From an uncultured delta proteobacterium (GTDB lineage: Bacteria; Desulfobacterota; Desulfobacteria; Desulfobacterales; JAHEIW01), in NCBI GenBank assembly GCA_963706575.1, contig CAVPNL010000015.1, positions 256,001-320,000 of the forward strand: DNA of 64,000 nucleotides, read 5' to 3'. Below the pieces are notes generated by a model that worked only from the letters and a program-made list of their open reading frames with translations, did not search any database and had not been told where the DNA came from. Position numbers and translations under genes: made by a program. This document shows positions 1-64,000 of the stretch, one piece after another (the stretch's first letter is position 1; the number at the start of each line of letters is the position of its first letter).

Positions 1-1251
1 GGCGGCGGCGTTGCCGGCATGACCGCCGCCCAGACCCTGGCTGCTCAGGGATATAAAACCTTCCTGGTTGAAAAAAATGAGCGCCTGGGCGGCCAGGCCC
101 TGAGTCTCAGTGAAACCTGGCAGTCGGAAGCGGTGGGGCCGTTTCTGGATCATTTGATCGCGGAGGTCACATCCAATGAAAATATCGAGGTATTTTTAAA
201 TACCGGCGTCGCCGGCGCCGATGGATTTATCGGAAATTTTAAAACCAGCATCCAGTCCAACGGTGACAGTCAAGTTCTGGAACACGGCGTTACCCTGATC
301 GCTTCAGGCGCCGAAGAATTTAAAACAGAGGATTACTTGTATGGCCAGGATCAGCGGGTGCTCACCGGCCTGCAGCTCCAGAAAAAGATTTTAAACGCAA
401 ACGGGTTTGACTCCTGCCGCACAGCCGTATTTATCCAGTGTGTGGGTTCGCGCACTCCTGAACGCCCTTACTGTTCGAAGGTTTGCTGCACGCAGTCCAT
501 TAAAAGCGCCTTGAGCCTTAAAGCCAAAAATCCCGCTATGGATATTTTCGTATTGTACCGGGATCTACGGTCTTATGGTTTCAGAGAGGACCTTTATCGC
601 CAGGCGCGCGACCAGGGGATCAAATTCATCCGCTATGATAACGAAAAGGAGCTCGCCGTCCGCTCAGCTGAAAACAGCCTGGAAATTACGTTTTCGGATC
701 GGGTGCTCAGGCGGCAAATGCTGATTAGCGGTGATCTTCTGGTTCTGGCCAGCGCGGTGGTGCCCGAAAAAAGCAACCCCCTGGCGCAGATGTACAAGGT
801 GTCTCAAAATGACGACGGTTTTTTTGTCGAAGCGCACGTCAAACTGCGGCCCAATGATTTTGCCACCGACGGTGTGTTCGTCTGCGGCCTGGCGCATGCG
901 CCCAAACCCATCGAGGAATCCATTTCCCAGGCCCAGGCGGCCGCATCCCGGGCGGTGACGGTTTTATCAGCGCTGGAGGTTTCGGTCAGCGGCACGGTGG
1001 CGGTGGTGGATCCGAACTGCTGCAGCAGCTGCGGTGTCTGCGTGGAGATTTGTCCCTATTCGGCGCCTCAATTCATCGCGAACACCGGCAAGGCCGAAAT
1101 TCAGGCCACCCTGTGCAAGGGTTGCGGGCTGTGCGTGGCCTCCTGCCGGTCAGGAGCCATTCATCTGAAAGGCTTCGACACCGGTCAGATTATGGCTCAG
1201 CTCAAAACGTGCTTGCTCGATGCAGCGCCGGCAGAGACGACTTTTAGTTGA
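1..1251 (+). CDS. hdrA: Heterodisulfide reductase subunit A-like FAD/FeS protein, C-terminal part; 5' end lies outside the window
   Basis: Frame is open from base 1 (GGGVAGMTAA FAD motif). Contains HdrA motif QCVGSR...YCSKVCC, EAHVKLRP, and two C-terminal CxxCxxCxxxC ferredoxin motifs. Confidence 0.9.
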   Translation, partial: GGGVAGMTAAQTLAAQGYKTFLVEKNERLGGQALSLSETWQSEAVGPFLDHLIAEVTSNENIEVFLNTGVAGADGFIGNFKTSIQSNGDSQVLEHGVTLIASGAEEFKTEDYLYGQDQRVLTGLQLQKKILNANGFDSCRTAVFIQCVGSRTPERPYCSKVCCTQSIKSALSLKAKNPAMDIFVLYRDLRSYGFREDLYRQARDQGIKFIRYDNEKELAVRSAENSLEITFSDRVLRRQMLISGDLLVLASAVVPEKSNPLAQMYKVSQNDDGFFVEAHVKLRPNDFATDGVFVCGLAHAPKPIEESISQAQAAASRAVTVLSALEVSVSGTVAVVDPNCCSSCGVCVEICPYSAPQFIANTGKAEIQATLCKGCGLCVASCRSGAIHLKGFDTGQIMAQLKTCLLDAAPAETTFS

Positions 1252-1271
1252 TTCTGTATTTCTATTTTAAG

Positions 1272-1393
1272 AGGTTTCAGGTGTCAGGGTTATTGGAATT
1301 GTTCGATTGGTTTTATTGGTCTTATTGGTTAAATTGGTTGAGTTTAGCCGAACCAATTGAACTAATTAAACCAATTAAACAAATGTAACCGTT
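1272..1393. repeat. Periodic (~9 bp ATTGGTT/AACCAAT) imperfect hairpin repeat, family A
   Basis: Tandem (T)ATTGGTT units are followed by AACCAATT units. The core closely matches the reverse complement of 42121-42207. Confidence 0.85.
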
Positions 1394-1455
1394 ACCAACT
1401 GGCTGGCACCTATAAAAAATAAAATATCGCAAATAATGTGAAGGTGGTTGAACAC

Positions 1456-2577
1456 ATGAAGACCTTTACCGACTTAATTAATGAAGTTCAGAAGCCGGGG
1501 CTTTGCCATCGCTGCGGTGGATGCGTGACCTTTTGCACTGCCATTAATTACGGCGCCCTGGAGCTGGATGCCGAGGGCAAACCGCGCTATGCCGATGAGG
1601 CCAAATGTATCGAATGCGGCTTGTGCCATACCATCTGCCCGGAAATCGACGAGCTGGATGCAGAAACCCGCAAAAGCGCAGGGTGGACTCCGCCCATCGG
1701 GCGCGTGATGGAAACCAGCATTGCCCGGGCCACCGATCCCAACATCCGCAACAAGGCCACCGACGGCGGTGTGGTGACGGCACTGCTGGTGCATCTGTTT
1801 AGACGCGGCCGCATTGACGGCGCCATTGTCTCCAAACCGGCCGGCCCCTTCCAACGGGTGCCATTTCTGGCTGAGACTGAAAAAGATATTTTAGATGCCG
1901 CCGGGTTTTCCTTCGACACCTCCCATGGCATGACCAGCTTCAGCGATTATTATTTAACGTACTCCCAGATCAAAGAATTCGACCCCTTGATTAAAAAAGG
2001 GTTGCAGCGCGTGGCCTTTGTGGGCACCCCCTGCCAGATCAAAGCCGTGCGCCGCATGCAGTCCCTGGGCATCATTCCGTCGGATTCGATAAAATTCTGC
2101 CTGGGGCTGTTCTGTTCGGGTAATTTCGTTTTCGGCAAAAAGGAACAGGAAAAACTGGGTGAAATCGGCGGATTCAAATTTAAAGATGTCAAAAAAATAA
2201 ACATTAAAGAAGAGCTGATTGTACATTTGAAGGACGGCGAAGAAAAAACCATGATGCTCGATGAGCTCGAGTTCATGAAACGCTTTGCCTGTTACTTCTG
2301 CCCGGATTATTCCGCCGAGTACGCCGATGTATCCTTCGGCGGCATCGGCTCCCAAGAAGGCTGGACCACTGTTATTACCCGCACCCCTGTCGGCCGCGCG
2401 ATTTTTGCCGACGCCAAAACCAGCGCCATCGAAGAACACCGACCGGACAATTTTCCAAAACTGGCAGCCCGGGTACTCAAAAAAGTGCAGACCTGGTCGG
2501 CCCGCAAAAAAAAGGTGGCCGCTCAAAACCGCAAAGTGCTCAACCGGAAATTTCCCGGTATCAAGAAAGATTCTTGA
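1456..2577 (+). CDS. FrhB/FdhB-like (F420 hydrogenase/dehydrogenase beta subunit family) iron-sulfur flavoprotein
   Basis: N-terminal CHRCGGCVTFC and CIECGLCHTICP motifs, plus GGVVTALL, VGTPCQ, GLFC, CYFCPD and ADVSFGG. ATG at 1456 follows AAGGTGG. Confidence 0.85.
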   Translation: MKTFTDLINEVQKPGLCHRCGGCVTFCTAINYGALELDAEGKPRYADEAKCIECGLCHTICPEIDELDAETRKSAGWTPPIGRVMETSIARATDPNIRNKATDGGVVTALLVHLFRRGRIDGAIVSKPAGPFQRVPFLAETEKDILDAAGFSFDTSHGMTSFSDYYLTYSQIKEFDPLIKKGLQRVAFVGTPCQIKAVRRMQSLGIIPSDSIKFCLGLFCSGNFVFGKKEQEKLGEIGGFKFKDVKKINIKEELIVHLKDGEEKTMMLDELEFMKRFACYFCPDYSAEYADVSFGGIGSQEGWTTVITRTPVGRAIFADAKTSAIEEHRPDNFPKLAARVLKKVQTWSARKKKVAAQNRKVLNRKFPGIKKDS

Positions 2578-2696
2578 CTTTCCCCGGTATGAATTTTACT
2601 GATATTCTGCCAAGAAACGGAACACGGACAAATCCCCATTTAAAAAACTGGTAAATACGCGAATAACGACCTCACATCACTCCGAAAGGTTGTCCG

Positions 2697-4604
2697 ATGG
2701 CCGAGTATGTTGCCGCTGCACTGTTTGTCTATACCGACGATACGAAATATCTGATCGATCCGGTGCAAAACAATTCAGCTCGCACCCGCATCACCGCTGT
2801 TGCCTTTGAGGCCTTCATGCAAACACCGCAGGCACAGCTGGAGGGGATTGATCATGTGGTGGTTGCAGGATCTCTTGAAGTGATCAAGGAGATTTTGCGT
2901 CTGTCCATGAACTACCATTTCAGCATTGGCATCATCCCCACCGAAAAACAAAAAGATTTAATCAAGTTTTACGACCTGCCCAAAAATCCGACCGATGCCG
3001 CCGAACTGGCGTTGCGCTTGGATGGCCAGGTCATAGATTTAATATTGTGCAATGGAAAGATCATGTTGTTCAAGGCCACCGTTGGCCGGATCCCGCTTTT
3101 AGATACCCCCGCTAAAGCCAGCTGGATTCGGGTATTGGCTGACGCTTTGAGAAAATTTGTCGGGTTTAAACTTTACACGTTTAAATTCAGTACCGCCGGC
3201 AAACAAAAAATAAATACCGCCGCAAGCGGGTGTATGATCCTTCAGCACAGCAGGGGAAGCTTTGCCTCCAGATTAATGTCTCATGATCATTCCTTTTCGG
3301 ATGGAATGATTTCAATGGTCATTTCTGCTCCCATCTCAATTATTGCCTATGTTAAGTTGCTGTGGCAGGCCCTCAGATCTTCTAAAGGATATAAAAAACT
3401 TCCCAGCTCCATCGGATACATCAAAAGCCCTCAGATTGATATAGAGCCAGAAACTCTGTTCGATGTCCTCATCGATGACGAAGATACCACACATACGCCG
3501 CTGCATTGCGAAACCATACTCAAAGCGGTGCGCGTCAATGTCGGGAAAAGTTTACAGGATGAAGGCGTGGGCGCTGCGGGTGCCGGAGAAATAATTGACA
3601 TCGACAATCTCCCACGAGAAAATGAACTTCTCAAAGCCAAGCGACATAAGAGAATCCCTTTTTTCTCCTACGCCTCCGAAGAGCGTTTCCAGGATCTGTT
3701 CCCGGCGCTGCGCGAAGATGCAAGAATCAACAGTATCTATCTGGTTCTAATGGTGCTCAGCACCATGCTGGCTGCAGTCGGGCTTTATTTAAACAGCGCC
3801 TCTGTGATCATTGGCGCCATGTTACTGGCGCCTCTGATGACACCCATCGTTTCTCTGGCCATGGGCATACTTCGAGGCAATATCGATCTTTTTAAAAACT
3901 CGATCGGGAAAATCGTGATTGGCATTATTATCGCTTTGCTTTCATCCGCACTGATTACGTTTTTGTTTCCCGATAAACCCATTACGGAAGAAATGCTGGC
4001 CCGGCTGAATCCGACTTTGCTGGATCTTGGCGTAGCCATTATTTCGGGGATCGCCGCGGCATACTCCAAGTCGTTCAAAGAGATTATTCAGAGCCTGGCC
4101 GGCGTGGCGATTGCCGTAGCATTGGTGCCGCCCCTGGCGGTTGCCGGAATCGGCATCGGACGATGGGATTTCCATTTCTTTTACCAGGCCTACCTGCTCT
4201 TTTCGACCAATCTGGTCGGCATAATTATCGCTGCCATATTTACCTTCCGGGTGCTGGGTTATTCTGCGGTGGTACGCAGCAAGCGCAGTCTTGCGGTCGT
4301 ATTTATCTTCCTGATGCTGATTTCGATTCCGCTCTATTTGTCCTACTCCCGCATCGTGGAAGATCGGGTATTCGAAAAAAGCTGGCAGAATGAACGCTTT
4401 TTGGTCAATGAAAAATATCTTATCATTCGAAATGCATCCATATTCCGGCGCGGAGATAAGCGCATAATCCTAATGGACGTATTGGCTCGTGAGCCGCTTA
4501 ACCGCAGAGACCTAAATGCGTTTAAAAAGAAAATTCAAGCCAATTTTAGCCAAGAAACTGATCATTCGAATCAATACGTTTTACATCCCGTAAGGTTGCC
4601 ATGA
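2697..4604 (+). CDS. TIGR00341/DUF389 membrane protein with N-terminal diacylglycerol-kinase-like domain
   Basis: SASVIIGAMLLAPLM, RLNPTLLDL and LAGVAIAVALVPP motifs. An extra base near 4551 may mean the true end is KKLIIRINTFYIP* at 4593. Confidence 0.8.
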   Translation: MAEYVAAALFVYTDDTKYLIDPVQNNSARTRITAVAFEAFMQTPQAQLEGIDHVVVAGSLEVIKEILRLSMNYHFSIGIIPTEKQKDLIKFYDLPKNPTDAAELALRLDGQVIDLILCNGKIMLFKATVGRIPLLDTPAKASWIRVLADALRKFVGFKLYTFKFSTAGKQKINTAASGCMILQHSRGSFASRLMSHDHSFSDGMISMVISAPISIIAYVKLLWQALRSSKGYKKLPSSIGYIKSPQIDIEPETLFDVLIDDEDTTHTPLHCETILKAVRVNVGKSLQDEGVGAAGAGEIIDIDNLPRENELLKAKRHKRIPFFSYASEERFQDLFPALREDARINSIYLVLMVLSTMLAAVGLYLNSASVIIGAMLLAPLMTPIVSLAMGILRGNIDLFKNSIGKIVIGIIIALLSSALITFLFPDKPITEEMLARLNPTLLDLGVAIISGIAAAYSKSFKEIIQSLAGVAIAVALVPPLAVAGIGIGRWDFHFFYQAYLLFSTNLVGIIIAAIFTFRVLGYSAVVRSKRSLAVVFIFLMLISIPLYLSYSRIVEDRVFEKSWQNERFLVNEKYLIIRNASIFRRGDKRIILMDVLAREPLNRRDLNAFKKKIQANFSQETDHSNQYVLHPVRLP

Positions 4605-5765
4605 AAAATTTAATCCATCTTTCAATCCTCATTTCCTTTGTCTTCTGGCTGGGCGGATGCGACCAGAAACCGTCAATAGAGCCTTCCGGCAAAACCATAA
4701 AGATCGGCATCATTGCACCGCTCAGCGGCCCCGACCATATCAAAGGCAAGGAAGGTCTGAGAGGGATGCAATTCGCAATGCAATTGCAGCCTTATCTTCA
4801 AAATGGCGACCGCATCGAGTTGGTTGCGGAAGACGACAGGAACGATCCTGCTTTGACAGTCCAATTGCTGAAAAAATTGGTCGAAAAAGATAAGGTATCG
4901 GCAATCATTACGTTTTCAACCAGCGATCCGGTTTTGGCCATGGCAAAAGTTGCCGATGACTATAAAACACCCATTCTGGCGGCCATCGCCACCCATCCGG
5001 ATATCACCACGCACAATGGTTTTATCAGTCAGCTTTGTTTCGACGACCATTTTCAGGGGACCACTGCGGCGCTGTTTGTCAGAGACGAACTGCTCATCGA
5101 CAAAGTGGCCGTATTCATCAACCCGGACAGCGCTTATTCCAGAGATCTGGCTGCTAAATTTGAAAGTAAGTTCAAATCCATCGGTGGTGAGATTACAGAT
5201 ACGATACGTTTAGCAGAAGAAACCGCTGACTTATCCGAAAGAGATTAAAAGGGTGCACGATCAATGCCCCGGAACTGCTTTATCTTCCAATAGGCGCAAA
5301 AGATGTGCTCCGCATTATCAGGGAAGTTCGGGAACTGAGCTGGAAGCCCCAAATGATGGGAAGCGATGGATTAATATCAACCATGCTCACACAGCATAAA
5401 GAAGAATTACACCTTGTACGACGGCATGCTGTGCGATTGATTTTTTCGCCCACGGAATGCCTTTAACTCCTTTCGGCGAAAAGGTAAGAGATGCGTATCA
5501 CGATAAGTATAAAGGTAAACATCGGGCCGCATCAACCTCATATTCGGCTACTCGGCGTTGAAGGATATGCCCTGTTGCTCGACGCAATGAACCGATGCAA
5601 CGATCCCGCAGACCGGGAATGCCTCAACCAGCAGATCCGTTCAACGATAATTTTACAGGTCTTGCGGGTAACATTACCATCGGACCGGACGGTAAGGCCC
5701 AGCGCCCGCTTTGCATCAACTCCATTCAGAACGGCCTGTCGGAATTTATCGTCAAAGTTTATTAA
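4601..5765 (+). pseudogene. LivJ/K-like (type I) periplasmic binding lipoprotein, broken by several frameshifts after ~5235
   Basis: Lipobox LGGC and IKIGIIAPLSG. Plausible sequence continues in other frames (APELLYLP, MMGSDG, LGVEGY, NFTGLAGNITIGPDG) to TAA at 5763-5765. Confidence 0.75.
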
Positions 5766-5854
5766 TCCTCATGACAAACAAATCCGTATAATTAAGATTA
5801 CCCCCCAAGGGGCTGGATCCTACAAAAAGCCTGCCGAACCGGCCGGTGTTGGAC

Positions 5855-6964
5855 TCACCGCCCGGCAGCTGGGCTCCTGTCAAGATCGGTCTCCAACTCA
5901 TTGACAGCAACTTTTTTCTTTACCAGGCTGTTCCAGAGAAAAATGGCATAGAGCAAAGGAACATGGTCCCGGATCGAATCGGGGATAAGCTGCGACAAAT
6001 CAGACTTTTTGTTTTCTTTCAAACCGCCGGCAGCATCCGAGTCATTGCGACAGGGAGCATTCGTCACTTCCATTGCGGCGGGCCCATCATGAATGCTGTC
6101 TTTGCGGTCGATCAATTTGAGCTCGCCAACATGGCGGTATATGCCGGCCGGCGGTACCCGGGATACGATGTCGTCTCCGTTAACCACTCGATAAGCCCGC
6201 AATTTGAAATTTTCTTGAAACTTTTGATCTCCCACCCGGGGTGAACCAAAGGTATACAGCCCTTGAACATGCTGGAATCGATCTGCAGCAAGGGTTGCAA
6301 GGGCTGCTCCCAGGCTGTGGCCGGTAAACCATATTTTGCAGCCCTCATCCTTCAGGTTTTTCATGTAGGGGAAAATGTCGGCCCAGACTTCTTCCAATGC
6401 GTCTCGGAAACCACGGTGGACTCTGCCGCCCCGGACCCAATCCGATAGCCGAATATCGAAATCGGTTGTCCAGTCGGCAACTGTCTGCCAGGGATCGAAA
6501 CGCTCGTTCAGCTTCCAGCCCTCACTGCCACGGAATGCAACAATAGCGAATTGACCGTTGCTGGCGATGAAGCATTGGGTGCTGAGCTTGCTGAAAAATC
6601 TTAAACGCTTCAGTCCGGCCGCGCTGAATCGTTGTCTGACGTATGCTTCGTCGGCATAAACGAGTGTAGAGGCTTCGGCCAGCCACCAGGCGTTAATCAA
6701 GCTGAATGACGCTGATCGGTGCTGAAAAGGAAAAAACTCATGATTTTGGAAATAGGCGTAATCCCTGTAAGGCGGTGAAAGGTTTTTAAACGTAATCTCA
6801 GGGATTTCTTTTTTGCAAACTTGTGCGGGTTCCGAGGCCCAGCTAAGGGGTGAAAAAGATATGAGCCCGGCAGCCATTAGAATGCCAAGTGATTTGAGTC
6901 TGCGATGAGCAAGATTCATAATGGATTCTTCAACCGCTGACAGCCCGGTATGCCTCACCTTCAT
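5855..6964 (-). CDS. Secreted class 3 lipase
   Basis: IVAFRGSE, VHRGF, nucleophile motif TGHSLG, YTFGSPRVG, DIVSRVP and late DH; signal-like N-terminus. Confidence 0.85.
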   Translation of the reverse strand: MKVRHTGLSAVEESIMNLAHRRLKSLGILMAAGLISFSPLSWASEPAQVCKKEIPEITFKNLSPPYRDYAYFQNHEFFPFQHRSASFSLINAWWLAEASTLVYADEAYVRQRFSAAGLKRLRFFSKLSTQCFIASNGQFAIVAFRGSEGWKLNERFDPWQTVADWTTDFDIRLSDWVRGGRVHRGFRDALEEVWADIFPYMKNLKDEGCKIWFTGHSLGAALATLAADRFQHVQGLYTFGSPRVGDQKFQENFKLRAYRVVNGDDIVSRVPPAGIYRHVGELKLIDRKDSIHDGPAAMEVTNAPCRNDSDAAGGLKENKKSDLSQLIPDSIRDHVPLLYAIFLWNSLVKKKVAVNELETDLDRSPAAGR

Positions 6965-6970
6965 TCCGGG

Positions 6971-7964
6971 CTATTGCATCAGCTCAACTTCCTTGAAATA
7001 TTTTATGGCGCCGGAGTGAAACGGGGCGGTAAGCCCTTTGAGCATGTCTTGCTTTGCCAAATCCCCAAGGGCCGGATGCTGTCTTTTGAATTCCGCGAAA
7101 TTATCAAATACTTCTTTGGTGACGGTGTAAACAATGTTGTCCGGCACTTTGGAGGAGGTGCACAGGGTGGCGATGAGCGCCGAATGTTTTTACCTCTGCC
7201 GGATTTTCTGCGCCCGGATAAAATTTTGCGACCGGAACCGTCGTCTTGGTGTAATAGTTTTGATCAGCGACCAGCTGGTCGATGCCGGGGCCGGTAATCG
7301 GGATGAAACGGACCTTGCGCTCGCCTGCAGTTGCATATTGGAGAGTCTCGCTCGGATGCCCCACGGTGCAAAAAAACGCGTCGATGCGTTTATCCTGTAG
7401 CAGGACCGGCGCCTCGGCGGCTTTTACTTTTTCCGCATCGATATCCTTCCGCGGGTGGAGACCTACGGCTTGCAGGGCATCGATGGCATTCTGGTACTGG
7501 CCGGAGCCCGGGTTGCCCAGGTTAACCCTTTTTCCCCGCAGATCGGCTATGGTTTTTATGCCGGCGTCAACTGCGGCCACCAGGCACACCGATTCATGGT
7601 GGATACTGAATACGGCACGCAGTTCCTCCTGGGGGCCTTTTTTCTTCCACTCGGACAATCCCTTGACCGCCTGATATTGTATGTCGGATTGCGCCAGGCC
7701 GAACTCAAGATACCCGGCCGTGATCGCATTCAGGTTAAACACCGATCCGCGGGTGGATTCAACTGTCGCGCGGATTCCGTATGCGTTGCGCCTGTTGTTG
7801 ATCATCTTGGCAATGGTCAACCCGGTTGGAAAATAGACACCGGTGAAATCGCCGGATCCAATGGTGACAAATACGGTTTCAGCCTGAAGCTCAGCCGGAC
7901 CGGCATGGAAAATGAAGCCGGCGACGAGACAGGCGATAAAGGGGATAATCATCTTTTTCTTCAT
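6971..7964 (-). CDS. TAXI-family TRAP solute-binding protein with one frameshift near 7177
   Basis: TIGSGDFTGVYFPTG, VESTRGSVFN and GNPGSG. Removing one base restores FGVIATL...APFHSGAIKYFKE to TAG at 6971. Confidence 0.85.
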
Positions 7965-8228
7965 GAAAACCTCTTTTTCATTCTGTTTAATCCGGTATCA
8001 TGATGTGTCGTTTGACGACAGGCGCAATCGGAACTCGTTTTCAAACCAAACAGACCCTGGCAACAGTCATCTGTGAGCATGCTGAAGCTGTTCAATTGAA
8101 AATAGAACCAGTGCTTCCAAAAGTATGTCTTTGGTGATTATTTGCCATCATTCGGCCTTGCCACTGTCGCAAGTCATCATCTTGCGAGTAGAATTACGTT
8201 ACGCTTAAAATAAGTTTAGGTAGGCCCC

Positions 8229-9563
8229 TCAGTCTGATATTTGGAACGTTCGGGGATGTTCCCAGTCGAGCGCTACGATCTGATTCATAGAAATAGGCCC
8301 TTTTTCGAGAATCAGCACTGCGCGCAATCCATCGGTAAAATAAGGATCGCCGGTCAGGTTATGCCTCGGTCTGGAAGGCGTTGCCCGCTCCACCCCTTGC
8401 ACCCAGCCGACTTTGGAAAGTGTCTGAGAGAACAGCAAATCCTCGATGAGCGCATGGCGCGCTTCGTCGATATCCGGATCAATTTTGTGGGTCACGGGCG
8501 GCCAGGTTTTGGTGGTAAAACGGACACCAATGTCGCGGCTGATCTGACCGATAAAGACCGGTTTGCCTTCAAACCGCATCGGGCTGTACCATAAGCGCAA
8601 GTGATTTCTTTCGTGGATACTGTGGCGCGGTTTCTGGCGCGCCAGATCCTGATGGCGACCGTATGCGTACAATGAGCTTATGGGCGAATACCGGTAGCGC
8701 TTGCCGAAAAGAAAAGACTTTATTGTTTTCCATACGGCTGTCGAGTAAGTCTCTTCAGCCGGAAGCCAGCCGCGGCGGGCAAAGGCGGCAGCCACATCAA
8801 AAAAATCTCCGATGATCAACAGGTTGAGCGGATCTCCAAAATCCGTACCCGCTTCGTTCGTGGTGCAACATGGTAAATTCTCGAGTGCCGTTCTCAATTC
8901 ATCCTCATTTAATTCTACAATTTCTTTGTCTGAATAAAGGCTGTCAAAATCCACCATTTGATAGTCGACCCGTATGCCGGGAATTTGAACGAAGAAGGTA
9001 AAAAATTTAATATGCTGACTGGCAATCAGGTCGATTTGCACCACCTTTTCGCCTTCATCAAGATTCGTAAAAATAAAACCTGAAACCGCGGTGTTGGGCA
9101 AAATGGGGTTTCTGAAATTCATCGACCTGAAATAGTTTTCCATTTCTTTTCGGCCTGATTGACTCAACCCGCCATGGACGGCAAAAGACGTCTCGTTGGG
9201 CGAAAAGTAATTCGCATCGACAGCGGCTGAAATGAGATAATATGCCCGATCGCTGTGGTTTTCCACTTTAACCCAGATCGGTTGGATCTCTTTTATGGTC
9301 AAATTCGCACTGAACAGCGCCTTATTTTCTTCGGCGCTCGGCACGGCAACCGTTACGCGTACCTCATCGTCATATTTTGATTGCGAGCGATCACGGAATC
9401 TAACCTCGTTAACCGAACTGGGTTCAAAAGATGTTGCCGTCTGCGAAGATGCGCAACCGGTGAACATTAGCAAGAGCATGGAGGCCAAAATTATCCATAA
9501 GGTATTTGTGGCACCGGCGATTTGACCCCGGAACATATTTTGCGTGATTTGAAATCGCTTCAT
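8229..9563 (-). CDS. LssY C-terminal domain-containing lipoprotein
   Basis: Lipobox FTGC; GDPLNL, PISSLY, ERNHLRLW, GQISRDIG, THKIDPDID and NLTGDPYFTDG motifs. Confidence 0.75.
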   Translation of the reverse strand: MKRFQITQNMFRGQIAGATNTLWIILASMLLLMFTGCASSQTATSFEPSSVNEVRFRDRSQSKYDDEVRVTVAVPSAEENKALFSANLTIKEIQPIWVKVENHSDRAYYLISAAVDANYFSPNETSFAVHGGLSQSGRKEMENYFRSMNFRNPILPNTAVSGFIFTNLDEGEKVVQIDLIASQHIKFFTFFVQIPGIRVDYQMVDFDSLYSDKEIVELNEDELRTALENLPCCTTNEAGTDFGDPLNLLIIGDFFDVAAAFARRGWLPAEETYSTAVWKTIKSFLFGKRYRYSPISSLYAYGRHQDLARQKPRHSIHERNHLRLWYSPMRFEGKPVFIGQISRDIGVRFTTKTWPPVTHKIDPDIDEARHALIEDLLFSQTLSKVGWVQGVERATPSRPRHNLTGDPYFTDGLRAVLILEKGPISMNQIVALDWEHPRTFQISD

Positions 9564-10028
9564 TTTTCAACACTTCTCGCTTGAGTTTTTGTTTAATCAA
9601 AATCAATAATCGTGCAAAGGCATGCATATACAAATCTGAAATATTTTGCAACGTTTCAGATTTCAGATCACGTGGCTGTTTGGAATTTGGAGAAACTAAA
9701 AATATTTTGAATGTTCTGATAAAAGGCACAATTTCCCACGGTTTTGATTTCATAACCGCTGCCAGGACCTGGAAGCCATGACGGCAGTGATTGAAAATGT
9801 CGCGTCTCGCATCAAAAATCTGCCTTGACAATCAAACCGTCCTTCGATAATTGGCTAGGCATCATCTCCATTGAATTTTTTCAATCCTATTTGTGACGAT
9901 ATGGTCGATTGACTGACCTTAGCAAGGATCTTCCAAGCGGTCTTTACACAGGACGGCAGCGTGTTAATTTAAGACCTTATCAATAATCGTTCCTTAAATG
10001 TCATCAAAAAATAAGTTGAGATTCGATT

Positions 10029-11423
10029 ATGTTTGAAAACTTAGATCCTACCCTGTTGGCCCGTATTCAGTTTACTTTCACCATCGCATATCATATTCTT
10101 TTCCCGGCCTTTACCATCGGGCTGGCCAGCTGGCTGGCGGTGCTCGAGTGGCGCTGGCTCAGAACCGGCAATCCGATCTATGCCGACATCTATCGCATGT
10201 GGGTCAAAATCTTTGCGGTTACCTTCGGCATGGGGGTGGTTACCGGTGTGGTCATGCCGTTTCAGTTTGGCACCAACTGGTCGAGGTTTGTGGACGCCGG
10301 CGGCAATGTCATCGGGCCGTTGCTGGGCTATGAAGTTTTGACGGCCTTCTTTTTGGAGGCCTCATTTCTGGGGGTGATGCTGTTCGGCTGGAACCGCGTC
10401 AGCCCAAAAATGCACTTTGCTTCAACGGTCATCGTTGCGGCGGGGACATTGATTTCGGCTTTCTGGATTCTATCAGCCAACAGCTGGATGCAGACGCCGC
10501 AGGGATTCCGTGTCGGGGCTGATGGTCTGCTGTATCCCACCAGCTGGCTGGAGATAATTTTTACGCCCTCGTTCCCCTTTCGATTTGTGCACATGATCAC
10601 GGCTGCCTATCTGACGACCGCCTTTACCGTGGCCGGCATCGGTGCGTATTATCTGTGGCGCCAGCGCCATGTGCAGCATGCGCGCGTAATGCTCGGAATG
10701 GCCATGATCATGGCCATCTTCATTGCACCCCTGCAGGGGCTGTTCGGCGACCTCCACGGGCTCAACACGCTTAAACACCAGCCTGCCAAGGTGGCCGCCA
10801 TGGAAGGCCTCTGGGAAACCCGGCAGGGCGCGCCCCTGGTGCTTTTCGGCTGGCCGGATCAGGAAGCCGAGACCACCAAATACGCGATTGAAATTCCCAA
10901 AATGTCGAGCCTGATCCTCACCCACGACCTCGACGGCGAGGTCAAAGGGCTCAAGGAGTGGCCGCGGGAGGACCGCCCGCCGGCGGCTTTGGTATTCTGG
11001 GCTTTCCGCATTATGGTGGGGATCGGCATGCTGATGATGGCAACCGGCCTGATCGCGGTTATACTCTATTTTAAAAAACAGTTGTTTGAGACCCGCTGGT
11101 TCCAATACTGGTGCATGGCTCTGACGCCGGCCGGGTTTATTGCTGTGCTGGCCGGCTGGTTTGTAACCGAAGTCGGCCGCCAGCCCTGGATCGTCCAGGG
11201 ACTGATGCGCACCAGGGATGCCACTTCCCCGGTTATGGGGACATCCATTGCCATATCTCTGACGGCCTTTATTATCGTTTACGTTTTCGTATTCGGCGCC
11301 GGCAGTTATTACATCCTCAGCCTGATCGGCAAAGGCCCCGAGGATGCGGATGCGGCCTATGGCGACCATGGCGTCGAAAAGCCGCCGATCGTCACGGAAT
11401 TACCCAGGATAAAGGAAGAATAA
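10029..11423 (+). CDS. cydA: Cytochrome bd ubiquinol oxidase subunit I (short Q-loop, CIO-like)
   Basis: ARIQF..HILFP, FQFGTNW, FFLEA, NSWMQTP, QPAKVAAMEG and GWFVTEVGRQPW. Confidence 0.95.
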   Translation: MFENLDPTLLARIQFTFTIAYHILFPAFTIGLASWLAVLEWRWLRTGNPIYADIYRMWVKIFAVTFGMGVVTGVVMPFQFGTNWSRFVDAGGNVIGPLLGYEVLTAFFLEASFLGVMLFGWNRVSPKMHFASTVIVAAGTLISAFWILSANSWMQTPQGFRVGADGLLYPTSWLEIIFTPSFPFRFVHMITAAYLTTAFTVAGIGAYYLWRQRHVQHARVMLGMAMIMAIFIAPLQGLFGDLHGLNTLKHQPAKVAAMEGLWETRQGAPLVLFGWPDQEAETTKYAIEIPKMSSLILTHDLDGEVKGLKEWPREDRPPAALVFWAFRIMVGIGMLMMATGLIAVILYFKKQLFETRWFQYWCMALTPAGFIAVLAGWFVTEVGRQPWIVQGLMRTRDATSPVMGTSIAISLTAFIIVYVFVFGAGSYYILSLIGKGPEDADAAYGDHGVEKPPIVTELPRIKEE

Positions 11424-11424
11424 C

Positions 11425-12444
11425 ATGTTTAGTTTTGAAAGCTTAGTGGATCTGCCGCTGATATGGTTCGGGCTTATCGCCACCGCCATTTTCTTCTATA
11501 TTCTACTGGACGGTTTTGACCTCGGGGTGGGTATTCTTTTTCCGTTCGCACCGACCGACCGCTGCCGCGACCGCATGATGAATTCCATCGCCCCCTTCTG
11601 GGACGGTAACGAAACCTGGTTGATTTTAGGCGGCGGCGGCATGTTAGCCGCGTTCCCACTGGCATTTGTGGTTCTGATGCCGGCACTTTATATCCCGATA
11701 ATCATCATGTTGCTGGGGCTTATCTTCCGGGGGGTGGCATTTGAGTTTCGCTTTAAAGCCACCGGTAAATCCCGCCGCATCTGGGATTACGCTTTTCATT
11801 TTGGATCGCTGGTGGCGGCTTTAATGCAGGGCGTGATTATCGGCGCCATCGTGCAGGGGATCAAAGTCGAAGGCCGCAGCTATGCAGGCGGGGCTTTCGA
11901 CTGGCTGGACGCCTACAGTATCATGACCGGTGTGGCGGTTGTGTTTGGTTACGCTTTGCTGGGCGGCACCTGGCTGGTGGTGAAAACCGATGGTGAAACC
12001 CAGGCCTGGGCCCGCAAGAGCGCTATCTATGCGATCGGTTTTGTGGCTGTATTTTTGGCGGTCGTCAGCATCAGCATGCCGATTATGAATCCTGCAATTC
12101 GAAAGCTGTGGTTCAGCATGCCCAACTTCTTTTTGCTGCTGCCCATCCCGGCTGCCAGTTTGATCATGCTGCTCACTATTTGGCGCGATCTGCACACAGA
12201 TCGAGAACTTCGCCCGTTTTTACTGAGCTTCGGTGTTTTTTTGACCGGCTATCTCGGTATTGCCATCAGCACCTGGCCGTATATCGTGCCCTTCGAGATT
12301 ACCTTCCGCCAGGCGGCGGCTGCGCCCGAGTCGCAGTCGCTGTTATTGATCGGCACGGTCATCATGCTGCCGCTGATTCTGGCTTACGTCGGTTTCTGCT
12401 ACTACCTGTTCCGGGGAAAAGCATCCCATGAAAGCCTTTACTGA
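11425..12444 (+). CDS. cydB: Cytochrome bd ubiquinol oxidase subunit II
   Basis: LDGFDLGVG, PFWDGNETW, AAFP and RGVAFEFR; directly follows cydA. Confidence 0.95.
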   Translation: MFSFESLVDLPLIWFGLIATAIFFYILLDGFDLGVGILFPFAPTDRCRDRMMNSIAPFWDGNETWLILGGGGMLAAFPLAFVVLMPALYIPIIIMLLGLIFRGVAFEFRFKATGKSRRIWDYAFHFGSLVAALMQGVIIGAIVQGIKVEGRSYAGGAFDWLDAYSIMTGVAVVFGYALLGGTWLVVKTDGETQAWARKSAIYAIGFVAVFLAVVSISMPIMNPAIRKLWFSMPNFFLLLPIPAASLIMLLTIWRDLHTDRELRPFLLSFGVFLTGYLGIAISTWPYIVPFEITFRQAAAAPESQSLLLIGTVIMLPLILAYVGFCYYLFRGKASHESLY

Positions 12445-12547
12445 AAAACAGCGCCAATGGCTGTGGTTTGCGGTGCTGTGGTGTGGCGGACTCATCGCCG
12501 CTTTTCTCCTGTCCTATCTGGCCCGCTGGCTTATTTCGACAACTTAG
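12428..12547 (+). CDS. 39-aa single-TM small protein (DUF2474-like bd oxidase accessory), absent from the ORF track
   Basis: Translates as MKAFTEKQRQWLWFAVLWCGGLIAAFLLSYLARWLISTT*. Overlaps the cydB end and has a W-xxx-LW-xG pattern within one hydrophobic helix. Confidence 0.7.
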   Translation: MKAFTEKQRQWLWFAVLWCGGLIAAFLLSYLARWLISTT

Positions 12548-12562
12548 GAGAATGACAAAATG

Positions 12563-14368
12563 TCACTGTGAAGGTGGTTGTTCGGGTATGCCTGCCCTAC
12601 GCAAACCATCGATCCAGTGCTCCAGGTTGTCGGAATCTTTGTAAAAATATATGCTCCGCATGTAATCCAAATTATACCAGGGCCAAATTTTTAGTATCTC
12701 GTCTGCGTCTTGTCTGGCCTCACTCAGCCGGTCAAGTTTGGTTTTCACAACAGCTGAACCCGTATGGCCCCAAACCACTCCCATCGTAAATCCTGCTTTT
12801 CGGCCTTGATCAATAAGTCGCTCTGCAAGCGCCAGAGACTCATCATACCGCCCGACCCAATAGTATGCCGTCAGGGTGTGCCCCAAAAAATAGAGTGGCG
12901 CATGCGGGTGCAGTCGCATGGCCGTTTCACACATTTCGACAGCTTCTTCAAAATTTCCTGAGTAAATTAGAGCTTCCCCGAATAGAAGATATGCTTCGGC
13001 TACGTTTGGGCCGAGGGTGATGGCTTTCCGTCCTTCCTCAACTGCTTTTTCATGCTCTCCCTGAATCAGATAGAGGAGTGAAAATAGCGAATGAATACTG
13101 TGGTTCTTATCATTCATTGCCACAGATTTTTTTGCAAGTTCGAAAGAGAGTCTTATAGAGTCGTCTTTGGAATCAGTGTAGCCAAAAGAAGCATCAATTT
13201 TATGGGTCCAGGCCAACGCTGTTAAAGCTGCCGTATATTTGGGGTCAATCTTTACAGCCTTCTCGAAAAGCTCCCGAGATCTGACCATATCTTCTTTTCC
13301 AAATTTATAAAAAACACTCATTCCTTTGACGGCATAACCCCAGGCTTCAAAATTCAACGTGGAAGCATACCGCATGCTGGCCTGTTGGCCATCGGTCAGC
13401 TCCACCTGGAGGGCAACTATAACTTCCTGGGTGATTTCATCAAGCAGACTAAAGAGGTCATTCAGGTCCCGGTCGTAGCGCTCTGACCACATATGCCCAC
13501 CTGTTAAGGCATCGATGAGCTGGGCGGTTATTCTGACCTTATTCTCAGATTTCATAACGCTGCCTTCCAATACATATCGAACGCCTAGCTCTTCGCTGAT
13601 TTGTTGGACCTTAACGGGTTTTCCCTTGTAGGTGAATGATGAATTGCGGGCGATTACAAACAGTTCCGGGATGTACGAAAGAGCGGTGATGATGTTTTCA
13701 CTGATTCCATCCGCAATGTAATCCTGCCCAGGATCACCACTCATATTGTCAAAAGGAAGTACTGCAATGGATGGCTTGTCAGGTAATGGAAACGCCATTT
13801 TTTCAACTGAGGCAGGTTCGACTCGATTAGTAGCCTTTCCCGGATATGGCAGAACACGGTAAACTCGTACCGGTTTCTTTATGTTTTTGACTTTGTGTTC
13901 ACCTAAATCCTCGAACTCTAAATCAAGCTTGTTCTCCACGTGTTCAAAAGCTGTTCCGGAGATGCAAACGCCGCCGCCATGGCATATACTTTCCATCCGC
14001 GCGGCAATGTTAACGCCATCCCCGTAAATCCGATCTTCTTCTTCCACAACATCGCCAAGGTTAATACCGATGCGAAATGCCATTTTACGCTCCTCGGGCA
14101 ACTTTTCGTTTCGTTCGGCCAACTCTCGTTGGACCTCAGCGGCACATTGTACTGCATCGACCACGCTCGCAAACTCCGCAAGCAGATTATCTCCCGGGGA
14201 ATCCACCACCCTTCCCCCGTGCTGTTGGATGAGCGAGGTCATGGTCTCTTTGTAGGCCGTCAAAGTGCGGATGGTACTGACCTCATCATCACCCATCAGG
14301 CGGCTGTAGCCTTCGACATCCGCACTGAGGATCGCGGCGAGTTTGCGTTTGACCTTTTGATCAGTCAT
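12563..14368 (-). CDS. Class III adenylate/guanylate cyclase with TolB-like and TPR domains
   Basis: RKLAAILSADVEGYSRLM, GDN, FRIGINLGDV, GDGVNIAAR, KPSIAVLPF and TPR-like helices. Start is 14368 (after AAAGGT) or 14392. Confidence 0.9.
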   Translation of the reverse strand: MTDQKVKRKLAAILSADVEGYSRLMGDDEVSTIRTLTAYKETMTSLIQQHGGRVVDSPGDNLLAEFASVVDAVQCAAEVQRELAERNEKLPEERKMAFRIGINLGDVVEEEDRIYGDGVNIAARMESICHGGGVCISGTAFEHVENKLDLEFEDLGEHKVKNIKKPVRVYRVLPYPGKATNRVEPASVEKMAFPLPDKPSIAVLPFDNMSGDPGQDYIADGISENIITALSYIPELFVIARNSSFTYKGKPVKVQQISEELGVRYVLEGSVMKSENKVRITAQLIDALTGGHMWSERYDRDLNDLFSLLDEITQEVIVALQVELTDGQQASMRYASTLNFEAWGYAVKGMSVFYKFGKEDMVRSRELFEKAVKIDPKYTAALTALAWTHKIDASFGYTDSKDDSIRLSFELAKKSVAMNDKNHSIHSLFSLLYLIQGEHEKAVEEGRKAITLGPNVAEAYLLFGEALIYSGNFEEAVEMCETAMRLHPHAPLYFLGHTLTAYYWVGRYDESLALAERLIDQGRKAGFTMGVVWGHTGSAVVKTKLDRLSEARQDADEILKIWPWYNLDYMRSIYFYKDSDNLEHWIDGLRRAGIPEQPPSQ

Positions 14369-14393
14369 TTTTGATACCTTTGTTTCGACCATG

Positions 14394-14440
14394 TTGACAA
14401 AATTAATTCATTGCGATACATTTTTATTAAATGTGATACA
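14394..14440 (+). promoter_or_regulatory. sigma70 promoter and probable autorepression operator of vapBC
   Basis: TTGACA(14394)-N17-TACATT(14417). Direct repeat TGCGATACA/TGTGATACA overlaps the -10 and +1 region. Confidence 0.6.
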
Positions 14441-14453
14441 AGGAGGTCTCACA

Positions 14454-14693
14454 ATGCCGATAAGTCTTAGGATTCCCCCTGAAAAAGAAAAAAAGATTCA
14501 AAAATACGCCAAAAAAGCGGGTACCACCAAGACGGCTGTCATCCTTTCCGCGGTAGATGAAAAACTGGGTTTAACCAAAAACCGCGAACAACTCATTCGC
14601 GAACTCGCCGGCTGGCTCTCCCATGAAGAAGCAAGCGAATTGCGCGAAGCCGTTGAGGTGTTCAGCCAGGTACAAGAAGGAGATTGGGAGTGA
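14454..14693 (+). CDS. vapB: Antitoxin (ribbon-helix-helix, VapB-like)
   Basis: AGGAGG SD, MPISLRIP beta-strand start, acidic C-terminus; GTGA overlap with the PIN gene. Confidence 0.75.
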   Translation: MPISLRIPPEKEKKIQKYAKKAGTTKTAVILSAVDEKLGLTKNREQLIRELAGWLSHEEASELREAVEVFSQVQEGDWE

Positions 14694-15088
14694 AGCTGGT
14701 TCTCGATACCAATATTTATTGTGATTACGCCGAGGGGCTGCCACACGCTGTTGATTTCCTGGCAACCCGCGGTGATGATATTTACCTCCCTTCAATTGTC
14801 TTGGGTGAACTGACTTACGGCTTTATGAAAGGAAGCCGTCAGCAATTCAATGAAAGAAAACTTCAAGAAATAATCAATAAACTGAAAATCGAAATTGTTG
14901 ACGTCAATCAGAACGTCTCCAGGAAATATGCCATTATCTATTTATCTCTCTTCAAAAAGGGGGCCAAAATCCCAATTAACGATGTTTGGATCGCTGCCTG
15001 CTGTATGGAAGTCGGGGGAACCCTTTTAACCCGAGATCAGCATTTCCAGCATGTTGACCAGATAGAAACCGTGCTTCTGAGACCTTAA
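14690..15088 (+). CDS. vapC: PIN-domain VapC toxin
   Basis: LVLDTN, GEL, PINDVWIAA and LLTRDQHF acidic PIN motifs. Confidence 0.9.
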   Translation: MKLVLDTNIYCDYAEGLPHAVDFLATRGDDIYLPSIVLGELTYGFMKGSRQQFNERKLQEIINKLKIEIVDVNQNVSRKYAIIYLSLFKKGAKIPINDVWIAACCMEVGGTLLTRDQHFQHVDQIETVLLRP

Positions 15089-15177
15089 CGCTTCAAAATG
15101 TGGTGGGCACACAAATCTCACCGTTACGCTAATTCAACACTTTAGCGACTCAAGCGCTTCGTTCGCCAGCTTAAATA

Positions 15178-15251
15178 CCCGCCCGCCTCGCGAGCCCACC
15201 TGAATTCCGCTGGTTGGAAGGTAGTTCTTGAAATCGCGCAGGCGGGCAGGC
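15178..15251. repeat. GC-rich inverted repeat element
   Basis: Imperfect inverted pair CCCGCCCGCCTCGCGA ... TCGCGCAGGCGGGCAGG. Confidence 0.5.
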
Positions 15252-15318
15252 AGAAATTATGACTAAAATCGCTTTGATCCTGTTAATCCTGTCTAATTTG
15301 AAGCCGCAATTCCAAAAC

Positions 15319-15354
15319 AAAAAAAAGCCCACACCTCACTAAAGGCATGAGCCT
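15319..15354 (-). terminator. Intrinsic terminator
   Basis: AGGCTCATGCCTT-TAGT-GAGGTGTGGGCTT followed by a T-run. The 13-bp stem needs G-U pairs, so it folds fully only on the minus strand. Confidence 0.75.
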
Positions 15355-15665
15355 CTAATCAATCAGATACCCTGATTTAAAAATAACTATCCGGCAATGC
15401 TTCTGTGTATTTCGCTCCGCTGCAAGCTTCATCCTACAGACCTCCATCCGGATGCCAGTTAAATACGGCACCGGGTCATATGCAGAGCTTAACAAATTGC
15501 ACTTCACGCTGTTACGGGCAGAAGAAACAATTTTATATAAATTAAATATAGCGCCCCGGTTGGAGCTCATTTTTTTTACAAAATAAATGTTTCGACTAAA
15601 AGGGCTTTACCCATATCCTGCAACCACCGTCTTTAAATTGGATTCATAATATTTTCATAATTTAA
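15319..15665 (-). ncRNA. Candidate small RNA or small-peptide transcript
   Basis: Bounded by a sigma70 promoter and an intrinsic terminator, contains six GGA motifs, and encodes no recognisable protein. Confidence 0.35.
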
Positions 15666-15670
15666 AAACT

Positions 15671-15699
15671 AAAATATGCCACAATGTGGTATGTGTCAA
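15671..15699 (-). promoter_or_regulatory. sigma70 promoter with a palindrome in the spacer
   Basis: TTGACA-N17-TATTTT on the minus strand; the spacer contains CCACATTGTGG. Confidence 0.55.
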
Positions 15700-16121
15700 G
15701 CCGAGAAATTATAATAAAATAAAATGTTATTAATTACTTATGTACTATTATATAATAAAAATTGTGGGAATTTTTTCTAAAGTCCTCCGTATTCCTCCAA
15801 GACCGGGGGGTATTCAGGCGCAGGCGAAACAAAATAGTGAGACGATTTGAATGATTATCTTAGATTGAGATGCAATTGGGTAAAAAGTATCCAAAAATAG
15901 ATATTCACCCCGCATAGAAAATACCCGGTCATAGACGATTTTCCCGTTATTTTCCGGACCACACTTACTGTTTCTCTTCTGCTTTGGCAGCATCCTTTTA
16001 AAACTCTGAAACCAATGATCAAAAGTATTTCAATGATAATAAACACATAGCGAGCTTGAAAACAGGCTGATCGTTCCTACCTTAAGTCATATCAGAAAGG
16101 ATTTTCTCTTATAGAAAAATC

Positions 16122-16137
16122 AGGCACGCCCTTTGCT
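16122..16137 (+). promoter_or_regulatory. sigma54 -24/-12 promoter
   Basis: AGGCACGCCCTTTGCT (GG-N10-GC), 35 bp upstream of the RseC-like start. Confidence 0.7.
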
Positions 16138-16172
16138 CTACTAAGAGCGTATTAGAAATAGCGAGGTGAATA

Positions 16173-16631
16173 ATGTCAGCCGAACGCGGCATTGTTGAAA
16201 AGGTGGAAGCGGGATGGGCCTGGGTGAAAACCAAGCGCTCCAGCGCCTGTTCCAGCTGCGGCAGCCGCCATCATTGCCTGACACAGGGCAGTGATCAGAT
16301 GGTGGTTAAAGCCCAGAATAGCGCTCAAGCTCAAAAAGGCGATGAGGTGGAACTGTATTTGAGCACCAAAACCAAACTTAAAAGCACGGCGATTGTGTAT
16401 TTAATTCCGGTGTTTGGAATTTTTGTCGGCGCTTTTTCAGCCAATCCATTATCAGTGGTCATCGGCTTGAATCCATCACTGGGAATGGCGCTGTTTACGT
16501 TAACGGGATTGGTTCTATCCGTTTTTCTGATGCGCTATCTGGCGAACCGAATGGATTCCAAACAGGCGCTGACCCCTCTCGTAAAACGGGTGGTCATGAG
16601 CGCCCGATCAACGCCAATCAAGAGGATTTAA
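16173..16631 (+). CDS. RseC/MucC family membrane protein
   Basis: RSSACSSCGSRHHC motif, GDEV, YLIP and two TM helices; GAGGTG SD. Confidence 0.85.
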   Translation: MSAERGIVEKVEAGWAWVKTKRSSACSSCGSRHHCLTQGSDQMVVKAQNSAQAQKGDEVELYLSTKTKLKSTAIVYLIPVFGIFVGAFSANPLSVVIGLNPSLGMALFTLTGLVLSVFLMRYLANRMDSKQALTPLVKRVVMSARSTPIKRI

Positions 16632-16634
16632 AAT

Positions 16635-18164
16635 ATGATCAATCGACGTCAATTTCTATATCTGGCCGGGGCAGGTGCCGTAAACTTATTGAATATGAAC
16701 GGATTGCCATTCTCTAAAGTTGGAATGGCATCTTCAGAGAAAAGTGATTTCTTTCCCGACTTAGAACTATCTCTGACGGCCAGACCATCTGAAGTGCAAA
16801 TTTTCCCGGGTCAACCCACGACTGTTTGGCAATACAAGGGTCAGGTGATCAAAGGGGATCCCACCAGCCTGATGAATCTGGATCAATCCTTTTTAGGCCC
16901 CATCATCCGCACCCGCAAGAACCAGAAAGTTCGAATTCATTTTAACAATGACCTGCCGGACCGAAGTATTATCCACTGGCATGGCCTGCATGTCCCCGCA
17001 AAGATGGATGGTCATCCCATGTATGTCATCCCCACCGGAGATACGTTTACCTATGAGTTTGAAGTCCTAAACCGCGCCGGCACCTATTGGTATCACCCCC
17101 ACCCGCACGGCCGTACCGGCCATCAGGTCTACGGCGGCCTGGCGGGGTTATTTTTGGTTTCCGATGATGAGGAAGACAAACTAAACTTACCCGATGAAAA
17201 GCTGGACATTCCCCTGGTTATCCAGGACCGTTCATTTAATTCCAGCAACCAGTTGATATACCTGCCGCGGGGGATGCGCGACAGCATGACGGGCATGCTG
17301 GGCGACTCCATCTGTGTCAACGGCAAACCCGACTTCAAGCTTTCAGTCAGTACCCGAGCTTATCGCTTGCGCATCTTAAATGGCTCCAACTCGCGCATCT
17401 ATAAACTCGCCTGGAGTGACGGCACGCCGTTGACCGTCATTGCCACCGACGGCGGTTTGCTGGAAAAACCGGTTCAGAAAAAATATGTGGTCCTGGGTCC
17501 GGCCGAGCGGATCGAGCTGTGGGCGGATTTCAGCAAATACCCGCTGGGAACCTCTCTGGAACTGGTCAGCAAATATTTTGAAGCGGCCCTGCAGGCAAGG
17601 GCTATGGGGCCGCGCCGCGGAATGACGGGCGGCGACAAGTTGCCGAACGGCGCGCCTTTTAGCATTTTGAAAATCGATGTGGCCGGCAAAGATAAAGAAA
17701 CCCGCTTACTTCCGAACCAGCTGTCTGCAATCGAACGCTATCAGCCGCGGGATGCGGATAATTCCGATAACCCGCGGCGGTTTTCCTTTTTCATGAGACA
17801 TATGAATGGCCTGATTAACGGCCGCACGTTTCGCATGCAGGAAGTCGCCGCTGATGAACGCATCCGGCTCAATTCGACGGAACTGTGGGAGCTTGCCAAC
17901 GATGATCGTTCCATGGGAATGATGACGATGCCCATGCCCCATCCCGTTCACCTGCACGGCAAACAGTTTCAGGTGGTTGAACGCAGTGGGGCGCTGCACA
18001 GCGGCTACGTGGACGAGGGCTGGAAAGACACGGTTTTGCTGATGCCCGGTGAACGCGCAAAGATTGTCACCCGTTTTACGGATTACCCGGGGATGTTCTT
18101 ATATCATTGCCACAATCTGGAGCATGAAGACATGGGGATGATGCGCAACTATCTGGTCACTTAA
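16635..18164 (+). CDS. Tat-exported three-domain multicopper oxidase (CueO-like)
   Basis: NRRQFL Tat motif; HWHG, WYHPH, HPVHLHG and [13 protein letters not shown] give the complete Cu ligand set. Confidence 0.92.
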
Positions 18165-18183
18165 ATCTAAAGGAGATCTCTTT

Positions 18184-18543
18184 ATGTTTTCCGTAACAGT
18201 ATTACGTTACAGCATTTCAGCATTTATATTTTTTATTCTCGGTCTTTATCCATTTTCTTCAGTTTTTGCACAACAGGGAAGATACGACGGCCCGGGCATG
18301 ATGGGTGGCTGGGGAATGGGGTGGTTCGGCGGCATCTTTATGGTCGTCTTCTGGATTCTGATTCTGGTGGGTATTGTGTTTGGCATCAGATGGCTGTTTC
18401 AAGCTACCAGTAAAAAAGAAGATAGCAAGCAACATGGATCCCAGGCGATTGATATTCTTAAAGAGCGCTACGCCCGGGGAGAAATTGACAAGGCTCAATT
18501 TGAGGCCATGAAAAGCGATTTGGCTGACAAATCCAACCGATAA
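18184..18543 (+). CDS. SHOCT-domain membrane protein with Gly/Met-rich segment
   Basis: [12 protein letters not shown], a TM helix and [20 protein letters not shown]. Confidence 0.85.
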
Positions 18544-18631
18544 GAATTTTCAAGGCCCGATCAAATTCTGACTTCTGCCATTAGCCATTCCGGGTTAATC
18601 TCTTTAGAGCTCTTTCTTGTTATTGGTTTTA

Positions 18632-18654
18632 AGGTGCGAATAATTTTCGCACCT
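18632..18654. promoter_or_regulatory. Perfect 9-5-9 palindrome: enhancer-binding-protein site or terminator
   Basis: AGGTGCGAA-TAATT-TTCGCACCT, ~150 bp upstream of a sigma54 site. A related TTTGCGA-AA-TCGCAAA lies at 18713-18728. Confidence 0.5.
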
Positions 18655-18803
18655 ATTGTTTTTTTTATTGCACCGGCTGCTGGAATTAAATCTGTTTAAA
18701 TATTAACAAATCTTTGCGAAATCGCAAAATTATATATGATTCAATATGGTTACGCTTTGACATGCTTTAATTAACCTGTTTTGCAGGTTGGTTTTACAAT
18801 AGA

Positions 18804-18819
18804 TGGCATGTCATTTGCT
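18804..18819 (+). promoter_or_regulatory. sigma54 -24/-12 promoter
   Basis: TGGCATGTCATTTGCT. Confidence 0.75.
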
Positions 18820-18895
18820 CAACGAAAGATCAGTTGGGAACGTGGCGTATGAATTGTATTGATTAACGCTGTGACGATTAAAGGAAGGAACGGTT

Positions 18896-19255
18896 ATGCT
18901 TTTTAAAAAAGAAGGAAACCTAAATTACTGTATCGTAATCGTTTTTTTGTTCATTGTTTTTTTTATTTCAGTTTCACTGGCCTTCAGCCATGGGGGCAAA
19001 CATAAACCGGGAGAGTTTTCGAACCTGCAAGCATTGAAAAAGGCAACTGAGCTATATGATCAACTTATCGGAAAAGGAAAATTGGATCAAAGTTGGGAAA
19101 ATAAACTTTCCCAGGTTGATGTATTCAAACGGGAAAAGGACGATAAAAGTGAAATTGTGGTGTCCTTTCAGCGTGAAAGTGGAGAACCGAAAACTGTCTA
19201 CATCTTCCTTAACGCCGACGGTAAGTATTCCGGGTCCAATTTTACCGGAGACTAG
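18896..19255 (+). CDS. Small exported protein with N-terminal His (DUF6488-like)
   Basis: Signal peptide ending AFS-HGGKH; GKLDQSW and VYIFLNADGKYSGSNFTG. Confidence 0.65.
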   Translation: MLFKKEGNLNYCIVIVFLFIVFFISVSLAFSHGGKHKPGEFSNLQALKKATELYDQLIGKGKLDQSWENKLSQVDVFKREKDDKSEIVVSFQRESGEPKTVYIFLNADGKYSGSNFTGD

Positions 19256-19360
19256 ATCGATAGCGAATTTAGAGGGGTTGAAGAAAACTTTTCGCGGAAG
19301 ATGCTGTTTGTTAAAAAGCTTTCTGCCAACTCTATGCGCTTTTTATTGATCAGGAGATTC

Positions 19361-19990
19361 ATGATGAGTCGAAATAATATTCCAGCTAGAAATCAAAAAT
19401 GGCCCACGCTGGCCCAGTTGCCCGTACCGGCAAAAGCATTGGTGAGCGTGGTCATATTAACGATGGCCTTTGCCATGGCCGGTGCGTTAGGTCAAATCAT
19501 CATTCATGACATCATTCCCACATTCTTTTCGGGTCAACCATCCGGTCATCTCGATAATGCTGAAAAGTCTGACCCATACGCATCGAATGAGAGTGATCCG
19601 GCCTCATCCAGCAGGGGTGATCTTTTCTCCGAAGAATCTTTCCAGGCTGAAACTCCCAAGAAACAGACCTGGTACCAAACGGAACAATTCGTCTGGACCC
19701 TAAAATGGACCCATATTCACCTTTTCGGGATAAACATGATTTTTATATTTATGGGAGTCATAACCATTTTTTTAAATATCAGCATCAGGGCACGAACCTG
19801 GCTGGTTATACTTCCGTTTATCGGGGTTTTGGTAGACATTGCAGCCATGTGGCTGAAAGGTCATATTTCGCCGGCATTCTTTTGGCTCCATATTCCCGGC
19901 GGGGGGCTTTTTGGAATTACATTTGCGATTGTCTCGGCTCGGGCATTTTGGGAGATGTCCGGAGTGCGAAAAAACTACGCACAGTATTAA
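19361..19990 (+). CDS. Hypothetical four-TM membrane protein
   Basis: AGGAG SD before ATG at 19361; TM1, a periplasmic loop, THIHLFG and three more TMs. Confidence 0.7.
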   Translation: MMSRNNIPARNQKWPTLAQLPVPAKALVSVVILTMAFAMAGALGQIIIHDIIPTFFSGQPSGHLDNAEKSDPYASNESDPASSSRGDLFSEESFQAETPKKQTWYQTEQFVWTLKWTHIHLFGINMIFIFMGVITIFLNISIRARTWLVILPFIGVLVDIAAMWLKGHISPAFFWLHIPGGGLFGITFAIVSARAFWEMSGVRKNYAQY

Positions 19991-20069
19991 ACGAATATTT
20001 CAAAAGTGTAAAAAAATAAACTGCCCATAATTGTTGGTTTTGTAATCTGATAAAATGAGGTTTTCACCG

Positions 20070-20429
20070 ATGAAGAATCTAAATTACAGCGCAGCCAGAC
20101 TTTTTTTAATACTATTAATGGCATTTTCCATAATCGGTTGTGCGAGTGAACCGATAAAAGTCGATTTGCCGGCAAACCATCCCGCTAATCCACAAGCTCA
20201 AGAAGCTGAATTTACCCCACCGCCAAATCCTTTCAGGGAAGATGTTACGGCCATGAAAGGGAAATCAACGCCAGATTCTATGATGAAGCATAAACCGTAT
20301 GAAGAAAGCGGCAAGCAGCATATGGACCATAATATGGGAACAAAAAAAGGGAGTGAACTCGATTCGGACTCGACAAAAAAATCCGGTCAAGGGGAAGGCG
20401 ATAACCAGCATAAGGGGCATAGCCAATGA
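20070..20429 (+). CDS. His/Met-rich lipoprotein
   Basis: Lipobox IIGC, LPANHPANPQA and an M/H-rich tail; ATGA overlap with the TolC gene. Confidence 0.7.
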   Translation: MKNLNYSAARLFLILLMAFSIIGCASEPIKVDLPANHPANPQAQEAEFTPPPNPFREDVTAMKGKSTPDSMMKHKPYEESGKQHMDHNMGTKKGSELDSDSTKKSGQGEGDNQHKGHSQ

Positions 20430-21847
20430 AATATAAACGAAGACGTATAGGACTACTTTTTTGTTTCGTGTTTTTTGCAGCAGGATGTGCTCAGGTCCCC
20501 AAAGAAGCGGGCTTTAATGATGTGAAAGGTCTCGTGGGGCAGCGAGTTGATTACAATCTCCACTGGAATCAGGAAACTGAAGCCGACCTGGAAGTTGAAA
20601 AAGCCATCGAAGATCTGCTTAAGAATGAGCTAACACCGGAGACAACCGTTCAAATTGCTTTGCTTAACAACCCGAACTTGCAGGCAGTCTATGAAGATCT
20701 TGGAATTACCCAGGCGGATGTCGTCGAGGCGGGGCTGCTCGAAAATCCGGTGCTGTTCGGCCAGGCGCGCTTCCCGAACAGATCTGAAGAATCGACCAAT
20801 TATGAATTCGGAATTACGCAAAATTTTTTAAATATCCTGATGCTGCCGGCCCGCAAGAAGCTTTCCGCCATCCACTTTGAGCAGGTGAAACTGCGAGTTG
20901 CCGACGAAGTGATTCAATTGGTCGCCGATGTTAGGAAGTCCTATTTCTTTGTACTCGGTGCCAGACAGATCAGGGACTTGAGAAATGAAATCGCCCTTGC
21001 TGCCGGAAGCTCCTTTGAACTGGCACAGCGTTTACATTCTGCCGGCAATATTGGTGATCTTGATTTGGCCAAAGAAAATGCACATTTTGAGCAGTCCAGG
21101 CTGGATTTGGCAAACAGCGAAGCTGCGCTGCTCGACGCACGTGAGCAGCTGACGCGTTTGATGGGCTTCTGGGGACCTCAAACGAATTGGCGCCTTCCCG
21201 AGCAACTGCCGGATATTCCAACCGATGAAATCCCGCTGGAACACCTGGAGTCGCTTGCCATAGAAAACCGACTCGATCTGGCTGCTGAAAGAAAAGCGGT
21301 AGAAGCCCTGGCGCAGGCCCTGGGTATAACCATCGACTGGCGCTGGGTTGGGCAGATAGAAGTCGGGATCAGCAGAGAACGTGAAACGGACCGAACCTGG
21401 GTCACCGGGCCTTCACTGGCAATCGAGCTTCCGATATTTAACCAGCGCCAGGCGGACATCGCCCGGCTGGAGGCGCAGCTTCGCCGCAGCCAGAAAAGGT
21501 TGACGGCTCAGGCAATAGAGATTCGTTCAGAGGTGCGCTCTTTTAGAAATCGTCTGATCATGCAGCGCAATTTAATTGATCATTACCGTCGCACCGTATT
21601 GCCACTCAGAGAACAAATTGTCGATCTGACGCTTAAAAATTATAACTATATGCTTATCGGCGCTTTTGATTTGCTGATGGCCAAACAGCAGGAGTTTGAA
21701 GCCTATCAAAAGTATCTCGAAACCCTTAGAGATTACTGGATTGTCCGTGCTGACATGCAAAGATCTTTGGGCGGACGGCTACCAAGCCACATGCAGGGCA
21801 GACACAATATTCGAACGGGCCCGGCCGCCGAAAATAAAATAAACTAA
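20426..21847 (+). CDS. TolC-family outer membrane lipoprotein (copper-tolerance type)
   Basis: Lipobox AAGC, ALLNNPNLQA, AGLLENP and ELPIFNQ; precedes a copper oxidase. Confidence 0.85.
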   Translation: MKYKRRRIGLLFCFVFFAAGCAQVPKEAGFNDVKGLVGQRVDYNLHWNQETEADLEVEKAIEDLLKNELTPETTVQIALLNNPNLQAVYEDLGITQADVVEAGLLENPVLFGQARFPNRSEESTNYEFGITQNFLNILMLPARKKLSAIHFEQVKLRVADEVIQLVADVRKSYFFVLGARQIRDLRNEIALAAGSSFELAQRLHSAGNIGDLDLAKENAHFEQSRLDLANSEAALLDAREQLTRLMGFWGPQTNWRLPEQLPDIPTDEIPLEHLESLAIENRLDLAAERKAVEALAQALGITIDWRWVGQIEVGISRERETDRTWVTGPSLAIELPIFNQRQADIARLEAQLRRSQKRLTAQAIEIRSEVRSFRNRLIMQRNLIDHYRRTVLPLREQIVDLTLKNYNYMLIGAFDLLMAKQQEFEAYQKYLETLRDYWIVRADMQRSLGGRLPSHMQGRHNIRTGPAAENKIN

Positions 21848-21886
21848 ATGAAAAAGAAACCTTTTTCGATAAAGGAGCAAGTACAT

Positions 21887-23170
21887 ATGCTGACAAGACG
21901 TCAAATCCTCATTTCTGCTATGGCCTCACTTGCCGGAGGCACCTTGCTAAAAAAAGCCGATGCGACTTCCGCCAAAAATCAGGCGCACACGCATACAAAC
22001 CCATCTTCTAAACATCAAAGCAGAACCCATTACACGCCGGTGGTAACACCAAATGGCCTTACGCTGCCGTACAAAATGAAAAACGGTGTTAAAGAATTCC
22101 ATTTGATTGCGGAACCGGTTGAACGCGAGTTTGGGCCCGACATGAAAGTCAAATGTTGGGGGTATAATGGCCAGACGCCCGGCCCGGCGATCGAGGCAGT
22201 CGAGGGGGACCGGGTTCGCATATTCGTCACCAATAAGCTGCCTGAGCATACCAGTATTCACTGGCATGGCATTTTTTTGCCAAATGGGATGGATGGTGTC
22301 GGCGGCCTGACCCAACCCCATATCAAACCCGGTGAAACCTATGTTTATGAATTCACCTTGCGGCAGCACGGAACATTTATGTATCATCCGCACGCAGATG
22401 AAATGGTTCAATTGGCAGTGGGGATGATGGGATTTTTTATCATCCATCCCAAAGCGGTAGAGAGCCCGAAAATTGATCGAGATTTCGCTATCATGCTACA
22501 CGAGTGGGCCATCCATCCTGGCACCTATCGTCCGGATCCGGCTGTGATGCTGGATTTCAACATCTTTACGTTCAACAGCAAGGTGTTTCCCGCCATCGAT
22601 CATCTGGTGGTAAAAACCGGTGATCGGGTGCGCATCCGGATTGCCAATCTCAGCATGGACGAACACCCGATTCATATCCACGGGCATTCATATCGCGTCA
22701 CCGCAACGGACGGTGGCAAGATACCAAGGGCTGGACAGTGGCCGGAGACGACCGTACTGGTTCCGGTTGGCTCAACCCGTGATGTTGAATTCATCGCGGA
22801 TGCGCCGGGAGACTGGGCCTTTCACTGTCACAAATCCCATCACACCATGAACCCGATGGGGCATGCCATCCCCAACACACTCGGCGCTAATCAGAATGGG
22901 CTGGAAGAGAAAATTCGGAAAATGATTCCAGGCTATATGGCCATGGGCGAGACCGGAATGGCCGAGCATGCCGAACATGTGAAGCACATGCCCGGCCCCA
23001 AAAATACGTTGCCCATGATGATGGGCAAGGGCCCGTTTGGCAATATTGAAATGGGCGGGATGTTCACAGTGGTTAAAGTTCGGGACCACCTACGATCCTA
23101 TGATAAAGATCCGGGCTGGTATGAACACCCTGAAGGGACAGTGGCTTATCGCCTGGACAATGCTTTATAG
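21887..23170 (+). CDS. Tat-exported copper oxidase (CopA-like multicopper oxidase)
   Basis: AAGGAG SD, TRRQIL Tat motif, HWHG, MYHPH, HPIHIHG, HCHKSHH and a Met-rich C-terminus. Confidence 0.9.
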   Translation: MLTRRQILISAMASLAGGTLLKKADATSAKNQAHTHTNPSSKHQSRTHYTPVVTPNGLTLPYKMKNGVKEFHLIAEPVEREFGPDMKVKCWGYNGQTPGPAIEAVEGDRVRIFVTNKLPEHTSIHWHGIFLPNGMDGVGGLTQPHIKPGETYVYEFTLRQHGTFMYHPHADEMVQLAVGMMGFFIIHPKAVESPKIDRDFAIMLHEWAIHPGTYRPDPAVMLDFNIFTFNSKVFPAIDHLVVKTGDRVRIRIANLSMDEHPIHIHGHSYRVTATDGGKIPRAGQWPETTVLVPVGSTRDVEFIADAPGDWAFHCHKSHHTMNPMGHAIPNTLGANQNGLEEKIRKMIPGYMAMGETGMAEHAEHVKHMPGPKNTLPMMMGKGPFGNIEMGGMFTVVKVRDHLRSYDKDPGWYEHPEGTVAYRLDNAL

Positions 23171-23203
23171 GCCGCTGATTCAAATCGTTTGCCAAGAGGA
23201 AAA

Positions 23204-23932
23204 ATGGCTATACTCTGGTTTCGAAGTTTATTTTTGAAATTTCGAGCAAAATCTCCGAGCACTCGCATCCTTCCCTTTGCAGATCAGATCGAAGCCTGGC
23301 AAAAAGCCAGTCATAGAATGAAATGGCGAATTCCAAAAACTGAATTTAAAAAAACGGAAATGATGACACCGCCAAAATTAGGCTCAGATGACAGGATTCA
23401 TGGGTACATCGGAACAGCTATCTTTTTTGGTTTTGGTGATGACGGCCGGGGCAATGCAGATCCTGTTCTATCAGCAGAGCAGGCGTGGAATTATGCCCTC
23501 AAAAGCAGAAGAACCTGGCGGTGCGAATATATTGATTTTCAAAAGCCGCAAAATATTCGGCTGCGCCCTGGTGCGCCGGCTCGGCCAAAGGGTTTTTATG
23601 TTGCCAAAATTCTGCCTGGTGAAAGGCACATTCATATGACAGTCTCCCAGGTACGTAAAAAATTCACTACGGACACCGGATGGGGCCCGGAAGGATTTCA
23701 ATTTTTAGCCATCACCCACCCTCATTTCGCTGCTCTGATGAACGAGCGCAAAATTGCTTTTATGGCACTGGCCGATTATGATGTCGCCCCTTACGGTTAC
23801 AATGATTTCTACGATGCACCACAGCTATTTTGCAGCAACAATAAACTGGGGCTCGGTATTGGCAATGTAGATCGAAATTATCCTCTTTTCGGGATTCCCA
23901 CTTTGCAACTTTGCGGCCGATCGCAAGTTTAG
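23204..23932 (+). CDS. Hypothetical protein
   Basis: Long ORF co-oriented in the operon; GAGGA before ATG at 23204; no recognised motif. Confidence 0.65.
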   Translation: MAILWFRSLFLKFRAKSPSTRILPFADQIEAWQKASHRMKWRIPKTEFKKTEMMTPPKLGSDDRIHGYIGTAIFFGFGDDGRGNADPVLSAEQAWNYALKSRRTWRCEYIDFQKPQNIRLRPGAPARPKGFYVAKILPGERHIHMTVSQVRKKFTTDTGWGPEGFQFLAITHPHFAALMNERKIAFMALADYDVAPYGYNDFYDAPQLFCSNNKLGLGIGNVDRNYPLFGIPTLQLCGRSQV

Positions 23933-23971
23933 AATTATATTTTCTCAGCAGCTATTGAAGGGCATCTATTT

Positions 23972-24600
23972 ATGAAAAACGCAGGCGCCTCACCTGATTT
24001 TACCCGTAAGCGATATAATCGGATTGCTTTTCTCTATGATTTTATGGAAGCTCCCATGGAAGGCCTGCGTTTTGCCTCGTGGCGACAGAGGCTGACGGAT
24101 CGAATTGCAGGCCCGACAGCCCTGGAAGTCGGTGTGGGGACCGGTAAAAATTTAGCATATTACCCGGAAGATGTGCGCATAACCGCTATTGATCTCAGCC
24201 CGCGAATGCTTGCAAGGGCGCGCAAAAAAGCGAATAAATTGAATATTAGAGCGGATTTGCAGGAAATGGATGTCCAGTATCTAAAATTTCCGGATCATTC
24301 GTTTGATACGGTGTTTGCTACCTTCGTGTTTTGTTCGGTGCCGGACCCTGTAATGGGACTGCGCGAGCTTAGAAGGGTTTGCAAACCGGAAGGCAGACTG
24401 CTTCTTCTTGAACACATGCGGCCGTGCAATGCAGGTTTGGCTTTTTTCTTTGATGCCCTCAATCCCATGGTTGTTCGAATGATGGGTGCAAATATAAACC
24501 GCCGGACGATAGACAATATTAGAACGGCGGGTTGGCAAATTCGAGAAGGAAGAACACCTATCATTCAGATATCGTTCGGTGGATAGAAGCCGTACCCTGA
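23972..24600 (+). CDS. Class I SAM methyltransferase (PmtA-like); C-terminal frameshifts likely
   Basis: LEVGVGTG, IDLS, FVFCSVPDP and LLLLEH. Removing two extra bases near 24540-24565 gives IEKEEHLSSDIVRWIEAVP* at 24600; the track ORF ends at 24586. Confidence 0.85.
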
Positions 24601-24632
24601 AAATTAAAATTACAAGCCGCTGCATTTTTATA

Positions 24633-24661
24633 TTGACGCACGGTTTTACATTGAATATACT
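24633..24661 (+). promoter_or_regulatory. sigma70 promoter giving a near-leaderless mRNA
   Basis: TTGACG-N17-TATACT ends 9 nt before ATG 24671; no SD. Confidence 0.65.
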
Positions 24662-24670
24662 ACTAGTGGT

Positions 24671-25108
24671 ATGAAGATAGAATTAAATAAACTGAAACCG
24701 TTTGGCCGAAAGTCGATTTGCGTCATCCTTATCCTGTTGACTGGCATCGGCTTTGCTTTTGGCAGTGCTGTGGCAAACAGTTGCGAAGGCGGTGCGGATT
24801 GCGTGGTTTGCGCCAAACTAACGCACGGGCATGTTCCGGGTGCGGCGGCGGATATGCAAAATCCGGGTTGTCCATCGGATGGGCAAAACGCTACCTGCGG
24901 CTTTGAAGCCAGCCAGGACCCGGATGAACTTCGCGGCATTGTTTCCGCTGTCAGATCATACCACCAGGCGTATGCCGGCATTTTTGCGGCTGTATCTGAT
25001 GAATCTGGCCAAACCTTTCTACCGAAAAAATTTGCCGCACAATTTCTTTTGTCTGATTCAGGTGGAACAGCCCCTATCTATCTACTCAATCAAGCCCTGC
25101 TCTGTTAA
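24671..25108 (+). CDS. Exported Cys/His-containing small protein (metal-locus leader type)
   Basis: Signal peptide, CEGGADCVVC, HGH, two further Cys and C-terminal PIYLLNQALLC. Confidence 0.65.
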   Translation: MKIELNKLKPFGRKSICVILILLTGIGFAFGSAVANSCEGGADCVVCAKLTHGHVPGAAADMQNPGCPSDGQNATCGFEASQDPDELRGIVSAVRSYHQAYAGIFAAVSDESGQTFLPKKFAAQFLLSDSGGTAPIYLLNQALLC

Positions 25109-25325
25109 GTCTCCCCAACCCGGTTCTGTTTAAATTTTCCCCATTACAAATTCGATAACTGGATACTTTTTATCCAGCATGCGTGTCAGTAAGGATACTT
25201 AATATCCGGCTTTCAGTTATATTTGGGGAATATTTCTGTTTAAAAAGCTAAAATTCAAACTCACTTTTTTTAAATTTTATTTTAATTCAGCGTGTTAGTG
25301 TGTTGACTCAAATTAATGAGACATA

Positions 25326-25341
25326 TGGCACGGCCATTGCT
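25326..25341 (+). promoter_or_regulatory. sigma54 -24/-12 promoter
   Basis: TGGCACGGCCATTGCT, with an AT-rich IHF-like segment upstream. Confidence 0.8.
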
Positions 25342-25409
25342 ATTTATTCTAGAAAAGAAAAATTTAATTTTTGTTTGGATAAATTCTCAATAACCAAGGA
25401 GGCATAGAA

Positions 25410-25769
25410 ATGACAAAACGAACCAAACCAATTTTTACCGCGTCACTGATTTTGGCCATTGCGCTGCTGATTAATTTTGTGGGTCTGGACATCGCAAATG
25501 CTTGCGGATGGGGCCAGGGTGGGGGCCAGAGCTATGTGCCCCAGAGACGGGATCAAAATGGATATTTATCACAAAAACAGACACTTACGCAAGAGCAAGC
25601 CAAGGATATTGTCGCGAATTATGTCAAAAGACTGAATCCCAATCTTACGGTTGGAAATGTTAAAGATAATGGAAGCTTCTACGAAGCTGAAATAATTGCT
25701 GAGGATAATGAGGTCATCCAGCTTGTGGGTATCGATAAACAATCCGGACGCCTTATCATTCTGAATTAA
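25410..25769 (+). CDS. Exported PepSY-like domain protein
   Basis: AAGGAGG SD, signal peptide, and LTQEQAKDIV...YEAEI...IDKQSGRLI. Confidence 0.7.
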   Translation: MTKRTKPIFTASLILAIALLINFVGLDIANACGWGQGGGQSYVPQRRDQNGYLSQKQTLTQEQAKDIVANYVKRLNPNLTVGNVKDNGSFYEAEIIAEDNEVIQLVGIDKQSGRLIILN

Positions 25770-25949
25770 AATTCGACAGATCCTTGATCAACCCTGTTTC
25801 GAGAATACCAATGAGCAAAAAGAGCTTATTTTCAGAAAATTAGCTCATGCGGTTTTTTCTGTATTGACGTTTATCAGGGTTTCAAGGAATGCTGCCGACA
25901 GAAAGCGAATTCGCTGAAATTGCAAATAAATTCATTTCAGGAGCCATTT

Positions 25950-26423
25950 ATGCACAGGCGCAATAGAATACTGGACCTTTGTTTTCTTGTTTTGATAATT
26001 GTAATTTTAGCCGGGGTGCCTTTCGGCATCGCCTATTACGATCGGCAGGTTTCATCCCAAAAAATCCCCTCGCAAGCCCGGGTATTTGCGCTTACCGGGC
26101 ACGCCGAAAGAGGCTGGCTGACGGGTCAGGTTTCGGCTTATGATGCCGTCACTTTCTGGCAAAAGCAGGGTCTGCCGATAGAAAGACCGGAAATTGAGGT
26201 TAAAAAAGGCGATATGGTGGTTTTTAAACTGGCGAGCAGTGACGTCGTTCACGGCTTCAGTTTAAAAGACTTCGGCATTTATCTGACGGACGGCATCCAG
26301 CCGGGGAAGGTTATTTACGTTTCGTTCAAGGCCGACAGGTCGGGAACCTTTACTTTTTCCTGCAATGCAATCTGCGGTGATATGCATCAGAACATGCAGG
26401 GGACACTGGTCGTCAGGGCTTGA
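25950..26423 (+). CDS. Membrane-anchored CuA cupredoxin (cytochrome oxidase subunit II/NosZ C-terminal-like domain)
   Basis: One TM; SDVVHGF...CNAICGDMHQNM is a complete CuA ligand set. AGGAG SD before ATG 25950. Confidence 0.85.
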   Translation: MHRRNRILDLCFLVLIIVILAGVPFGIAYYDRQVSSQKIPSQARVFALTGHAERGWLTGQVSAYDAVTFWQKQGLPIERPEIEVKKGDMVVFKLASSDVVHGFSLKDFGIYLTDGIQPGKVIYVSFKADRSGTFTFSCNAICGDMHQNMQGTLVVRA

Positions 26424-26544
26424 GCGGTTGTTTTCAAATATGATTCGATTAAGATCGACATTGCCGCAATAAACGGGGTTAATCGATTTTGGAATTTTTA
26501 ATGATATCTTAACCCCGTTTCGTATATGAATTTAAGGAAAAGGT

Positions 26545-28242
26545 ATGCAAAAGATTACCAAAAATGTTGTGCTGTTGGGTCTAATTTTGTTGGTGGTCAT
26601 GCTGGCAGCGGGATATTACGCGATGACCGGAGCCGCGAACGCGGCGGGTGAGAATCTACCTTCCGTCACGATTCGGGGCCGTGTGACTTCAGTTTATGGC
26701 CCGGTAGAAAATGCCAGAGTCAGAATAATCGGTGAAGAACGCTTCACGCTTACCGACCGCCAGGGGCGCTATGAGCTTCAAACCACGCATTCACCGGGCG
26801 AACGCGTCATCGTAGTCGCCGGCAAGGAAGGCTGGTTTAACTATGGGCAAATTGCCAATTTTTCGGGCCGCACGCGGGATATCTTTTTAAACCCGGTTTA
26901 TCTCGCTGATCGCGCCGATTATCGGTTTATCTCTCCGGTGACCTGCGCCGGATGTCATGTAAAACTGACCCGTTACTACGACCAATCCAAAATGGCCCAC
27001 ACCACCTCCAATCCCAAGCTGCTGAACATGTATTACGGAACCGATGCCTTTAATCGACCGGGTGTCGGGCCGGGATACAGGCTGGACAATCCCAAAAGCG
27101 AAGGCAATTGTACGACCTGTCACGCACCATCGGCTGCCGGCGCTATCCCGGCGTCTCAGGATTTAACAAACGTACTGCGCTCTCCCTGGGTAGAATGGGA
27201 CGGCATTAGCTGTGACTATTGTCACAAGGTCAGAAAAGTCATCAAGGACAAGTCCAAACCCAGCCAGACGACCGCCGTTCATGAAAGGCAAACGCCGGTT
27301 CAGGGCAACTCCATTCTTGTCTTTGGACCTTACGATGATGTGATTGCACCGCCAATGTCGGCATCGTATAACCCGGTCTTCGATCAGGGGCAGTTTTGTT
27401 CCCTGTGCCACAGCCAGTCTGAGAAGCTGGAAAGCGGCAATACCTGGGACAGCAGTAAGATTTATTCAGCTGCCGAATGGAAAGCATTTGGCCTGAAAGA
27501 CAAAACGCTCATTCCCATCCAGACGACTTATCAGGAATGGAGGCAGTGGCAGGATCAACTTCCGGCCGGCGACGCCAATAAAGGCAAGAAATGCCAGGAC
27601 TGCCACATGAGCTGGCGCAAAGAGATGCTGCCTTACGATAATTATGTCGTCGACGGCAATGCGCGCAACATGTGGGGCAACTTCAGGTCACCTAAAAACA
27701 TTCGGCCGCATCATTTTGACGGGGGTACTGAAACCCAGCTGAAAACCGCGCTGGCTCTGGAGCTGGAAGGAGTGGTTTCCGACAACAAACTGACGATTAC
27801 AACTTTCATCACCAATACCAACGGCGGTCACTGGGTGCCTACCGGAGAGACCATGCGCAGTGTGATGCTGCTGCTCAAGGCCACCGACTCCAGCGGAAAA
27901 CCCCTTAAAATGATAAAAGGCAGCACACTTCCGGATTGGACCGGAAAGGGGAATGTTAAGACTGGCAATTATGCCGGGCTGTCCGGGGCAGTCTTTGCAC
28001 GGGTACTGGGTGATGACGAAGGCAATCTGAATGTACCCTTCTGGAAAGCCACCCGGATTGTCTCAGATACGCGCATCCGACCGAAAAAGACCGTAACGTT
28101 TAAATTCGAATTTCTTGTCGAAGACCCGGATGACGAACCCACGGCCGAAGCCAGTCTCATCTACCGTCCGGCTTTCAAATCGCTGGCAAAGATGAAAAGC
28201 TGGGATGTCGAGGACATCTTAATTACCAGCAGTGTCTGGTAG
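26545..28242 (+). CDS. Pentaheme c-type cytochrome with N-terminal carboxypeptidase-regulatory-like beta-sandwich
   Basis: Five CxxCH motifs (CAGCH, CTTCH, CDYCH, CSLCH, CQDCH), HHFDG, GHWVPTG and a signal peptide. Confidence 0.85.
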   Translation: MQKITKNVVLLGLILLVVMLAAGYYAMTGAANAAGENLPSVTIRGRVTSVYGPVENARVRIIGEERFTLTDRQGRYELQTTHSPGERVIVVAGKEGWFNYGQIANFSGRTRDIFLNPVYLADRADYRFISPVTCAGCHVKLTRYYDQSKMAHTTSNPKLLNMYYGTDAFNRPGVGPGYRLDNPKSEGNCTTCHAPSAAGAIPASQDLTNVLRSPWVEWDGISCDYCHKVRKVIKDKSKPSQTTAVHERQTPVQGNSILVFGPYDDVIAPPMSASYNPVFDQGQFCSLCHSQSEKLESGNTWDSSKIYSAAEWKAFGLKDKTLIPIQTTYQEWRQWQDQLPAGDANKGKKCQDCHMSWRKEMLPYDNYVVDGNARNMWGNFRSPKNIRPHHFDGGTETQLKTALALELEGVVSDNKLTITTFITNTNGGHWVPTGETMRSVMLLLKATDSSGKPLKMIKGSTLPDWTGKGNVKTGNYAGLSGAVFARVLGDDEGNLNVPFWKATRIVSDTRIRPKKTVTFKFEFLVEDPDDEPTAEASLIYRPAFKSLAKMKSWDVEDILITSSVW

Positions 28243-28260
28243 TTTCAGGAGGAATAAAAT

Positions 28261-28926
28261 TTGAGGAAATTTTATACGATTATATTTTCAATTGTTATTT
28301 TGACTTTTTTGTACTCCCCGGGGCTGGCGTTTGCCGGAAATATCAAAGGGACGGTAAAGGTAAAAGGACTGCGTACGCCTGAAAATATCCTGGTATATCT
28401 GACCAAGGCCCCCCCGAGTGCTGCAGATCTTTCAAAAGTAAAATTCGTTATGGATCAGCGCAACCTGGAATTCGTGCCGCATGTATTGCCGATTCTGGTC
28501 GGTGCCACGGTTGATTTTCCGAATAATGACAAGGTGGATCATAATGTTTTTTCGATGTCGCGCACCAAAAAATTTAACCTGGGAAGTTACCCGGCCGGAG
28601 AGAGCAAATCCATTGTATTCGATAAACCCGGCATTGTGGAGCTGCGCTGTGACGTGCATGCCGAAATGGCCGCCTTTATTCTCGTGATGAAAAACCCTTA
28701 TTTTGCCGTAACCGATAAACAGGGTCATTTTGAAATCCCGAACTCAAACACCCTCGAACAAACCGGTTTGTCCGAGGTAAAGGATTTTGCTGCGGGAAAA
28801 TATTTCGTCAAATCCTGGCATGAGAAATTAAAGACCCAAAAACAGGCGGTCATCGTACCTGAAAATGGCGATGTTACGATTCAACTGGATCTTACCCGGG
28901 GGACGCCCGGTGTCCTATATAAATGA
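28261..28926 (+). CDS. Exported type-1 copper cupredoxin (MauL-like) flanked by beta-sandwich segments
   Basis: GNIKGTV, DQRNLEFVPHV and FPNNDKVDHNVFS...CDVHAEM (H, C, H, M ligands), plus WHE. TTG start after AGGAGG. Confidence 0.8.
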   Translation: MRKFYTIIFSIVILTFLYSPGLAFAGNIKGTVKVKGLRTPENILVYLTKAPPSAADLSKVKFVMDQRNLEFVPHVLPILVGATVDFPNNDKVDHNVFSMSRTKKFNLGSYPAGESKSIVFDKPGIVELRCDVHAEMAAFILVMKNPYFAVTDKQGHFEIPNSNTLEQTGLSEVKDFAAGKYFVKSWHEKLKTQKQAVIVPENGDVTIQLDLTRGTPGVLYK

Positions 28927-28945
28927 CGGGTCGGGGTGTTTTCCC

Positions 28946-29018
28946 GTCATTCCCGCGAAGGCGGGAATCCAGCCTTGTCAGCAAAACATTTCTGGATTCC
29001 CGCCTTCGCGGGAATGAC
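28946..29018. repeat. dRS3-like REP pair (GTCATTCCCGCGAAGGCGGGAATCCAG)
   Basis: Two ATTCCC-N8-GGGAAT units in perfect inverted arrangement. Confidence 0.9.
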
Positions 29019-29135
29019 AAGCTTGGAATGAAAAAACTTTTCAACCCCTGAAATATATAACCATTGGGCACAGTTGAAAGTTCAGTGGTTGCCGATCGAT
29101 GCATGAATTGCAGCCTGAACAAAAGGATATGAAGT

Positions 29136-29873
29136 TTGCCTGATGTTTCAATCTATATGGCGTTTGCCGCCGGTTTGATCTCATTTTTATCTCCATGTGT
29201 CTTGCCCCTGGTGCCGGGATATATTTCCTATATATCCGGCGTCTCCTTTGCAGAGATCGGGGAAAAAGAAGGAAGCACGCCGTTTCTGAGCAAAGAAAAA
29301 CGAATCATTATTTACAGCTCGATCTTCTTTATCATCGGATTTTCCGCGGTTTTTATTTTGCTGGGCGCAACTGCCACCTGGATCGGGGCGTTTATTTCGT
29401 CAAAAACATCCATCCTGACAAAACTGGCGGGACTGCTAATTATTTTTTTCGGTATTTACATGATGGGTCTTATCCGGCCCCGCTTTTTATATAGAGAAGC
29501 CAGATTCCAAATTAAAGATAAACGTTTAGGGTATGTCGGGGCGTTGCTCATCGGGGCCGCCTTTGCTTTTGGCTGGACCCCCTGTATCGGTCCCATTTTG
29601 GCGGGTATTTTAACCTATGCCGGCACCCTGGAGAAGGTAAACCAGGGGGTTTTTCTTCTCTTAATATATTCCCTGGGGCTGGGGATTCCGTTTTTAGTGA
29701 CGGCTATCGGCATAAACCAGTTTTGGAGATTTTTTAATCGGATCAAGAAATACATGCGGCTTCTGGAAGTCACCAGCGGTGCTATCATGGTCATTTTAGG
29801 TTTCATGATTTTTACCAATAAGCTTGTATTAATTCCAGCTTATCTGCCGTTTTTAAATAAGTTTGCATGGTAG
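29136..29873 (+). CDS. ccdA: Cytochrome c biogenesis protein CcdA
   Basis: SFLSPCVLPLVP and GWTPCIGPIL; multi-TM. Confidence 0.93.
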   Translation: MPDVSIYMAFAAGLISFLSPCVLPLVPGYISYISGVSFAEIGEKEGSTPFLSKEKRIIIYSSIFFIIGFSAVFILLGATATWIGAFISSKTSILTKLAGLLIIFFGIYMMGLIRPRFLYREARFQIKDKRLGYVGALLIGAAFAFGWTPCIGPILAGILTYAGTLEKVNQGVFLLLIYSLGLGIPFLVTAIGINQFWRFFNRIKKYMRLLEVTSGAIMVILGFMIFTNKLVLIPAYLPFLNKFAW

Positions 29874-29904
29874 CCTGCAATAAATTCACCCTTAACACAA
29901 AGAA

Positions 29905-30522
29905 ATGATGAAAAAAAAATCAACCTTTAAAGCATTTCTATTATTTCTGATCCTGCCCGTTTTGGGATTGGTTGCATTCAGTTTTTTGGAAATTGATCTT
30001 TTTGCAAAAACCGAAACCCAGGAACTGGACCGGCTATTTCGTGATATGGGCGTGCTTGGATTTCCCTTTCCTACCGATCCTGTTGAAATTACGCTAAAAG
30101 ACCTAAACGGGCAGCAGGTCAGCCTTTCCGATTTTCGGGGCAAAATTGTGTTTATTAATTTTTGGACGACCTGGTGTCTGGCCTGCGTTATTGAAATGCC
30201 GTCGATGGAGAAATTACATCAGAAGTTTAAAGATAAAGATTTTGTAATGGTAGCCATAAATTTACAGGAATCAGCCTCAAAGATAAAACAATTTTACAAG
30301 GAATATAAGCTGACGTTCACAACCCTTTTGGACTCGACCGGCGATGTCGGTGCCGGGTTGGCAATACGCTCCATACCCACAACCTTTATTCTCGATAAGA
30401 ACGGGAGAATACTCGGCAAAGCTTTAGGACCGCGAGAGTGGGAAGGTAGAAAATCAATCGCTTTGTTTGAGTACCTGACGGACAGCTATGTTGCCAGCTC
30501 AAACTCGAGATCAACAAACTGA
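29905..30522 (+). CDS. TlpA/ResA-like thiol-disulfide oxidoreductase
   Basis: N-terminal anchor, NFWTTWCLAC..EMP, IPTT and GPREW. Confidence 0.9.
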   Translation: MMKKKSTFKAFLLFLILPVLGLVAFSFLEIDLFAKTETQELDRLFRDMGVLGFPFPTDPVEITLKDLNGQQVSLSDFRGKIVFINFWTTWCLACVIEMPSMEKLHQKFKDKDFVMVAINLQESASKIKQFYKEYKLTFTTLLDSTGDVGAGLAIRSIPTTFILDKNGRILGKALGPREWEGRKSIALFEYLTDSYVASSNSRSTN

Positions 30523-30526
30523 TTTG

Positions 30527-30688
30527 AGTGTTGTGTCCCCGAAATATTGTCAAAAATATTTTTAAGTACTGAGGCATGCTATCCAACCGTCATTCCGGCG
30601 CAGGCGGGAATCCAGGCGTCTTTGATCTGGACTCCCGCCTGCGCGGGAGTGACAATCATTTTGTAACTTATTTGTAGGACGCAACACT
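30527..30688. mobile_element. Putative MITE shell enclosing a dRS3-like REP pair (30589-30653)
   Basis: Left end AGTGTTGTGTCCCCGAAATATTGTCAAAA versus right-end reverse complement AGTGTTGCGTCCTACAAATAAGTTACAAAA. Inside lies GTCATTCCGGCGCAGGCGGGAATCCAG...CTGGACTCCCGCCTGCGCGGGAGTGAC. Confidence 0.6.
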
Positions 30689-30720
30689 TGCATGCATTGC
30701 AGAAGTGATGACTGGAAAAA

Positions 30721-32646
30721 ATGGACAGAAAAAAAGCCTGGATTTTAATTATTTTGACTTTGGTCGTGGCAGTGGTCGTTCCGCTGTCTTTTCAATTATT
30801 CCCCAGCGAGATCCGCACCCACACCCTTTCACTGGAGGCCAAAAAGTACGGATATTCCCCATCAAGGATCATTGTAAATAAAGGCGATAAGATTGTTTTA
30901 AAACCCACCTCCCTTGATGCCACCCACGGTTTCCTGCTGGATGGACACCCGATTGAATTTATCATGAGAAAAGGCGCGGCCTTTCTCAAGTACACCTGGG
31001 AAGACGAGGGCGGCAAGCTTCAGGCAGACTGGGACAGGGTTTCTGAAGTCGAATTTGTGGCGGATAAAGCCGGCAAATTCACTTTTCGCTGCACCCAGAC
31101 CTGCGGAAACCTTCATCCTTTTATGACCGGCGAGTTGATTGTAAGGCCCAATACACCTTATTATCTTTTTATTTCCCTATCCATCTGGCTGGTGTTCAGC
31201 TTACTGGTCTATTTCCGAACGGATACCGGTTTTCGCTTTTCAGGCTTTCAACACATCAATCTTCTGGAAAAATTACCGTGGCTTAAAAAAATGGTAAAGC
31301 TACGCAGTTTTCAATTTCTGATTATTCTGCCCAATTTTGTCGTTTTTTATCTTTTCATTCTCAGCAGCCTTTGGGGCAGTCCGGTGGGTAACCGTAACAT
31401 TGCGATTATCTTTGTCTGGATTCTGTGGTGGTTTGTACTCAAGGCAATTATCGTTCCGCTGGGCGGCAGGATCTGGTGTATGGTATGCCCGTTGCCAGCA
31501 CCCGCCGAGTGGCTGAGTCGCAAAAGCTTCACAGCGGTTCGTTATATCGGGCAGCCTTTTAAAACGCTGCACCATCGGTTCCTCGGGTTGCAAAAGGACT
31601 GGCCCAAATTAATGGACAACATCTGGCTGCAAAATATCCTGTTTCTGGCGCTGATTTCTTTCGGTATTATTCTCATCACCCGACCGATAGCCACGGCATT
31701 GCTGTTTCTGATTATCCTGGTTGTGAGTTTGATGCTTGCGCTGATTTACCGGCGCCGGGTTTTTTGTCAGTACCTGTGTCCGGTGGGCGGATTTCTGGGC
31801 ACCTACTCCATGGCTTCGATGACCGAGCTCAGGGCTGTTGATTTTGATATGTGCAGAACACACAAAGAAAAGTCATGCTATGCCGGCGGGCCCGGCGGAT
31901 GGGCCTGTCCCTGGAAACAATATATCGGTACCATGAAGCGCAACAACTATTGCGGGTTATGCACGGAGTGCATTAAGAGCTGTCCCAAAGATAACGTTGG
32001 TATTTTTATCCGGCCTTTCGGCTCGGACCGTAAATTAAAAGGCTATGATGAAATGTTCAATGTGATCATCATGCTGGTGGTGGCCATCGTCTTTAGTGTG
32101 ACCATGTCGGGTCCCTGGAGCGTTATTAAAGATGCCGCCAACGTGACCGAAAGCAGACAAATTGTTCCCTTTCTAATTTATATTGCTTTAATCTGGATTT
32201 TAGCTCTTGGCGTGTTTCCTGGAATTTTTGCGCTTGTCGCCCGAGCAGCCAGGCGCGTTGCAGGGAGTCCGGCAAGCAACCGGACCGTTATTTTGCGGCT
32301 GGCGTACATGCTGATTCCCATCGGTATATTTGCCTGGATTGCATTCAGTTTGCCGATGCTGATGGTGAACTATGGTTATATCCTGAATGTACTGTCTGAT
32401 CCGCTGGGGTTGGGGTGGGATATTCTGGGGACTGCTGCTTTTCCTTTTCAACCTTTTTATCCCGAATCCATACCCGTCATCCAGGGGATCATACTGCTGT
32501 TCGGCCTATATTTCGGATTGAGCAGAGGATATTTAGGTTTAAAGGAGATTATAGCGGTTCCTGATGCAAGCGCCAAAGCGATGATTATTCCATCCATATT
32601 TGCGCTTTTAGTGATAAATATATTTTTAAAGCTTTATATGGGATAA
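30721..32646 (+). CDS. Fusion of a CuA cupredoxin domain and a NapH/NosR-like polyferredoxin membrane protein
   Basis: DATHGF...CTQTCGNLHPFM (CuA); WCMVCP and FCQYLCP; CRTHKEKSC..ACPW..CGLCTECIKSCP; many TM helices. Confidence 0.85.
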   Translation: MDRKKAWILIILTLVVAVVVPLSFQLFPSEIRTHTLSLEAKKYGYSPSRIIVNKGDKIVLKPTSLDATHGFLLDGHPIEFIMRKGAAFLKYTWEDEGGKLQADWDRVSEVEFVADKAGKFTFRCTQTCGNLHPFMTGELIVRPNTPYYLFISLSIWLVFSLLVYFRTDTGFRFSGFQHINLLEKLPWLKKMVKLRSFQFLIILPNFVVFYLFILSSLWGSPVGNRNIAIIFVWILWWFVLKAIIVPLGGRIWCMVCPLPAPAEWLSRKSFTAVRYIGQPFKTLHHRFLGLQKDWPKLMDNIWLQNILFLALISFGIILITRPIATALLFLIILVVSLMLALIYRRRVFCQYLCPVGGFLGTYSMASMTELRAVDFDMCRTHKEKSCYAGGPGGWACPWKQYIGTMKRNNYCGLCTECIKSCPKDNVGIFIRPFGSDRKLKGYDEMFNVIIMLVVAIVFSVTMSGPWSVIKDAANVTESRQIVPFLIYIALIWILALGVFPGIFALVARAARRVAGSPASNRTVILRLAYMLIPIGIFAWIAFSLPMLMVNYGYILNVLSDPLGLGWDILGTAAFPFQPFYPESIPVIQGIILLFGLYFGLSRGYLGLKEIIAVPDASAKAMIIPSIFALLVINIFLKLYMG

Positions 32647-32681
32647 AATCATCAGATCATAGCCGTTTATGAAAAGCAGCT

Positions 32682-33299
32682 TCAGGTTTTAGACTGAACC
32701 CGGCCACACACCATATTTTTGGCTTCCTCCAGGCTGATTTTGCTCATGTTCAGCACCAGATGATAAAGGAAGGGATCATCATAGTCCGTTTTACCGAGTT
32801 TTTGATAAAGCGCTTTGCGTCGTTTGTCCTCACCTCTGACAACTTTGGCTGCGCGGCTCTCAGAAAGCTCATAATGTTGCTTCATGAAACGCACCCGGTT
32901 TTCGAACTCATCGATCATCAGGATGTGAAACGCATCGGGATGGTCATTTAAGATATACTGGCTGCCGCGGCCCAAAATGACCGCATTGCCTTCATCGGCG
33001 ACCTGGGCAATAATCAAGACCAGATAATCGAGATATATTTCTTCGTCAATATAACCGCGCTCATCCTTTAAAATACGGTCGACCAGCGGTTTGGAAACCA
33101 TTCGGGTAATAAATCTGGAGAGCTTGCCGCCGGCTTCATTCTCCACGGTTTCAACCCAGTGGGTGGAGACATTGGCCATTTCCGCAACCTTTGCAATAAT
33201 TTCGCTGTCGCCAAATTCATAACCCAGTTCATCCGCGATCATTTTCCCCAGCGTTTTGCCACCGGCGCCGTATTGTCTGGAAATGGTGATGACGGCCAT
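32682..33299 (-). CDS. Cytidylate kinase-like family protein
   Basis: VITISRQYGAGG, VILGRG and YHLVLN. Confidence 0.9.
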   Translation of the reverse strand: MAVITISRQYGAGGKTLGKMIADELGYEFGDSEIIAKVAEMANVSTHWVETVENEAGGKLSRFITRMVSKPLVDRILKDERGYIDEEIYLDYLVLIIAQVADEGNAVILGRGSQYILNDHPDAFHILMIDEFENRVRFMKQHYELSESRAAKVVRGEDKRRKALYQKLGKTDYDDPFLYHLVLNMSKISLEEAKNMVCGRVQSKT

Positions 33300-33337
33300 A
33301 AAATCCTCCTATTCGTAACTTTGGGCCTTCGTTCCAA

Positions 33338-33465
33338 TTGGAATGTTGGAAGAATGGAATACTGGAAGAATGGGTTTGGAATTGTGTGGTGATGGTTTTA
33401 TGGTAAAAATAGATAATATCCTTCATTAAACCAATATTCCATCATTCCACTATTCCATTATTCCA
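33338..33465. repeat. 8-bp periodic GGAAT/ATTCC hairpin repeat
   Basis: TGGAATGT-TGGAAGAA-TGGAATAC-TGGAAGAA ... ATTCCATC-ATTCCACT-ATTCCATT-ATTCCA. Confidence 0.85.
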
Positions 33466-33538
33466 GCTATAGGTCATATTTTTAGTACGTAAAATTTTTA
33501 CTTGTTGCCGCTTACATTATTAGCTTTCACTTACCGCT

Positions 33539-34423
33539 CTATTCCCCCCCTTTTTCAGGGGGAATCAGCAATGTTGGATAAATGGATTCTTCGGCAATTT
33601 TGCGGGGCGTGCTGCCGATAAATTTTTCAACCCAGGCTGCCTTGGCGGAAGAGCCTAAAACAATCATGCTTGCCTGACAGTCTTTAGCCGCCTTTTCAAT
33701 TTCTTCGTCCGGATCGCCGATGTAAACATGCTCTCTGGCTTTGATCCCGGATGCCTCAAAGCTTTCACAGATTTCTTCCAGTTTATCGCGGGCTTCTTTG
33801 CGTGTTTTTTGAATCGCCATTGCCGACGGGCCTTTTAACTCTTTCTCATCGGCGACATGCACCAGATGGACTTCCTGCACCGTGTCTTTTAAGATTTTTA
33901 AATATTCAACGGCCCGCAGGCTGCCGGGTGACCAGTCGATTGCCAGAAGGGGTCTTTCAAACGGCTCTTCAACTGAAATGGTTGTTTCCGAAAGTTGTTT
34001 GTATACCAGCACCGGGGTCCAGGCCCGGCGCAGCAGTTCGGTCACATCTGAGCCCGAATAGAGGTGTTCGAGCACTCCCTTGTGCGAGCGTCCGATGACA
34101 ATCAGATCAGCATCCTCTTTTTGGGTGGCTTTGATGACCTCCGGCACCAGGCTGCCGACCACGATATACACACCGACTTCCATCCCCTGCTCAAAAAGCG
34201 TTTCGGACCAATCAATAAAGCGAATATTGGCCGCCTCCCGCAGCCGAATCTCCTCATCTTTCTGGTAGCCCTTGCCTCTGCGCATGGCCACCCGATCCCT
34301 TTCGATAACGTTCACAAACACCACATGCTCCAAAGCGCTGTTTCTCAAAGTTAGCAGCGATCGTAAGGCATCGAAGCCCAGTTCCTCAAATTTGGTCACA
34401 AAAAGCAGTTTTTTAATTTCCAT
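33539..34423 (-). CDS. Tandem-domain universal stress protein
   Basis: ADLIVIGRSHKG..YSGS and MIVLGSS..FIGST USP motifs. Confidence 0.9.
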   Translation of the reverse strand: MEIKKLLFVTKFEELGFDALRSLLTLRNSALEHVVFVNVIERDRVAMRRGKGYQKDEEIRLREAANIRFIDWSETLFEQGMEVGVYIVVGSLVPEVIKATQKEDADLIVIGRSHKGVLEHLYSGSDVTELLRRAWTPVLVYKQLSETTISVEEPFERPLLAIDWSPGSLRAVEYLKILKDTVQEVHLVHVADEKELKGPSAMAIQKTRKEARDKLEEICESFEASGIKAREHVYIGDPDEEIEKAAKDCQASMIVLGSSAKAAWVEKFIGSTPRKIAEESIYPTLLIPPEKGGE

Positions 34424-34466
34424 GCGATTGACACCCCTTGCTCGATTATCAAAACATAACAGGAAT

Positions 34467-34859
34467 TCAGCCCAGCACTTTTTTGATCACATCCGCCAGC
34501 TCATCGGGTTCGACCGGCTTCTCCAGATAAATTTCCGGCTCCGGAATTTCCTCACCGCCAAATTCCGTTAAGGCCTTCTGGGATCTTAAAAATGTCTTTT
34601 TGGCAATCCCCGACAGGATGATGACTTTAAGGTCTTTTAAAGCCTTGGCGGTTTTCAGCTCCCGATATAAGCGCACCCCGCTCTGGCGCGGCATTAAGAC
34701 ATCAAGGATAATCAGATCCGGCTTTTCGGCTTTGATCATCTTCAGGCCGCTTTCACCATCCTCTGCCTCCAACGGCGTATAACCGTGTTCTTCCAAAACT
34801 GTCACACTAAACAGCCGCACATCCGGATCATCATCAACGACCAGAACTTTTTTACTCAT
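34467..34859 (-). CDS. Single-domain response regulator
   Basis: VLVVDDD, LDVLMP and EKP. Confidence 0.92.
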   Translation of the reverse strand: MSKKVLVVDDDPDVRLFSVTVLEEHGYTPLEAEDGESGLKMIKAEKPDLIILDVLMPRQSGVRLYRELKTAKALKDLKVIILSGIAKKTFLRSQKALTEFGGEEIPEPEIYLEKPVEPDELADVIKKVLG

Positions 34860-34892
34860 AATATGGATCCTCCTTGAGAAACTGGTTAAAAC

Positions 34893-35084
34893 CAGGTTTC
34901 AGGTTTCAGCGTTCAGGGTTCAGGGTTCAGCGTTTTTGGCCGCTGGTCCTTGGGTTTAGTCGATTCGTTAATTCGTCGATTGGTCAAATAGTTTAAAATG
35001 ATTGAATCCACTGACCAATTGACTATTCAACCAATCAACTTTTTAACTATCCCTTTTAACCCCTGAACCTTTGAACGTTGAACC
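34893..35084. repeat. Nested periodic hairpin: outer 7-bp GGTTCAG/CTGAACC arms, inner 8-bp ATTGGTCA-type arms
   Basis: CAGGTTT-CAGGTTT-CAGCGTT-CAGGGTT-CAGGGTT-CAGCGTT ... CCTGAACC-TTTGAACG-TTGAACC. Confidence 0.8.
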
Positions 35085-35109
35085 ATTCAACCCGGCGGCT
35101 TATACCTAA

Positions 35110-36633
35110 TCAGTCGCCTGTTTTCGTTAGCTTATACGGCAGCCGAACGGTAACCGTCGTGCCTTTGCCGGGTTTGGATTTGACATCTATGGTTCCGCTG
35201 TGCTCTTCAATCAGCTTGCGAGTGACCATCAAACCCAGACCGGTGCCGCGGTGCCCCTTGGTGCTGAAAAAAGAAGTAAAAAGCTTCTTGATAACCTCTT
35301 CGTCCATGCCGACGCCGTTGTCGCTGATCTCGAATCTGATAACGTTATCCTTTTCAATAACGGTTTTCAAGTCAACCTGGAAATTTTTGCTGGTGTCTTC
35401 ATCAAACAGGCAGCCGTCGACGGCATTGGACATCAGATTCAAAAGGACTTCATGCACGCTGTTGGGGTCCATTGAGACTTCACCGATCGCGTCGTCAAAA
35501 TGTTTGACCAGTTTAACATTGTTTTCCCGGGCCTTATCCTGCAGCAGCGTGCAAACATCATCGGCGATTTGATTGGGCAAACAGGCTTCGAATTCCGGCT
35601 GGCGTTCTTTGGAGTAGGACAGCAGATCCATCACCAGATTCGAGGTGCGGCTGATGTTGCGCTTGATCATATCCCAGCCCTTTTTAAGCTTTTCGGATTC
35701 GTCTCTTTTTATTCCAATATCCACCAGATAGCTGCCGCCCTTGAGTCCGTGCAAAATATTTTTAATCCCGTGCGCCAGCCCCGCGACCGTTTGGCCGATG
35801 GCGGCCAGGCGCTCGGATTTGAGCAATTCTTTTTCCAGACGTTTGATTTCCCTTAAATCCTGAAAAAAAGTCACCGTGCCCACCGGTTGGTTTTTTTCCT
35901 GCAAAATGGTGCTTGAACACCGAACCGGAATCGCTTCTCCATTTTTAGACTCGATGGCCGTCTCTCTCCAGGCCAGGTTTTTGACATTATTTTTCCCGTT
36001 TAGCGCGGCCTGCAGGTCAGCTGCCAGCTCGGCCGGAAATAAATCAGCGGCCTGCATTTTGTTGATCGTTTCAGCGGGGGTGTATCCGAAGATCTCTCTG
36101 GCGATGGGATTATAAATAACGATTTTTAGATCTTCGCCGGTAGCAATGATGCCATCATTGGAGCTGCGAATGAGTTTAATTTGAAAATTGGATCGTCTTC
36201 GCAGTTCCCGCGTGGCGTCGTTAACCTTTTTTTCAAGGTCGATCGTGTATTCTTTGAGTTGCTGCCGGATATCAAATTTTTCTCTGGCACGGCCCAGCGC
36301 AATCGCAAGGGCCTCATCTCGCACCGGCTTGTTAATAAAATCTGAAGCACCGTGCTTTAAGGCCTCTATGGCATTTTCAATGTCACCGTGACCGGTAATG
36401 ATGATTACCTCGGTGTCGGCGTTGAGCACCTTAATTTTTTTTAGAACTTCAATGCCGTCCATACCGGGCATTTTAATATCGGTGAGGACGATATCCGGTT
36501 TTTCTTTTTCAAAGGCTGCAATACCCTCGGGGCCGTTTTGCGCAGTGACCACGTGATAGCCGTCCGCTTTTAAGGACATTGACAGAACCCTCAGGATATC
36601 AGGCTCATCGTCGATCAGTAATAATTTATCCAT
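35110..36633 (-). CDS. Hybrid REC-PAS-histidine kinase
   Basis: IDDE, TDIKMP, PAS domain, H-box LAHGIKN, NAVD, DNGVG, FFSTK and GTGLGL. Confidence 0.93.
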   Translation of the reverse strand: MDKLLLIDDEPDILRVLSMSLKADGYHVVTAQNGPEGIAAFEKEKPDIVLTDIKMPGMDGIEVLKKIKVLNADTEVIIITGHGDIENAIEALKHGASDFINKPVRDEALAIALGRAREKFDIRQQLKEYTIDLEKKVNDATRELRRRSNFQIKLIRSSNDGIIATGEDLKIVIYNPIAREIFGYTPAETINKMQAADLFPAELAADLQAALNGKNNVKNLAWRETAIESKNGEAIPVRCSSTILQEKNQPVGTVTFFQDLREIKRLEKELLKSERLAAIGQTVAGLAHGIKNILHGLKGGSYLVDIGIKRDESEKLKKGWDMIKRNISRTSNLVMDLLSYSKERQPEFEACLPNQIADDVCTLLQDKARENNVKLVKHFDDAIGEVSMDPNSVHEVLLNLMSNAVDGCLFDEDTSKNFQVDLKTVIEKDNVIRFEISDNGVGMDEEVIKKLFTSFFSTKGHRGTGLGLMVTRKLIEEHSGTIDVKSKPGKGTTVTVRLPYKLTKTGD

Positions 36634-39168
36634 CGCTTTTATTGACTTCAGGCGCTTTCGGAAATGTTAAGGTAAAGGTGGTGCCTTTGCCAACCTCACT
36701 TTCAATCTCGATCGAGCCCTTGTAATCTTTGATAATCCCATAGCTGATACTAACACCCAGACCCGTACCTTTGCCGACTTTTTTGGTGGTATAGAAGGGC
36801 TCAAAAATTTTATTTTTAACTTCTTCGCTCATCCCAATCCCGGTATCGGTTACTTTAATGCAGGCATGGTTATTTTCAGCAAAAGATTTGATCGTCAAAC
36901 GCTTTTCTTTGTCGCTGATTTCCGGCCGATTGTCTTTTTCGTCCATGGCATCAATGGCATTGGATACCAGGTTGATAAACACCTGTTCCAGGCGGTTGTG
37001 CTCGGCCAGAATATCCGGAACCTCGGGATCCAGATCCAGCTCGACTTCTACATCGTGAACTTTTAACTGGTGTCCCAGGACTTTAAAGACATCATTGATG
37101 GGATCATTGATATTCACCCGGCTGCGGACCGGCTCGGATTGCCGGGCGAAATCCCGCACGTGCTTGATGACGCCGCTGGCGCGTTCGACACTGGTAACAA
37201 TATCATTGGCCATGGTCCTTAAGTCTTCATCTTCAATTTTTTGACCCCGGTTGAGCATCTTGAGAAAAAAATCGGCACAGACCTGGATCACATTCAACGG
37301 TTGATTGATTTCATGGGCCATCCCGGCGGCCATCACGCCTAAGCGTGGTCATTTTACCAGCCTGAATCAACTGGGTTTCTTTTTCGACCACTTCAGTAAT
37401 GTCGGTCGTCGCAGCAATAATTGCATCCGTTTCACCGTATTTTGCATAGCTCATATTGATGTTGACGTAAAACGGTTTGCCGCCTTTGCGGTAATGCTGT
37501 TTTTTGGTTAAAAGATGCGACTTGTCTTCGGAAAGGCTTTTTAAACTTTCAGCCAGCTCTGAATCGCTCTCAGCCCCCAGCTGCAGAAATGGGGTTCCTA
37601 ATAAATCTTCTCGTAAATAGCCATAGCTGTCCTGGGCCCGCTGGTTCATATCCAGAATGTTAAACGTTTGGGGATCGAGAATAAAAATCGGATGGGGGTC
37701 ACTGTTAAAAAGGGTGCGATATTTTTCTTCGGACTTGATATACTGGTCCTGTAAGACCGCATTTTCAATGGCAACACCGATGCGATTGCCAATCAGTTCA
37801 AGAACATCTTTATCTTTTAGCGAGAAGTGCCCCGGTTCTCTGCTGCCCACCTGAATAACACCCAGCACTTTGCCTTCCTTGCCGCTGATGGGGATATAGG
37901 CCAGAGAGAATAGCTTTTCCTGGGTTAAATGACAAAGCTCATCGATATAACCCTCCGATAGGTCATCGATAATTTTATATTCCTTTGCTTGAGCGGCCAT
38001 ATAGATGAAACTCGTATCATCGGCGACGATTAATTTTTTGGCAGCTTCCCAGGAAAGGCCGTAATTGTATCGCAGATGAAAATTTCCATCATCCTCCTTT
38101 AAATAGATGCAGAGGCCGTCAGCGGACAAGAAATGTTTAATTTCCTGGGCAGTTTGATGGATCCTGGCCTCGAGCGCATAAGAAGCATTCAAGGCGCTGT
38201 AAATGGAACAAAGCGTGCTCAGTTCCTGGGTGCGTTTTTCGCGTTCTTCCTCGGCCTTCTTATCTTCGGTCTTATCCCAGAGGGTTTCGATCGAACCGAC
38301 GATAGTGCCGTCCGGAGCCTTTATGGGAGCGGCCGTAAACAAGCACCATTTGCCGCTTTTCCCCAGACGCGGAAAAAACACTTCGGCCTCATAGGCTTCT
38401 TCAATCAACGTGGATTTGCGCCAGGTTTCGCCATAAAGCTTCTTTATTTCATCTTCGCCGATTTGATCCAGGATGACATCGGCCATGGTGGGACGTTCTT
38501 CACCCCAGAACGGTGTGGAGGATCTTGTGGTTCCCACCATTGTGTCGGCCCGAACACCGGTAAGTTTTTCCAGGGCTTTGTTCCAATGAGTGATGACGTG
38601 GTCTTTGTTGAGCACAAAGGTGGGGATGGTGCTGCCCCCGATGATTTGAGACAGGGCTTTTTCGCTTTCGATCAGCCCTTTTTCGATTTCGACGTAGCGC
38701 TCACTTCTTTCTTTGATCACACCTGCCAGGCGGTTGGCAAAACTTTCAAACAATTGATCAACTTTCGTTTCCTTGAGACTATTTATGCGCAACTCCTTTA
38801 GCGCAATCTTCTTTTCCGCTTCCACCTGCAATGAACTCCAAACGGTCCGGGCCATTACATGGTCAATCAGCTCAACACCGGCTGGTTTTTCTTTGTTGAT
38901 TATATTTCCAAACTCCACATCAGCGGTTAGCTCCATCAAAATCTGCAGGTCTTTTAAGTCATAAAGCTCATGATAATCAGCGGTGGTAAATATCCCCATC
39001 TGTTTTGCCAATACCCGCCCTTCAGCCTGGTCATTGACATCGGCAACGCCCAAAATCGTCGGATGGCAATCTTCAAAAGGCTCGCTGAACAGCAATTGCA
39101 GCAGATTTTTTGCAAAAGTTACCGCCGCCAACAATGGCGATATTGGATTTGAGCAGTTTGTCTAACAC
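36626..39168 (-). CDS. Large PAS-GAF-PAS histidine kinase, split by two +1 insertions (~39108 and ~37340)
   Basis: GTG at 39168 after GGGGGA gives LDKLLKSNIAIVGGGNFC, which joins KNLLQL across an A-run. AGKMTTL joins GVMAAGMAHEINQP after removing one base. HATPase N, G1, F and G2 boxes are present. Confidence 0.85.
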
Positions 39169-39201
39169 GTTCCCCCGCTAATTTTTTTTAGCTCCCTTTT
39201 T

Positions 39202-39285
39202 CACCACAAAGAGCACGAAGAAACACGAAGGTTTTTGTAAAATTTTTTAATCTTTTCACTTCGTGCCCTTCGTGAGATTCGTGGT
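39202..39285. repeat. CACGAA/TTCGTG periodic hairpin repeat
   Basis: ACCACAAAGAGCACGAAGAAACACGAAG ... CTTCGTGCCCTTCGTGAGATTCGTGGT. Confidence 0.8.
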
Positions 39286-39353
39286 AAAATTTAAATATTG
39301 TGAAATTAATTCCCTTCAATATCCTTTATGCCTTAAATAGATATCGAATCATT

Positions 39354-40889
39354 TTAAAAAAACACAAACGTTACGATCACAAAGGTTGGAATCAGAAATA
39401 TCAGGGCGTATTTTAATATATAGCCGAAAAAACTCGGCATCGGTGTTCCGGCTTCCTCTGAAATAGAGCGCACCATAAAGTTGGGCGCATTACCGATGTA
39501 ACTGCAGGCGCCGAAAAATACCGCGCCGGCGGAAATGGCTTTCAAATAAATTGCATTTTCGGTCATCAGCAGCGGAACCGCCTGGCCCTCCGTCATCCCG
39601 GAATAAAAGGCGCCGAGGGCGCTGTTAAAAAAAGTAAGATAGGTCGGCGCGTTGTCGAGAAAACTCGACAGCGCCCCGGTGACCCAAAAATAATGTATGG
39701 GCTGAGTGACACCGTTTGTTAAAAATGCCAGGGCACCCTGGGATCCGGCTTTTAAAATCAGCAAACAGGGAATCATGGTGATAAATATGCCGATGAATAA
39801 ATAGGCCACTTCGATAATGGGAAACCAGGTAAAGTCATTGTCATCCCGGATCTTAATGGGCGTTGTGACCAGCGACAGGATGCCCATTAGAATCAGCAGG
39901 CCGTCCCGCACCCAGTCCTGAATAGAGCGGTGAATTCCCAGTGTGTTGATTTCGCCCCAGTCCACTATGCCGCTCATCAAAACGGCGCCCACAATGCCGC
40001 CTAAAAACAAAAAATTGTGGATGCCTTCAAGTTTTAAGGGCTCTTTGACACCTTCTTCTTCAGGCGCGGAAACACCCTCTTTGCGATAGTGGTAGGTGTC
40101 GAGTATAAAATAGATCACCAGCAGAATGCATACAACCGTCAGCATGTGGGGCAGGATCTTGAAAGTCCAGAAAAAGGATACGCCGTGCAAAAAACCCAAA
40201 AACAGCGGGGGATCGCCGAGCGGCGTCAGGGAACCCCCGACATTGGCAACCAGAAATATGAAAAATACCACCATAAAGGTGCGGTTTTTACGATAATTAT
40301 TGGCCCGCAGAAATGGACGGATCAGCAGCATGGCTGCGCCGGTGGTGCCCATCCAGGAAGCCAGCAGGGTTCCGATAATCAGTATGGTCACATTGACGAT
40401 CGGGGTGCCGCGCAGGGTGCCGCGCAATAAAATACCGCCGGAAACCGTGTATAACGACCACAGCAGGATAATAAACGGAACATAATCCGCGAGAATAATG
40501 TGCAGAATTTCATATAGCGCCGCGCCTTTAAATGCGATCAGAAAGGGTATTGCCAGGGATGCAGCCCAGAAGGCGGATATTTTTCCAAAATGATGATGCC
40601 AGAAATCCGGCAAAATAAGTGGAAAAAGGGCTATCGAAAGTAAAATGCATGCAAAAGGGATACAGCTCCACAGGGGAAGGAATTCACCGATACTTGCATG
40701 ACCGGACCCCTGATGGGAATCGCCGCTTTGATGGGAAGTTGAATTGTCATGGGAGGATTGATCGGCTGCCGGGCCGGCGGCCTGTGCAGAAGGTTGAGCC
40801 GCTGCCGCCATATGAACACTAAACAATGAAAGCAATACGATTAAAAACAGGAATTGGAAAACAGCCGTCTTATTTCTCAGGGTTTTCAT
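39354..40889 (-). CDS. Putative sodium:proton antiporter (DUF1646, IT superfamily) with His-rich N-terminal loop
   Basis: GTTGAAMLLIRP, ANVGGSLTPLGDPPLF, SSFLDNAPTY and YIGNAPNFMV. Confidence 0.85.
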   Translation of the reverse strand: MKTLRNKTAVFQFLFLIVLLSLFSVHMAAAAQPSAQAAGPAADQSSHDNSTSHQSGDSHQGSGHASIGEFLPLWSCIPFACILLSIALFPLILPDFWHHHFGKISAFWAASLAIPFLIAFKGAALYEILHIILADYVPFIILLWSLYTVSGGILLRGTLRGTPIVNVTILIIGTLLASWMGTTGAAMLLIRPFLRANNYRKNRTFMVVFFIFLVANVGGSLTPLGDPPLFLGFLHGVSFFWTFKILPHMLTVVCILLVIYFILDTYHYRKEGVSAPEEEGVKEPLKLEGIHNFLFLGGIVGAVLMSGIVDWGEINTLGIHRSIQDWVRDGLLILMGILSLVTTPIKIRDDNDFTWFPIIEVAYLFIGIFITMIPCLLILKAGSQGALAFLTNGVTQPIHYFWVTGALSSFLDNAPTYLTFFNSALGAFYSGMTEGQAVPLLMTENAIYLKAISAGAVFFGACSYIGNAPNFMVRSISEEAGTPMPSFFGYILKYALIFLIPTFVIVTFVFF

Positions 40890-41160
40890 TTAGCCCTTCC
40901 CTCGCGTTAGAAGTCGAAATCGTTAAGTCATATCAACTGGAATTCTCAAAGCCACGTCGAAATTAGATTCATCGTCGACCGGATTCCTTTAAATCAAAGC
41001 CATCGCTTTGGGGTCATACCTGAATTTATATAGCAAGATTCAGGCAATAAAACCTGTAATGCAGACCATCTTCGGCCGGTTAATTATCACTCTCTTTAGC
41101 GAAAATCTTTGGAAGTTTTGAAACTTTCACGTTAGCAAAATCTGTCATTTTTTAAAACTA

Positions 41161-42054
41161 TTAATTAATTGTAGCGGCTAACGTAACGCGGAATTTTCGC
41201 AGAAAATCTTCCGGATGGTAGGACAATTTGGCTTTGCGGAGCCCTTCGTCATCTAAATCCTGTTCCCGATTGACAAAGGTGTAATCTGCGGCGGAATTCG
41301 CCAGAAATATCTGATTAATCGCCTGGTAAACACCTTTGTACTGGGTATCTCCTTTTTCAAAATGGATCAGCAGCATGTCACGGGTCAATGCTTCAGCAAC
41401 GGTATAGGCCACCATTGATCCGTCAACCATCAGGGCGCCGCCAAACAGACCTGCCAACTGCTGCCATTCTTTTAGAATTCGAAAAATAGCGCGATTTTCA
41501 GAAGAGAGGATATCGGACGATTCACAGTCGCGCCAGGTGCACCAGTCTGTCTGCATGTCCATGGCCTGTTCCACCATATCGGCCCCGAACGACTGGTAGC
41601 TGAAATCGTATCTGCGGTTAAATTGATTGAGCAGGTTCTTTTTTTTATGATAGCGATTACCCTTCAACTCAATCAGATCCGCGACCCGGTAGAAATAATC
41701 CCAGCTGCCCCTTTCTTCCTCAATTTGAATCTCCTGTGGTAATCTTTCACGCCATAGATTTGCCAGCATTTCCGGAACCCGGGAAAAAACAGACCGCGCG
41801 TTTGAGTTTAAACGCAGTCGGCTTTGCCAGTCGACCGCATCCCACAAACCGACGGGTGCCCACAGGAATTCTTCAGGCAGGTTTTGACGGATCCAGATCA
41901 AATCGCCATCCCAGGCCCAGCGAAGTTCGTATTCTTCGGCCCAGCCCCACAGGTTTAGAAAGCTGTAATCAGATGTAATCTGGGGACATCGGGAAAGAAT
42001 TTCCAGATAGTCTTCCTGTCTGTCTAGACGGATGGGTTCAAAGTTCAGGGTCAT
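41161..42054 (-). CDS. DUF2156 (phosphatidylglycerol lysyltransferase-like GNAT) protein
   Basis: SDYSFLNLWGW, LKGNRYHKKKN, IHFEKG and NREQDLDDEGLRKAKLSYHP. Confidence 0.88.
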   Translation of the reverse strand: MTLNFEPIRLDRQEDYLEILSRCPQITSDYSFLNLWGWAEEYELRWAWDGDLIWIRQNLPEEFLWAPVGLWDAVDWQSRLRLNSNARSVFSRVPEMLANLWRERLPQEIQIEEERGSWDYFYRVADLIELKGNRYHKKKNLLNQFNRRYDFSYQSFGADMVEQAMDMQTDWCTWRDCESSDILSSENRAIFRILKEWQQLAGLFGGALMVDGSMVAYTVAEALTRDMLLIHFEKGDTQYKGVYQAINQIFLANSAADYTFVNREQDLDDEGLRKAKLSYHPEDFLRKFRVTLAATIN

Positions 42055-42087
42055 AAAGTCGCTCTGTTGTTGCGGGTTTCAATAAAA

Positions 42088-42210
42088 AGGATTTCAGGTG
42101 TCATCCAGCTGGCAATCGCTATATTGGTTTGATTGGTTTAATTTGTTCAATTGGTTCGGTTTAAACCAACCAATTCAACCAATAAGACCAATTAAACAAA
42201 TCGAACCGTT
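42088..42210. repeat. Family A periodic hairpin, second copy
   Basis: Shares the left flank TTTCAGGTGTCA with 1272-1393; the core matches the reverse complement of that copy. Confidence 0.85.
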
Positions 42211-42239
42211 TCTTGAATCCTAATCTTTGAATTTTGCAC

Positions 42240-42833
42240 TTAGCCGGCAACAACGTGTGCGAACCGTTTTCCGGCGTCGTATGCTTCTTCGAGATATTCG
42301 GGATGTTTTAAAACATCATCCTGAAAATCGAGCTGGCGATATAACAGCGCTTTCCAGAGCTCCATGTCCAGAACATCGAAGAAATATTTTATACTCAAAA
42401 GCATACCATCAAAAAGCTTTTTGCCTTTGGTGGCGCCGACGGAGATAAACAGCCCTTTGCGATTGTTGGTCTGCTGCTCGGGGGGAGCTTTATCCACCCA
42501 ATATTTTTTGACCCACAGGGACTGGAACCGATCCATCAGCATTTTTGTGTGGGCGCTGACCGTATAGAAAAAGACCGGTGACGCCAGAATCAACCCCTGG
42601 GCGTGCAGAATTTTATCGCGAACCATCTGGAAATCATCTTTGATGGCACATTCCCCGGCCTTGAGGCACCCGTAAATTTCAAGGCAGGGCGATATTTTAA
42701 GATCGCGCAGAACGATTTCCTCAACATCGGCTCCGGAATCCCGCGCCCCTTCGATGGCTTTTTTTAACAGTGTGGCCGTATTGCCCTTGCGCCGGGGACT
42801 GCCGTAGATGGCGACTATTTTTAGCTGATTCAA
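42240..42833 (-). CDS. Flavodoxin-like NAD(P)H-dependent FMN reductase / iron-sulfur flavoprotein family
   Basis: GSPRRKGNT, PCLEIYGCLKAGEC..DD and ASPVFF..DRFQ. Confidence 0.88.
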   Translation of the reverse strand: MNQLKIVAIYGSPRRKGNTATLLKKAIEGARDSGADVEEIVLRDLKISPCLEIYGCLKAGECAIKDDFQMVRDKILHAQGLILASPVFFYTVSAHTKMLMDRFQSLWVKKYWVDKAPPEQQTNNRKGLFISVGATKGKKLFDGMLLSIKYFFDVLDMELWKALLYRQLDFQDDVLKHPEYLEEAYDAGKRFAHVVAG

Positions 42834-42860
42834 TCCCTAACCTCGCTTTAACGTTTAAAT

Positions 42861-43035
42861 AAGTGCCTAAAGTGAACTAAAGTGAGCTAAAGTGCCTAAT
42901 TTTATATAAGTGAGAAGTGAACTAAAGTGACTATAGTGCCTAAAGTTAAGGAATTCTATCATTTATATATAAAAAGATGGAGCGTAGCGACACCAAAACT
43001 TTAGGCACTTTAGTCACTCCCAACTTTAGTCACTT
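42861..43035 (+). repeat. Family B repeat (CTAAAGTG arms with conserved core), copy 1
   Basis: Tandem CTAAAGTG units, core GGAATTCT...ATAAAAAGATGGAGCGTAGCGACACCA, then CACTTTAG units. Confidence 0.9.
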
Positions 43036-43829
43036 CAAATCTCTAAGACTAGCCCTATCGGGCAATGGTCGGACCCGAAAATATCGTTATCAATGAATGC
43101 CTCTTTGATCCAGCCTTTTTTAATAATATCCTCGGTCACGAAAAAGTAATCGATGCGCCACCCGACATTGCGATCCCTGGCTTTAAACCGGTAGGTCCAC
43201 CACGAGTATTTTACGGCTTCCGGAAAAAAATGTCTGAAGGTGTCTACATAACCGTTTTGGACAATCCGATCAAGCCAGTCCCGCTCGATTCTTAAAAAAC
43301 CGGATGTGTTTTCATTGGGTTTCGGGTTTTTCAGATCGATCTCGTTGTGGGCCGTATTGTAGTCGCCGGTAATGATGAGGCTGCGACCCTGTTTTCTATA
43401 GGAATCGGTATATTCAAAAAATGTTTCGTAAAAATCAAGCTTATACTGAAGCCTTTCATCGCTCATCTGACCATTGGGAAAGTAAACGTTAAAAAAGATA
43501 AAATCATCAAAATCCAGTTCAATAATGCGCCCTTCCTGATCAAATATAGAGACACCGAGCGCGGTGTTAACGCGCGTCGGTTTGATGCGCGAATAGGTGC
43601 CGACGCCGCTGTAACCTTTTTTTACCGTGGCGTGAGACCAGCAGGACTCATAACCTTCGATATTCTTCATCTTGTCGGTCATCTGATTTTCCTGAATCTT
43701 GGTCTCCTGAACAGAGAAAATGTCCGCATCCATCTGATGAAACAATGCAAAAAAATCCTTCTTAATGACGGCCCGCAGGCCGTTTACGTTCCAGGAGATC
43801 AATTTGATCCGCTTCTTCTTTTTCGCCAT
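43035..43829 (-). CDS. xth: Exodeoxyribonuclease III
   Basis: SWNVNG, QETK, GYSGV, GDYN, WRIDY and SDHCP. Confidence 0.95.
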   Translation of the reverse strand: MAKKKKRIKLISWNVNGLRAVIKKDFFALFHQMDADIFSVQETKIQENQMTDKMKNIEGYESCWSHATVKKGYSGVGTYSRIKPTRVNTALGVSIFDQEGRIIELDFDDFIFFNVYFPNGQMSDERLQYKLDFYETFFEYTDSYRKQGRSLIITGDYNTAHNEIDLKNPKPNENTSGFLRIERDWLDRIVQNGYVDTFRHFFPEAVKYSWWTYRFKARDRNVGWRIDYFFVTEDIIKKGWIKEAFIDNDIFGSDHCPIGLVLEI

Positions 43830-43898
43830 ATTGAAATTCTCTTCTAATCGCAGTCAATTTCTAAAAGTTACGTTTGCACTTTAAATGGTAATTTTTTT

Positions 43899-43959
43899 AC
43901 CACGAAAGCACGAAAATTTTTCTTTTTTTCGTGTTTTGTTCCTTTCGTGCTTTCGTGAT
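43899..43959. repeat. CACGAA/TTCGTG periodic hairpin repeat
   Basis: ACCACGAAAGCACGAAA ... TTTCGTGCTTTCGTGAT. Confidence 0.75.
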
Positions 43960-43983
43960 TAATTCTGTAAGCTTAAATCTATC

Positions 43984-44532
43984 TCATTCTCTTAGTAATC
44001 TTTTGATTTTCAGTAGAATTTCGTTTTCCACCGAGCCTTCAAGGGCTTCCTTAAGCGAGCGCAGGCATTCCCGGATGATCGCGGTTTTGGGCCGTGAAGA
44101 CCCCAGCTGCGCATCAATGGTTTTTATATCCGCCATCAGCTCCGAAAGACCGTCAAAATCCAGACCCAGGTTGCCGGCCTGGTTTTTAAGCTCACCGGCG
44201 ACCTGTTCGACGCTCTGGCAGCTGGTGGTATCCATAACGGGTTGATCGGTCAGCTTGCCCGGCGAACCGTCCGCCAGAGGCGTACCGCCTGTCAGAAGCT
44301 TAACTTCATTGGCACCTTCGGTACTGATACCAATCCCGCCGGACAGCGTTCGAATTTCCACCAGCTGTAATCCAATTAGGGTTTCAGCCACCCGCGAACT
44401 GGTATCGCGGTCCAGGCCCAATCCCTCGCCGATGTCATACATGGAAACCTGTGCAGATGGATCGCCGCCGGTCTGCTCAAACAGTTGAATCAAAAATTGC
44501 TGGCCGGCTTCATCCAGTTCGCTGCTGCTCAT
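43984..44532 (-). CDS. Hypothetical protein (possible N-terminal winged helix)
   Basis: Co-oriented ORF with AAGGA SD; VSMYDIGEGLGLD...LVEIRTLSGGIGIS. Confidence 0.65.
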   Translation of the reverse strand: MSSSELDEAGQQFLIQLFEQTGGDPSAQVSMYDIGEGLGLDRDTSSRVAETLIGLQLVEIRTLSGGIGISTEGANEVKLLTGGTPLADGSPGKLTDQPVMDTTSCQSVEQVAGELKNQAGNLGLDFDGLSELMADIKTIDAQLGSSRPKTAIIRECLRSLKEALEGSVENEILLKIKRLLRE

Positions 44533-44593
44533 AGATTCAATTGCATCCTTTCAATTAATGCGTTTTGGATAGGTGTCACTTAGAAATTATTCG

Positions 44594-44683
44594 CACGCAA
44601 GCCGCAAAGCTCGCAAAGAAAAAAAATATAAATTTTTTAATAAAAAAAATTTTGCGCGCCTGTTTTTTGGCGTCTTTGCGTGA
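44594..44683. repeat. CGCAAAG/CTTTGCG periodic hairpin repeat
   Basis: CACGCAAGCCGCAAAGCTCGCAAAG ... TTTGCGCG...CTTTGCGTG. Confidence 0.7.
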
Positions 44684-44717
44684 GGCCCTCAAGCTGTCAG
44701 CTTTTCTTTAGACGGCT

Positions 44718-45617
44718 TTAGGCGACCACCGCTTGAATAGCCGACCGGATATCCGGATACTGAAATTCGAAACCGTGGCTCAAAAGCTTAGCGGGAATGG
44801 CGCGCTGGCTGTCCAGCAGTATGTTGCCGAATTCTCCGAGCACGGCGCGGACCATAAATGCCGGAGCCGGCATGATGGCCGGCCGGCCCAGTACTTGCCC
44901 CAGGGTGTTTGCCAGCTCACGGTTTCTCACCGGATTGGGAGCGCAAAAGTTAAGCGGGCCATCGACCTGCGGATGTTCACAGACAAACAGAATCGCGGCC
45001 ATCAGATCGGTCAGATGCATCCAGGGAAACCATTGGTTCCCGCTGCCGATGGGACCGCCTACAAAAGATTTAAAGGCCGGAATCATCTTGGCCAGGGCCC
45101 CGCCGCCTTTTCCCAGAATTACGCCAAATCGCATCAGCGCCACCCGGATTCCTTTGGCAGTCCCTTTCAGCGCCGCTGCTTCCCAGTCCACCGAAACCGA
45201 GGCTAAAAAATCAATACCGGGCTTTTCGTCTTCTTCTAAAAGGTCGTCGCCCCGGTTGCCGTAATATCCGGCACCGGATGCACTGCAAAGGACCACCGAT
45301 TGATCGGCCGGCAACGCATCCACCACGTTGCGGGTGGTTAATACGCGACTGTCGTATATCTGCTTCTTATAGCTTTTGCTCCAGCGCTTGAAAATTGATT
45401 TGCCGACCAGATTAACCACAGCATCCACATCGCCCAGTGCTTTCTGCCAGTCTCCCGCTTGAGTGGTGTCCGCTGAGATGTATTGATACCTGTCGGCGGT
45501 TATCCGATTTTGGGTCGCCGCCCGTCCCACTGCAATGACGGCGTGCCCTTTATCCAGAAGGTAATCCGAAAGGTTTGCGCCGACAAATCCCAGACCACCC
45601 GTAATTAGAATTTTCAT
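44718..45617 (-). CDS. TIGR01777 family NAD-dependent epimerase-like protein
   Basis: MKILITGGLGFVG, GYYG, GSGNQWFPWMH and GFEFQYP. Confidence 0.9.
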   Translation of the reverse strand: MKILITGGLGFVGANLSDYLLDKGHAVIAVGRAATQNRITADRYQYISADTTQAGDWQKALGDVDAVVNLVGKSIFKRWSKSYKKQIYDSRVLTTRNVVDALPADQSVVLCSASGAGYYGNRGDDLLEEDEKPGIDFLASVSVDWEAAALKGTAKGIRVALMRFGVILGKGGGALAKMIPAFKSFVGGPIGSGNQWFPWMHLTDLMAAILFVCEHPQVDGPLNFCAPNPVRNRELANTLGQVLGRPAIMPAPAFMVRAVLGEFGNILLDSQRAIPAKLLSHGFEFQYPDIRSAIQAVVA

Positions 45618-45643
45618 GGGTCCCTCCTGCGATTTGCACACAC

Positions 45644-45671
45644 AAAAGAAAAGCGGGCTGTGGTGCCCGCT
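45644..45671 (-). terminator. Intrinsic terminator downstream of the Fur-family gene
   Basis: AGCGGGC-ACCACA-GCCCGCT followed by TTTCTTTT on the minus strand. Confidence 0.6.
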
Positions 45672-45759
45672 AATACCTGAATCTTGAATGAAAATTAATC
45701 AGAAGGTTGAGGGCGTATTTTCCCGGGTTCCTCAACGTCGGTTTTTTATCGTTTTAGGG

Positions 45760-46176
45760 TTATCGGTTTGCATCCCGGTTGGATTTAGCCGAACATATCG
45801 GGCACACGCCCAGAAATTCCAACCGGTGTCCGATGATCTCATAATCGGTTGAATTGACCTGCGCCAGATCGATTTTTAAATCAGGGGCCACCGGTGCGTC
45901 AGCAATTCGATCGCAGCGAACACAGCGGATATGACAGTGGTCGGTCGGGTTGCCATCAAACCGTTTCAGGGAGCAGCCGGGTTCGAGCTTTTGAATATCA
46001 CCGGATTCAGAGAGTCTCTCAAGGTTGCGATAGACCGTCCCCAGGCTGATACGCGGCAATCGTTTGCGAACGATCTCATAGATCTCATCCGCACTCGGAT
46101 GGGTCTTGACTTTGCGAAGCTCTTCCAGAATTACCCTGCGCTGACGCGTCATCCGAAGGTTCGGGTGCTTTTGCAA
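45760..46176 (-). CDS. Fur/PerR family transcriptional repressor
   Basis: RMTRQR, HPSADEIY, SLGTVYRNL, HCHIRCVRC and CPIC. Confidence 0.92.
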   Translation of the reverse strand: MQKHPNLRMTRQRRVILEELRKVKTHPSADEIYEIVRKRLPRISLGTVYRNLERLSESGDIQKLEPGCSLKRFDGNPTDHCHIRCVRCDRIADAPVAPDLKIDLAQVNSTDYEIIGHRLEFLGVCPICSAKSNRDANR

Positions 46177-46200
46177 ACTGTTTCTGCCTTTTGTTAAAGA

Positions 46201-47385
46201 TTACCCTCTTTCTTCAAGGGGCTCAAATTCACAGACATCCGGCCCGCAGTAATCGCCGACATATTCGGATTCCGGTCGGTACAGCATGGGCTTGGGTGCG
46301 GCACCGGCAAAATATTCTTCGATTACATGGGCGGTCCAGCCGGATATTCTCGAAATCGCAAATACCGGCGTGAACAGGCCTATTGGAATTCCCATGGCAT
46401 AATAAAGGGAAGCGCTATAAAAATCAACATTTACATATATATCTTTGTTTTTGCGCTTCTTAAATTCAGCTTTTCCCGTTTTTTCTAACAGTTGTGACAT
46501 TTCATACCAGCGGGTATCCCCGATGCGCTCCCCCATTCTCTTGGACATGGGCGCCAGAATGTGGGCGCGCGGATCATCGGTGTCATACACCGCATGCCCC
46601 AATCCAAAAATTTTGAGGCCGGCATCAAATTGCTGATTCACATAGGCTTCAACCTTATCCACCGAACCGATCTTTTTCAACATTTCCATGACACGCATAT
46701 TGGCGCCCCCGTGAAGCTCTCCCGACAGGGAACCTACGGCGGCACCGACGGCGGCATACATGTGGGCGCGGGTTGAAGCGACCTCACGGGCAGCAAAGGT
46801 TGAGGCATTAAAGGAATGCTCGGCATGCAGCACCAGGCAGGTATCCATGAAACGGCCTTCTTCTGCATCCGGCTCTTCGCCTTTGAGCATATAGAGGAAA
46901 TTGGCGGCATGGTCCAGATCGGGCGATGGACTCAGCGGGTCCTTATCGTTGCGAATGCGGTCCCAGGCCGCTAGGAGCGTGGGAAACTTCGCAATCAGCC
47001 TTATGGCCATTCTGACGGCTGCTTCCTGCGTTTGATCGGTGACGTCAGGATCATGGTTGGCCAGCAGGGATACACCGGCCTGCAAAACATCCATAACCAG
47101 CGCGTCTTTCGGCCGGGTTTTTAATGCGGCAATCACCTCCGGCGGGATATCTCTTTCGGCCGTAAGCTGGGCTTTAAATGCTTTCAATTTAGCTGCGTCC
47201 GGCAGTTTTTCAAAAAGAAGCAAATACGCCACCTCTTCAAATGACGCCGTATTCGCCAGATCCTGAATAAGATAACCCCTGTAGATTAATTTCCCGGCGG
47301 CACCCTGGACGTCGCTAATGCGGGTATCAGCGATGACCACGCCGCGTAATCCTGTATTCAACATCGGTCTGCATTCTTCTTCCAT
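46201..47385 (-). CDS. gltA: Citrate (or 2-methylcitrate) synthase
   Basis: GLRGV, LIYRGY, EHSFNAST, LHGGAN, GLGHAVY..DPR and NVDFYS. Confidence 0.9.
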   Translation of the reverse strand: MEEECRPMLNTGLRGVVIADTRISDVQGAAGKLIYRGYLIQDLANTASFEEVAYLLLFEKLPDAAKLKAFKAQLTAERDIPPEVIAALKTRPKDALVMDVLQAGVSLLANHDPDVTDQTQEAAVRMAIRLIAKFPTLLAAWDRIRNDKDPLSPSPDLDHAANFLYMLKGEEPDAEEGRFMDTCLVLHAEHSFNASTFAAREVASTRAHMYAAVGAAVGSLSGELHGGANMRVMEMLKKIGSVDKVEAYVNQQFDAGLKIFGLGHAVYDTDDPRAHILAPMSKRMGERIGDTRWYEMSQLLEKTGKAEFKKRKNKDIYVNVDFYSASLYYAMGIPIGLFTPVFAISRISGWTAHVIEEYFAGAAPKPMLYRPESEYVGDYCGPDVCEFEPLEERG

Positions 47386-47579
47386 AAATCACCTCATCTT
47401 CTTACCCCACGGGGGGACTAAAAATGTGAATGGGCTTTGTTTTACCTGTTTATTACACCTGTTTAAAAATGGATTTTGAATACAGAAATGTCAAGAGGGA
47501 AATTAGAGAAATAGAAATACTATATTTTGCCATATGCCACAAATACAGGCGGACCAACCGGCTAACCGTTTTTGGTTCA

Positions 47580-47912
47580 TCAATAGGGCATTTTTTCCGG
47601 GGGACGGCGTTCGGGTACATATTCTTGCGGAATTTTGCCCTCATTCCATTCTTTGGAAACATACAGGCTGCAGTAGCAGCTGCCGAACTCTTCGATATCC
47701 GGAACACTGTAAACACAGGGGCAAAAAATGTCTCGATCCAATTCCTTATCACCCGAAAGCAAGCGGCAGGGACAACCCATGTAGCCGTAATTTTCCCGGT
47801 TGGCGATCAACGCTTCCAGGAGTTCAAAGGTCCGCTCTTTATCCTTGTTAAAATAATAGCCTTTTGGTTCCTGCACTTTTTTCATGCGATCATACAGTTC
47901 TTGTGGTGTCAT
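47580..47912 (-). CDS. Ferredoxin:thioredoxin reductase catalytic subunit-like protein
   Basis: CPCR, CPC and CYC motifs; ATGA-coupled to the glutaredoxin gene. Confidence 0.9.
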   Translation of the reverse strand: MTPQELYDRMKKVQEPKGYYFNKDKERTFELLEALIANRENYGYMGCPCRLLSGDKELDRDIFCPCVYSVPDIEEFGSCYCSLYVSKEWNEGKIPQEYVPERRPPEKMPY

Positions 47913-48166
47913 TCCATTCCCAGAGCCTCCTTTAATTCTTTTTCTTTATACCCCACAATGACGGTCTCGCCGATGATGATGGTCGGAAACGAGCAGCGCG
48001 GATTAAATTTTTTGACATCCTCGATGATGGCCTTACGTTCATCACCCTCGAGCTTATCCACGTCAATAAATTCATATTTTATGGTACATTCACCTAAAAA
48101 TCTTTTTGTTGCTTTGCAGTGGCTGCAGGTGCTCAACGAGTAAATTTTAACTTGCGGATGGGACAT
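47909..48166 (-). CDS. Glutaredoxin/NrdH-like protein
   Basis: YSLSTCSHC, SFPT and IVGY. Confidence 0.9.
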   Translation of the reverse strand: MSHPQVKIYSLSTCSHCKATKRFLGECTIKYEFIDVDKLEGDERKAIIEDVKKFNPRCSFPTIIIGETVIVGYKEKELKEALGME

Positions 48167-48907
48167 CGGAACATCCTTTCGTGATGTTGGATTTGATGGT
48201 CTTCGTACCCTAAGAATACGTCATCAGGCAAAAACAACAATTTGAATGTGAAATTTCGACTTGTCAAATCGCTTCATATGACGATTCAGAACTTCGCAAA
48301 ATAGTATAAAATTTAAATTATTTCAATTAAAAAATTAAAATATCTAATAGTTTACAATAATTGGCAATCAATTCGCCTGAGTCGCTAATCTTTTCTTACC
48401 ATCAATTGAGTCAAGTTCGATAGCAGATAATGGCACCCTGATAAAAAATAATTCATTATAATTTAAATTGGTTATATCGATATCGAATTGTCCGGCGGCG
48501 CACCGGCCCAAATTTGAGACGATTTGAGACACCTGGGGATCATCCGCAGCTGGGTCAGATCAGAAAGCGCAAAATGGGTCAAGGAGTGACATCATGTCCA
48601 ACAAAACACCACCGAATATCAATGGAAACATCTGATATACAGTCAGTTATATCGCCGGACAACAAGATGAATGATTTAAATTGAGCGTCAAAATAGAACA
48701 TCCGGAGGGATATCTGAATTGTTTCGTCTCACACATTTGATGAGACACACCTGTATCATAAGACAAAAAAGATGATCGTTCAGGATCAGTAATCTTGAAT
48801 TTATAAGCGTTGAGATAGATTGTCTGCCGATTATTTTTTCTGCTATTCCAAAATCTTACGTCATCCAGTAAATTAATATATATTATCTACCTGTGATATA
48901 AATACAT

Positions 48908-48923
48908 TGGCACAAAATTTGCC
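48908..48923 (+). promoter_or_regulatory. sigma54 -24/-12 promoter upstream of cooS
   Basis: TGGCACAAAATTTGCC; inverted repeat GTCTCA-N9-TGAGAC at 48726-48746 upstream. Confidence 0.65.
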
Positions 48924-49112
48924 ACTAAATAGCTGATAATTTATAAAAATTTTAATCTTCTAAGGGTCTTGACAAAAAGTTTTATTTATCTTAATGAGAA
49001 TGGTTACTAATTAAACAAACCAATAAATATTCCCGGTAATTTCATTTTCTTCACATTATGAAAATCAACCCCATTTAACCTCAATCGATTGTTCCACGAA
49101 GGGAGGATTTAT

Positions 49113-51089
49113 ATGTCAGACGAAAAAAAAGTAGTTCCTGAAAAGAAGCAGCTTGATCCCAGGGAGCTCACCACCTGCGAGGCCACCGCCAGGATGATTA
49201 CAAAGGCCCGCAATGACGGTGTCGAGCTCGCCTTTGATCGGGCGCAAAACATGAAAGCCTGCCCCATCGGGGCCGATTCGGCCTGCTGCAAGCACTGTTT
49301 CATGGGCCCCTGCCGGCTCAATTCCAAAGACCCGTACGGCAAGGTGGGGGTTTGCGGCGCCACCATCGATACCATCATGTCGCGAAACTTTGCGCGTGCC
49401 GTAGCGGCGGGTACCTCGGCGCACACAGACCACGGCATGGCCATGCTGAATTTATTTCGAGAGGTTCTGGAAGGCCACATCAAGGACTACAAGATCAAAA
49501 ACGTCCAAAAATTGGAATACGTGGCCCGGGAAATGGATATTGAGACCGAAGGCCGCGAAGTCAAAGATATCGCCCTGGATCTGTATAAAGAGCTGGAGAG
49601 GACCTATACCCAGGTAGAAGGCGAGATTCCGTTTGTCAAGCGGGTTCCGCAAAAGACCCTGGAAACCTGGCGCAAGGAAGGAATCGTGCCGCGCGGTGCC
49701 ATGCGCGAAATCATGGAGCTCATGCATCGGTCCGCCATGGGCGTCGACCAGCACTACGCCAACATCACCAAGCAGTGCAGCCGCACCGCACTGGCCGACG
49801 GCTGGGGCGGATCCATGGTGGCCACCGAGATTTCCGATATTTTATTCGGCACACCGGCGCCGATGGCAATTGAAGTGAATATGGGCGTCTTAAAGGAAGA
49901 CCAGGTCAACATTATCATTCACGGCCATGAGCCCAATCTGTTTGAATCCATGGTCGAATCGGTCGGCGAACCGACCCTGGTCCAGGCCGCCAAGGACGCC
50001 GGTGCCAGGGGAATCAACCTGGTGGGCATGTGCTGCTCGGGACTGGAAATGTTTGTGCGCCACGGAACGCCGCATGCCGGCAACTTCATGTCCACCGAAA
50101 CCATCCTGGTCACGGGCGCGGTGGATGCCATGGTGGTCGATGTGCAGTGCATCAAACAGGCGCTGGCCAAAGTGGCGGAATGCTATAATACCCAGTTGAT
50201 CACCACCAACCCGCGCGCTCGCATTGAAGGCGCAAAGCATGTCGAATTTCACGAAGACAAACCCAAAGACTGCACCGATGAAATTGTCATCCAGGCCATC
50301 GGCCGCTTTAAGAATCGGGGCGTGGAAGTGGATATCCCAAAGATTGTCAACCATGGTGTAACCGGTTTTTCACATGAGTACATCAATTACATGCTCGGCG
50401 GAACCTTCCGGGGATCCTACACACCGCTGAACGACAACATTATCAACGGCCGCATCCGCGGTGTTGCCGGTGTGGTGGGATGCAACAATCCCCGCATGAA
50501 ACAGGACTATGTCCATGTGAACCTGGTCAAAGAGTTGATCAAAAACGACGTGCTGGTGGTCCAGACCGGATGCTCGCAAATAGCGCTGGCAAAAGCCGGG
50601 CTGACAACGCCTGAAGCCGCCCATCTGGCCGGCCCCGGACTGAAAGAAGTCTGTGAGACCGTGGGCATGCCGCCGGTGCTGGGCCTGGGTGCCTGTGTGG
50701 ACAACAGCCGCATTCTGATCGCCTGCGCCGAAATGGTCAAAACCGGCGGCCTGGGTGACAGCATCGCTGATCTGCCGGTGGCCGGATGTGCACCGGAGTA
50801 TATGAGTGAGAAGGCCATCACCATCGGACAATACTTTGTGGCTTCCGGTGTGTTTACGGTCTTCGGTGTAACCTTCCCGATTGTCGAAGGCACCAAATTC
50901 CACAAGCACCTGTTTGAAGAGCTGGAGCAACTGGGGATGGGCAAGTGGGGATTTGCAACCGATCCATTTGAGATCGCCAAAATGATGATCGCTCATATCG
51001 ACAAGAAACGCAAAGCCCTGGGTATCGACAAAGCCCGCGAACGCGTCCTGATGGATATGTCCGATCGCAGGGAAATTGACGCGGCCTAA
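49113..51089 (+). CDS. cooS: Anaerobic Ni-Fe carbon monoxide dehydrogenase catalytic subunit
   Basis: CPIGADSACCKHCFMGPC, GVCG, HTDH, HGHEP, MCC, DVQC, GCNN, TGC, GACVD and EKA; GGGAGG SD. Confidence 0.95.
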   Translation: MSDEKKVVPEKKQLDPRELTTCEATARMITKARNDGVELAFDRAQNMKACPIGADSACCKHCFMGPCRLNSKDPYGKVGVCGATIDTIMSRNFARAVAAGTSAHTDHGMAMLNLFREVLEGHIKDYKIKNVQKLEYVAREMDIETEGREVKDIALDLYKELERTYTQVEGEIPFVKRVPQKTLETWRKEGIVPRGAMREIMELMHRSAMGVDQHYANITKQCSRTALADGWGGSMVATEISDILFGTPAPMAIEVNMGVLKEDQVNIIIHGHEPNLFESMVESVGEPTLVQAAKDAGARGINLVGMCCSGLEMFVRHGTPHAGNFMSTETILVTGAVDAMVVDVQCIKQALAKVAECYNTQLITTNPRARIEGAKHVEFHEDKPKDCTDEIVIQAIGRFKNRGVEVDIPKIVNHGVTGFSHEYINYMLGGTFRGSYTPLNDNIINGRIRGVAGVVGCNNPRMKQDYVHVNLVKELIKNDVLVVQTGCSQIALAKAGLTTPEAAHLAGPGLKEVCETVGMPPVLGLGACVDNSRILIACAEMVKTGGLGDSIADLPVAGCAPEYMSEKAITIGQYFVASGVFTVFGVTFPIVEGTKFHKHLFEELEQLGMGKWGFATDPFEIAKMMIAHIDKKRKALGIDKARERVLMDMSDRREIDAA

Positions 51090-51111
51090 ATCCAACAGCC
51101 GCTAATCATAT

Positions 51112-51147
51112 AAAAATGGGGCCCCAACTCGGGCCCCATTTTTTTTT
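51112..51147 (+). terminator. Intrinsic (probably bidirectional) terminator after cooS
   Basis: AAAAATGGGGCCC-CAACTC-GGGCCCCATTTTTTTTT. Confidence 0.9.
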
Positions 51148-51157
51148 GCGCTCACCT

Positions 51158-51303
51158 TAGAACCCATCTCAAAAATAGGATTTTGGTTCAAGATCGCGGC
51201 GGGGCCGAGCTTTAAACCGCAGGCATACTGTTGTATGTTGAGGATTTAAAGCGAGGCACCAACAAAGATATTGGGCCAAAAGACATTTTTGAGATGGGTT
51301 CTA
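51158..51303. mobile_element. 146-bp MITE, copy 1
   Basis: Perfect 19-bp terminal inverted repeat TAGAACCCATCTCAAAAAT including the flanking TA; second copy at 54560. Confidence 0.88.
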
Positions 51304-51524
51304 TAAATTTGGCAGCATAGCCCAAGAATTTTAAAAGGTTTTAAAATTGCCCCTTCATGGATCATGGATGACATCCATACTTGATACGATGTGTTTATTG
51401 AATTATAGAATACTCTCAAAGGCATTTTAAAATCCGATTGTTATAATTACTAAAGGATGCAAAGAGAGCACAAACTCAATTCCAGCCTTAATATGAATGC
51501 TTCAGAAAACAAATAGGATTCGCC

Positions 51525-52673
51525 ATGTCAATTTCACTTTATTCAGGTCCGTTGAACCCGGTAGAAGAACATTTTATTGATAAGGCCAAATTGTTTGCAG
51601 AAGAACACCTAAAACCCTATGCAGAGCATTGGGAGCAAACCAAACAACAGCCCGAAAAAACGCTTCGGATGGCCATTTCCCAATTCGCCGGTATTCGGAT
51701 ACCAAAAGAGCTTGGCGGGCACGGGGAATCGATGGCCACCATTGGACGCGTCTATGAAGAGTTGGCTAAGGTCGATATCGGGTTTGCCTGTGCCCTGGCC
51801 GTTCATAATATCGTGACGATTGCGGCCTCTCTTATCGGGAACACATCGCTTCGCGACCGATACCTGGACAAGCTGATGTCCGGTGAAGCCATCGGGGCGT
51901 TTCTATTGACCGAACCCGATATAGGATCGGACGCTACTTCCATTCAAACGCTGGCGACCGAGAAAAACGATAAATACATCATCAATGGAAGCAAAGCCTG
52001 GGTCACAAACGGAGTAAATGCAGACCTTTTAGCCGTTTTTGCTCAGACCGTCCCGGGGTCGTCGGCAAAGGGAATCGCCGGTTTTGTGATCAGGCCGGAC
52101 ATGCCGGGTGTTTCGGCAAAACCAGCTTACCACATGCTGGGCAATCATGCCATGGGGGTTAATGAGTTTAAATTTTCCAATTGTACTGCTGAGGCCGAAT
52201 TGATGGTATTTGCCCCGGGTGCGGGTTTTAAAGCGGCGATGTACGGAATCAACGTGGCGCGTTTCGGAGTTGCCGCTATGTGTAACGGTGCGCTTGAAGG
52301 CGGTTTAAACACGGCCGTGGATTATGCCAAAAAACGAGAAGCCTTCGGTCGCCCGATCATCAACCATCAGGGTCTCCAGTGGCAACTTGCGGAAGTCGCC
52401 ACACAACTCGAGGCAAGCCGAATGTTGACCTATCGCGCGGCGGAAATCATCGATAAAGGAGAAAATGTCACCGTTATGGCCGCCCATGCAAAGAAATTTG
52501 CGACACGCGCCGCTTTTGAGGGCCTCAGTACGGCAATGCAGGTCATGGGAGCTAATGGTCTTTTGAGAGAAAATCCATTGGCCCGGCAGATGTCCGGCGC
52601 AAGAGTAACATACTATATGGACGGGACAACCGAGATTCAAAACGTAGTCATCGGCCGTTCTCTACTAGCATAA
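51525..52673 (+). CDS. Acyl-CoA dehydrogenase
   Basis: LTEPDIGSD, NGSKAWVTNG, REAFGRPI, QVMGANG and YMDGTTEIQ. Confidence 0.92.
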   Translation: MSISLYSGPLNPVEEHFIDKAKLFAEEHLKPYAEHWEQTKQQPEKTLRMAISQFAGIRIPKELGGHGESMATIGRVYEELAKVDIGFACALAVHNIVTIAASLIGNTSLRDRYLDKLMSGEAIGAFLLTEPDIGSDATSIQTLATEKNDKYIINGSKAWVTNGVNADLLAVFAQTVPGSSAKGIAGFVIRPDMPGVSAKPAYHMLGNHAMGVNEFKFSNCTAEAELMVFAPGAGFKAAMYGINVARFGVAAMCNGALEGGLNTAVDYAKKREAFGRPIINHQGLQWQLAEVATQLEASRMLTYRAAEIIDKGENVTVMAAHAKKFATRAAFEGLSTAMQVMGANGLLRENPLARQMSGARVTYYMDGTTEIQNVVIGRSLLA

Positions 52674-52701
52674 TGTTTTTTAATATGGAAAGGACTGTTT
52701 T

Positions 52702-53700
52702 TTGGATCGCACGGCCCACCCCACCATAATCGTTCTGTTTTCCGTACTCTTGATTGCCCTCGGTACGGCTGGATATATGTGGATCGAGAAATGGACGATG
52801 CTGGATGCGCTTTACATGACGGTGATCACCGTATCCACGATCGGATATGGCGAGGTCCATGCCGTCAGCCCGCAAGGGCGTATTTTTACATTGGTTCTGA
52901 TTGTTTTGGGGGTCGGCTTTTTTCTCTACGTAATTGGCAACGTCGTACAATTTTTGGTGGAAGGACGTATCCGCCTGGTTTTAGGGAGGCACAAATTGGA
53001 CAAGCACATAAACCAGTTAAATAATCATTATATTGTCTGCGGGTATGGCAGGATGGGGCGCGCCCTTTGCCGATACCTCACCCAGAAGCACCTCAGGTTT
53101 GTGGCCATCGAGAAAAATGTCGATCGCATCCCGATCATGAATGAAGACGGCATTCTTTATATTGCCGGAGAAGCGACGGCAGAAGAAAACTTGATGAAGG
53201 CCGGGATCAAAAACGCATCGAACCTGATCACAGCCCTGGGTACGGATGCCGACAACGTTTTCCTCGTCTTGCTTGCCAAAGGCTTGAATCCGGATCTATA
53301 CGTGGTGGCCCGGGCAAGCCAGAACGCCTCTAAAAAGCCGCTATATACCGCCGGGGCGGATGTCGTTGTATCACCATTCGATGTCGGCGCCAGAAGAATG
53401 GCGCATGCCGTGCTGCGCCCGAATGTCATCCGCTTCCTGGAATTCGCTTTTGCAGATGAAAGCACCGACATTCATATTGAGGAAATTACCATCGCCGCAG
53501 CTTCGCAACTTGTTGATGTCAGCCTGAAGGAATCAGGAATCCGCCAGAATTATGACCTGAACATACTGTCCATCGTCAACGCGGACGGCACCATGGTTTT
53601 CAACCCATCGGCCACTACCCAAATTAGTGCAGGCGGGTCAATCATCGCGGTTGGCAGCAGTGAAAGCTTGGTGCGATTGGAAAAAGTCTTAAATCCTTAG
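52702..53700 (+). CDS. Potassium channel with RCK (TrkA-N/C) domains
   Basis: STIGYG selectivity filter and IVCGYGRMG. Confidence 0.92.
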   Translation: MDRTAHPTIIVLFSVLLIALGTAGYMWIEKWTMLDALYMTVITVSTIGYGEVHAVSPQGRIFTLVLIVLGVGFFLYVIGNVVQFLVEGRIRLVLGRHKLDKHINQLNNHYIVCGYGRMGRALCRYLTQKHLRFVAIEKNVDRIPIMNEDGILYIAGEATAEENLMKAGIKNASNLITALGTDADNVFLVLLAKGLNPDLYVVARASQNASKKPLYTAGADVVVSPFDVGARRMAHAVLRPNVIRFLEFAFADESTDIHIEEITIAAASQLVDVSLKESGIRQNYDLNILSIVNADGTMVFNPSATTQISAGGSIIAVGSSESLVRLEKVLNP

Positions 53701-53753
53701 CAAAGTTCCAACTTTTGCAAAGGATGCATTTATTCAACAAAAAAGATCTCAAA

Positions 53754-54044
53754 TTACCCCCCCACGATCGGGGGAAACAGTGAGACGTCATCGCCCTCCT
53801 GCAATGGGGTGTTTAATTTCTGCGGAATGTGGGAATAATGGCGACCGTTGATTAAGATTCGAATATGTTGATTGAGACCCTTTCCGGTTTCATCGAAGAC
53901 CATCTGCGAAAAGCGGTCGCCAAACATATACGATAATTCATTTAGCAGTTCAATCAGGGTCAGACTGCCAATTTCGAGCTCCAGCGCAGACTGATCGCCC
54001 ATCACGTCTCGCAGGGTCAGAAAACTTCTGATGGTAATTTTCAT
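53754..54044 (-). CDS. moaD: MoaD/ThiS-like sulfur carrier
   Basis: ILINGR and C-terminal FPPIVGG. Confidence 0.85.
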   Translation of the reverse strand: MKITIRSFLTLRDVMGDQSALELEIGSLTLIELLNELSYMFGDRFSQMVFDETGKGLNQHIRILINGRHYSHIPQKLNTPLQEGDDVSLFPPIVGG

Positions 54045-54538
54045 TACACGCCCAGTTCGGCTCTAAATTCTTTAAAATTGGCCCGGTAGGCTGCCAGCTC
54101 TTCTGCGGACATTTCGTCCGGAAACTGCAGATCCACCTGGGTCAGCAAGTCCACAACCGTATTGGCATGCGGCGCAACCCCCAAAACACCCACCTTGCTG
54201 CCATGCTCCAGCTTTATCTTGCCCAGCATAAAATCCGTCACAAATTTGCTTTGCTTGCGCAAAATCTTCTTCCACTCCTGGGGCGTGGCGGCAATGACAT
54301 ATTCAGCTTCTTTGAGTGCGTCCGTTTCGGAGAAAAAAGCGATTTTGGTCAGTTCGCCTTTGTCGACAAACATACCGAAGATGATATCCTGATCAATTCC
54401 CCAAGCGGGTTCCGCCCGCACCCGATAGCACATTTTAGCGGATAGTTTTTTGAGTTTTTCCCGATATTCGGGATTGGATTGAAAACTCTTTTTACTTTCT
54501 TCAAGCCATTGCGGTGTGCAATATTGACAAGCCGCCAT
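54044..54538 (-). CDS. SCP2 sterol-carrier-like lipid-binding protein
   Basis: GGAGGTG SD before ATG 54538; YCTPQWL, AEYVIAATPQEWKKI and FMLGKIKLEHG resemble the SCP2 fold. Confidence 0.65.
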   Translation of the reverse strand: MAACQYCTPQWLEESKKSFQSNPEYREKLKKLSAKMCYRVRAEPAWGIDQDIIFGMFVDKGELTKIAFFSETDALKEAEYVIAATPQEWKKILRKQSKFVTDFMLGKIKLEHGSKVGVLGVAPHANTVVDLLTQVDLQFPDEMSAEELAAYRANFKEFRAELGV

Positions 54539-54559
54539 GATGACACCTCCTCGGTTTTT

Positions 54560-54753
54560 TAGAACCCATCTCAAAAATAGGATTTTGGTTCAAGATCGCG
54601 GCGGGGCCGAGCTTTCCAGCGTTGCTGGACTTCCCGCCTGATTAAATCCTCTTTGTGAGTCGTAAACCGCAGGCATACTGTTGTATGTTGAGGATTTAAA
54701 GCGAGGCACCAACAAAGATATTGGGCCAAAAGACATTTTTGAGATGCGTTCTG
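54560..54753. mobile_element. MITE copy 2 with a 48-bp internal insert (54616-54663)
   Basis: Matches 51158-51303 except for the insert and two changes at the right end. Confidence 0.88.
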
Positions 54754-54767
54754 GTTAGGGTTATCCC

Positions 54768-56459
54768 CTATCCGCTGTATTGACCGGATGCTTTGAATTT
54801 CTCCAGCGCCTCTTCACGCAGGACTTTTTTAAACAGCTTCTCGGTTACCGTCATGGGCATGGTTTCCCTGAATTCAACATATTTCGGCACCGCATAGGGC
54901 GCCAGCTCCTGGCGGCAGAAATCGCGGATTTCCTCCGCGGTGACCTTATCCTGAAAGCCGTCCTTTAGTTGAATCACTGCCATGACGCGTTCGCTGCCGG
55001 GCGTTTTGGGATCGGGAACCCCGATGGCCGCCGCCATATGAACGGCCGGGTGTTTGTAAAGGACTTCATCGACCGTGGTGGTATAGACCTTCATCCCGGA
55101 GACATTGACCATGTCCTTGACTCTGTCACTGAGGTGGAAATACCCGTCTTCGTCCATGACGGCGATGTCACCGGTGTGTAGCCAACCGTCATTGGTCAGG
55201 CCGGAACCGGGTTCGGGCCAATAGCCTTTCATAATCTGCGGCCCTCTGACGACAACTTCACCCGGTTCTCCAAACGGCACTTCCTGACCGCTATCCGAGT
55301 CCAGCAGCTTGCACTCGGTGTCCGGGGATGGAATCCCCATTCCGCTTTTCTCTTTGGGAATAAAACCGGTGACCTTGGAAAACGGTGAGATGTTGAAATG
55401 CGTTAAGGGCGACGTCTCCGTTAATCCGTACCCTTCCGAGACGGGTGTGCCGATTTCCTTTTTAATGGCTTCGGCTATTTCCCTGGGCAGCGGGGCTGCA
55501 CCGCAAATGGGGATCACATTCATCTTGCCGACGTTGGCCTGCACAATCCGCATTAACTGGGTCGGCACCGTGGGAATCATGAAAGGGCGATATTTCTTGA
55601 TATACTCGACCAGGGTGTCCGTGTCTCTCGGGTCCGGCATTAAAATCACCCGCAACCCCAGACTGGCTGCCGCCTGGTGGGTATAAAGACCGTAGGCATG
55701 AAAGAGCGGAACGGGTAGAAACACCGAAGCCTTTCCGGCCAGGCCGCGCAACATCGGCTTGAGCATCCAGGGAAACCCCTGCAATATACAGCTGTAGCGA
55801 TTGAAGTGCGTCACCATAACCCCTTTGGGCAGGCCGGTCGCGCCCCCGGTAAAGGCCAGCTCGCACAGGTCTTCTTTGGGATCTATGTTCACCGGTGTGG
55901 TCAGCGCTTCGTTCTCTTCAATCAGCTTTCGGAATTCATGGCAGCTCTGCGGCAAACTGCTCGAGACGTCCTGGATGTCGTAACCCGCGGTTGAGGTGAC
56001 AATGATATGCTCGATCTCACAGCGATCCTTTACCCCCAGAACCCGCTCGAGATGCTCTTGTCGGCAGATCACCACCCGGCTGCCGGAACTGCCCGCCTCG
56101 TGAACCAGTCCGTCATCGGTCCGCAAAATACTGGTAGGTACCAATGCCGCGCCTGCCTTCTTAATGGCCCAGTCGCTGATGATAAACTCGGGGCAATTGG
56201 GCAAAAAGACGCATACCCGATCTCCCTTTTGCACGCCCAACCCCTGCAGGGCTGTTGCCAGTTTTTCGGACAGCAGCTTCAGCTCCCGGTATTTTATTTT
56301 GCGGTCCAGATAAAGAATTGCCGTTTGGCCGGGGTGTTTTTCAGCGGCATCGTCCAGGGCTTTATAGACCGGCTCCTCCGGGTAGGGCGCCAGGCTGTGG
56401 TCAAGCTTATAGGGCCCCAGTTTATAACTTTTCAGCCAGGGTTTGTCGGCGTAAGTCAT
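54768..56459 (-). CDS. Long-chain acyl-CoA synthetase-like AMP-binding enzyme
   Basis: FTGGATGLPKG, EGYGLTE, RGPQIMKGYW, TGD and DRVKD. Confidence 0.92.
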   Translation of the reverse strand: MTYADKPWLKSYKLGPYKLDHSLAPYPEEPVYKALDDAAEKHPGQTAILYLDRKIKYRELKLLSEKLATALQGLGVQKGDRVCVFLPNCPEFIISDWAIKKAGAALVPTSILRTDDGLVHEAGSSGSRVVICRQEHLERVLGVKDRCEIEHIIVTSTAGYDIQDVSSSLPQSCHEFRKLIEENEALTTPVNIDPKEDLCELAFTGGATGLPKGVMVTHFNRYSCILQGFPWMLKPMLRGLAGKASVFLPVPLFHAYGLYTHQAAASLGLRVILMPDPRDTDTLVEYIKKYRPFMIPTVPTQLMRIVQANVGKMNVIPICGAAPLPREIAEAIKKEIGTPVSEGYGLTETSPLTHFNISPFSKVTGFIPKEKSGMGIPSPDTECKLLDSDSGQEVPFGEPGEVVVRGPQIMKGYWPEPGSGLTNDGWLHTGDIAVMDEDGYFHLSDRVKDMVNVSGMKVYTTTVDEVLYKHPAVHMAAAIGVPDPKTPGSERVMAVIQLKDGFQDKVTAEEIRDFCRQELAPYAVPKYVEFRETMPMTVTEKLFKKVLREEALEKFKASGQYSG

Positions 56460-56482
56460 TTTGACACCTCAAATAGTCTAAT

Positions 56483-56723
56483 AGCTATTTTAAAATACAT
56501 CAACGCAAGTGCGCTAAAGTAAGAAGTGAGCTAAAGTGACGAATTTTTTACAAGTGAGAAGTGAACTAAAGTGAATAGAGTGCCTAAAGTTGAGGAATTC
56601 TGTCATATATATAAAAAGATGGAGCATAGCGACACCACAACTTTAGTCACTTCCAACTTTAGTTCACTTTAGTCACTTTTTTTGTGCTTTGTCCCTAAAA
56701 AATTGATCTGCTTTTGGATAGCT
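56483..56723 (+). repeat. Family B repeat copy 2 (56507-56678) inside an imperfect inverted-repeat shell
   Basis: Core GGAATTCT...AAAAAGATGGAGCATAGCGACACCA. Shell AGCTATTTTAAAATACATCAA versus right-end reverse complement AGCTATCCAAAAGCAGATCAA. Confidence 0.85.
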
Positions 56724-56754
56724 CCAATGAGCAAAAAGGAGCACACCCGGACTT

Positions 56755-58629
56755 CTATCCCCACAAATCGGCTTTCAGGTCTACCAGATCCAACTCGGCC
56801 AATTTTTCAGCAGTGGGCTTGCCGGTTTCCTTATCCCAGCCGCGCATTTCATAATAGGCATCCTTAAGTATCTCCAGGGTATCTTTATCGATCACCATAC
56901 CTTTGGCCGGTCCTTCCGGCAGGGGGTCTTCCATCAGCCGTCCGGGAAGCGTGTCGTGTTCGCGCCTGATGCCTTCGCGAACGCAAAAGGCCCGCATGAG
57001 GTTGTAGATCCTCTCCCCGCTTTTTCTGAAATCTGCCACGCCGAACTCCCATCCGGTGGCATGGGATATCAACTGCACATAGTCCTCGGCCGGCAGCAGG
57101 ATCCCCATAAACTTGCAGGCGCCGATACAGTCGAACATCGTCAGTGCATTTTCCAGATCGATGACGACTTTGGCCTCTGCGGGATTGGCCACAAACGGAT
57201 CCTCAATCGTGCTGTCCTCAACCAGTAGAAAGGGCACGTCGATGAAAGTCGGTCCCTGGACATAGGCCGTGATGTGGTCACCGCCGCGGTTGGCGGTGAC
57301 ATAGCTCAGTCCGGTAATTTTTGCAGCCCGCGGATCATAGGCGGGAAGTTCGAGCCCCTTGACATGCATGGCAAAATGGGCCGAACCCTGACCCAACTTT
57401 TGCGACATCGCCCTGGAACCTTCGGCCAGCAGATCACCAATACCTTCCCGTCTGGCGATTTTATCGATCAGGCTGACCACCAGCTCGCCGTCGCCAAATT
57501 TAAGCGCCAGGCCACCGGTTTGTTCATCGGTGAGGATTCCTTTTTCATAACACTCCATGGCAAAGGCAATGGTTGAGCCGGCGGTGATGGTATCCAGGCC
57601 ATATTCATTGCAAAGATAATTAGCCATGGTAATCGCGTTCATATCGGCCACATTGCACTGGGCCCCAAGGGTGTTGGTGGTTTCGTATTCCGGCCCCTCA
57701 CCCGAGCGGCCCGCCCATTGGCCCTCGCGAATTTCGGTTCCCCGGCCACAGGAAATCGGGCAGGCAAAACAGTTCACCCCTTTTACGAAAACTTTTTCCG
57801 TCAATGCCTGGGCGCTGACTTCATCAATCTGCTCAAAAACACCCTGCTGCCAGTTGCGGCTCGGATAGCCGCCGCGGGCATTGACCATATCAGAGACCAT
57901 ATTGGTACCGAAGGCTTCAAAGCCCACTTTGAGCATGGACTCCCCCAGCAAATCAAACTGTTTTTTGGCAACTTCTTTGAAGGTCTCTGCGTTTGCCAGT
58001 TTTATGGGTAGATTACCGCCACAGGCAATTGCTTTTACATTTTTGGCTCCCATCACCGCCCCCAGGCCGCAACGGCCGGCGGCGCGGTGCTTGTTGTTCA
58101 TAATTGCGGCATAACGCACCCGGTTTTCGCCACCGGGCCCGATCGAAGCGATCGTTAATTTCTGGTCGGCGTCCTGTTGAATATTGTCCTCGGTCTGCGG
58201 CACGGTCTTGCCCCAGAGTCCGCCGGCATCGCACAATTCGGCCCGGCCATCGATAATCCTCAGATATACCGGTTTCGGGGAGATGTCCTCAAAAATGATG
58301 CCGTCAAACCCGCTGCGTTTCAGGGCCGGCCCGAAACTGCCGCCCGAGTTGCCATGACCCCAGATTCCGGTCAGGGGGGATTTGGCAACCACTGAATAGC
58401 GCGCGGCACTGGCGGAAAGGGTTCCGGTCAGTGGCCCGGTCATGAATATCAATTTGTTTTCCGGCCCCAGGGGGTCTGCACCCGCCGGCACTTCATCATA
58501 TAAATAGCGCGTCGCCAGGCCGGCACCGCCAATAAACTTCTGGGCCCAATCCTGCCGCAGGTTTTCTTCTTCGATTCGGCCTTGCGCCAAATTGACCCTT
58601 AAAATTTTCCCCATATATCCATTGGCCAT
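56755..58629 (-). CDS. aor: Tungsten-containing aldehyde:ferredoxin oxidoreductase family protein
   Basis: KSPLTG, AAGRCGLGAVMGAK, CFACPISC, GPEYET, GLDTI, AYDPR and DCIGACKF. Confidence 0.93.
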   Translation of the reverse strand: MANGYMGKILRVNLAQGRIEEENLRQDWAQKFIGGAGLATRYLYDEVPAGADPLGPENKLIFMTGPLTGTLSASAARYSVVAKSPLTGIWGHGNSGGSFGPALKRSGFDGIIFEDISPKPVYLRIIDGRAELCDAGGLWGKTVPQTEDNIQQDADQKLTIASIGPGGENRVRYAAIMNNKHRAAGRCGLGAVMGAKNVKAIACGGNLPIKLANAETFKEVAKKQFDLLGESMLKVGFEAFGTNMVSDMVNARGGYPSRNWQQGVFEQIDEVSAQALTEKVFVKGVNCFACPISCGRGTEIREGQWAGRSGEGPEYETTNTLGAQCNVADMNAITMANYLCNEYGLDTITAGSTIAFAMECYEKGILTDEQTGGLALKFGDGELVVSLIDKIARREGIGDLLAEGSRAMSQKLGQGSAHFAMHVKGLELPAYDPRAAKITGLSYVTANRGGDHITAYVQGPTFIDVPFLLVEDSTIEDPFVANPAEAKVVIDLENALTMFDCIGACKFMGILLPAEDYVQLISHATGWEFGVADFRKSGERIYNLMRAFCVREGIRREHDTLPGRLMEDPLPEGPAKGMVIDKDTLEILKDAYYEMRGWDKETGKPTAEKLAELDLVDLKADLWG

Positions 58630-58925
58630 GGCTGACCCCTCCTTTCTTTACATCTTTTCATTGTGTCACCTGACTTTAGCTATACCTGTCAAAGGGTTAA
58701 GGCAACCATTTTTTTCCTGGTAGCATTCATCCGATCTTCGATATGCAGCTAACCCATGATATTCATCGTGACATAAAATCCTATTCTTGCTAAATAGATG
58801 CCTATAGGTGGATCCAGCCATTTATTATACGGATTGACATTAAAATTCAGTCATTAATCAAGCACGTTTATACTAATGAAAGATTGTTGGCAAAGCAGCT
58901 TTTTAGAAAGAAGAGAGTCAAAAAT

Positions 58926-60497
58926 ATGGATGTGATCATTGTCGCAGGCGTGTCAAAAGACCAGGGCAAACAATACAGCGTGTATCGGAATTACCAATTG
59001 ACCCGTCAGGGCAAAGTGATGACCTACACGAATCTCAGGGAGCTATTTGGCTTCTCAGTACCGGATGAGCCCGAGGGTCAAATGCCCTATTTGGCCGGAA
59101 TCTATTTATACAATTACCTGACCCGCAGGGGGCTGCAGTGCGCGCTGATCAACTTCTTGGACCGTCAAATAGGTGACCTCGAGAAACTACTGAGCAATAA
59201 CCCCACCATTATCGCAATATCCACAACCTATCTGAACAGCATCAGGGAAGTCAAGCAGGTCACAGAAACAATTCGGAAGCATGCGCCAGATGTCAAAATT
59301 GTTGTCGGCGGAACGCTGATATTTAATAGTTATGACCTTTACCGGCGAAAGGACACAGATTATGACACAGGCAGTTGCGCGCAAGACTATTTCTTTGTCA
59401 ACGAGGAAAAGCACTTCCGGGAAGACATTGACGTATTCGTGATCGATGAACAGGGCGAATCCACCCTGGCCCAGCTTGCCATGCGTATAAAAGATGGTAA
59501 GGATTACTGCGACCTTTCTAACCTTGCATATTATCGGGACGATCGACTGATAATTACGAATCGCGTGCCGGAGGACAATTCTTTTTCAGAGGATCTGATT
59601 GATTGGGAACAAACACCTCAAGCGTACCTGCATCCGGTTTTTCCAATGCGAGGATCCCGAGGGTGCCCTTACAAATGTGGTTTTTGCAATTTCGGACCGG
59701 GTAGAACATTCAGATTGAAACCGCCGGAAATTTTTTCAAAAGAACTTGCAGCCCTGGTAAACACCGGCATCGTAAAAGTTATCCGCTTCACTGACGACAA
59801 TCTGTTCCTCAACCGGAAACAAGTCGAGATATACTGTCGTCAGATTTTGAAGAGCGCACCAGGAGTTAAATGGACGTCGTTTATTCGTGCCTCTTCGATT
59901 ACGCGGGACAACGTGGCGCTGCTCAAAGACTCGGGTTGCGTGCTCGCCCAAATTGGCATTGAGTCGGGTGATTCTGGAATTTTAAAAGAGATGAATAAAC
60001 GCGCAACACCGGAGATGTATCTTGAAGCCATCGATTTATTGAACGGCCACGGCATCAGTACCCAACTCTACATTATTATCGGATATCCGGGAGAAACCCG
60101 GGAGACCGTTAACAATACCGTGGCACTGCTCAATCAATTTGCGCACGAAGGCCCGGCTATAAATCAGCTGCTTGTTTTCCCCTTTGGGTTTATTCCACTC
60201 TCTCCGGTCTACGAACCAACGACCGCTCGTAAATACGATCTTAGCGGATATATGCAACAGTGGACGCATCAAACAATGACATCCCAGCAAGCAATGGAGC
60301 ACGCTCTAAACATCTATGACCGCGTGCAGAATCTGCACCCAAATTATGGGGTAGAGGAATTTCATCAAATGCAAGGCGCTAAACTCAAGAAAGTGTATCA
60401 GCTGCGCGCAAAGATCCACGCCGCCGAGCGCGCCCATGAACACCAGGACACATTGGACCGACTTTGGGGTGATCTCAAGGCCGTGGTGGCTTCATAA
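58926..60497 (+). CDS. Cobalamin-binding radical SAM protein
   Basis: AISTT and IVVGG (B12-binding-like domain), SRGCPYKCGFC, FTDDN, GIESG and IIGYPGET. Confidence 0.85.
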   Translation: MDVIIVAGVSKDQGKQYSVYRNYQLTRQGKVMTYTNLRELFGFSVPDEPEGQMPYLAGIYLYNYLTRRGLQCALINFLDRQIGDLEKLLSNNPTIIAISTTYLNSIREVKQVTETIRKHAPDVKIVVGGTLIFNSYDLYRRKDTDYDTGSCAQDYFFVNEEKHFREDIDVFVIDEQGESTLAQLAMRIKDGKDYCDLSNLAYYRDDRLIITNRVPEDNSFSEDLIDWEQTPQAYLHPVFPMRGSRGCPYKCGFCNFGPGRTFRLKPPEIFSKELAALVNTGIVKVIRFTDDNLFLNRKQVEIYCRQILKSAPGVKWTSFIRASSITRDNVALLKDSGCVLAQIGIESGDSGILKEMNKRATPEMYLEAIDLLNGHGISTQLYIIIGYPGETRETVNNTVALLNQFAHEGPAINQLLVFPFGFIPLSPVYEPTTARKYDLSGYMQQWTHQTMTSQQAMEHALNIYDRVQNLHPNYGVEEFHQMQGAKLKKVYQLRAKIHAAERAHEHQDTLDRLWGDLKAVVAS

Positions 60498-60570
60498 ATG
60501 GCAAGCCACCTAAGGTGGCGAAAGTGGGCTGTGGCAGCTAAGGCAAGGTTAAAACGAGATTGAGTTTAGA

Positions 60571-61542
60571 TCAGGTCGGTAGCGCAAATTCTGTTGTTTT
60601 GTTGACCGTCATCCGGACAATCCTGCCATCTTCCTCCAGATACCGCAGATGCGAAATCGCTTCTCCGAGGGCAAACCATTTTTGGGCCACCGGAAACTGG
60701 TCCCAGCTCTCACAAGCAATATCCCAGGTCATATGCGCAGCCATTTGAAAGGCGCTCAGCGGGCCTTTTTTCAGAATGGTGAGCACCTCATCTAATCGGT
60801 GGGCATGATGTTTTTTCAACTCCTCGATTCTGGCTTTGGGATCGTCAATCAGACGGCGGTGCCCGGGCAAAACAAGATCGATCGGTAATTGGTAAACCTT
60901 ATCGAGGCTGGCCAGATAATCCTTTAAGGGATTGGCGGTATCCGACCAGCATTGGATGTTGGGCGTTATATCGATCAAGATATGATCGCCGGCCAGTAGA
61001 ATCTTCTTGTCTTGATCATACAGACAGGTGTGCCCCAACGTATGACCGGGGGTTGTGACACATTTGAAATGATAGTCAGCGACATCAATACGATCACCAT
61101 CATCCAAAATCTTCAATTCCGGAATCCAATCAGCGCCATATTTGGCTCCGGGATGCTTATCCAGAGCCGCTTCCAGCTCATTTTCTGGAAAACCACTTCG
61201 CGCGGCATAATCAACCATGGCCCCAAAACCTTCCCAGGATTCCATCAGTTCTTTTTCCGGCCGGCTAAATAGGATGTTGGTGGTATCCGTGGCCAGCTTT
61301 GACACCAGGCCGAAATGATCGGCGTGCAGATGGGTGACAAAAATATCGCTTTGGGCAAGATCAATTCCCAGGGCCGCCAGCCCCTTGTGCATGGCGTCCA
61401 GGCACTCTTTGCGGTTTAAACCCGTATCAACAATGAGGCTTCTTGAAGAATCCTTGATAATATAGGAATTTAGATATTTTAGCGGGCTGTCCGGTAACGG
61501 AATTTTGTTTCGAAACAGACCGGGTAATACTTCTTCACACAT
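60571..61542 (-). CDS. Metallo-beta-lactamase fold hydrolase
   Basis: THLHADH, TPGH, GDH and LPGH. Confidence 0.9.
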   Translation of the reverse strand: MCEEVLPGLFRNKIPLPDSPLKYLNSYIIKDSSRSLIVDTGLNRKECLDAMHKGLAALGIDLAQSDIFVTHLHADHFGLVSKLATDTTNILFSRPEKELMESWEGFGAMVDYAARSGFPENELEAALDKHPGAKYGADWIPELKILDDGDRIDVADYHFKCVTTPGHTLGHTCLYDQDKKILLAGDHILIDITPNIQCWSDTANPLKDYLASLDKVYQLPIDLVLPGHRRLIDDPKARIEELKKHHAHRLDEVLTILKKGPLSAFQMAAHMTWDIACESWDQFPVAQKWFALGEAISHLRYLEEDGRIVRMTVNKTTEFALPT

Positions 61543-61635
61543 AACCTTAATCTTTTTGGGCTGTAAGGATCTTCCGTCATGGGATACTGGTTCCGCGTAT
61601 CAGTAAAGCCGCATGTTGAAGATCATCGTAAACGT

Positions 61636-62580
61636 TTACTTGGCTTTCTTCATCTCGCGACAGGCGTCGGCAATCTTGGCGGCACTGAATCCCAGTGTAT
61701 CGCTCAGATAGGGCACGTCTCCGACCTCCCCGAATCGATCCTGGGCGCCCAATCTTTTGACTTTGGCGGGATAGTTATCGGCCAGCACCTCGCAGACCGC
61801 CCCGCCCAGTCCCCCGATCACATTCTGGTTTTCAGCGGTAACCACGACCCCGGTTTTTTTGACTGATTCCAGCAAGGTATTGACATCAAAGGGTTTAACC
61901 GATGGATAGTGGATATGCTCAACATGAACACCCTCTTGATACAATGATTTAACCGCCTCGAGCGCAAGCTGGGTGGTTAAACCCGTCGTGACCAGGGTGA
62001 CATCTGAACCTTCCGTTAAAACTCGGGCTTTTTGCGGATCAAATTCATAGCTTTCGTCAAATATGGGCGAATGGACCTCTCGAATCAGTTGCATGTATTC
62101 GGGTTTTTTGCTGGCAGCCATATATTTGACCGTGGAGCGAAGTTCATAGACATCCGCAGGGCAGTAAACGCGCATGTTCGGCATGGCACGCATGATCGCC
62201 AGGTCCTGAAAGCACATATGCGTGGCGCCATTTTTGGCGGTTGTGACACCCGGCGCGGTGCCAACGATTTTTACCGGGTTTTCGGCATAGGCAATTGAAA
62301 TCGTGATCTGGTCATAAGCCCGGCGGGTGGCAAAGGGGGTAAACGTGGCACAGAAGGGCACCATCCCCTCGTTTGCCAGACCGGCCGAAATACCGATCAT
62401 GTTGGCTTCGGCAACCCCGACATCGAAAAAACGATCCGGAAACGCTTCCCAGACCCGGGGAACCGTGCCCGATGATTTTCCCAGGTCGGCTTCCAGGCAA
62501 ACGACATTGCTGTTTTCGGTCATCAGTTCAATAAGGGTATCGGTATAGACGACCCTTAATTCTTTCTCGTGTAGCTTCAT
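61636..62580 (-). CDS. Transketolase, C-terminal (pyrimidine-binding) subunit
   Basis: DVGVAEAN, RAYDQ, GATH and GGLG. Confidence 0.9.
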   Translation of the reverse strand: MKLHEKELRVVYTDTLIELMTENSNVVCLEADLGKSSGTVPRVWEAFPDRFFDVGVAEANMIGISAGLANEGMVPFCATFTPFATRRAYDQITISIAYAENPVKIVGTAPGVTTAKNGATHMCFQDLAIMRAMPNMRVYCPADVYELRSTVKYMAASKKPEYMQLIREVHSPIFDESYEFDPQKARVLTEGSDVTLVTTGLTTQLALEAVKSLYQEGVHVEHIHYPSVKPFDVNTLLESVKKTGVVVTAENQNVIGGLGGAVCEVLADNYPAKVKRLGAQDRFGEVGDVPYLSDTLGFSAAKIADACREMKKAK

Positions 62581-63461
62581 TCTTTTTTTCCTTCTGTCCA
62601 GTTAAAATGAAACGGCTCCTCGTCGTCTTCAACGCAGACGCCCCCGATGACCCTTTTGCGCTCGTCCTCATCAGGGATGCTGATGAAATGGCATTCAATG
62701 CGATTCTCGTAGCAGACGTTGCCTTTGGCCTTGACGGTGTGGGCCACAATCATTGCCGGTTTATCTTTGACGGCGATAGCCTTGTTGATGGTATCAAAAA
62801 TCTCCTCCCAATCATGGCCATCCATCTCAAACACCTCCCAGCCAAAGGAGCGCCATTTATCCACCAATGGCTCCAATGACACGATTTTTGCAACTTCAGC
62901 GTCGATTTGCATTTTGTTGTAATCGGTGATGACCACCAGGTTGTCCAGTTTGTGATGGGCCGCAAACATCGCCGCTTCCCATATCTGGCCTTCCTGAGAT
63001 TCACCGTCGCCCACGATGCAAAAGACATTATTGGTTCTTTTCTTAAGTTTGCTGGCCAGAGCAATTCCATTGGCACATGACAACCCCTGCCCCAGCGAGC
63101 CTGCTGTTTGATCAACGCCGGGCGTAATGACCTGGTCCACATGACTCGGCAATTTTGTGCCGTTGGCATTCAAGGTCAGCAGCACGTCTTTGGGGAAATA
63201 GCCCCTGTAGGCCAGCGCGGTATACAGGGTCGGACCGGCATGTCCTTTGGACAAGATAAAACGGTCTCGATCTTCCCAGCGGGGCTCGTCCGGTTTAAGA
63301 TTCATAATTCTGAAATAAAGGCTGATGATAATTTCCACCAGACTGAGGGAGCCGCCAATGTGCCCGCCGCCCGCCCGGCACATGATATCCGTCACAATGT
63401 AGCGAAATTCTTTGGCCAGCTGATCCAACTGGTCCCTGCTCTCGATTTTGTTAATTTCCAT
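62577..63461 (-). CDS. Transketolase, N-terminal subunit
   Basis: GHIGGSLS, DRFILSKGH, GSLGQG and GDGESQEGQIWEA. Confidence 0.92.
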   Translation of the reverse strand: MEINKIESRDQLDQLAKEFRYIVTDIMCRAGGGHIGGSLSLVEIIISLYFRIMNLKPDEPRWEDRDRFILSKGHAGPTLYTALAYRGYFPKDVLLTLNANGTKLPSHVDQVITPGVDQTAGSLGQGLSCANGIALASKLKKRTNNVFCIVGDGESQEGQIWEAAMFAAHHKLDNLVVITDYNKMQIDAEVAKIVSLEPLVDKWRSFGWEVFEMDGHDWEEIFDTINKAIAVKDKPAMIVAHTVKAKGNVCYENRIECHFISIPDEDERKRVIGGVCVEDDEEPFHFNWTEGKKE

Positions 63462-63475
63462 AAAAATCTCCTCGA

Positions 63476-63680
63476 AACTATCTCAAAAATACATCAAAGA
63501 AAGTGCTCTAAAGTTTAAAGTGATCTAAAGTGATCCCGCTACAGCGGGATTGAGGAATTCTATTATTTTTATAAAAAGATGGAGCAAAGCGACACCAAAA
63601 CTTTAGGCACTTTAGCTCACTTTAGTCATTTTAGGCACTCGTTGTTTTCTTGAAGCGTAATCTACTATTCATGAGACAGT
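63476..63680 (+). repeat. Family B repeat copy 3 (63501-63639) with inverted-repeat shell and an embedded mini-hairpin
   Basis: Core GGAATTCT...ATAAAAAGATGGAGCAAAGCGACACCA. Shell ACTATCTCAAAAATA versus reverse complement ACTGTCTCATGAATA. ATCCCGCT-AC-AGCGGGAT at 63533-63550. Confidence 0.85.
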
Positions 63681-63683
63681 ACC

Positions 63684-64000
63684 CTAGACTCCCAGTTCTT
63701 GTTTAAGCCAGGCCTTAACATCGTCATCCAGCGCATACACGCCCTTGAGTTCGCAAACATCTTTTTCAAAACGGTTCGGAAGCTCGAATTCCGCCAACTC
63801 GAGCGCTTCTTCAGAGTTGCGGCGGATCAAATAGATCAAATAGGGCTTGCGCCAGCAATTAACAACAAAATAGGTGGTATAATCACTTTTGGACCGGATG
63901 ACATATTTTCCGCTGCCCCAGTCCGTATTGCCCCATTCCAGATATTGTTTGACGGCCTCTTCAGGCGTCATATCCCATTCAATCTCATTGATTAGGTCGG
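63684..64000 (-). CDS. DVU0772-like conserved protein; 5' end lies outside the window
   Basis: Frame is open to the window edge (DLINEIEWDMTPEEAV..YLEWGN); YFVVNCW, LIRRNS and GVYALD..VKAWL. Confidence 0.7.
   Translation of the reverse strand, partial: DLINEIEWDMTPEEAVKQYLEWGNTDWGSGKYVIRSKSDYTTYFVVNCWRKPYLIYLIRRNSEEALELAEFELPNRFEKDVCELKGVYALDDDVKAWLKQELGV

Follow-up and report, generated by a model that had tools for sequence, protein, structure and literature searches.

The operon and its fusion gene

The window (the whole stretch of 64,000 nucleotides analysed here) carries on its forward (+) strand an operon whose genes code, in this order, for a small exported protein, a separate CuA protein (CuA-2), a pentahaem cytochrome, a type-1-like cupredoxin, CcdA, a TlpA-like thioredoxin and a CuA–membrane iron-sulfur fusion. 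The small exported protein at its head (25410..25769) belongs to no Pfam family and is present in 25 of 66 loci of close relatives (named here close loci). CuA-2 (25920..26423, with a likely start at 25953) is membrane-anchored and the predicted partner of the fusion. The pentahaem cytochrome c (26545..28242), which has a C-terminal Ig-like part, is related to T. tepidum c552 (5ZE8; E 1e-7), a protein whose function is given as unknown in bioRxiv 2023.11.21.568154. Its assignment to MccSep/ExtKL was rejected: it has only 10 Cys, all within the five CxxCH motifs, so that it lacks the extra haem-ligating Cys and the catalytic Sec/Cys that feature in those proteins (bioRxiv 2025.11.18.688581). 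A type-1-copper-like cupredoxin (28261..28926) follows, with an H...C-x2-H-x2-M pattern found in 44 of 45 family members. The last two genes before the fusion code for a CcdA/DsbD-type membrane thiol reductase assigned by Pfam (29136..29873) and for a TlpA/ResA-like membrane thioredoxin scoring below the family cut-offs (29905..30522). The latter is a plausible reductant of the CuA cysteines and/or of apocytochrome, reduction of CuA cysteines by TlpA being described in PMC6669012. Upstream, the window also encodes two multicopper oxidases as well as an efflux protein of the outer membrane. Promoter and terminator scans gave counts near the levels of shuffled sequence (18 vs 12.8 ± 3.7 and 15 vs 10.7 ± 3.6, respectively).

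The fusion gene is a real ORF of 641 codons (30721..32646, +). Its product has 11 predicted transmembrane helices and was modelled with AlphaFold2 from a 108-row alignment (mean pLDDT 94.3, pTM 0.93). The protein begins with a hydrophobic helix (residues 3-26, 30727..30798) identified by hydropathy and in the model, which serves as membrane anchor or export helix. The CuA-1 cupredoxin domain, predicted to lie outside, comes next (residues 31-143, 30811..31149). Alignment to the CuA domain of T. thermophilus ba3 oxidase identified the complete set of six ligands: H69 (30925-30927) and C124, Q126, C128, H132 and M135 (31090-31125). Both proteins have Q at the position that binds through its carbonyl. 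The segment from H69 to C124 spans 54 residues as compared to 34 in the canonical motif H-X34-CXEXCX3HX2M (PMC6669012), owing to an insertion of ~20 residues. Scoring of 7999 candidates retrieved 1375 relatives of the fusion at E<=0.001, and the full CuA motif is kept in 119 of the 120 close homologues listed. The modelled domain superposes on 7deg_E (Z 13.8, rmsd 1.3 Å, 92 residues aligned) and on 1ehk_B (Z 13.4, rmsd 1.5 Å, 93 aligned). The N-terminal domain, as modelled, thus has the ligand set and the cupredoxin fold of the CuA domains of oxidase subunit II and NosZ, though placed on an iron-sulfur membrane protein. A membrane anchor followed by a full CuA motif is what the sequence-only reading of this DNA had proposed, and both are borne out.

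Only Fer4_5 scored above its Pfam cut-off in the fusion, Cupredoxin_1 and COX2 remaining below theirs, and the NCBIfam matches of the N-terminal domain to NosZ, L-NosZ and CoxB are weak and all far below cut-off. A link to L-NosZ drawn from the best NCBIfam match was rejected: it reaches 39 bits against a cut-off of 700, covers the CuA part only, and no protein passes that cut-off in five genomes. The two proteins of this operon are the only ones in the genome with this CuA pattern, a pattern that would miss NosZ-type spacing; the L-NosZ model gave no further CuA domain in the genome. Neither an A/B-type oxidase subunit I nor NosZ was found in the genome, which is 92% complete. The genome has two COX1 matches, which we read from their length and neighbours as cbb3-type and qNOR-type, and the view of the fusion as an orphan oxidase subunit II was rejected on this ground. 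A COX1 family member is present in all eight carrier genomes but also in 30 of 41 related genomes overall and is uninformative. A search of the genome for the NosZ propeller had zero matches, its controls being equally silent, and the sole match in a search for Sco was the operon's own thioredoxin.

The membrane iron-sulfur domain

Hydropathy and the model concur on 11 helices in the fusion. With the N-terminus inside, the inside loops hold 28 Lys and Arg residues and the outside loops 8, which predicts CuA-1 on the outside and the ferredoxin domain with both cysteine motifs on the inside. This is the arrangement that had been expected of copper and iron-sulfur sites from sequence. On the inside face are a Cx2CP motif (C253 and C256, 31477..31491) and a Cx3CP motif (C349 and C353, 31765..31782), the latter within the Fer4_5 match. 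The sequence-only reading had counted two CxxxCP-type motifs; this holds for C349-P354, but the first is a Cx2CP (C253-M-V-C256-P) in 120 of 120 listed close homologues. Ferredoxin motif 1 has the form C378-x2-H381-x4-C386-x9-C396-P (31852..31911), with the His codon at 31861-31863, and ferredoxin motif 2 is canonical (C411, C414, C417 and C421-P, 31951..31986), in agreement with the CxxCxxCxxxCP (411-422) noted earlier. The protein is not a polyferredoxin, as it had been labelled, because it has two clusters only. The multi-TM part was correctly recognised but is larger than described: five further helices follow the ferredoxin domain (32044..32640 in the model and the alignment) and include a conserved DPxGxGW loop (residues 560-566). 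These extra helices are free of His in the fusion and bear His in a sister clade (see below). No helix of the predicted 11-helix topology holds a His, and haem b is therefore unlikely in the fusion, nor is there an obvious trans-membrane carrier.

The histidine that replaces the second Cys of ferredoxin motif 1 had been noted in the sequence-only reading, and it is conserved. H381 is present in 120 of 120 listed close homologues. In 75 rows of distant relatives the same column holds C in 44, H in 29, P in one and D in one (Cys or His in 73/75), and the two residues alternate over the tree of membrane domains. A column that tolerates just two metal ligands is most simply explained if H381 is itself a ligand, which would give a 3Cys/His cluster; on this alignment pattern H381 is probably a cluster ligand.

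Long relatives of the fusion provide a clue to what this cluster may serve. Of 25 such relatives with 861-2455 residues, 21 have ferredoxin motif 1 interrupted immediately behind its first Cys by a GltD/NfnB-like FAD/NAD(P)H domain, and motif 2 follows intact. Since many of these 21 proteins are closely related, they do not stand for 21 events; two bear the names Ca. Omnitrophota and Ca. Scalindua. None of the 21 has the membrane His motif described below. From such an insertion it follows that the ferredoxin domain is cytoplasmic and that, in these long forms, the His-bearing cluster is linked to an NAD(P)H partner. By analogy the same cluster might be the docking point for a cytoplasmic partner in the fusion. 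His-ligated distal clusters serve as exchange points in hydrogenases. Neither the flavoprotein insertions nor the second CuA subunit figured in the sequence-only reading.

A search of 50%-identity representatives yielded 2810 proteins at E<=0.001. From the best 150, 83 were dropped (fragments, insert-bearing forms or misses of the motif pattern) and 67 kept. CuA is fused in 26 of the 67, none of which has a membrane HxxH motif, while 25 have the HxxH motif and none of those a fused CuA. A FastTree phylogeny of 92 membrane domains separates a CuA clade from an HxxH clade at 100 (SH-like support only). Within the CuA clade, fused forms do not separate from split ones; the His clade, sister to it, features fusions to YHS, HMBD, NosL, YtkA and cytochrome domains. 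In structure comparison, the membrane domain alone (residues 170-641) had no Foldseek match to solved structures at E<=0.001, and its best match in VIA-align (Z 9.0, rmsd 2.6 Å, 91 aligned) covers the last three helices only, a generic helical bundle that points neither to a known fold nor to a new one.

The second CuA protein and the variable outside partners

Residues H100, C137, C141, H145 and M148 of CuA-2 are invariant in 45 rows, these rows having been chosen by that motif. A separate CuA gene is found in 36 of the 38 close loci with at least 5.2 kb of sequence upstream; 24 of these 38 are of the type found in the window, 13 have an octahaem/trihaem/cytochrome b set and one is different. 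The analysis was extended to distant metagenome loci (the best 80 of 342, with the membrane gene called in 79). CuA-1 is fused in 20 of the 79. A CuA-1 gene lies just upstream in 46 of the 47 unfused loci with room for it, a proportion biased upward since the query held a CuA domain. Among the 56 distant loci with sufficient sequence downstream, 39 encode a second CuA there, in many cases as a fusion with cytochrome c.

Structure prediction of the fusion together with CuA-2 gave a complex score of 0.71 against 0.00 for the best control. Of the solved pairs, 116 of 157 attain the mark set for this score, as do 2 of 215 mismatched pairs; these counts are only roughly valid for the alignments used. 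Contact agreement between runs is at least 91% and the pLDDT of the partner at least 76. The helix of CuA-2 packs in the model against fusion residues 195-226 and 562-573, the latter stretch bringing the DPxGxGW loop into contact with the second subunit. The modelled interface also includes residues 67-68 and 126-129 of the fusion and 95-99 and 139-142 of CuA-2, which are beside or within both ligand sets. The contact pairs with the least error are those of the helix, the geometry of the copper face being read from residue lists. CuA-2 is thus predicted to bind the fusion with both copper loops in the interface, which on our reading would set the two CuA centres side by side. CuA is known mainly as the electron entry site of cytochrome oxidases and of nitrous oxide reductase (NosZ). 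Here it sits on a membrane iron-sulfur protein and is probably paired with a second CuA, a twin-CuA output being probable.

The outside partners encoded next to this core vary. The pentahaem cytochrome is found in 33 of 66 close loci, and a set of octahaem OcwA-like protein, trihaem cytochrome and cytochrome b in 12-14 of the 66; the octahaem protein matches PDB 6I5B, which we take to be OcwA, at E 6e-21. CuA-cytochrome c fusions are also among the outside partners of relatives. A His-rich beta-propeller is encoded upstream in locus L080, and a haem-binding (haem-b) EB_dh domain is fused in P0319. Locus L087 has a reductive dehalogenase (264 bits against a cut-off of 160) and a presumably RdhB-like gene directly upstream of the relative of the fusion; we read this order as resembling the position of rdhC. 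CuA would be a poor donor for a reductive dehalogenase, and a simple output role fits L087 badly. Among the distant loci, rdhA occurs in one of 80 and an rdhB-like gene lies directly upstream in two of 80.

Relation to known systems and direction of electron flow

The fusion had been described as NapH/NosR-like. It does belong to the same superfamily and its layout parallels NosR and RdhC, but its membrane domain is far closer to other members. The membrane-domain profile matches a cyanobacterial protein with a cNMP domain, presumably FesM-like, over the full length at 251 bits (24.6% identity over 455 residues). Its positions 141-478 match two FtrD proteins, encoded in annotated operons of the ftrABCD type, with 72 and 83 bits, as compared to 25 bits for the genome's own NapH/YccM-like protein. 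By these sequence comparisons its closest kin are FesM-like and FtrD proteins rather than NapH or NosR, which puts it on the FesM/FtrD side of the NapH/NosR superfamily. The proposal that copper replaces flavin as the outside redox site has to be amended in consequence. CuA does occupy the outside position, in a layout like that of NosR and RdhC, but it was another branch of the superfamily that gained copper, with no swap within NosR.

FesM of Synechococcus PCC 7002 is a membrane iron-sulfur protein of photosystem I cyclic electron flow (PMC9003380). The FesM-like relative shares with the fusion the full membrane domain and a Cx2CP as first cysteine motif. It carries, however, an N-terminal cNMP-binding domain and no CuA, while the fusion has no cNMP-binding domain. 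Such cyclic-nucleotide-binding domains on FesM-like relatives, together with the two-component systems that flank many loci, would suit a redox sensor or maturation factor. Such a protein would relay the outside copper or redox state to the inside, or maintain the activity of partner enzymes, in neither case sustaining a flux of electrons. The earliest descriptions of NosR and NirI were as regulators, and NosZ is activated by NosR. We regard this role as very improbable: the fusion has no DNA-binding or kinase domain, and flux is suggested by the complete NAD(P)H flavoprotein that interrupts the cluster motif of long relatives and by the chain of electron carriers.

FtrD has a homologous membrane iron-sulfur domain and, like the fusion, is encoded with a cupredoxin (FtrB). 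It differs in having Cx3CP as first motif and neither the DPxGxG loop nor a fused domain, where the fusion has Cx2CP, DPxGxGW and CuA. FtrB lacks the CuA motif, and the FtrA/P19 and FTR1 permease of the FtrABCD operon are absent from the locus of the fusion. FtrB binds Cu and oxidises Fe(II) (PMC11966278 and PMC7415376). The homology to FtrD raises the possibility of flow in the opposite direction: an outside cytochrome or cupredoxin would oxidise a metal ion or other substrate, and the CuA pair would pass the electrons to the membrane protein and on to quinone or the inside clusters. The entry role of CuA in oxidases and NosZ accords with such an inward sink. The outward direction that we favour below rests on redox potentials, CuA lying at about +0.25 V and [4Fe-4S] clusters low. 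Transfer from CuA to menaquinone or [4Fe-4S] would be steeply uphill on these values. FTR1 is found in just 3 of 80 distant loci and is outside the 45 commonest neighbour families of the close loci, and the differences from FtrD in first motif and loop also count against an inward sink, which we hold to be quite unlikely.

NosR, NirI and RdhC (PceC) have the same order of helix, outside redox domain, helix and membrane module with two cysteine motifs (PMC5928378), and the predicted topology of the fusion, with its redox domain outside and its cysteine motifs inside, is alike. They bear FMN, bound covalently at a Thr motif, where the fusion has CuA; no FMN-binding Pfam domain matches the fusion at E<=0.05, its outside domain being a cupredoxin. 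The fusion differs also by its Cx2CP, its five extra helices and its second CuA subunit, and within this window it lies in no nos, nir or rdh cluster. NapH, NosH and MauN likewise combine a helix core and a pair of cysteine motifs with two clusters on the inside (NCBIfam E 2e-7 and 6e-6), but the scores of the fusion against NapH models (30.4 bits vs a cut-off of 234, and 26 vs 213) are far too low. NapH and MauN have two Cx3CP and two [4Fe-4S] motifs, as compared to the Cx2CP and the altered spacing and His of cluster motif 1 in the fusion, which is twice as long as NapH. No NapG-type partner was found in the operon of the window or among the recurring neighbour families. The fusion is therefore none of NapH, NosR/RdhC, CcoG (see below), FtrD or FesM proper. 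It is a real and conserved variant of a known superfamily that has gone undescribed: a literature search conducted outside subscription journals and supplements found no description of the CuA/membrane iron-sulfur architecture, there is no mention of it in the available parts of PMC13477213, PMC9003380, PMC8139620, bioRxiv 2025.09.05.674415 and PMC11828985, the ESM Atlas gave the same architecture only in unnamed clusters, and the names that databases assign to such proteins are automatic.

The core of membrane iron-sulfur protein, CuA-1 and CuA-2 is constant, while the outside partners are exchangeable and the NAD(P)H module optional. This combination leads us to favour, with some reserve, an outward conduit: the fusion would be the membrane subunit of a two-subunit haem-free module that takes up electrons on the inside or in the membrane, releases them outside and ends in tandem CuA. 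The His-ligated cluster might be the exposed site at which a cytoplasmic partner delivers electrons, this partner being ferredoxin or, by analogy with the fused relatives, an NAD(P)H flavoprotein. The CuA pair would receive electrons from there and/or from menaquinol at a site in the membrane domain, the donor being menaquinol, a cytoplasmic carrier or both by a bifurcating step. For NapH, NosR and RdhC a role in supplying electrons to outside enzymes has been proposed, menaquinol being the suggested donor for NapH and RdhC (PMC5928378). Without haem, electrons could cross the bilayer via conserved Trp residues, via a quinone bound in the protein or in a bifurcating step of the Q type. CuA-2 would dock by its helix on fusion helix 196-218 and the DPxGxGW loop, with the copper-ligand loops of both proteins in the interface. 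The CuA pair would then deliver to the outside partner encoded in each locus, here the type-1 cupredoxin and the pentahaem cytochrome, with CcdA and TlpA possibly keeping the CuA and haem-binding cysteines reduced. A more far-reaching version, which we find unlikely, is a haem-free and possibly quinone-independent reductase that runs from NAD(P)H or ferredoxin through the His-ligated [4Fe-4S] to a face-to-face CuA pair acting as a four-copper wire or joint catalytic site, a plug-in module used by bacteria and archaea before many outside enzymes.

Besides the lack of an obvious trans-membrane carrier and the poor fit of L087, it counts against an outward conduit that many loci lie among copper/metal homeostasis genes and that the nearest relative with a measured enzyme activity is CcoG, a Cu(II) reductase. 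In CcoG, two [4Fe-4S] clusters occur together with two Cu sites, and the protein reduces Cu(II) (PMC7558416 and PMC8456105). A CcoG-like protein for copper handling is the main competing explanation, though we judge it rather unlikely. Cu(II) would bind at the inside Cx2CP/Cx3CP motifs and take up electrons from the clusters, or else be reduced outside by the module, for supply or detoxification, with CuA as a redox buffer or copper store. Loci found in copper islands fit such a function, as do the YHS, HMBD, NosL and YtkA domains of the sister clade and the PCYCGC protein encoded ahead of the cassette in 43 of the 80 distant loci; other metal-island genes there are a P1B ATPase (7/80) and HMA (5/80). 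However, no CcoG/FixG model matches the fusion at E<=0.05; it has a helical C-terminus in place of the C-terminal Ig domain, lies outside a ccoGHIS context and carries CuA, and CcoG functions without CuA. Multihaem cytochromes and cytochrome b prevail in the close loci, multicopper oxidase occurring in just 4 of 66, and the copper genes could merely supply a copper-hungry module.

How the inside clusters of NapH, NosR, RdhC, FtrD, CcoG and FesM serve outside partners is a long-open question. The fusion has a built-in reporter, coloured and EPR-visible, in its CuA, so that the donor, the direction of flow and the role of the cysteine motifs are testable in one polypeptide. An outward conduit, if true, would add a copper-based electron route to anaerobes usually credited with haem and iron-sulfur chains. 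The distribution of the family is patchy, members of either clade being found at E<=1e-30 in 11 of 301 genomes of the phylum, with eight carriers among 41 close genomes. Contigs of relatives from the RNA libraries of four studies span most of the operon, in small shares that may include DNA carry-over. Beyond sediment Desulfobacterota, the architecture occurs in several other bacterial and archaeal lineages, the record titles of relatives including Desulfobacterales, Planctomycetota, Verrucomicrobiales, Acidobacteria and two archaea.

Genomic surroundings of the operon in the window

The host looks oxygen-tolerant from its cytochrome bd oxidase genes (window 10029-12444, with supporting evidence for subunit I) together with genes at C15:201224-212016 of the source genome (G000) that we read as ACIII-like and cbb3-like. 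Upstream of the operon lies a copper-resistance-like stretch (window 16635-23170), whose genes code for an outer-membrane efflux protein, a His-rich lipoprotein and two multicopper oxidases of 509 and 440 aa. A 27-nt inverted-repeat element occurs twice in the gaps between genes of the operon (window 28946-29018 and 30589-30653). Both copies recruit many unrelated contigs when reads are placed on the window and the element is therefore probably a genome-wide REP-like repeat.

Gene neighbourhoods of the CuA fusion and its relatives

In distant metagenome locus L080 (2009-5178, minus strand) a His-rich YVTN/lactonase-type beta-propeller, the CuA fusion and a separate CuA are encoded consecutively, a row that resembles an enzyme of propeller and CuA split over genes; the match is far under the cut-off of the L-NosZ model (clade III N2O reductase, beta-propeller plus CuA). 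A reductive dehalogenase gene and a gene that we take to be RdhB-like are found directly upstream of the CuA fusion in L087 (303-4389), and a second CuA gene follows downstream. L088 (240-3014) has the RdhB-like gene at this position without the reductive dehalogenase. CuA seems too oxidising for a reductive dehalogenase. In the related genome G323 (C1:2164160-2168300) a 758-aa COX1-family (qNOR-like) gene is located ~1.5 kb from the fusion on the opposite strand. A third operon type, present in L067-L071 and L073, codes for NosL proteins, a MacB-like ABC transporter, a type-1 cupredoxin and a porin-like protein carrying one CxxCH, with a PF10080 protein in some of these loci.

Ligand variation and co-occurrence of the two membrane-protein clades

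The CuA axial-ligand column is E in 10 of the 75 distant rows of the alignment. Glu replaces the axial Met in a subclade (P0142, P0145, P0154, P0166, P0179, P0183, P0187), a natural CuA variant. Members of the CuA-type clade and of the His-type clade (membrane HxxH motif) occur together in one copper island each of L142 and L147. Both islands also encode DoxX and HMA proteins, and the one of L147 additionally a multicopper oxidase and FTR1. In L082 and L083 we read NapG/NapH-like genes followed by His-clade members, a placement suggesting that the latter are haem- or copper-binding partners of such modules.
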